Source of the DNA: Octopus bimaculoides
Lineage: Eukaryota
NCBI RefSeq assembly: GCF_001194135.2
Contig: NC_068985.1
Coordinates: forward strand, 106,334,173 to 106,371,407
Reading direction: 5' to 3'
Length of the DNA stretch: 37,235 nucleotides
The notes under the pieces: model-generated
What the model was told of the DNA's origin: nothing
The model's input: only the letters and a program-made list of their open reading frames with translations
The model's database searches: none
Part shown: piece by piece, positions 1 through 37,235 of the stretch
How positions within the stretch are numbered: the stretch's first letter is position 1
Layout of the letters: every line of letters starts with the position of its first letter
Program-made: the position numbers and the translations under genes

Positions 1-300
1 ATGCTATATCCCCTTCTATTTCGTTAAATGCTTCAAGTAACTTGTCTCTAAGTCTCTGTCCGTTTGCAGGGTCTTTAAGCTTCCACACCCTTCTTCTCCA
101 AGCCTGTCTAATTCTGGGCACCCATTTTGCCTTGATCCCAAAGTCGCTAACTACTAATCTATGTTGTGGGGTACATTCTTCGCCAGGGTAGGTTTTGGCA
201 TTTATAAGCCGCCCTCTTTCCCTATTTCTGGCGAGGATGTAGTCGATTTGGCTAGAGTGTCTGCCGGAGCGGTAGGTGACTAGGTGACTGGCAGGTTTCC
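1..300 (-). mobile_element. RTE-clade LINE fragment, C-terminal part of the AP endonuclease domain plus linker; runs off the window start
   Basis: My translation of the reverse strand gives KPASHLVTYRSGRHSSQIDYILARN...INAKTYPGEECTPQHRLVVSDF...RRVWKLKD, carrying the APE motifs (QIDY, SDH-equivalent PQH). It is co-linear with the element at 16745 (KPANHLLSYQSGDHASQIDFILIR...NAKIFPGEECTSQHR). Confidence 0.9.
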
Positions 301-702
301 TATTATCTATTTCTTATTCCCTTAAAACTATCAAGAGAAGTTAATATTTTATCAAACTGAAGTCACAGCTTGGTTTTTATTCCCTGATGTAGATATTCTA
401 CTTCACTTATTATGTAAGTGTTTTTCAGAAATATATCATCTTCACCATCATTCTAATGTTCACTTTCCCAAGTTTGCATGAAGCAGATGGGATTCATTGT
501 AGTTTTCTACAGACAGATGCCTTTCCTATTTCTAAGCAAGGTAATAATATTTCCTCATGGCTGGAGATGTTTTTATGGAAGTCTAAAAATGTAGAACTCT
601 TCTTGTATCATGGTGACACTTGTTTATAGCTACCCTGTGAAGCCAAGGCAAGGTGACAGAAACATACACACACACATGTTCATATATGTGTGTGTGTGTG
701 TA

Positions 703-868
703 CAACAGGCTTCTTTCACTTTCCAGCTACCAAATCCACTCACAAGGCTTTGGTTGTTGTAGGACTATGATAGAGAGCACATATCCAAGGTATCATATAG
801 TAGGACTGAACCTGAAACCAGGTGGTTGGAAAGTGAACTTCTTAACCATACAATCATATCTGCACCAT
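703..868 (-). mobile_element. tRNA-type SINE, family A (diverged)
   Basis: Reverse-complement match to the family-A copies at 29923, 30110 and 34185 (ggcttctttca...ctaccaaatccactcacaaggctttgg), with a (GT)n tail on the left. Confidence 0.75.
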
Positions 869-1007
869 GTATGAACACTAGAAATTTATATTTAGAACTC
901 CTGTCTTTGTAATAAACTATTACTAATGTTACTAGTGTAGTAGTGATAGAAAAAGTGCAAATGAAAGATGACCAAACTACTAGCATTATATTTATATAAT
1001 TCCCAAG

Positions 1008-1074
1008 GATTAGTGTCTCGTTTAAGTTCAAAGAATGCCAACGTCGACATATTTCTAATCTGAGCAAGGGAAAC
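1008..1074 (+). CDS. candidate internal exon of an unidentified gene (ISVSFKFKECQRRHISNLSKGN)
   Basis: AG at 1006-1007 after an AT-rich tract, GT (AAC|GTATAA) at 1075, one open frame. No homology recognised. Confidence 0.2.
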
Positions 1075-2854
1075 GTATAAGCTAAAAGGAGTATCATGCT
1101 ACAGTAAAATCCACCACATCCATCATCTTGCAGTATAGTCAACACAAAACATTGTTTTCTATAGTTTGTTTGACCTTCATAGATTACAGAGGCACTTTCT
1201 GTTTCAAGAACTTTTGATCATGTTAGTGTGTCCTTTGTATGTACGTGTTTTGCGTGTGTATTTAAGAGAGAGAGAGTACATAAGAAGTGAATGATAAAAG
1301 GGATAGAGAGCAGGGAAGCATGTGTATGTATAATATGTGTTTTGTGTGTATATTTAATGGATGAGTAAGTTGAGAGAGTGAGAAAATGTGTATAGATACA
1401 TGAGAAAGAATGAAAGATAAAAGATAGCTGAGTGAGACAAAGAGTGCATTTTGTGTGTGTGTTGTGTGTATGAGTGTTTGCATAATGAAAGAGGTATGTA
1501 TATATGTTTGCAGAGAGAGAAAGCGTGTGTAAAGAAGCAGGAGTTGATGGAGAGAAAAAACGAGAGAGAGAGAGGGGGTGGTTGGGTGGGGAAGAGAGTA
1601 ATATCTTGGCAGAATGTGTGTGTGCAACAGTGGCTTGTGATGTTCTGTAAAATAGATTCCCCAAAACTTGGCTCTATACCAACAATATGAAGGGAGATGA
1701 AGTATAATGGTACACACATCAACACAGTTCATATTGGTGGTGGAGGGCTTCTTCTAGCAACGAGGGTGGGATGTTGTCATTATTATCTAATAGTAATCAA
1801 ACAGGGCTATGATCAAAGGAATTTTAGCTGAGACCATTACATCTTTAATTTTCTTTCGGGTACAATATATCTAAGATCATATTAGATAATGTCCCTTCTT
1901 TTTTCAAACTACAGGATGAGATTTTGGATTCAATAAAAAGATCATATAGAGGTTTCCACATTGGCTCAACTTTTTAGAGTTTCTTCTTTTTATTTTGTGT
2001 TTTCAGGTTGTTACTGGCATTTGAGATTTTAGAGATATTCCATGTGATTGAGACTATTAGAGACAAGAATATTTTGCATGGTTACATATGTCTTGTGAAG
2101 GGGTTTGTTGCAGTCATTTTCTGACAGTTTAATATATTCTGAATACTTCCAGATATTAACAAGGATTTACATTTTGCCTCTAAAAAGATGGAATTTTTTT
2201 TTATATGATACACAGAGTAGGAGAGGCAGTGTCCACGACCATTTTGGACCCTTCCTGAATGATGAAGTTGGTATGATTGATGTTTAGCATGGATAACTTT
2301 AGGTCAATGTTTGCAGGAAAAAATATGAGGGAGGTTTATAGTTTACTGAAGAATTGAAATGTTTACAACAAGGTCTGGGACATGAACCAGGGTAAGGAAA
2401 AGCTGATAAAACAATTTGGTATTTTGAGATGGTAATGCGTGATAGTTTGAGAGAGCCAGTAAAGAAAATAAGTGGACATGCTGGATACAATCACTGTTGT
2501 CAAGGTCAACTCCACTTGAACAATCCTAAGGCATAGAAGAGGATTATGAAATGACTGGATGCAGTTAATGGGTTATGTACCTTTGGGTTGTGTCCTGTCT
2601 TCATTCATTCTAGCATTAGGGGTTTCATAATATTTGTTGCCAGTAAGTTCTGACAATGAAGACAATATGTTTGTTAGTTGCCTTTTATTGTGTGCTGTCT
2701 GTACAAGTACTTGTCGATTCATCACATAGTACACTTACCTGAGATATTTCCCTTCTGCTCTATTGTTGAATATACACAATCACTGTCACTAGATTCACCA
2801 TTTCTCTCTGTATATGTTATATATGCTCAGCGTCAGCAAAAGCGAAATCGTGAT

Positions 2855-3180
2855 GGCACCTGTGCCCAGCATCACCTTCCTGGCACGTGTAAAGACATTC
2901 GAGCGAGATCGTTGCCAGTGCAGCTAGACTGGCTCTTGTGCAGGTGGCATGTAAAATACACCATTTTGAGCGTGGCCGTTGCCAGTACCGCCTGACTGGC
3001 CTTCGTGCCCACTACACTCTAGGAGTGGTTGGCGTTAGGAAGGGCATCCAGCTGTAGAAACTCTGCCAAATCAGATTGGAAACTGGTGTAGCCATCTAGT
3101 TCACCAGTCCTCAGTTAAATCGTCCAACCCATGCTAGCATGGAAAGCGGACATTAGACGATGACGATGATGATGATGATG
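2855..3180 (+). mobile_element. RTE LINE 3'-tail fragment or tail-derived short element with (GAT)n end
   Basis: gagtggttggcgttaggaagggcatccagctgtagaaac...gtccaacccatgctagcatggaaagcggac followed by (gat)n. Near-identical to 7515-7704 and 27735-27900, and homologous to the 3' end of the RTE at 16745-18281. Confidence 0.85.
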
Positions 3181-3510
3181 ATATATATTAGAATGACTGA
3201 AATATTAGTCACTGAGGATACCAAATCAGTCTGGTGAACCACTGGTATCCTGAGCAAAGAGCAGTGTTGTTTAACACACAAGCGTCTTTGAGAAGTTACT
3301 GCTAGTGCCATTCCATATCTATATATACATTATAAATGTTATGCATGCCAATATATTAATCCATTGCTGTTTCAAGCTTCTATATAAATATATACATATG
3401 CACATACACACACTTGTGTGTGTATATATATATATTCTTGTATTTGTTTCAGTCATTTGACTGCAGCCATGCTGGAGAACTCTCATAAAGGCTTTTAGTC
3501 AAAGAAACTA

Positions 3511-3620
3511 AGGCTTTGGTTACCCCCAAGGCTATAGTAGAAGACACTTGCCCAAGCTGACACGCAGTGGGACTGAACATACAGCTGAGAAGCAAGCTTC
3601 TTACCACACAGCCACACCCG
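3511..3620 (-). mobile_element. SINE family A, partial
   Basis: ggctatagtagaagacacttgcccaag...cagtgggactgaac...aagcttcttaccacacagccac is the reverse complement of the family-A head. Confidence 0.8.
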
Positions 3621-3659
3621 ATGTATGTATGTATATAGAATCATCATCACTACCATCTT

Positions 3660-3795
3660 CGAATGTGTCTTTCATGCTGGCATGGGCTGGCTGGTTTGAC
3701 AGGCTTATCAGAGGACTGCAATATCTGTTGGATGCCCTTCCTAATGCCAACCACTTTACAGAGTGTGCTGGGTGCTGTCTACCTGGCATCAGCCA
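3660..3795 (-). mobile_element. RTE 3'-tail fragment (diverged)
   Basis: ctggcatgggctggctggtttgac...ggatgcccttcctaatgccaaccactttacagagtg is the reverse complement of the RTE tail. Confidence 0.75.
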
Positions 3796-3888
3796 CAGAA
3801 AAGCACTCATTGAGGTTGCTGTATTTATGCTGGGTGATGAGATATTAAGTATAAAGGAACAGATCAGAATGAGTTTCTTGCTGTAGAG

Positions 3889-3960
3889 CAGGGGTTGGGA
3901 AATTTTTAAGTGTGGCTGGCAAAAATTTCCAATGGAAAAAGTCCGCGGGTGGGCCACAAG
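3889..3960. mobile_element. possible hAT-type MITE left end
   Basis: Starts CAGGGGTTGGGAAA, a hAT-like terminus. No clear right TIR or TSD found. Confidence 0.3.
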
Positions 3961-5074
3961 TTCTAACTCTTATATCTGTGTAAATCTTGTATATATCTAT
4001 GTATAATTTGAGATACATTAATAAAGGTAAGTTTAACACATCAAATTAATGCATAACATCTTCATTAACGCCACCACTGAATTTAGGACGTTTATATTAC
4101 TTACACAGTATTCTATATTTTTCAGTTAGAGTGTAGTTGGGTCTCAAGAGGGTGGTACAAACCTAGCAATATGTGTTTTATAGTGAAAATAAAATTTCCG
4201 ATCAAATGGCAATTAGCAGACGATTTCTGTTCAAGTCCAACCATTTTAAGTTGTAGTGGAAAAGCGACCTATGTCGCAAATAGGCATACAAATATTGTAT
4301 AAATTTTATAATTGAAAAATTTATTATATTTTGTATATATGAGTATATCGGCCTGCAGGCACAATAGAATGTGCTCATGTTGTAGAGGATATACATAGCA
4401 GCTCATATTATACAAGAGAGGGTATAAGTAAGTGACCAGTGTGGAGCTGTAAAGTGATAAAAATAAAATGTAGGGAGGAGATTTTAAGGAGGACTCTCAA
4501 GGTACAAGGTGAGTATTAGTGAGAGGGGACAGAACAGTGGGTGGGTGAGCAGATGAGAATGTTGCAGCAGAGTTTTCTGCATTTAGAAACCCTTCCTGAC
4601 ACCAACCCTCACCTGCATTCAAGCAAGGGAATACCCCCTCATCTTTGGTGTCTACCAAACAACAGCTCAGTCATGTTTACATGGAGAAGTAAAAACAAAT
4701 AACATCATTTGAATGAACCTTTTGTTTACAGAAACCACACAACTTGTCAAGAAGCCTGGTAGGGACTCCACCTACATAATTCTTTCTTTGCTACAGTATT
4801 GAACAAAAACCATTTTAATTCTAGTAAACATAATCTGTTCACCTTTTCAATCACCACAGCTTCCATCCCATAGAGGAAACACTGAACTAAACATTACAAG
4901 ACATTGAGTAGTACAATACAACAATTCCAACAAACATAGCATAAGGTACATGACCCATGGACTTCAACCTGTTACTTCATTATTCTCTTCTGGGTTACAG
5001 GATTGTTTAAACAGAGCTGACAACAACAATTATCTCCAACAACTCTACTTTTCTTTTTACAAGTAGAGGTGTCT

Positions 5075-5190
5075 CTGCAAGGTCAATCAACTTGCTAGAA
5101 ACAGAAGCCAAAAGTCCTTTATATCACACACTACCACCCAAATAAATGCAGTGGGCACATTTGATAATGTAATCCAGAATACACTATCTT
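5075..5190. repeat. unclassified interspersed repeat; related copies near 8168-8268, 8893-8968, 13955-14060 and 27040-27125
   Basis: The motif acttgctagaaa..gcagccaaa...aaatcacacc..accgtcttaaaaaa..ggac(ac)attggataatgt recurs at least five times in the window. Confidence 0.6.
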
Positions 5191-5194
5191 TTAT

Positions 5195-5395
5195 CTTTTA
5201 CTAGTTTCAATCATTGAATTGTGGTCATGCTGGGGTGGGTATTGCCATGAAGGAGTTTTAGTCAAACAGATTGACTCCAGGACTTATTTATTAAAGTCTG
5301 GTACTTATGCTATTGGTTTATTTTGCTAAGCTCCTAAGATCCAGGGATGTAAACAAACCAACACTGGTTGTTAAGTAGTGTGGTGGTGGAAGCAC
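5195..5395 (-). mobile_element. SINE family B
   Basis: tttcaatcatt...ggtcatgctgg...ttttagtcaaacagattgactccaggactta...ggtacttat...gtaaacaaaccaacactggttgttaag. Reverse complement of 30795-30975 and the same as 33410-33595. Confidence 0.75.
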
Positions 5396-5407
5396 ACACA
5401 CACACAC

Positions 5408-5556
5408 AACAGCTTCCACTTACCAAATTCACTCACAAGGCATTGGTTGGTGTGGGGCTGTAGTAGAAAACACATAGCCAAAGTACTATACAGAACATGT
5501 ATAGGGAGTCACATTGTTGTAAAATGAGTTTCTTAACGACACAGCTATGCCTGCCT
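5408..5556 (-). mobile_element. SINE family A (diverged)
   Basis: ccaaattcactcacaaggcattgg...tagtagaaaacac...ttcttaacgacacagcta. Confidence 0.7.
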
Positions 5557-5889
5557 AAAAGAAATAAACAGAAGAGGGAGATGGGGACAAATGGAATAAT
5601 CAAAGCTTGAATGCTTTTGATCCCAGAGATCTGCTTAATCTGGGGCAAAACCAGTGTTTCTCATAAGTGGTACAACTACAAAAACTTAAAAAAGAGGGCA
5701 GTTATTTAATAAAATTAAGATGGTTTCTGACGTTTTAAATTTTGTTAAACACTTTGGTTAAAAAAAGAATTACATACTTGCAAAACAAATTTTGTCATCT
5801 TATTAATAAAAATGAGGAAAGGTAGCAAAAACATTTTACATTTTGAGGAGGCTGGTATATGTTAGTTTGAGAAGCATTAAACTCTAAAT

Positions 5890-6338
5890 CAGTGGTTCTC
5901 AACCATTTTTTATCTACGGGCCCCACTGCATGTCGAGCGCCTTTGGGCGACCCTTGGTCAAGAACAGTGTCGGTTGGGGAGTTTGACTGGGGCGGTACGT
6001 CTGTCAAACGGTAACGCAGGTGTCCCAAGGCGAGCTCAGCGTGGACGGAAACCACACATCGAGCAAAAGAGCAAAAAGCTCGCTCGATCTCAATGTTCAA
6101 AAACTAGTTTTATAGATACTTCTTTCAAAATTCTTGCTTTTCACACTTTCACTTGTGTTGTTTGAACTATGTAAAACATTAAAGCTGTTTCTTGCAATAC
6201 ATACATTTAAAACATAATTTTTTCAGAGGCCCTTAATATACTATCTTGGATCCTCAATTTACTATTTTGTTGGGTGGATACCCAAAAATCTTATACAGAA
6301 CATCAGGGTTCATGTGGATCCCAGTCGAGAAACCACTG
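5890..6338 (+). mobile_element. hAT (Charlie/MER5-like) MITE with a captured 28S rRNA fragment
   Basis: TIRs CAGTGGTTCTCAAC (5890) and gtcgagaAACCACTG (ends 6338). Perfect 8-bp TSD CTCTAAAT at 5882-5889 and 6339-6346. The body matches the MITE at 23553-23884. Confidence 0.9.
5925..6090 (+). pseudogene. 28S rRNA (fragment): 28S (LSU) rRNA fragment, domain V region including the P-loop; non-functional
   Basis: acagtgtc..tggggagtttgactggggcggtac.tctgtcaaacggtaacgcaggtgtcc.aaggcgagctcag...gagcaaaag.gcaaaa(a)gctcgct.gatct matches the universally conserved animal LSU sequence. Positions 5960-6090 are clear; 5925-5959 is assigned only by exclusion from the MITE. Confidence 0.92.
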
Positions 6339-6474
6339 CTCTAAATAAACAAGCGACAGTTCAATGCAAGGGCAATAACTTGTACATACTCCCCATTTGC
6401 AAAAGAAACTACTATCGGTGAATATGTGTGGTGTCATTTTCCTTTACTCATATCAGTTCTCCTCTTCATTTCAG

Positions 6475-6561
6475 TAATGTCAAAGAATTCAAGCAATTTG
6501 ATATATGTTCAGAAAAATGTCAGGACTCTATACAAGTTTCTGTCACACTGAATTTGATCAG
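6475..6561 (+). CDS. candidate 87-nt phase 2-2 internal exon (NVKEFKQFDICSEKCQDSIQVSVTLNLI) of an unidentified gene
   Basis: Strong polypyrimidine acceptor (ttctcctcttcatttcAG|), donor CAG|GTATTA, length divisible by 3, and only one frame open. Confidence 0.45.
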
Positions 6562-6739
6562 GTATTATTCATCTGTAAAGTATGTTTGTAGAGTAGGAAG
6601 GATATCTATTTGTTTTCTTCTCTTTATTTTGTTTTAGCTAAAACTAATCTATTTCAGAGATAAGGAATTATATCCTCCTCATTTAAAGTACACTTCTCCA
6701 TGCTTGCATGGGTCAGACAGAATTTGTTGAGGCAGATTT

Positions 6740-6850
6740 TCTGAATCCAGATGATTTTCTTGTCAACGTCTTTCACCTATTTCCAAGCAAGGTAATATGT
6801 TTCCATAGCCAGACATGTTTTCATGGAAGATTAGAAACAAACACCACTTG
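6740..6850 (-). mobile_element. RTE-tail-related repeat fragment (diverged; similar copies near 470-560, 15520-15625 (+), 18905-19060 and 31705-31830)
   Basis: gcagattttctg..tccagatg..tttcttgtc...caaggtaatat.ttcc...cagacatgttttc; the reverse-strand form of the ggaagggcatcc...ctg tail. Confidence 0.55.
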
Positions 6851-6927
6851 TACGATGGTGATGCTCGTTTACAACTATGATGCAAAGACAAGAGTACACA
6901 CAAACATATATGTATATATATATATAT

Positions 6928-7045
6928 ATGATGGACTCCTTTCAGTTTACCAAATCCACTCACAGGACTTTGGTCAGCCTGGGACTATAGTAAAAAAACA
7001 CTTGCCCATATGGTTGGAAAACAAGCTTCTCAAACACACAACAGT
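6928..7045 (-). mobile_element. SINE family A (internally deleted)
   Basis: ccttcagtttaccaaatccactcacaggactttggtcagcctgggactatagtaaaaaaacacttgccc|atatggttggaaaacaagcttctc. Confidence 0.8.
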
Positions 7046-7129
7046 GTCTTCATCTTGGTTATAATAGTGATGTTTCAGCTGTTTAGAATTTCAAACCAAA
7101 TCCATTATTAAATCCAGGGAATAACCTGA

Positions 7130-7340
7130 CATGCCTATGCACCCTTTCTTCTTCATGGCTCATTTAACGTCCACTTTTCTGTTTTCTTGCATCTTACTCT
7201 GTGTATTGCACTTGCACATTTTTTGCCATCATTGCCACCTTTCTTTACTTGACTTATTGTTCCTTTCTGTTCTCCATTTTACCTTTTTCAGTGAGTTGTA
7301 GTGCATCTGACCAGTGTATCCAATAAGCTCATTATTATTA
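7130..7340 (+). mobile_element. probable CR1/L2-type LINE 3' UTR remnant
   Basis: Ends tgagttgtagtgcatctga...caataagctcattattatta, matching the end of the CR1-like piece at 9480-9800, with an (att)n tail. Confidence 0.45.
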
Positions 7341-7361
7341 AAATTCTATATTTTTATCCTA

Positions 7362-7512
7362 TTGGTTGTGTCATTAAAAAGTTTGTTTCCCAACCACATG
7401 GTTTTGAGTTCAAGACCTACTGTGCAACACTTTAGGCAAGTGTCTTCTACTACAGACCTAGGTTGACCAAAACTTTGTGAATTGATTTTATACTGAAACT
7501 GAAAGAAGCCTG
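7362..7512 (+). mobile_element. SINE family A
   Basis: tttcccaaccacatggttttgagttcaag...ggcaagtgtcttctactac...gaaactgaaagaagcc. Confidence 0.8.
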
Positions 7513-7514
7513 GT

Positions 7515-7704
7515 TTTGTGCGGGTGACACGTAAAAGCACCCACTACACTCTCTGAGTGGTTGGCGTTAGGAAGGGCATCCAGCTGTAGAAACTCTGCCA
7601 AATTAGATTGGAGCCTGGTGTAGCCATCCGGTTGCACCAGTCCTCAGTCAAATCGTCCAACCCATGCTAGCATGGAAAGCGGACGTTAAACGATGATGAT
7701 GATA
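7515..7704 (+). mobile_element. RTE 3'-tail element, well conserved, with (GAT)n end
   Basis: ggtgacacgtaaaagcacccactacactctctgagtggttggcgttaggaagggcatccagctgtagaaac...ggacgttaaacgatgatgatgat. Confidence 0.88.
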
Positions 7705-8488
7705 TATATCTAATTGTTTGACTGACTAGAACTAATACCTCATCCTCTTAAACAGAAGGAACAATACATTGGATGATGTAGTCCTGAATATTCTGTATCT
7801 GAACAAAAGAAATGGTCACAACTTGGATGCCTCTGACTATATACATCGACTTGATCAAAGCTGACTGGGATGAAATAAAACCTATCAGTCTCTTCTCTTG
7901 CTTTGGTTCTTCACTGACCCACTGACTCTTCAAATATACTTGATCTGTTCCTCACTTTTAAACACAACTTTTATTCGTCCATGATCTACTTTGTACATTA
8001 AGCGTTATCGCTATTACCTCCCTACACCTACTCACACGAAAACATCCCATAAAAGCCACAGTATGAAGCACATCTGGTAACCTAAGTTAGCCAATTGGAC
8101 AATCTTATGTAAAATAGTTGTTAATATAGATACTAATTTCTGTTTTATACAAAAGCGAGTCCTTACGGTCACCCAACCTACTAAATATAGCAGCCAAAAA
8201 TATCCCACAAATTTCCGCTTACTATCTTAAAAAAAAAAGACAGGAACACATTGGATAATTTAGTCTTCATCCCTTCTGGATCAATAAAATAAGTGTTAGT
8301 AATGTAGTGATGTCAACTCAATAGACTATACACCACTTCTTAGAAATCTCCATCGTTAAGCCAAAGTTTAAAATCCTTAACACCACCACCAGGCTCTAAG
8401 GAAATAAGTGGCATTGTGTGTCAGTAGAAATCAAAGAAATTAACTTCACAAAATTACATGCCACAAGAAGACAATTATAGGGTTTCAG

Positions 8489-8644
8489 ACAGGAGCCTTA
8501 TTCGAATAGAAAAAAGATCAAGGGTTTTAATCCTAGAATTCACACTAATTTTGTGAAATTTAGAAATAATTTTATTCCGTTTGAATCTGGAATTTGGGCT
8601 GGGCGTTTAGTTATTTTTGCCTTTACTGCTCAGTATCATAGCAG
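8489..8644 (+). CDS. candidate 156-nt phase 2-2 exon (QEPYSNRKKIKGFNPRIHTNFVKFRNNFIPFESGIWAGRLVIFAFTAQYHS)
   Basis: Strong donor CAG|GTAACA at 8644/8645, and 52 open codons in AT-rich DNA. The acceptor tttcAG has a weak pyrimidine tract. Phase-compatible with 6475-6561. Confidence 0.35.
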
Positions 8645-8969
8645 GTAACAGAACAATTCTTGAGATGGGATACGCCAAGATATCTCACAACTTAGTGGGT
8701 TGTTGTAGTACCATTGAAGACTAATATTTGATGCAGTATTGTTACAATGATTCAATAAGAGCCTATCTTTCTTTCTAAGTGATACCTATGCCTATGTTAG
8801 GATTTGAACTTAGCATTGCAAATTAATAAAACATCTATATAACATTGGCAACAAAGATGGGTAATAGGAGTGGGGGATATTATGCAGTCTTTTTTACAAT
8901 ACCAGCCAAATTTTCACAAATCACACCATTCTGTCTAAAAAATAAGGAAGGACATTGGATAATATCGTC

Positions 8970-9204
8970 CAGTAGTTCTCAATCAGGGACCATATGACTC
9001 TTGGGGGTCCATGTAAAATTTTGTTGTTAAAAATCATGTGCAATAAATTAGTTCTGCAATACACAAAATATCTTAACAATTTTTTGATTTAATTATAACA
9101 ATATAATAGGATTTTTTTTTAAACATTGAATAGCTCTGATGGTCTATTCAATTAAAATTGGAATATATGGGGGTCTATAGGTAAAAAATGGTTGAGAACC
9201 TCTG
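8970..9204 (-). mobile_element. hAT MITE, related to the 5890 and 23553 family, opposite orientation
   Basis: TIR-like ends CAGTAGTTCTCAATC and aaaaaatGGTTGAGAACCTCTG. No clean TSD. Confidence 0.7.
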
Positions 9205-9479
9205 AAACAGTCCAAGATATACAAAAAGTTGTGATGTCCAAGGCTGGCAGGTTTTATCGTAGTTCTGGTAACCAAAGATAAACAATAACAACAACAGTAC
9301 AATTGCTGTTTCCAGCTTAGTAGTGGGGGGTGGGGCATCTGAAGGAACCTATTCGCAGTTAGATGAACTGGACCAGTGAAAATTAAAAAATACTGACCAT
9401 GAACACATAGCAGTGGTAGTGATGGGATATGAATTGATAACCGATCTGTTAATCAACAGACATCCTATCAATTCAGCCA

Positions 9480-9800
9480 ATTTGTCACTTCTACCACCCA
9501 TGGACATGCTTATAAAATAAAAAAAAAATTAAAAAAAGTACAACACTCATGACTATCACAAACTTTTCCCATTCAAAATTGTTAAAGCTTGGAACAAGCT
9601 ACTCACATTGGTTTTTAGTTGTCAAGACACTACATCCTTAAAAATACCATGCTTCCTGAAATTCACCAGTATTACTGACGTACCTATGTCCCCTGTCATT
9701 GTTCCCTCTATGACTCTTTTAGCGTTCCCTTTTCTGTCTTTCTAACCTCTTTGATCCGGTTCTGATGAATTGTAGTGCACCGAATACAATAAGCTCATTG
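9480..9800 (+). mobile_element. CR1/L2-type LINE 3' end (degenerate)
   Basis: Broken translation THGHAYKI...PFKIVKAWNKL resembles the CR1 ORF2 C-terminus (TRGH..K....F..RVV..WN.L). Confidence 0.6.
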
Positions 9801-10528
9801 AATGCAAAGAGAATTTTTGAGAGTTTTTTTTTTCCATCTTTGTGGACAAATTTTGTTTGGGAGAATTTATTGTTAAACCTCGTCACTCGAACAACCTTGG
9901 AGGTAAAAGTTATATAGAAAAATAAACTGTTCAACTTGGTGGAATAATTAAATAAGTAATATAATGAATGATAATAGCAGATATAACAACAACAAAATTA
10001 TCATAATAATAATAATAATACTTTGTATAACATACATTAAATATAACAGTAGAAACATTTCTGCTGACTTGTTCTGAGTTTCTGTCTCTGGAATGGTACA
10101 ATCATGTTGATGCATGTTTGTGTGAGCGTGTAGGTTGACAGATTATATAGGTAGGTAAGTATATAATAAATAGTTAATAAATAGATAGGTAGGCAGAGAA
10201 AGAGGTAGGTAACGGACATTTTCATTCAAATATTGAACATTGAAAACAGTAGTGTGATAAAGACAGATACACTAACAGAGCGGTTGTTACTGTTCAGTTC
10301 CGGTTGAGTAGAGCATGAGCGAAGTCTTTCCAGCCATGACCATCCTATCTACTTTCAGGAACAGTGTATCTTTGATTATGTTATTCAATGTGTCTTTCCC
10401 TCTCCACCACTTTTTGAAGTGGCAGAATATCATTCGGAGGAAAATTTGACAAAGATCGGATAGATTTCTGAGAGGTAGGAGAAATAGAATTATAGGCATA
10501 GAAATTATATATATATATATATATATAT

Positions 10529-10729
10529 NNNNNNNNNNNNNNNNNNNNNNNNNNNNNNNNNNNNNNNNNNNNNNNNNNNNNNNNNNNNNNNNNNNNNNNN
10601 NNNNNNNNNNNNNNNNNNNNNNNNNNNNNNNNNNNNNNNNNNNNNNNNNNNNNNNNNNNNNNNNNNNNNNNNNNNNNNNNNNNNNNNNNNNNNNNNNNNN
10701 NNNNNNNNNNNNNNNNNNNNNNNNNNNNN
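10529..10729. other. assembly gap (N run); further gaps at 19087-19193, 28730-29651, 30288-30387 and 34952-34976
   Basis: N runs, most abutting (TA)n microsatellites. Confidence 1.
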
Positions 10730-10965
10730 AGATGTATGTAAACGTAACAAGTAGAAAAGCAGAAACAAGGGTTGTATGTACTTACAGAGAGGCAGTCAGA
10801 CCTCTGAGAAGGAGAAAGCATTTGTTAAAAACAGTTCCTAAATTTCATATTTTTGCTTTTTCTTTTTTTAAACATACACACATAAATATATTTTAAAACA
10901 AGAAAGGTAAGAAGTTATACCATGCTTTGTGATTAGTACAAACAATAATCTAGAGTCATTTATAG

Positions 10966-12537
10966 TCAATCTCCCGATGTCTGATGAAAATGGTCACGTA
11001 TATAGTCCGTATCGAAATATACAACAGTAACTGTAATATCATCCCTGTATAGACGTGATATATGAATTGGTAGGGTCAACATAGCAGACACACGACCATG
11101 TTCCGGTCCGAGAGCATTACGGATTAGGTGAGTAGCGGCGTTAGAATCCTCAGCTTTATTGGCCAGGCTAGTTTTTCTCTTCAGCAAGATTTGATTAATA
11201 TTCGATAAAGTGATTTCGCTATAAGGTAATCTGAAGTTGACATGGACTTGTTGCCCTTCCATGTGGCCGGCTATGATTTTTACAACTTTCTCAGGAGTGA
11301 CCATCTCCCACAGTCCGTCTGTTGCCAACACCAGAAATTTATCCTTTGGGGTGAGGCGTCGACTGATCAATTCAGGCTCGGCTGTCAGATAAGGTGGAGT
11401 GTGATAGTGGGCAGGAATTAAATTGTTTCCGTATGGGGTAGAATAAGCCATTGTTTTGACCACATGTTTCAGTTCTCTGGCCGGCCATTTATAACGTACA
11501 TCTCCGAAGGCTCTTAAGGGGGCTAAGTCGCCCAATAAGCGACCGTTTCTAATCAAATGAGTCCCTTCGTTCGGATGAGAATTCACTAGTCTTCTACATT
11601 CTTGGACATTGTCAGCGTTGTGGTCATGGGACAGTTCTTTGGCTTCCCACTGGTCATCTCCAACATTGACCCCTAAAACAGCTTTGCAATCACCAGTGTT
11701 AGCAACATACAAGTTTATACCGTCCACCATAGCAACGCAAGCACAGGAACCAGAAAAAGCTATCTGCATGGCTTCGAAGTTACTCACATTTTTGGAATAA
11801 TTCGGTAGTGCTTCTTGTACAATATCCTGATCCAGTCGACAAAATGCACTCAATAAATGATCATCAATCGTGGATTCTTCCTCAATATACAGCGCTAATA
11901 TCTCATTTGCCAGTTTAACCAAGCTTTTACTATACATCGGAGAAAGTTCTTTGTTCACATAGTCGTGTGCGCCTCGATACCAGTTTAAAATCCCAGTTGA
12001 ATGGATATCGAGCCCGCGATCCTTCAGTAAATGGACAATTTTTTCTATCAAATGTGGGGGTGAAATCATCAAAGCGATATAATAATAGAGCCTTTCACTT
12101 ATAGCTTGTGCACAAGCACAGCCTGCATGTCCATCGAAAACACCGAACAAAAATCTAGGGCTGCCGACAAACTTGGCATTTCCTCGTCGATCTTCAATAG
12201 GATTGTTGGACTGGAGTTGGTTGGATTCGAAATACTTCACCGCTCCCTCATTCACATCGACACTGAGTTCGTTGACACGAAGTATAGAAGTAACTTGCAA
12301 GGGAGCTAGACGAGGATTCTCTACACTATCGGGGCCACTAAATACAGGCCTTGATGTGTGATGGATAAATCTCTTTTGATATCTATTGTTTTGATGGAGT
12401 TTCGAGTAACTAGCAGTGCGACGGCAGTTACAGGGATTGAAACCATGTCGCATACAAAATACTGGGCATAATTTTCTGTCCGAAACTCTGCTACCAAGTT
12501 GAGTAAACCAGCTTGGAGGTAACCTTCTCATGTTCAT
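10966..12537 (-). CDS. PDP1: [Pyruvate dehydrogenase (acetyl-transferring)]-phosphatase, mitochondrial (PP2C/PPM family; PDP1/PDP2-like), single coding exon, 523 aa
   Basis: PDP-specific and PP2C motifs: SNQLQSNNPIEDRR, FGVFDGHAGCACAQAISERLYYYIA, FCRLDQDI, VANTGDCKAVLG, LSHDHNADN, RLLGDLAPLRAFGDVRYKW, TPPYLTAEPE, FLVLATDGLWE, NAATHLIRNALG, YRDDITVTVVYF. The Arg-rich, acid-poor N-terminus is consistent with a mitochondrial presequence. PDP1 versus PDP2 orthology cannot be resolved by eye. Confidence 0.97.
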   Translation of the reverse strand: MNMRRLPPSWFTQLGSRVSDRKLCPVFCMRHGFNPCNCRRTASYSKLHQNNRYQKRFIHHTSRPVFSGPDSVENPRLAPLQVTSILRVNELSVDVNEGAVKYFESNQLQSNNPIEDRRGNAKFVGSPRFLFGVFDGHAGCACAQAISERLYYYIALMISPPHLIEKIVHLLKDRGLDIHSTGILNWYRGAHDYVNKELSPMYSKSLVKLANEILALYIEEESTIDDHLLSAFCRLDQDIVQEALPNYSKNVSNFEAMQIAFSGSCACVAMVDGINLYVANTGDCKAVLGVNVGDDQWEAKELSHDHNADNVQECRRLVNSHPNEGTHLIRNGRLLGDLAPLRAFGDVRYKWPARELKHVVKTMAYSTPYGNNLIPAHYHTPPYLTAEPELISRRLTPKDKFLVLATDGLWEMVTPEKVVKIIAGHMEGQQVHVNFRLPYSEITLSNINQILLKRKTSLANKAEDSNAATHLIRNALGPEHGRVSAMLTLPIHISRLYRDDITVTVVYFDTDYIRDHFHQTSGD

Positions 12538-13222
12538 TGTTAAGACAAAATTAACGAATCGTGGATTTCTATCGCGAAGTCAACAAAAGCATGGTTTTTA
12601 AACAGGTTTTCATCAATGAGAAAGTCACAGAACATAAGAATTCCCCCATGTATATGTGCCTGAGTATGTATGTGTGTACGTTTGTGCGTACATATGCGTT
12701 CATATAGTATGCGTGTATATATTTATGTAGTTATGGTAGATACAATAATATATAGGGGGGTCAGATGAATAAGGCAAATATATTAAGACTAGCGAAAACA
12801 GTGGTAACACAAGAAGGGCAAACCTAGTTATATATGTTGTAAATGATAGAAGTGTGGCAGTGGTTATTTATAGAGGACATCTACGTTCCACAAGAACCCA
12901 ACAACCGGTACAAAAATGTATTTCAGCCGACCTCCAACAAGGTCTGAAGACCAACCTTGTTGCTGTAGCCGTTGTTTCGTATCTCATAGTAGTAGTCGCA
13001 CAACATTTGTATTTGCACGGTATTCATTTACTGCGCTGGAAAAATTATTACTACATGCAGTGTTATTTTAACAACTTGACTGTCCAACATGCGTTAATTG
13101 TTTCCTTTGATCTTGATAGTTTATAATTCAATAATGTGTACACATATGCAGAAAAACATATAATGCAACGTGAAGAGAAATTAATCTAGAAAGTAAAACA
13201 TATCATGTGATATAACCCTAGT

Positions 13223-13335
13223 AACTACTCTGTCTCTCTCTCTCTCTCATATATATATGTGTATGTGTGTGTGTGTGTATGTATGTATATATATGTATGT
13301 ATGTATGTATACATACATACAGAGAGAGAGAGAGA
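13223..13335. repeat. compound microsatellite (CT)n/(AT)n/(GT)n/(GTAT)n/(AG)n; a long (TA)n also lies at ~13553-13594
   Basis: Seen directly. Confidence 0.95.
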
Positions 13336-13547
13336 TAGGTGCAATGTACGAAACTCTCCGCCTTGGAGTAACTTTTGAAACTTTTTATCGACTAAAAGTA
13401 ATTAAAAAAGTATATATGCTGATGTATTGAATTCCGTACCTATCTATTTTACCAAATCTACGCACACGCACATACGCATGTACATACGTATTTAGATACA
13501 TAGATATAGAGAGAGGGATGTATGTGTGTGTGATATATGTATGTGTG

Positions 13548-13596
<49 letters not shown>

Positions 13597-14477
13597 CTTT
13601 ATTTAAAAAGTTTCTTGATTATTTTTCTTCTAATTCTTATATTTGATGGAGCGAACAACTAAATTCGCAACTAAAAGTTGCTAGCTCCACTTTATTGAGA
13701 GGGTAATTCTTTTTAACCTTTATCCAACGTATCGTTTTCCCTGTTTCTCACCCGAACGTGTAAATCACGTATTACATACATTGGTGCATACATTGATCCT
13801 TTTATAAAACCGTAACTTAAAATAGTTTATACATAGGCATAAAATCTCAAGTGCAAAAATGATGCAAGTGAACTAGAATTTAAAGGTTGCTGATTATGTT
13901 CGCTAACATCATAATCGCCACTATAGCACCTTCCTCCTTAACCGATCTCGTGGCTGCCACACGGTACCTCGACCTGCTAGAACTAGCAATCAAAAATCCT
14001 GTAAATCACACCTAGTCGTCTTAACAATAGGAAGGACATATTTGATAACATAGTCCCAGATACTGAAAAAAAAAAAGAAAAGACGAGTTCATTACGGTTG
14101 GAGTACTTTTGATTATATATATTTCTTGGATCAGGGGTGACCCGAAGGTGAGTTGGCGATCGAAGGCTAAGCAATAGTTTATTCAACCTAGATTAACATG
14201 GACAAATACAGTCGTCAACGAGCCGAAGGTAGGGATTCAAGTATCTGTAAGTCTTGGAACTGATAGGAGTTTAAGCAGCAACATGCGTACTGTGCAAAGC
14301 CTCTCACATAATGTCCTAATTGCTACAATCCACTCCAGCACACCGCGTGCCTTAACTGTTATGCAACATGTACAAATATGTAAATTATGCTCTAAATTCC
14401 GTTAAAGACGAGTATACTGTTTGGTTTTCTTTGTGTTGAACGGATGTGAGATGAATATGCTAGACATCGCACCAGTC

Positions 14478-14516
14478 TGTATCAAGTAACATTTCCATTG
14501 TATCAAGTAACATTTC
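14478..14516. repeat. 21-bp tandem duplication (tgtatcaagtaacatttc x2)
   Basis: Seen directly. Confidence 0.9.
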
Positions 14517-15644
14517 TTGACAGGTGAACTGGAACAATGTAAGATAAACTACACTGTCTGAATCAGAGGTTGGCTACAGGTGGGCTGCAGTGCCGTCGTA
14601 GCATCATCATAGGCTCACGGGAATAATATCAGTGCCCTGGGTTCTATAGTATTTATTCAAGCATACACAGATCAGAATTGGGCTCCTACACCTGTGAGCC
14701 CTCCAAGCAACTGCCTAGTATGTCCATGCCTTAAGGCGGTAATGGTAGACTGCAACTCACAAAGAGGTCTTGCAGGTGTTCTCAGAGAATTTTCAAATTC
14801 AATGTATTTGTAGGCTACTGAGCAGTTCATAGCTTTCAGTTAGTCGTTTGTGTTACGATTTGTTTGATTTTTGCTTAAATAAACATTGCCAACGGGGGGA
14901 AGGTACACGGGGATGTTTTTATGTCAGTTATATGTGTTGCGTGTGTGTGAAATAGTTTGTTTCTTGGATTCTTGGCTGGGAGTTGAAACCTTGGTCTAGA
15001 TTTTTCTGCAGGCTCCTTTCCATTGTTCTCAGTGTTGGCACTTGGAGATTTGTGGGAGTCAACTGTCATACTATTGTTTAGCTTAACATCTTGTGTTAAA
15101 TTTGGTTCAGGGGTGGGGAAACCCATACACTTTCTTTTGCTCTTTGGCCTGCACTCAACTTCTCGGTGTCTCTTTCACCTGACACTTTGCCGGAGGAGCA
15201 TGGTCTCTCTCTGAATATTTTAGGACAGTTTGTTTTCCCTTTGAGATGCAGCATGTCTCTCTCTCGTTCAAGCATGGCTATATTTTCTTTTTGTCTGAAA
15301 CTTGGCTGCTGCTGTTCTTACCACAGACATCCCTTCACCTCTGTAAAACAGCCAACTACTACTATATGAAGTTCCTCATATATATTTGTATATGTATGTG
15401 TTTGTTGTGTGTGTGTGTGCACCACTGTCTTGACATCATGGTTGTAAACAAACATCACCATCATACAAGTGGTGTTGTTTGTTTCCAGACCTCTGTGAAA
15501 AACATATCTGACAGCAGAAAAATATTACCTTGCCTGGAAAGAGGTGAGAGTTGGTATGAAGAAGGGCATCCAACCGATGAAAGATTGCCTCGATAAATTT
15601 CGTCTGACCCTTGCAAGCATGGAAAAGTAAATGGCTTCTCATCT

Positions 15645-16005
15645 TAACTGATTGGAAGTGTTATCATGTACATTGTTTTGTCTTGGTATAAAAGATGGGC
15701 CACAGCAAATGTCCTGCTCAATACTACAGATTTGCTTGTCAGTTGTTTGACCTTAACATTTAGTGGCTGATGATATGTGCATCTCTGATCATGAGCAGAA
15801 GTAGTGGGGAGCATCATAGCTATGTGTTGAGAGGAATTATTTAGAGTTTGAATAATCCACCTTTGGAAACATGGATGTTTCATTCAACATTCTTAAACAA
15901 CCTTATTCAGGGACCTTACTCGACCTGAAAGAAATTCTGACTGAGCCCCACCTGCAAGGTCATGTGCTGTTTATCTTGATATGAGATCACCATGCTACAC
16001 TTGTG
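15645..16005. repeat. unclassified interspersed repeat
   Basis: Single copy here. I recall the pattern gattggaagtgttatcatgtacattg...gggccccacctgcaaggtcatg as an abundant octopus repeat; not verifiable without a search. Confidence 0.4.
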
Positions 16006-16074
16006 GTAAGGCGATTTGTCGTCTATCTTTAGCATATAGGAATCCACTTTAGTGGTCATTCCTCTTATTAATTG

Positions 16075-16114
<40 letters not shown>

Positions 16115-16195
16115 TAGTAATAGTATGACAACAAAAGACAGAATAAAACCTTGATATTATGTAAATAGAGGAACTTATCTGTAATATGTGACAAT

Positions 16196-16226
<31 letters not shown>

Positions 16227-16244
16227 ATATATATATATAAAGAT

Positions 16245-16402
16245 ATACGACAGGCTTCTTTCAGTTTCCATCTACCAAATCCACTTACAAGGCTTTGGTC
16301 AACCTGAGTTTATAGTAGAAGACACTTAACCAAGGTGCCACACAGTGAGAATGAACCCAGAACCATGTGGTTTGGAAATAAACTTCTTACCACACAGCGA
16401 CA
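16245..16402 (-). mobile_element. SINE family A with (TA)n tail
   Basis: cgacaggcttctttcagtttccatctaccaaatccac...atagtagaagacactt...gaacccagaaccatgtggtt...cttcttaccacacagc. Confidence 0.85.
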
Positions 16403-16744
16403 TATTTTTTAAAAAAACAGTCAGAAGTCCATTATAAAAAAAAAAACTGTTTATCCCTGGTTTAAATACACAATGAAGCAACCATAATGGGTTTGTACTC
16501 AACATGTGTTAGTTTAAAAGTTTGTAAATGACAGCAAGTTTGATTTGCTGTGAGAAGGTGAAAACATAATATTTTATTTTCACAGCAAATTGAGTTATGG
16601 TTTTTTTTTTAGAACAGTGAAACTCAAAGCAGGTAAAGCCACAAACAACAGCATGTAAATATTCAGTTAAAAAAATCCTTTGGAAAGAAAAAGTTGAAGG
16701 TTGCCCATGGGACATGAGCCCACATCTTCTGTTAGACATGACAA

Positions 16745-18281
16745 GTGTTCTACCTCTGCTTATGCTCCTCAGACAAGGCTACCGAGTGAACAGAAGGACT
16801 GCTTTTATGATATCCTTCTGCAGGCTACCTCAAAGACAAATGACAAGGATCTCATCTCTGTGGCTGGTGATTTCAATGGACATGTTGGACAGCAGCCAGG
16901 TACCATCTATGGAGTACATGGTGGTGGTGGTGGTAGGGGATCATGGAATTGATTCCCAAAACGAAGAGGGAACAAGACTACTGGAGTTCTGTGATGCAAA
17001 TAACTTAATGATTTGCAACACCAACTTCAGGAAGCCAGCCAATCACCTGCTTTCCTATCAATCGGGTGACCATGCCAGCCAAATTGATTTCATTCTCATC
17101 AGACAGCAAGATACATGGTCACTTGTAAATGCAAAGATCTTCCCTGGTGAAGAATGTACCTCTCAGCATAGACAAGTCATCATTAACTTTAGACAGGCCA
17201 GAAGGTTGCCTAGAAACTGACCTATCTGGAAAATAAGTATCTGACAGTTTAAGAATCCTTCATATGGTCAGAGATTTAGGGACATCCTAATTGAAAAATT
17301 TGATGAGAAGAAGCAGGAGCTACAGACTTATAACATAGAGGGCAACTGAGAATTCCTGCGGCACAGTTTGCTGTGTGCCACAGATCAAACCTGCAGGTGG
17401 TGCAAAGTCCCAACCAGACCTAGAGTGACGTGGTGGTAGAATGATGCTGCAGACAAGGCCATTAGAGCAAAGAAGCACGACTGGAAGAGTGATGGTAGCA
17501 GTGAACTATATCAGGTAGCTAGGAAGGAGGCTAGAAGACAGGTGTATTTAGCCCAGGGAGAAGTAAAGAGGAGAATGGTCATGTGATGTGTATGGATGAG
17601 GACAGCTGTGTAAAGAAGTGCTGATCTCTAGCTGTAGAAGGAACCTGTGGAAGAGATAGACCCAGGAAGACATGGGACTAGGTGGTGAAGCATGATCTTC
17701 AAATGTTGGGCCTTACAGGGGCAATGACTAGTGACTGAAACATTTGATTATATGCTGTGCTTGAGAAGACCCATCAAGCTAAGTGAAATTGTCATGGCCA
17801 ATGCCAGTGTCACCTAATTGGCACTTGTGCTGGTGGCACGTAAAAAGCACCTTTCAAACATTGGGCCTCATGGAGGCATCTGGCACCCATGCTGGTGGCA
17901 CATAAAAAGCACCTGTTGAGTGATGGGCCTCACAGAGGCAATGTGTCCAATGCCAGTGTTGCATAACTGGCACCTGTGCCAATGGCATGTAAAAAGCACC
18001 TTTCAAGTGTTGGGCCTCATGGAGGCAATGACACGTGACAGAGACCTTTTGCAATATACTTGAGAAAACTTTTCAAGTCAAGTGAAATTGTAGTAATGGC
18101 AGATACTGGACTCATACCAGTGGTATGTAAAAGCACCCATTACACACTCAGAGTGGTTGTTCTTAGGAAGGGCATTCAGCTGTAGAAATCAGACCAGTAT
18201 CTGGTGCAGCCCCTCAGCTTGCCAGCCCTGATCAAACTGTCCAACCCTTGCCAGCATGTACAACGGATGTTAAATGATGAT
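16745..18281 (+). mobile_element. RTE-clade LINE, decayed, endonuclease joined directly to the ORF C-terminus (RT domain absent), with full 3' UTR and (GAT)n tail
   Basis: EN motifs SAYAPQ, VAGDFNGHVG, NEEGTRLLEFCDANNLMICNTNFRKP, SQIDFILIR, EECTSQHR. After RKEARRQVYLAQGE, another frame gives GHVMCMDEDSCVKKC*SLAVEGTCGRDRPRKTWD*VVKHDLQMLGL...LEKTHQAK* (stop 17784-17786), the typical RTE terminus. Confidence 0.9.
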
Positions 18282-19356
18282 TTTATCATTGTTCCAAAAA
18301 AGAATAATTTCACAATTTCCAGAAGTTTATAAATTCTTATGACGTCAACATCAACTCATTGCATTTTTTTTTTTTCATGTTGATGAACTTTTATGGGTTA
18401 CCTTTTGCTGACACAGACCAGTTCCATTTCCCTGGATTCTGGATCTTATTGTAGGCCTAGGAATTATATACCGTATCCACTCAGCCATTTTGTATTGAGA
18501 CCATGGGCTGCCAAACATCTCCACTTTCCCTGTACCTGGATCTTATCTTATGCAATAGGAGTTTCATACCATAATTGCTCAGTTATTTTATCTCTACACA
18601 TGTGACTGCCATATAAATGCAATAAAATAAAATGAAACCCACACCATGCAACATAGTTTGGTTAGCATAATATGAATGAAATATTGCACAGTACTATAAA
18701 ATATGACCTCATTACCACTGTATTCTATACAATCTATTACGCTTCACTAAACTAATCATTACAAGTTAGTAGGAGTGCCTCTATACTGATGTTTTGCATG
18801 GGGGAAAAATTGGTTACTTCAGAATGGATGTAAGTAACAAGAAAACAAAACTGCAGTAATGTTTTAAGTATATATAAAAATATATATATATACATATACA
18901 TCATCATTGTTTAACGTCTGTCTGTCATGCATGGGTAAGATGGTTGACAGGAGCTGGCTAGTGCGTCTACTTTGGCAGGGTTTCTATGGCTGGATGCACT
19001 TCCTAACACCGACCACTCCGCAGAGTGGACTCAGTGCTTTTTATGTGGCATAGCACAGGCGAAGTTAGTTAAATTTATATATATATNNNNNNNNNNNNNN
19101 NNNNNNNNNNNNNNNNNNNNNNNNNNNNNNNNNNNNNNNNNNNNNNNNNNNNNNNNNNNNNNNNNNNNNNNNNNNNNNNNNNNNNNNNNNNNNATATAAG
19201 TTTATTTTTTTTATGTCAAATTACATATAATAAAAACAGTTTTCCATTACTCAATATTTTACGTAGAGTACATATATTTTCACAAAAATAGTATTGATAG
19301 TGACTTCAAAGTTTCAGCATGCATAGCCTTCATTGAGTTGATGTCATTGAAGAAAG

Positions 19357-19690
19357 CTAAGCTGGCTGGAACATCAAAGTTGCTGCCACCACTATTCTTG
19401 TTAAAGAACAAATGAACACACACACACACAATGGCCAAGCATCCATTACATCACTCTCTCCTATCAACAGGACCTGAGAAATGAGGTGAGGTCGGGCAGT
19501 CAATAAATCTATCCAGAGAGCCAAGGAGGGATCTGTAAATATCTGGGACCTCTCTAAAAAAAAAGAATGAAATAAAATAAAAATAAACCTAAAGTTCTTT
19601 AGAATTTTGAGAGAACCTGGCCCTGGTGGTAGTGGGGAGGAGGCAAAAGCATTCTTGTTTTGTCTTACAAAATTTCCCTCAGAAACTGTA
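19357..19690 (-). other. cluster of exon-like unique sequence, gene unidentified
   Basis: Very strong acceptor (tttatttttattttatttcattctttttttttAG|) before 19553, acceptor tggtttacAG| before 19685, and a 123-codon open frame. Frame and donors are ambiguous, and the + strand also shows splice-like signals. Confidence 0.3.
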
Positions 19691-19719
19691 AACCAACATT
19701 GAATAATAATCCTTTCTAC

Positions 19720-19900
19720 TAAAGGCACAAGACCTGAAATTTTGGGGAAGGGGACCAGTCAATTATATCAACCCCCAGTGTTTCACTGATACTTAATTTA
19801 TTGACCTTAAAAGGACAAAAGGCAAAGTCGGCAGAATTTGAAGTCAGAACGTAAAGAGGGATGAAATGCCCCTAAGCATTTTACCCAGTGTGCTAACAAT
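19720..19900 (-). mobile_element. tRNA-type SINE, family C (second copy at 32262-32420)
   Basis: aaaggcaaagt...ggcagaatttgaagtcagaacgtaaag...gaaatgcc.ctaagcatttt; contains a reverse B-box-like GTTCAAATTC; shared between both copies. Confidence 0.75.
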
Positions 19901-21871
19901 GTCATCTTATATATTCTGTGTCAGTGAGAAAAGAAGTCTACAGGATGGGTATGATTGGAACAACCTCTGTTAATAGTTCTAACCTTTTGCTAAACAACAT
20001 GGTAAAAGCACAGTGTGAGATCAGGATCTTCTCTCTCACTACCATCATCACCCCAGTAGATGGGAAAATCACGTGACTGGTGCTTAAAGTTTGACCTTCC
20101 TGGCATATGTTATTGCTTAGCCCCAGGTCAGCTCTGAATGAGCAAACCCAAATCAAACAACTAAAGTCGTTACAGCTGTGACCATGCTGTCATTTCTCTT
20201 CTATGCTTTCTGTTTTTAGACACGATGGGTTTAAGCCCTACATAAGCCAGTATCTCCTTTCCATTAAAAAAAAAAAAAAAGGTTGGCAGTGATTCGAGAG
20301 AGATTTGGCTACTATTTCTTGTGAGACAGACAATCTCATGAAGGCTTTCTCGTTGGCTTGTTATGCTATACTTCAACTAGTTAGTGACATCATTATATTC
20401 ACCATCATCATTTCCATCGTTGTTTTCGTCGTCGTCATCATCATCATCAACATCAGTAACAGTAGCATCACTGACACAACATTTTCATGCTAATTTCTTT
20501 ATTATCTTTTGTTTAGAGGACACATGATTGCAGGATGTGTGTATTTAAATATTAATAAATTTATCAGGAAGCTGGACAGTGTCCATATTTTATACAGACA
20601 ATCCTAGCTAACAAAGACTGATGTTGTTAATGTTCCACTTGAACAGAATGTATGTCGGTATTATGTAGGCAGAACATGAGAAATGAGAGAAGCAGAAGTC
20701 AGAATTCTTGTGACACAGTAAAGTCTGCAGCAAATCACCCAGGTAAACCATCTGTATGTTAATCCTGCCGCCCATATGGCGAGCGTGTGTATGAGAATAC
20801 AGTTCTAAAGTCGTGTGTTGAATAGTTGATTGCGTCATTCGTAGATATCTTTGTTACAAATGTCGAGTTTACAGGGTGATTTCAGATGCCTCTTGACATT
20901 TCTAACTATTTATAATGGAACTCTCATTAAGAGATACGGGGTAGTGATAGTGACAGGGAAGATGCGTGTTCAGTTGATAGAACAGTTATGACTTTGGTAT
21001 ACAAGAGTTATGTCCCTTGTACCCATTAACTAAATTATCAGGGTCTACGAAACCTGTAGTGTGTCACTGTCTGCTGGTTAGTTGTAGGAACGGTTGATCA
21101 CCAAATTGACTGACAACACATACAAAATACATACTTCTGCCCCTCTATATTGTGGTTTCTAGTCTAAACATATCCCATAAAATAAACTGTGCGTCAGCCC
21201 TTGCACGCTGCCCAGTTTAAATCCCGACTTGGTTCTTTGGTACCTTAAGTAGAATTTAGCATTTGGTAATCATTCGATGTAGATACCTTGATCCCTTTCT
21301 GCTTATGTTTTCCTGCAAATGTTTAGGATGAACATCAACCAGTCTGAGTAGGTCCACTGCAGGTCTAATCGACTGTAACTCCACTTCTACAAATTTGTGT
21401 TCTTATTCGGTGATTATTCATTTATAATGGTCATGAAGGTTTAGATACTTGTGGAGTATTTCCTTCTCCCATTATAATTGTTTCGTAGCTTCAAAAAGCT
21501 AGAACGGGTCACCGATTTGTGACGTCTGTGCGAAGCGAGGTGACAAGAAAGGCCCCCTTAGTACATCACTCGGTCGATACAATAAATATAAATAGAACAA
21601 TGCATACACGTGCCAGAAGGAAATAAGAGACACAGCCGGGTAGAATGTTTAAGAGAAGATTTATTGATATGTTAACATGTGTGATTATGTGTGCGTCATA
21701 TATACAGAATAATAGACAGGCCGTCATAAGAATAAGATGTATGCGTGTGTATGTAGGCATAGATGTATGCACGTTAAGAACATACAAGGATGGCGATGAA
21801 GAAGAAACTGTGAAAGATTCTATAGCCATGGAAGTGAGGAGTAAGTTCATAGACACAAGAATGATAAATAC

Positions 21872-22041
21872 CTGTTCGTAGTCAATTCTACACGACAGTT
21901 GAAATACTGTATCAAGAAGGTGCGGTGATGATGCAGAGCCGGTTGCGGTACATGTCGTACGTGAAGTTGTGGCTGTGATGCTGCCGCCTGGGTTACTTGG
22001 TACAAGAGTTCTCGCAGGTTGTATATGCGCTGTTGATCCAT
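21872..22041 (-). CDS. candidate first coding exon of an unidentified gene (MDQQRIYNLRELLYQVTQAAASQPQLHVRHVPQPALHHHRTFLIQYFNCRVELTTN)
   Basis: Strong Kozak context (aacATGG), in-frame TAA seven codons upstream, donor CAG|GTATTT, CpG-retaining sequence, and a promoter motif cluster ~90-180 bp upstream. Confidence 0.45.
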
Positions 22042-22127
22042 GTTGTCAGTGGCGAGACCTTAAAAGGTCTGGAACCAAAAAACATAAGGAGTTGCAGGCT
22101 CAGCTGAGGTAGAAAAACAGGCTGTCA

Positions 22128-22219
22128 CACGTGACCTTATTTGAAGGCTGCAATTGGTTGGGTTTCAAATTGGCGCGCGATAAAGCAAGAGACAAATTGC
22201 GCAAATACCAACCAATCAG
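22128..22219 (-). promoter_or_regulatory. putative cell-cycle promoter: CDE/E2F-like + CHR tandem, CCAAT boxes, E-box
   Basis: The minus strand reads tcGCGCG-ccaa-TTTGAA (22180-22164). A second TTTGAA lies at 22140-22145 (+). ATTGG at 22153 and 22169, CCAATCAG at 22212, CACGTG at 22128. Confidence 0.55.
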
Positions 22220-22340
22220 AGTAGTGGACACAACAAGGTCTAAAATGCAACCAAAGGCTAGCTGTTATCTACTACGTTCGTATGTATGTATATATAATAG
22301 AGAGGAGAGGAATTTCACTCAAGTGTACGCTACACATTTA

Positions 22341-22370
<30 letters not shown>

Positions 22371-22373
<3 letters not shown>

Positions 22374-22597
22374 CGGTTATAAATCCAATCAACTTCACGC
22401 CTGCCAGGTTCCTATATATATATATATGTAACGGTTAGTTCTTCGTTGCAGTCGAGGGTCACCAATTTTAACGGTATTGTTAAGATCGAATCAGTGGTCA
22501 CCAATTGTAACGGTTGTTGTTAAGGTGTTGGTTGCTAGTGTGCAAGATGGAAGAAGAACAGTGATCGAAGCTGTAAAAAAATATTTATTTACCGTTA
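22371..22597. promoter_or_regulatory. cluster of five TAACGGT (Myb-type YAACKG) sites with interspersed CCAAT
   Basis: TAACGGT at 22371, 22429, 22469 and 22508 (+) and 22591-22597 (-). CCAAT at 22385, 22462 and 22501. Confidence 0.5.
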
Positions 22598-23429
22598 ATT
22601 TGTATAATGCCTTGCCTCGACGGGCAGGTGTGTGTATCATATAAAAACAATAGAGTTATCTTTTCTTGTATGTTGTTGCTATTTTTGTTTAGTCAACTGC
22701 TAGCTGCTTAACTAGGAATTAGAGGAAGGTAGAGTGAATGTTAAGTGTAAGAAGTCGATAAAATGAGACCTTCATGGTGCCTGACATTTAAACAGCTGTG
22801 GTGTTGTGATAAGACACTGTATCATAGTTGACATCCTCACTGTAAGCCTTCTCTCAGTTGAATTATCTCACTAACTGGATTCTGCCTGTGGTCGCCTCTA
22901 CGTCATCTCCTTTTTGCCAACTAACCTTTTTCCTACCGTGTTTTAGTATTTATAATTATCCAAACTAGTTAGAAGGAGAGACTTATTGTTGAGAATAATA
23001 GATTTCGTTGGCGGTCTGTTATCTCTATTCTAGATTTTGGTGGCCTAGAAAAGTTTAGAAAGGTCAAGTGGCAAAGACATTATTCTGCTTAGCGAAGGCA
23101 TCTGGCTAATGTAACTGCTGTCACTCACAGAAAAACTACTGTTTTACCATGAGAAAAGTGCTGTTGAACAGTTAAGTGAAATTTGGCGATCGAGGATCGA
23201 ATCCACGCTATACCTTCACGAAGCCAACGAATGTATTTAAATCTGCTCTATTCATTGTAAGCCTCTTTTTGTCTTCTGAGTTACAGGGCAACCCTACTAG
23301 TGTTGGTGCCTCGAAAAGAAACTAAAACATTCAAGAAGTTGTTGATTGAGGATTCAGGCAGTGATAACACAGAGTCTGAGAAGAGAAATCTCTTCTGTCT
23401 TGGCAACGGTAAGGAAATCAATAATGTAT

Positions 23430-23552
23430 CCAGTACACTCTGTAAATGAGTGGTGTTAGGAAGGGGCATCCAATGGTAGAAATTGTGTCAATACTGAGAC
23501 ATTGCAGCAAGATGTGGTCTTCTTCTGCTGGACTCTGTGGAACCGTCTAACT
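23430..23552 (+). mobile_element. RTE 3'-tail fragment interrupted by the MITE at 23553
   Basis: gtacactctgtaaatgagtggtgttaggaaggggcatcc...aaccgtctaact, with the tail remnant (gaacgtaaaatg) resuming after the MITE. Confidence 0.55.
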
Positions 23553-23884
23553 CATGGGTTCTCAACCATTTTTTATCTATGGATCCCTTTGAATATTATT
23601 TTATTCTGGTGGACCCTCATAGCCATTCATTGTTTAAAAACTAGTTTTTAGAAACTTCTTTCAAAATTTCGGTATTGTTTTTCTCACGTAAACTTGTGTA
23701 GGTTGAGCTATGTAAAATGTTAGAGAAAGAAGCCCAGCTGTTTCTTGCAATACATACATCTAAAGCAAAATTTTCTCAGAGGCCCTTAGAATACTATTAT
23801 GGCTCCCCAATATACTATTTTGTTCTGTGGACCCCCAAAAATCTTATATGGATCCTCAGGGGCCATATAAGCTTAGAACCACTG
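23553..23884 (+). mobile_element. hAT MITE, same family as 5890-6338 but without rRNA insert
   Basis: catGGGTTCTCAACCattttttatcta...aaaaactagtttt...cttctttcaaaatt...gctgtttcttgcaatacataca...cagaggccctta...caaaaatcttata...ttAGAACCACTG. Confidence 0.85.
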
Positions 23885-23994
23885 GTTAACCAACAAAAGT
23901 GAACGTAAAATGGTAAAAATGCTAAGGTAAGGTATCGTTAAGCACAGAGAAAAACAATAATGGTATAAAATTGATTAAATAAATACCTGTTCCA

Positions 23995-24299
23995 ATGACT
24001 CGGTGATTAGAGCATTGGGCTCACAATCATGAGGTAGTAAGTTCGATTCCCGGACCAGGCTGTGTGTTGTGTTCTAGAGTAAGACACTTTATTTCACGTT
24101 GCTCCAGTTCACTTATCTGTAGAAATGTGTTGCGATGTCACTGGTGCCAAGCTGTATCGGCGTTTGCCTTACCTTTAGATAACATCAGTGGCATGGAGAG
24201 GAGAGGCTTGTATGCATGGGCGATTGCTGGTCTTGTGCCTCGGAGGGGAACTTTCTAAGTGCAATCCAAAGGTCATTCATGACCGAAGAGGGTCTTTAC
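23995..24299 (+). mobile_element. tRNA-head SINE, family D
   Basis: A-box-like ggtgattagagc and B-box agttcgattccc, followed by gtgttgtgttctagagtaagacacttta, a common SINE body motif. Confidence 0.75.
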
Positions 24300-25599
24300 T
24301 CCGTTCCAATCTATGTAGCCGTAAACTGATACCACATTTGTGATATAACTGACTGAACTGCGTCCGCAGAAAATATGTCTGAGAATCAATTGTTGCTGCT
24401 CATATAGGCTTACAAGCATGCATATGTGCAAATATGTATGTATGATTCAGCAGACCTATTATCAAATACATTCCACTGGAGACCGTACCGTATTTATTTT
24501 GATAAAATGCATAAGACAATGTTTTATCTGTGTCCTTTATTTGAGCCAGCAGACTGCATTTGAATGAAAATTGGTTTGTATATCTAGCAGCTCGAGTGGC
24601 CGCATAGAACCCATCGCAGTGACTCGATTACTAAATAGGAAAGCGCATGAAAATGAAAGTTCTTTAGGTAGCATAAAATACAGAGCAAGGGAAGTAACTC
24701 TAAGAGTTGCTTTCCTTACGTCAATATTTTCATTAAAAGCGTAAGATTGAGACCCATATAATGAGTGAAGATGCAGCTGCCAATTTGGCAAGTATCTTCT
24801 TCGATTTCGCCTTTTATTTTTCCAGGGCAAATAAGATAGACACCAATCAAATCTAGAGGTTGATTTTATCTATAAGAATATAAATCCTCGTGTCTATTTT
24901 ACACCTCAAAGAGTAGCGAAACCTCGGGAAACAGCAGTCTAAAGTGCTTCCCATTCCAAATAATTACTCTCAGCTTGTAAGATCTTGATGTGTCGGAATC
25001 CATACATGTTAGATGTAGGTATACGAGCATGTTGCTGTCCTAAGCAGAGCTATGTGGAACTGTGTGTGAAAAGATCTAATATTACTTTCTACTGTAGCCA
25101 TAAGGCCTGGAATGTTGCGGGAGGGGGTAAGTCGACAGGAACCGATGTAAGGGGAATAACATGGCTCTGCCCAAAGGCTTGCCGATCTTGTTCCGGATAT
25201 TTTTTGTTTACAAAACTAACTGCCCAGCGCGCTTTCCTCCATTCAGTTGTTGATAGGTTATGTGCCTCCAGCCATTTAAAATCTGGCGAGTCACCCATAG
25301 AGCTAAGCGCTTTATAGGTACCAAATCAATAGCCACTCTCTGACCGGTTATTACAAACAAACTTCTTTACATATATATATATATATATATATATGGGGAT
25401 GGTATTACTAAAATATCGTCACTAGTGACAATCGAATTATCAGCCGTACAGGCAAATTAGTAAAATATATACATACAATATTAGATATGTACATATATAC
25501 ACAAGTACACTACATGAGCACCTACATCGCTAAAAAATAGAAGTCAAAAAATACTTCTGTACCACCGAATAGTCACAAATCTATTACAGACATGACAGG

Positions 25600-25760
25600 A
25601 AAAAATATCAGGGAACAATAATAACGTCTTACCTCTACTGGGTCAGAACAAGTAAATGAATGGAAAAGTCTTTGACATTTTGAGCCTACAGTCTTTGACA
25701 GAAAGGATTAAGAGGGAAAAAAAAGAAAAGAAAAACAGAGAGAGAAAAAATAAATGTGTA
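25600..25760 (-). mobile_element. probable Penelope-like pseudo-LTR fragment with decayed hammerhead-like motif
   Basis: gaaaagtctttgacattttgagcctacagtctttgacag is similar to 36206-36244 (gaaagtcttttaccttttgagcctatgctcttcgctg). Confidence 0.45.
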
Positions 25761-26244
25761 GTATAATTATATAAGGGAATATTGTACTGAGGATGAGAAA
25801 TAAGCTATTTTACAGCTTTAATCTCGAAATCGGACCAACACATAATTGACTGGAGTTTTATTTTGTATTTTCATTTGCTCATCTCCAACCCGTATTGTTG
25901 CAGAAACTAAAAGTGGTTTTATAACGTTTTTTGGCATAATCTTACAACATGCTGGAGCAGGGTTTTCCCCTGTTCCTTTATATAATTATATAATTTATAT
26001 ATATAATTACTATTTTAGTATAATTTAACAAGGTTTTATAGCATGTTGGCCACTTGATATTATCATTTACATCCTTGTTTGTGTGTGTGTATTCTATATA
26101 TATGCCAATTAAATGAACATGTATGTGTGGATGAATAAATTTTTCCTGTGTCACAGCATCCATTAATGACTGATTTAGTGACTGTGATGAGCAGAGTGAC
26201 AGACAAGTTGATATCTCACTATAGTTAATAAGTTGGTCATTCAG

Positions 26245-26799
26245 ATGCTCTTTGAAGGAAATGCTTACAAGCAGAACAGGTAAAGAATTCTTCTAGTTTA
26301 TATTTTGGCAACATTCTCTCTTCATTATAAGGCAAGACATGTCTATACTAAAGAAAGAACTGAACAAGAGGTTTTGTTAATTCATATTTTATACTTTGGA
26401 TTATTTATTTCCATTGATTTATTTGGCTCCTTTCATTTGATGTTTCACATTTTTGAACAGGAGACACATGGGATGGAGAGTCACTGAAGAGGTCACAAGA
26501 TGTGTGACGGAAGATTTCAAACAGGGAGCATTGATATAAAAACAATAATAAAGCTGAAGTGAAGAATGACTATATATTACATGTATTTTTTGCCCCCCCC
26601 CCTCGCCCTACACTTAAGAAAAAAAAAATGACCACCCTGAAATATAACAATATTTGTATTTTTAATGACTTGTTTTTATGACTATTTGACTCTGTTGCTC
26701 ATTATCAAGAGGATGGTCAAAATTGAATATGGGTATAAAATAACAGGAAACCATGTGATCCAGCAGTGCTCTCAAAGCCACTCACCTGATGACATGCAG
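26245..26799 (+). CDS. candidate exon cluster of an unidentified gene: 26245-26279, 26332-26370, 26461-26539, 26710-26799
   Basis: Donors CAG|GTAAAG (26279) and CAG|GTACAA (26799); strong acceptor (...tttcacatttttgaacAG|) at 26460. The first three splice in phase (MLFEGNAYKQNRQDMSILKKELNKRRHMGWRVTEEVTRCVTEDFKQGALI*). 26710-26799 is an open 30-codon phase 0-0 segment. Confidence 0.3.
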
Positions 26800-27734
26800 G
26801 TACAAAGCTATTGCTGGATCATGTTTATATAATATTCATATAATAATATATATAATACGTGAAACACTCAGCAGCTTACAACAGTTGCTAATGCACAGAA
26901 ATAATTGTGATTTGTGTTAAAGCTTGTTCATTCCATCTTCTTGTGTCATAAATTTACACACATACGCGCACACACACACACACAATTTTCCTGTTATTTC
27001 AACATGAGGATATTCCCAAAGGACCTTCTGCATGTTCATTCAATCTGCTGGAAATAACAATCAAAACTTCTCTAAATCCCACTCTAGCAACTTTAAAAAA
27101 AAAATAACAAGAACATATTAAGGAACATCAAATAAAGTCAAAACATATCCAAAATTATCTCCCATATTTACTGGAAGACTCAAAATTATATAATCAATAA
27201 CTTAATTTTTTTTATTATTGCATTGTTTTTCCTGTGCTTGATTTTTGATGATCTATACATTAAATATGTTAAAATAAATTTAACTATAATGTCTTTCATG
27301 TGTATGGCATCAGTGAGTAATTTATTCTCTGAATATTTTTCTTTTTCTACATCTACAAGCATACATTCTTGTACATTTACTTAATAATAATCACATCTTT
27401 ACTTCAGTAATCAATATGGTAAAGTATATATTTTGCTGAGGATATCTAATAAGACAGGAATATAGCTGGAGTTATCTCCCTTAGTGGCAGAAAGACTCAA
27501 AATAATTTTTTTTTTTCCTAATTAGTATTTTGATTATCCCTGCTTCAAATATCGAAACAAAGTTAGTCCCTGATGCACCTAAACAAATGAAATGGTCAGA
27601 ATTGGGTTGCCTTTGATCATGAGTTTGCTCAATGAGTGTTGACTTATGGTTAAATAATAACAACAACTAAAACAACAAATAAAACTAATTGCAGCATTAT
27701 ATACATGTCTACACGTTATGTAATAATATTAATA

Positions 27735-27900
27735 GACATTACACTCTCGGATTGGTTGGCGTTAGGAAGGGCATCCAGCTGTAGGAACTCTGCCAAATCA
27801 GATTGGAGCCTGGTGTCGCCTCCTGGTCCACCAGTCCTCAGTCAAATCGTCCAACTCATGCTAGCATGGAAAGCGGACGTTAAAAGACGATGATGATGAT
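27735..27900 (+). mobile_element. RTE 3'-tail element, well conserved, with (GAT)n end
   Basis: Near-identical to 7550-7704. Confidence 0.88.
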
Positions 27901-27964
27901 TATATAATGATATAAATATTCCATTGCATCATTCATTATTATTTTGCCACCATTACCTACCTTC

Positions 27965-28160
27965 ACAGCCACCACCACCACCACCACCACCACTGCTGCT
28001 GCCACCATCACCACCATTGCTACAATGATATGGCAAGCACCACTGCAAATATCACATCCACAATCACTACAGCCACCACAACTAATAAACACTACAACCA
28101 CCACTGCCATCACCACAACCACTACGACTATAGCCACCACTACTGCTGCCACCACCACGA
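27965..28160. repeat. imperfect (CAC/ACT)n trinucleotide repeat
   Basis: accaccaccaccaccaccaccactgctgctgccaccatcaccacc... Confidence 0.9.
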
Positions 28161-29922
28161 AACATTGATCCTCCTCAATGCAACAGCTGTTTCATTTAGT
28201 CAACTATACTGATCAGCTCCACGTATCAATCACATAGCTACGACTGTTAGTCAGTCTGTTTGTCTGTGTGACTAAGACATCACCAGAGCTGTTTTGTCTG
28301 TCTTGTGAGTAGAACTTGCTTTCTCTCTCTGTTTCTTTCTCAGAGATAGATTTGTTTATCAAACCCCATCGTGCTTCTGTAAATCAAGGACAGTTTTGTC
28401 CATTGTACCTTTCTTATGTTAACATACTTGATTGTGAATTTGAGTGATATTTAGCTGCTATTTCAAGCAGATGCAGAGACTATAGGGCTCTGTCTTTTTT
28501 TTTTCTTCATTGAGTCATCATCTTTGTTTTTGTTGTTTGTGCTATTATTTCTATAGTTGTTGTTGTCGTTGCTGCTGTTGTTCTCTACTTTCTTTCAGTT
28601 TTAACTATGGTATATAAAAAAAACAATGAAAATGTGTGAAAAATTTGTTTGGATATTTTTTGACTGTAAATGACTCTCCACTTGGTTGCAAACTTTTAAT
28701 GAATTGCCAAGAATGAAATCCCTTACACANNNNNNNNNNNNNNNNNNNNNNNNNNNNNNNNNNNNNNNNNNNNNNNNNNNNNNNNNNNNNNNNNNNNNNN
28801 NNNNNNNNNNNNNNNNNNNNNNNNNNNNNNNNNNNNNNNNNNNNNNNNNNNNNNNNNNNNNNNNNNNNNNNNNNNNNNNNNNNNNNNNNNNNNNNNNNNN
28901 NNNNNNNNNNNNNNNNNNNNNNNNNNNNNNNNNNNNNNNNNNNNNNNNNNNNNNNNNNNNNNNNNNNNNNNNNNNNNNNNNNNNNNNNNNNNNNNNNNNN
29001 NNNNNNNNNNNNNNNNNNNNNNNNNNNNNNNNNNNNNNNNNNNNNNNNNNNNNNNNNNNNNNNNNNNNNNNNNNNNNNNNNNNNNNNNNNNNNNNNNNNN
29101 NNNNNNNNNNNNNNNNNNNNNNNNNNNNNNNNNNNNNNNNNNNNNNNNNNNNNNNNNNNNNNNNNNNNNNNNNNNNNNNNNNNNNNNNNNNNNNNNNNNN
29201 NNNNNNNNNNNNNNNNNNNNNNNNNNNNNNNNNNNNNNNNNNNNNNNNNNNNNNNNNNNNNNNNNNNNNNNNNNNNNNNNNNNNNNNNNNNNNNNNNNNN
29301 NNNNNNNNNNNNNNNNNNNNNNNNNNNNNNNNNNNNNNNNNNNNNNNNNNNNNNNNNNNNNNNNNNNNNNNNNNNNNNNNNNNNNNNNNNNNNNNNNNNN
29401 NNNNNNNNNNNNNNNNNNNNNNNNNNNNNNNNNNNNNNNNNNNNNNNNNNNNNNNNNNNNNNNNNNNNNNNNNNNNNNNNNNNNNNNNNNNNNNNNNNNN
29501 NNNNNNNNNNNNNNNNNNNNNNNNNNNNNNNNNNNNNNNNNNNNNNNNNNNNNNNNNNNNNNNNNNNNNNNNNNNNNNNNNNNNNNNNNNNNNNNNNNNN
29601 NNNNNNNNNNNNNNNNNNNNNNNNNNNNNNNNNNNNNNNNNNNNNNNNNNNATATATATATATATATATATACATACATACATATACATATATCTGTAGT
29701 TATGCATTTGTCAATCTGTTTATCTATATCATCATCATCATCGTCGTCATCATTTAATGTCCATTTAAATGATGCTGCTCCAGTTGCTGCTGCTGATGAT
29801 ATAGATAAATAGATCTCTCTATATTTTATGGACACACACACACATGCACATACATACAAATACATGTATATATACATATATATATATATACATGTTTATA
29901 TACATACATATATATATATAGC

Positions 29923-30088
29923 TGCAGGAATGGCTGTGTGGTAAGTAGCTTGCATACCAACTATATGGTTCCAGGTTCAGTCCCACTGTGTGGCACTTTT
30001 GGCAAATGTCTTCTACTATAGCCTCAGGCCGACCAAAACCGCGTGAGTGAATATGGTAAACAGAAACTGAAGGAAGGCTGACATATAT
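29923..30088 (+). mobile_element. SINE family A
   Basis: ggctgtgtggtaagtagcttgc...ggttccaggttcagtcccactgtgtggcac...gtcttctactatagcctcaggccgaccaaa...gaaactgaagga. Confidence 0.88.
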
Positions 30089-30109
30089 AAATGCATGTGT
30101 GTGTGTGTG

Positions 30110-30287
30110 TATGGCTGTGTGGTAAGAAGTTTGCTTCCTAACTACATGGTTCCTGGTTCAGTCCCACTGCATGGCACCTTCAACAAGTGCCTTCTGTTAT
30201 AGCATCAGGCCAACCAAAGCCTTGGGAGTAGATTTGGTAGATGGAAACTAAAAGAAGCCCATCGTGTGTTTGTGTGTGTATATATAT
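30110..30287 (+). mobile_element. SINE family A, second tandem copy
   Basis: Same head and body immediately after the (GT)n tail of the previous copy. Confidence 0.88.
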
Positions 30288-30794
30288 NNNNNNNNNNNNN
30301 NNNNNNNNNNNNNNNNNNNNNNNNNNNNNNNNNNNNNNNNNNNNNNNNNNNNNNNNNNNNNNNNNNNNNNNNNNNNNNNNNNNNNNNATATAATAAAGTA
30401 TAAGGTGTATTATGAGCACTTATAGAACACAATTCGATATAAACTCAACAAACAACTAAAGATGGAGAAGAGAAGATGTTAAAAGTTTGATAGCATTTTA
30501 ATCCCTGCATACAGGGAAGAGATTAAATCAATTATAATTAATTTAATTATGTATTACCATTCTCGTCATTGCAAAAAATAAAGGAAACACCAGAAAAGTC
30601 ATAACAGAAGAAGAAATATGTTGTTACAGGATGCTGCATTGAGTCCGTGTCGGATAACTCATTCGGATATTAATAAAAAAGAATGTGAAAGATGAAATAT
30701 AAAAAGATGGTTATGTAGTGTTGAGTCTAGTTGTGTAAGAACTAAACATATATATATATATATTTATGCATGTGTGTCTTTGTGTTTATGTTTG

Positions 30795-31036
30795 TCTTCC
30801 CACCGTTGCTTGATAACTAATGTTGGTGTGTTTATGTCTCCATAACTTAGCAGTTCAGTAATAGACATGAATAGAATAAGTATTAGGCTTACAAAGAATA
30901 AGTCCTCAGGTCGATTTGTTTGACTAAAACCCTTTGAGGTGGTGCTCCAGTATGACTGAAATAAGTAAAAGAATATAGATAGATAGATAAATAGATAGAT
31001 AGATAGACAGATAGATAGATAGATAAATAGATAGAT
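30795..31036 (+). mobile_element. SINE family B with (TAGA)n tail
   Basis: ccaccgttgcttgataac...gttggtgtgtttatgtc...aggtcgatttgtttgactaaaaccc...ggtgctccagtatgactgaaataagtaaaagaa followed by (taga)n at 30975-31036. Confidence 0.8.
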
Positions 31037-32426
31037 AATGTATAAATTGTTGACATCATAAAAATTTATAAACTATCAAGAGAACATGGAATAATTCTTT
31101 TGTAGAATGGACTCTCAAAATGCATATAAAGCTATAAATGATAACATGTAAATTTTGGATTAAAAAATCCTTTTGGGGTAGAATGTGTCAAAGGTTTTCT
31201 TTGGTACAATAGTAGAATGTTGGTCATATCTGCAAGAGATGTGAATTCATGTACCGCAGGCAGTCTTCAACATTTTCTACCTCAATGGCTTTTTCAATGG
31301 TAGATGTTCAGATTCAGGATTGGGAGAGGGGAAGAGTGTGATGGGCTTCTTTCAGTTTCTATCAACCAAAACCACCCACAAGGCTTTGGTTGACCCATGG
31401 CTTATAAGATGTTGTGCATTGGGTCTGAACCCAAAATCATGTAGTTTTTCTTTTTTAAGAGATCATGGGCCAAGTTTTTGGGATCTGATGATATGCCATA
31501 AAGCTAAACCCTTTATGGATGGGAAACCTAAGGTAATCCCATAAACTGGTCTTCCCTATTTTAAATATATATATGTGTGTGTGTGTGTGCGTGTGTGTGT
31601 GTGTGTGTATACAATATAATATAATATATTATAACATAATATAAAATACAAATATATATGTCTATATATACATACACAGACAGAGATACACACACACACA
31701 CACATGTATCACTGTTTTAATGCCCACTTTTCAACACTTGCATGGGTGAAACAGAATTTATCGAGGTAGATCTTCTATGGCTGGATGCCATTTCTGTTGA
31801 CACCCTTCCCCTGTTTCAATACAAAGTAATATTTCATCATGGTTGGGCATGTTTTTACATAAGAATGAATACGAACAACAGTAATTAAGAGCTCAATTAA
31901 CCACAAGTCATTAAACTTCAATATGTCATAACATGGCAGTAGATGGGGTGGGAGAATCTCATATTCATACATGTAATCAGCTAAAAAAATCCATAAAAGC
32001 AACATATATTTAGAAGAATAAGGTAGGAAAGCATGATCAGTGGTGTTTTTGATGATTTATGATTAGCATTGCTTTAAACTAATTTAATTTTCATTAATAA
32101 TGTATCTTAATTATGTAATTATAGAATTAATTACATCAATTTCTCATGAAACAGCTGTTGAAAGTAATTAAATTATGATATACCAATGAATTTATGCTTT
32201 TTTACATTTTATTCTATTTGTCTGTCCATCCATCCACTCACCCAACCATACTATCAACTCAGATTTTTGGTTGGTACTTTATTTTATCAAACCGGGGGAG
32301 AGGGGGGGGGATGAAAGGCAAAGTTGACCTTGGCAGGATTTGAACTCAGAATGTAAAAAGCCAGAAGAATTTCCATAAGGCATTTTGTTTGATGCTCCAA
32401 TGATTCTGCTATTTCACTGCCTTCTG

Positions 32427-32568
32427 TGTCTATGTATGTATGTATGTATGTATGTATGTATGTGTGTGTGTATGTATGTATGTATGTATGTGTGTGTATG
32501 TATGTATGTGTGTGTGTATGTGTGTGTATGTATGTATGTATGTATGTGTGTATGCATGAATGTATGTA

Positions 32569-32631
<63 letters not shown>
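32427..32631. repeat. compound (GTAT)n/(GT)n/(AT)n microsatellite, the tail of the adjacent SINE
   Basis: Seen directly. Confidence 0.95.
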
Positions 32632-32633
<2 letters not shown>

Positions 32634-32792
32634 CGTTTTTTTTTTCGAATTACTATCTGCCAGATCCCCTCACAAGTCTTTGATTGTCACAGGGCTACAA
32701 TAGAAGACACACGACCAAAGTGCATTGTAGTGGGATTGAACTCAAAAAGCCACATGGTTGAGAAGCAAGCTTCTTAAACAAACAGCCGTGCC
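32632..32792 (-). mobile_element. SINE family A (diverged; another diverged copy at ~31340-31440)
   Basis: cacaagtctttga...ctacaatagaagacac...agtgggattgaac...ccacatggttgagaagcaagcttcttaa...acagcc. Confidence 0.75.
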
Positions 32793-33079
32793 TATATAAA
32801 CAAACATTGTAGTATAAACACTAAAATGTTTATCTGCTAAGTAAGGAATGAATGGAACATTTATTGATTATTGGTATATAAAGTTTTGTGTCTCAGATAT
32901 TATTTGCAATTGTAAAGTTTGTATTGAAAAAAAATTTGTTTTATACTTTATATAAGTTTATTTTTCTCCATAGAATTTAACAATAGCCATGTTCTTCTTC
33001 AGTTGCGAATCCTTTGCTGAGTCTTCTTCTTAACCTTTTTGATACAAAACTATTTGAGACTTACCCCCTCTCAGTTTAA

Positions 33080-33299
33080 CCCTTTCGTTACTAACCTGGC
33101 TGAAACTGGCCCTGGCTCTGAGTACAAATATCTTGTTTTCATAAGTTTTGAATTAAAATCTTCCACCAAACCTTAGTCACAATTTATGTTCCTAAAACTA
33201 GCTGAATGATAACTAAATTATTTTACTAAATTCTTTGTTATATTTAAAGTAATTGAAAGAAACACAGAGCATCTCAAAATAAATACAGTAATGAACAGG
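33080..33299. mobile_element. piggyBac-type MITE
   Basis: TTAA at 33076-33079 and 33300-33303. TIRs CCCTTTCGTTAC and GTAATGAACAGG (9 of 12 complementary). Confidence 0.75.
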
Positions 33300-33409
33300 T
33301 TAAATGGGGGTAAATATTACCTCTCAGTATGAGTACTGCCTTTCTTGCTAATATATATTCTTGTTTAAGTCATCTAAATTAAAACCTTCGGTTCAGATTG
33401 TATCTTTTA

Positions 33410-33595
33410 TCACTTACTTGTTTCAGTCATTAGACTGGTCATGCTGGGGCACCGTCATGAAGGGTTTAGCTGATTTAATTTAACTCCAGTCCATACTGTT
33501 TTCCATGTCTGGTATTTATTCTATCAATCCTTTTGCTGAACTGCTAAGTTATGGGTACATAAACAAATTGACACCGGTTGTCAGCAATGACGAGG
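33410..33595 (-). mobile_element. SINE family B
   Basis: cttgtttcagtcattagactggtcatgctggggcacc...ggtatttattctatc...gctgaactgctaagttatggg.acataaac...caccggttgtcagc. Confidence 0.8.
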
Positions 33596-33651
33596 GAACA
33601 AACACAAATACAAACATACTAACCTACACACACACACACACACACACACAC

Positions 33652-33820
33652 GTCATGGGCTTCCACACTGTTTCTAACAACCAAATTCACTCACAAGGCA
33701 TTAATTAGGTTGACCAGCAACTATAGTAGAAGATACAGGACAAAAGTGCTGCACCGTGGGACTGAACCCGAACCACATGGTTGCAAAATGGGCTTCTTAA
33801 CCACACAGCCACACCTGTGT
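33652..33820 (-). mobile_element. SINE family A
   Basis: caaattcactcacaaggca...ctatagtagaagatac...gtgggactgaaccc...ccacatggttgc...cttcttaaccacacagccacacctg. Confidence 0.8.
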
Positions 33821-34184
33821 CTATCATGCAAATTTATGTTCCAAACAACAGCTTCATAATGAGGTCATCTTGTGAATTTATTCAGAATTTTCAAAATTAA
33901 TTCAAGCAAAGAAATTATATTGTGACAGAAATATGGTAACAAAAGAGTTAAAAAACAACAGCAACAGAAAATACTGCAGTGCAGGCAACTGAAGAATCCT
34001 AACTGATAGCATCAATGTTATGTCTGCTATACTTTCTCGTTAGTGAGCAATCTATGGAGTGGAAGTGATTCATTGTTATGTTGTGCATGATATTCCAACT
34101 ACTGCAAAGGAAATGACTGCCTCTAAGATCTAAGATTTATGATCTGCATTGCAGAAGAAGGTGCATGTGCAATAGAGATTCATA

Positions 34185-34357
34185 GGCGCAGGAGTGGCTG
34201 TGTGGTAAGTAACTTGCTTACTAACCACATGGTTCCGGGGTTCAGTCTCACTGCGTGGCATCTTGGGAAAGTGTCTTCTACTATAGCCTCGCGCCGACCA
34301 AAGCCTTGTAGATTGAAACTGAAAGAAGCCTGTCATATATATATATATATATATATA
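34185..34357 (+). mobile_element. SINE family A, least decayed copy, with (TA)n tail
   Basis: ggcgcaggagtggctgtgtggtaag...ggttccggggttcagtctcactgcgtggca...gccgaccaaagcc...gaaactgaaagaagcctgtcatata; retains CpGs. Confidence 0.9.
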
Positions 34358-36245
34358 CGAGAGGAGGAGATGAGTTCATGGATAGTGGCGGACACAGTCT
34401 GTTGGTAGCTGGGCATGGGGCTGGAGGGCAGAGGGCAGTAGAAGGAGGTGTCTTGAAGTTGGCAGAGAGCTTCTGCCTTGTAGAGGTCTGCACGCCACAC
34501 CATCATGGCTCTACCCTTGTTGGCCAGTTTAATGATGATGTCTGTGCAACGTCGGAGACATTGAAGGGTTGAGAGTTCAGCTGGGGAGATGTTCAGATGT
34601 CGGGGACGCCTGGAAAAGTCAAACTGGTCCACAGCATGCTGGCAGGCACCAGCAAAAAGATTGACTGCTTGGAACTGGCCAGGAGCTGGCGTCTACTAGG
34701 ATGGTCAGTGGTCCAGGTCAGTGAAGAAGTCCACCTCATTAGATGCAGGTGTAGTGTCGCAGAAAAGCGCACACAACCTAATGCCGTGCACAAAGCTGTG
34801 GATATCAGCACGAGTCCAAAATTCGTTGCTCGATGGAGTGAGGGCGAATGAAGTGCAGACCCCTACTGAGGAGGGAGAGTTCCGCCTCAGAGAAGGGAAG
34901 ACCTGGAGGAATGGTAACAACAAACTGAAGTGGAGAAGGGGTGGATGGGACNNNNNNNNNNNNNNNNNNNNNNNNNGGATGGGACAGAAGTAGAAGGGGT
35001 GGTAGGGGTGGTGGAAGGCTGGGAAGGAGGGGATGAGGGGTACGTGTGTTTGGAGGACGGGGGTTGGTGGGGGAGCGTATCAGGGATGGAGAGGGGTAGG
35101 GGAGGAGTTGGGGTAGTGGCATTGGGTGTGATGGAATGGAGGAGTGAGTGGAGTTTATGTTGTTTGGTGTGAGCGAGAAATTGATGAACGAGATGGTTTA
35201 AATGGATTATGTAACATAAAGTAGTGTTAGCGTGGGAGGGCGACTGAGAGGAAACGAAAATGGAAAAAGCAAGAGGGAGAAGACAATCGATGGTGTGTAC
35301 TTTGAAGAGATTAGAACAAATGGTGGCACGCATAAGGTGGTAGGATGTAGTATGGAGCATGGGTAGGATGGTTGAAGCAGAGTGGAGAGTGGGATGGAAA
35401 TGGAGGCAGAAACCTTTAGAGAGGAGGCGATGATGAAGGCAGTGACTGAGAAAGGAAACGTGGCTAGAGAAGCGTGTTTTTTTTAAAGTTAGTAAAGAAA
35501 GGTTAATAGAAGGTTGAAAGCAGTGGAAAGATGTTTTTTTAGGCAGTGGTGAAGGTGGAGGAGGAAAGGTTTGTAATTGGACATGATTGAAAAACGAGAA
35601 GAAAAGTGAAAGAAAGGAGAAAAAAAGAAAAATGGGTGGGGGAGAGAAAGGCAAATAAAGATGTGAGGAGGAAAAATTCAAAAGGTGTGGGGAGAAAAAA
35701 ATACAAGAGGTGAGAGGAGAAGAAAAAATAAAAACAAGGAAAGAAGGAGGAAGAAGGAAGAAACAGAGAGAAAGGGGAAGAAAGGGAGAAGTGAAAACAA
35801 AAGGGGAATAAGAAAGGGAGGGAAAGAAAGGCAAGGTAACAAGTGCAGACTGAGAGAAACAACAATAGGAAAAAGCAGAAAGTACAAAAAAGTTTAGAAA
35901 AGTTTAAGAGGTTCAAACATCATGGTGTATTGGAGCGGTTTCTCATCAACGGAAGAGTCCAGTGTAAGCCATGGGTAGAAGGGGTGCAGTCAAAGTGTAG
36001 GAGTCCGAGTATAGGAGAGTAGAAAGTCCAAGCAGAGAATCCAGGTAGAATAGTCCAAGAGAAGTTTGAAGTGATATGAGGTGGAGACGGGATGAAACTG
36101 GTGCGACCATGTGAGCATGTAATATATAGTGAGAATTTACAAAAAAAAGACGAAGACGGGTGTGTGAACAACAAATAGATGTATTAGTTTAACACTTGGG
36201 AAGTGAGAAAGTCTTTTACCTTTTGAGCCTATGCTCTTCGCTGTA
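34358..36245 (-). mobile_element. Penelope-like retroelement, 5' part only (pseudo-LTR, pyrimidine-rich leader, N-terminal ORF), truncated before the RT catalytic core
   Basis: Frameshifted segments TRFSSHVSFLSHCLHHRLLSKGFCLHF, LPFSEAELSLLSRGLHF and NISPAELSTLQCLRRCTDIIIKLANKGRAMMVWRADLYKAEALCQLQDTSFY match the PLE pre-RT motifs (LS..E..LL.KGL.F; N....E..AL..L....DI.IK.ADKG..VV......Y..EA..QL.D...Y). Confidence 0.85.
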
Positions 36246-36390
36246 TTGATCAAACTATTGGATGTTGTTATACACCATACTGGTCATAATGTGCTTCCTC
36301 ATATTGTTGTAGCTTTCAAATGATGCTATCCCTGCTGGATGTTAAACGATGATGATAATGATAAGGATGATGATATATATATGAGTGTGT

Positions 36391-36703
36391 GTGGTCTGAT
36401 CAATAAGTAACCGGACTGTTGCCATAGTAATGAAGCTAAAGCACACAGAATAAAGTTGCTTGGCACAGATTGACCTTGAACTCTGCTGTGCATGCACACT
36501 AAGTTTTAACATTCTAGCTCACTTCCGCTGTTTACAGCAATGCTTGGAAGGGACGTGTGTAGTGTGTGATTGTCGCATTGACCATAACAGAGAATGCTGA
36601 GCAGAGAATTTGCGTCAAATTTTACCAAAAGTTTGGTGATACCTGCTCAGAGGCTTATAGAAACTCTTCAAACTCTTCATTGTTCCTGCTCAGAGGCCTA
36701 CAC
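36391..36703 (+). mobile_element. mariner (Tc1/mariner) left end including the TIR and the first transposase codons
   Basis: ggtctgatcaataagtaaccggactg terminus; ITENAEQRICVKFYQKFGDTCSEAY. Positions 36503-36660 are the reverse complement of 37085-37206. Confidence 0.85.
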
Positions 36704-37206
36704 AAACTCTTCATCTTTCTCAACACAATCAAGGAGATCTTGTGCAACTGAAACCAGAGTATCTTTTTGGTCAGCTAAAAGCAGTTTTGGCACAAACCTG
36801 GAAGACACACACCTCATAACCAAATCTTCAGTGATAATGAACTGAACTGAACTGAACTGAACTGTAACTAATCTGTACATCCCCTGACAACTCATGGATT
36901 GTGATTCAATGATTTTCCCCCTCACAGCTGCATGCACATTTGCAATGTTTTTCTCAGTTCTGCAGGTTGTGGGTCTCCCAGAATTTCTGTCACCATTGAC
37001 ATTTTTTCGACCATCTTGGAAACGTCTTAACCACTCGTACACTTGTGTGCGGCTCATACACTCCTCTCCATACACTTTCTGCAACTTTGTGTAGGCCTCT
37101 GAGCAGGTATCGCCATGACAACTTTCTCTGTTATGGTCAATGTGATGATCATGCACTACACAAGCACTGTTGTAAACAGCAGAAGTGAGTTAGAACATTA
37201 AAACTT
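36698..37206 (-). pseudogene. mariner transposase N-terminal fragment (paired HTH domains to the WVPHEL-equivalent linker), no DDD catalytic domain
   Basis: GDTCSEAYTKLQKVYGEECMSRTQVYEWLRRFQDGRKNV...SGRPTTCRT...EDLVMRCVSSRFVPKLL...QKDTLVSVAQDLL. An internal (ACTGA)n expansion lies at 36838-36865. Confidence 0.9.
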
Positions 37207-37235
37207 TATTTAACTCTATTTATATATATATATAT

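What the first reader, a model, noticed from the sequence alone, without database searches (positions are those of the whole stretch)
5882..6346. A hAT MITE has captured a 28S rRNA P-loop fragment, with an empty sister copy in the same window
Seen: an intact MITE (TIRs, perfect CTCTAAAT TSD) carries ~165 bp of LSU rRNA. In the sister MITE (23553-23884) the same slot holds ~40 bp of ordinary MITE sequence (23588-23627), so the rRNA replaced it. The right junction (gatctcaatgttca) resembles both the rRNA continuation (gatcttgattttca) and the MITE (cattgttta), suggesting imperfect microhomology. One helix shows compensatory changes (gtgg/ccac where vertebrates have gagg/cctc), as expected for a real rRNA donor. 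Established: rRNA-derived retroposed pseudogenes and 28S-derived SINEs exist, and hAT elements make 8-bp TSDs. Inference: this is either a one-off repair capture (rDNA- or RNA-templated) or a copy of an amplified rRNA-carrying DNA-transposon subfamily, which I do not know to be described.
Basis: partly seen in the sequence, partly recalled or inferred. Interest (0 to 1): 0.78.

Follow-up and report, generated by a model that had tools for sequence, protein, structure and literature searches.

The report
One-off 28S rRNA patch inside MITE
A small, old "cut-and-paste" transposon relic in this genome had about 35 bases of its interior replaced by about 173 bases copied from the animal's own 28S ribosomal RNA sequence; this happened once, at this locus, after the transposon had landed, so it is an ordinary DNA-repair scar and not a new kind of mobile element.

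Summary
Window 5890-6338 is a 449-bp MITE with imperfect terminal inverted repeats and a perfect 8-bp target-site duplication, CTCTAAAT. It carries about 173 nt (5926-6098/6099) of eukaryotic LSU rRNA covering the P-loop region (Rfam 98.6 bits, E=3e-24). RNA and DNA reads of the same species show the donor is the host's own 28S. Over 113 checkable nt there are 6 substitutions and 1 indel, and 4 of the 6 are CpG decay. The GTGG/CCAC helix is the host's own.

The right junction lies in an 8-nt microhomology, TCGATGTT, shared by the MITE and the host rRNA. Thousands of family copies carry ordinary sequence in that slot. Contigs that span the junctions exactly have single-copy word depth. Junction 31-mers occur only in runs of organism A, from at least four studies, so the assembly is not chimeric.

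A sister species (organism B) has the same MITE at the same locus, and its slot holds ordinary MITE sequence. The rRNA piece was therefore acquired in place, in lineage A, after insertion. This is a one-off templated ("filler") insertion at a repaired break. The amplified-subfamily reading is rejected. Two things stay open: whether the template was rDNA or rRNA, and whether a transposase made the break. Interest is low.

The parts
5882..5889 (.). Left target-site duplication, CTCTAAAT
   Evidence: Identical 8-mer at 6339-6346.
5890..5925 (+). MITE 5' end, with terminal inverted repeat CAGTGGTTCTCAACC. Sequence is MITE-derived up to the left junction.
   Evidence: Hundreds of family contigs match 5882-5924, with summed depth about 1000 times single copy. 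The organism B ortholog fits through 5925.
5926..5946 (+). First 21 nt of the insert. It fits the host rDNA (…CGCAGCCGATGC) only loosely, with 7-9 extra nt that may be a slipped duplicate of GCGACCCTTGG.
   Evidence: Host upstream sequence comes from loose ends. Alignment. Assignment is uncertain.
5947..6099 (+). Host 28S rRNA-derived sequence in the rRNA sense, covering the P-loop (H80) region and following helices. It is decaying.
   Evidence: Rfam LSU_rRNA_eukarya 98.6 bits. Host RNA and DNA reads differ at 5956, 5960, 5975, 6058, 6070 and 6092, plus one extra A at 6073. 6000-6039 could not be checked.
6089..6099 (+). Right junction zone. The microhomology is TCGATGTT in the ancestral sequence and TCAATGTT in the window. 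The next letter, C, is of rRNA type, and the following A is shared.
   Evidence: MITE consensus …CATTCGATGTTT. Host rRNA …ATCTCGATGTTCA|GTACG. TCGATGTT is the longest common substring of the two.
6100..6338 (+). MITE 3' part, including the right terminal repeat …GTCGAGAAACCACTG
   Evidence: 78% identical to copy 23627-23861. Family contigs in all runs.
6339..6346 (.). Right target-site duplication, CTCTAAAT
23553..23884 (+). Sister MITE copy without rRNA. Its slot, 23588-23626, holds ordinary MITE sequence. Its flanks GTCTAACT and GTTAACCA look like a decayed 8-bp TSD.
8970..9204 (-). Third, shorter related MITE (CAGAGGTTCTCAACC … GAGAACTACTG), also without rRNA. It has TTCAATGTTTAAAAA at the slot's right edge.

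Best explanation
A non-autonomous DNA transposon (a MITE, probably of the hAT superfamily) inserted here before species A and B separated. Later, in lineage A only, a DNA break in the 5' third of this already old copy was repaired by copying foreign template.

Inferred steps of the repair:
- One broken 3' end primed on a 28S rDNA unit, or on 28S rRNA, at a short imperfect match (GGGCCCC in the MITE against GGGCGCC in the rDNA).
- About 173 nt of 28S sequence were copied.
- The new strand re-annealed to the other side of the break through the 8-nt match TCGATGTT.
- About 27-35 nt of MITE interior were lost.

The patch has no function. It has since decayed as ordinary methylated DNA, mostly by CpG to TpG/CpA changes. 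It never transposed as a composite.

Shown: the host origin of the patch, replacement rather than insertion, the microhomology, single-copy status, and absence from the ortholog in B.

Inferred: the repair pathway (synthesis-dependent or microhomology-mediated templated insertion).

My leaning, about 2:1, is that the break was unrelated to transposase. This copy already differs from the family consensus at 3 of 36 positions in its 5' end, and the two full copies in the window are only 78% alike. The family is therefore much older than the A/B split, which stands at about 4-5% flank divergence.

My leaning is also roughly 60:40 for an rDNA (DNA) template over an rRNA (RNA) template.
For: - LSU rRNA identity: (98.6 bits, E=3e-24).
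- Host donor. The host rRNA and rDNA differ from the window at only 6 positions plus 1 indel in 113 nt, and the host shares GTGG/CCAC. One search shows 4 of the 6 substitutions at host CpGs.
- Replacement: the family consensus in the slot is TTTGATTACTATTTTACTCTGGTGGACCCCCATAGCCATTCGATGTTT, and sister copies in the window agree.
- Microhomology: (TCGATGTT is the longest MITE/rRNA common substring and sits at the junction).
- Unique junctions: an exact junction contig in X8 has depth 9.38, where single copy is about 9-12. An exact junction contig in X1 has depth 61.7, where single copy is about 57. No other junction-spanning pieces at 88% or more appear in four runs.
- Real, not chimeric: junction 31-mers occur in organism A runs from at least 4 studies and in no other organism.
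- In-place acquisition: the organism B contig (depth 37.6, single copy) fits flank, TSD and MITE from 5790 to 5925, then continues TTGATTACTATTTTATTACTAGCCATTCGA…, which is ordinary MITE interior.
- Precedent: filler DNA in hAT elements (PMC3014272, PMC3260210) and dispersed rDNA fragments (PMC5381670).
Against: - Copy number rests on Logan contig depths and on which pieces the tool lists, not on a genome-wide alignment. Contigs resembling human rDNA are silently filtered, so diverged composite copies could be under-seen.
- In X21 raw reads, 4 reads were 99% or more alike on 6040-6100 where I expect about 1 for a single-copy locus (my estimate, assuming a 2-3 Gb genome). This is probably partial overlap with rDNA reads, but I did not resolve it.
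- Only 30 of the 47 extra letters of organism B's contig were shown.
- The first 21 nt of the insert fit the host rDNA poorly.
- The insert's divergence from host rRNA (about 6%) exceeds half the A/B flank divergence. It fits only if CpG sites decay much faster, or if the donor was already a variant or pseudogene.
- Neither the nature of the break nor the nature of the template is shown.
Confidence: 0.85

Rival explanations
1. The composite is one copy of an amplified, rRNA-carrying MITE subfamily. On this reading the capture came before transposition, and the perfect TSD reflects insertion of the composite.
For: The ends are intact and the TSD is perfect. A few rRNA-like contigs at unique depth exist elsewhere in the genome.
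Against: Exact junction contigs have single-copy depth, and no diverged junction-spanning contigs are seen. All family loose ends at the slot are ordinary MITE sequence. The orthologous MITE in organism B has the same flank and lacks the rRNA. The other rRNA-like contigs carry host-type letters and run on as rRNA rather than MITE.
Confidence: 0.03
2. A transposase made the break. The MITE was excised in lineage A and the gap was refilled from the sister chromatid. Synthesis switched to rDNA part-way through (abortive gap repair, as in the origin of Ds elements), which recreated both ends and the TSDs with a filler in the middle. This is a sub-variant of the best explanation.
For: The anatomy is exactly what this model predicts: both termini and TSDs intact, an internal deletion plus filler, and microhomology at the junctions. 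hAT elements are documented to carry filler DNA (PMC3014272, PMC3260210).
Against: The copy was already old when the patch arose. The insertion predates the A/B split. Its 5' end differs from the consensus at 3 of 36 positions, its terminal repeats are imperfect, and family copies are about 78% alike. An active transposase at that time is therefore doubtful. Any random break would give the same product.
Confidence: 0.3
3. The template was mature 28S rRNA, not rDNA. This would be RNA-templated break repair or reverse transcription of an abundant RNA. It is also a sub-variant of the best explanation.
For: The patch contains only mature-rRNA sequence in the sense orientation, with no spacer. rRNA is the most abundant RNA in a cell. 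RNA-derived templated insertions at breaks are known from mammalian and yeast work (my own knowledge, not checked here).
Against: No poly(A), no target-site duplication around the patch and no other retroposition mark. rDNA is itself a multi-copy donor that produces dispersed fragments (PMC5381670). A 173-nt piece internal to the 28S cannot discriminate between the two templates.
Confidence: 0.35
4. A LINE-mediated retroposed rRNA pseudogene happened to land in the MITE.
For: rRNA-derived retroposed copies and 28S-derived SINEs exist (PMC4994717). LINE remnants are plausible in this genome.
Against: There is no A-rich or microsatellite tail and no duplication flanking the patch. About 27-35 nt of target were deleted, and there is 8 nt of junction microhomology.
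Confidence: 0.04
5. The feature is an assembly chimera or foreign-rRNA contamination.
For: rRNA is a common contaminant. E. coli 23S is indeed present in one RNA run.
Against: Both junctions are present as exact contigs and 31-mers in independent runs from at least four studies of organism A. The sequence matches the host's own rRNA, including lineage-specific helix letters.
Confidence: 0.01

Closest known systems
Filler DNA in internally rearranged hAT elements (maize Ds/Ds-like, PMC3260210; Anolis hobo non-autonomous elements, PMC3014272). The classical 'abortive gap repair' model comes from my own knowledge (Engels 1990; Rubin & Levy 1997).
   Same: Both termini and the TSD are intact. An internal segment is replaced by unrelated genomic sequence. 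The junctions show short homologies. The superfamily is probably the same (8-bp TSD, CAG… terminus).
   Different: The filler here is 28S rRNA sequence, and the event can be dated to after insertion by an orthologous copy without the patch. There is no evidence that the composite ever moved or that a transposase made the break.
Dispersed rDNA-derived pseudogene fragments or 'rDNA-like signal' (Robicheau et al. 2017, PMC5381670), annotated in many genomes as LSU-rRNA repeats
   Same: A short piece of rRNA-gene sequence lies outside the rDNA array, is non-functional, and is decaying. Other such pieces exist at unique depth in this genome.
   Different: Here both junctions, the lost target sequence and the ancestral state are resolved to the nucleotide.
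Templated sequence insertions at repaired double-strand breaks, such as NUMT-type or templated insertions and polymerase-theta or SDSA template switching (my own knowledge)
   Same: A deletion plus the insertion of a copy of a distant sequence, with microhomology at the junctions and no TSD around the patch.
   Different: At 173 nt the patch is longer than typical theta-mediated insertions. The pathway is inferred, not tested.
rDNA-derived mobile elements: SINE28 (28S-derived SINE, PMC4994717), 5S-derived SINEs and Cassandra, and Pokey with IGS repeats (review PMC10946416)
   Same: rRNA-gene sequence lies physically inside a transposable element.
   Different: Those are amplified families in which the rDNA module is part of the propagating unit. 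This is a single, non-propagated locus. The review's table lists no DNA transposon with 28S coding sequence, and this case does not supply a mobile one.
Pack-MULE / Pack-type transduplication
   Same: A non-autonomous DNA transposon carries a captured host fragment between its terminal repeats.
   Different: Pack-type elements are mobilised with their cargo and occur as families. The test for that here was not met.

Membership tests
hAT-superfamily non-autonomous element (MITE) | 8-bp target-site duplication | tested here: met
   Perfect CTCTAAAT at 5882-5889 and 6339-6346. Copy B's flanks GTCTAACT and GTTAACCA fit an 8-mer with one deleted base. The third copy matches at only 5 of 8 positions.
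hAT-superfamily non-autonomous element (MITE) | Short terminal inverted repeats beginning (C/T)A(G/A)NG | tested here: met
   CAGTGGTTCTCAACC against the reverse complement CAGTGGTTTCTCGAC. These are imperfect, with one indel. The motif itself is recalled from my own knowledge.
hAT-superfamily non-autonomous element (MITE) | Small, non-coding, high copy number | tested here: met
   449 bp with the patch and about 310 bp without it. The terminal-repeat depth is about 1000 times single copy in organisms A and B, and is similarly high in organism C.
hAT-superfamily non-autonomous element (MITE) | An autonomous partner encoding a hAT transposase with the same termini | not testable with these tools
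   No genome assembly of the organism can be searched. The only transposase remnant in the window is mariner-type (HTH_48 at 36698-37156).
Filler-DNA / templated insertion at a repaired break | Internal sequence is replaced while the flanks of the break are retained, and the ancestral state is known | tested here: met
   The family consensus and the organism B ortholog both have ordinary sequence in the slot.
Filler-DNA / templated insertion at a repaired break | The donor sequence is identifiable elsewhere in the same genome | tested here: met
   The host 28S rRNA/rDNA matches, leaving 6 substitutions and 1 indel over the 113 checkable nt.
Filler-DNA / templated insertion at a repaired break | Microhomology at the junctions | tested here: met
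   Right junction: 8 nt, TCGATGTT. Left junction: only an imperfect match, GGGCCCC against GGGCGCC.
Filler-DNA / templated insertion at a repaired break | Break caused by transposase excision (abortive gap repair in the strict sense) | not testable with these tools
   The sequence outcome is the same for any break. The age of the copy argues mildly against it.
Amplified rRNA-carrying transposon subfamily (Pack-type or SINE28-like) | Several loci with the same internal junctions but different flanks and TSDs | tested here: not met
   Exact junction contigs have single-copy depth, no other junction-spanning contigs appear, and junction words occur only at this locus's depth. The ortholog in B has no patch.
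LINE-mediated retroposed rRNA pseudogene | A 3' A-rich or LINE-type tail and a target-site duplication around the insert | tested here: not met
   Neither is present. Target sequence was deleted instead.
Functional LSU rRNA gene | Full-length, within an rDNA unit, identical to the expressed rRNA | tested here: not met
   Only about 173 nt, corresponding to model positions about 2584-2727 of 3401. It differs from the expressed rRNA by CpG-type decay.

The most novel reading that the evidence does not exclude
The patch was copied from mature 28S rRNA rather than from rDNA. That would make it a germline RNA-templated break repair fixed in a wild invertebrate lineage, with both junctions and the pre-repair state preserved. 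A second, weaker novel reading is that it records transposase-induced abortive gap repair and so catches the birth of a chimeric hAT MITE that failed to spread.
Probability: 0.35. Interest if true: 0.45.

Novelty: new member of a known kind. Interest (0 to 1): 0.22.

Why it matters
The case matters little beyond being a clean textbook example. It shows at nucleotide resolution, with a sister-species 'before' state, how a break in junk DNA was patched with about 173 nt of ribosomal RNA sequence through microhomology, and how such patches seed dispersed rRNA-like fragments. It gives annotators a practical warning. A short rRNA hit inside a transposon with perfect TSDs need not mean a mobile rRNA-carrying family, and whole-window Rfam scans can miss such pieces. 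The more exciting reading, a DNA-transposon subfamily spreading 28S sequence, would have been new according to the 2024 review PMC10946416. The data here do not support it.

Tried and rejected
- Whole-window Rfam scans, in both gathering and E-value modes, did not report the LSU piece. Only the focused 601-nt scan did. The mir-297, mir-466 and mir-3149 hits are microsatellite artefacts.
I worked on the two sides separately, so that 40-nt core is unchecked against host reads.
- I first read the depth of bin 5925-5941 as single-copy evidence. One search showed that terminal-repeat contigs ending at 5925-5928 can produce such a bin mean, so I dropped it. I now rely on the exact junction contigs and the junction 31-mers.
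- Foreign or contaminant rRNA donor: rejected, because the host's own rRNA fits, including the GTGG/CCAC helix.
- I at first took the missing high-depth rDNA contigs on 6045-6086 at 88% likeness or more to mean strong divergence from the host. Relaxing the threshold to 80% showed only 3 substitutions and 1 indel.
- Organism C (X26, X27) gave no contig for the left flank at 93% or more, so it is uninformative on timing.
- ARAGORN found no tRNA in the window.
- Literature searches for a described DNA transposon carrying 28S sequence found only Pokey (IGS repeats) and SINE28.
- I ran no further search on identifying the organism.

Full report
**What is in the sequence**

The window has CTCTAAAT at 5882-5889 and again at 6339-6346. 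Between them lies a 449-bp element. It starts CAGTGGTTCTCAACC and ends …GTCGAGAAACCACTG, whose reverse complement reads CAGTGGTTTCTCGAC. These are a perfect 8-bp target-site duplication and short imperfect terminal inverted repeats. The window holds two further relatives: 23553-23884 (+), 78% identical over the right 236 bp, and a shorter one at 8970-9204 (-).

A focused Rfam scan of 5800-6400 gives LSU_rRNA_eukarya at 98.6 bits, E=3e-24. The confident part of the alignment is about 5944-6090, corresponding to model positions about 2584-2727. This stretch holds the GGGGAGUUUGACUGGGGCGG motif. From my own knowledge of 23S/28S rRNA, that motif is the H80 P-loop region. An E. coli 23S contaminant contig in one RNA run aligned on exactly this stretch. 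Both whole-window Rfam scans missed the piece, so the focused scan was necessary.

**Whose rRNA it is**

Public runs that hold this locus belong to a coded 'organism A'. I laid three data sets of organism A on the two checkable halves of the patch: RNA-seq reads (X24), an RNA contig of depth 13,364 (X20) and genomic reads (X21). These give the host's own 28S sequence. Against the window it differs as follows:

| Position | Host | Window |
|---|---|---|
| 5956 | A | G |
| 5960 | G | A |
| 5975 | C | T |
| 6058 | G | A |
| 6070 | G | A |
| 6092 | G | A |
| 6073 | — | one extra A |

That is 6 substitutions and 1 indel in 113 nt. Four of the six substitutions are host CpG to TpG/CpA changes, out of 13 host CpGs. 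Only 2 fall in the 87 non-CpG positions.

The donor is therefore the host, not a contaminant or a foreign genome. The copy has since decayed as ordinary, probably methylated, DNA.

Positions 6000-6039 could not be compared, because the tool refuses stretches that resemble human rDNA.

**The junctions**

The host rRNA reads …GCTCGCTCGATCTCGATGTTCA and then GTACGAATACGGACCGCGAAAGCGTGGCCC. The window follows it to 6098/6099 and then continues AAAACTAGTTTT…, which is MITE sequence.

Hundreds of family contigs give the ordinary MITE sequence on the left of that point as …CTGGTGGACCCCCATAGCCATTCGATGTTT. MITE and rRNA thus share TCGATGTT. This is the longest common substring between the MITE 5' consensus and the known host rRNA stretch, and it sits exactly at the junction.

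On the left, the family consensus is …ATCTATGGACCCCTTTGATTAC…. The window reads …ATCTACGGGCCCCA|CTGCATGTCGAGCGCCTTTGG|GCGACCC…. The host rDNA upstream of GCGACCC is …TCGCGGGCGCCGGCGCAGCCGATGC.

- The ortholog in organism B fits the window through 5925, so I place the left junction at 5925/5926.
- The microhomology there is only imperfect (GGGCCCC against GGGCGCC).
- The first 21 nt of the patch fit the host rDNA loosely, with 7-9 extra nt. These may be a slipped copy of GCGACCCTTGG. This part is uncertain.

**One locus or a family**

The terminal repeat occurs about 1000 times, judged by summed contig depth against single-copy depth. Every well-supported loose end at the slot is ordinary MITE sequence. 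Contigs that match the junctions exactly have single-copy word depth:

| Run | Contig | Window span | Depth | Single-copy depth |
|---|---|---|---|---|
| X8 | 104 bp | 5887-5990 | 9.38 | about 9-12 |
| X1 | 73 bp | 6047-6119 | 61.7 | about 57 |

No other junction-spanning piece at 88% likeness or more was listed in four runs. The other rRNA-like contigs at unique depth carry host-type letters and run on as rRNA. They are dispersed rDNA pseudogene pieces, not MITE composites.

Sampled 31-mers across each junction are held completely only by runs of organism A:

- Left junction: X1, X3, X8, X11, X12.
- Right junction: X1, X2, X4, X5, X6, X7, X16.

These runs come from at least four studies, which also rules out a chimeric assembly. 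Dropouts differ between the two junctions and occur within a single sample, so they reflect sampling and not polymorphism.

I withdrew one earlier argument. I had read the depth of bin 5925-5941 as single-copy evidence, but it can be produced by bin averaging.

**The sister species**

Run X19, 'organism B', holds the orthologous flank with about 4-5% divergence. One single-copy contig (209 bp, depth 37.6) fits the window from 5790 through the TSD and the MITE end to 5925. It then continues for 47 nt as TTGATTACTATTTTATTACTAGCCATTCGA…. This is ordinary MITE interior with a private 15-nt deletion relative to the consensus. A second contig of B resumes at 6106.

The MITE insertion therefore predates the A/B split, and the rRNA patch arose afterwards, in place, in lineage A. 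About 35 nt of MITE were replaced by about 173 nt. 'Organism C' has the family in bulk but gave no contig for this flank.

**Mechanism**

The anatomy has three features: deletion of target sequence, a sense copy of a multi-copy or abundant donor, and an 8-nt microhomology on one side with a weaker one on the other. There is no tail and no duplication around the patch. This is the anatomy of a templated (filler) insertion during break repair, in which a broken 3' end primes on an ectopic template, copies it, and re-anneals by microhomology.

It is also what abortive gap repair after transposase excision would leave, and hAT elements are known to carry filler DNA (PMC3014272, PMC3260210). I lean against a transposase-made break, about 2:1, for two reasons:

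- This copy predates the A/B split and already differs from the consensus at 3 of 36 positions in its 5' end.
- Family copies are only about 78% alike.

The family looks much older than the event. Whether the template was rDNA or rRNA cannot be told from an internal 28S piece. I lean 60:40 to DNA, because rDNA is a documented source of dispersed fragments (PMC5381670) and such fragments are visible in this genome.

**Comparison with known things and verdict**

The element meets the sequence criteria of a hAT MITE: 8-bp TSD, CAGTG terminus, small size and high copy number. The autonomous partner could not be examined.

The event belongs with filler-DNA and templated insertions and with dispersed rDNA-derived fragments. 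It does not meet the defining test of an amplified rRNA-carrying family such as SINE28 (PMC4994717) or Pack-type elements. A 2024 review of rDNA inside transposable elements lists no DNA transposon with 28S coding sequence (PMC10946416). This locus does not add a mobile one.

It is a tidy example of a known process. Interest is low, at about 0.2.

Noticed in passing
window 6094-6135: The about 40-nt MITE segment aaaactagttttatagatacttctttcaaaattc has summed contig depth about 10 times that of the MITE's own terminal repeat (about 550,000 against 57,000 in X1). That is roughly 10,000 copies in organism A, and organism B shows a similarly strong peak at this segment. It seems to be shared with other, more abundant repeat families.
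   Followed up: no
elsewhere in the genomes of organisms A and B (contigs laid on window 5947-5999 and 6040-6100): Several 0.4-1.5-kb contigs at unique depth carry pieces of this same 28S region, with CpG-decay-like changes and various breakpoints (5949, 5952, 5953, 5957, 5986, 5998…). Dispersed rDNA pseudogene fragments therefore seem fairly common in these genomes.
   Followed up: partly
window 10966-12537 (-): An uninterrupted 523-aa ORF with a PP2C phosphatase domain (Pfam PF00481, E=6e-36). By eye it looks like pyruvate-dehydrogenase-phosphatase. It is apparently intronless. The MITE lies about 4.6 kb downstream of its stop codon.
   Followed up: partly
window 36698-37156 (-): An ORF with the HTH_48 domain of Mos1/mariner transposases (E=2e-7). 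It is a mariner remnant unrelated to the MITE family studied.
   Followed up: partly
window about 10.45-10.75 kb, 28.7-29.7 kb and 34.95 kb: Assembly gaps (1355 N in all), flanked by TA/TG/CA microsatellites. The mir-297, mir-466 and mir-3149 sub-threshold Rfam hits at 12.6-13.6 kb, 29.8-29.9 kb and 31.5-32.6 kb are low-complexity artefacts of such repeats.
   Followed up: partly
window about 23995-24050: Just right of the sister MITE, the sequence …ggtgattagagcattgggctcacaatcatgaggtagtaagttcgattcc looks like a tRNA-derived (SINE-head-like) sequence. ARAGORN calls no tRNA in the window.
   Followed up: partly
RNA run X20, laid on window 5964-5996: A contig whose flanks read TCTAACGTTGACCCGTAATCCGGGTTGCGG … CTCCTCCTAAAGAGTAACGGAGGAGCACGA. 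I recognise this as enterobacterial 23S rRNA, so there is bacterial rRNA contamination in that public RNA run.
   Followed up: no
window 5800-6400 compared with the whole window: The 98.6-bit LSU rRNA match (family gathering score 50) is reported only when a short stretch is searched. The whole-window scans, in both gathering and E-value modes, drop it. Short rRNA fragments can therefore be invisible to routine window-scale Rfam scans.
   Followed up: yes
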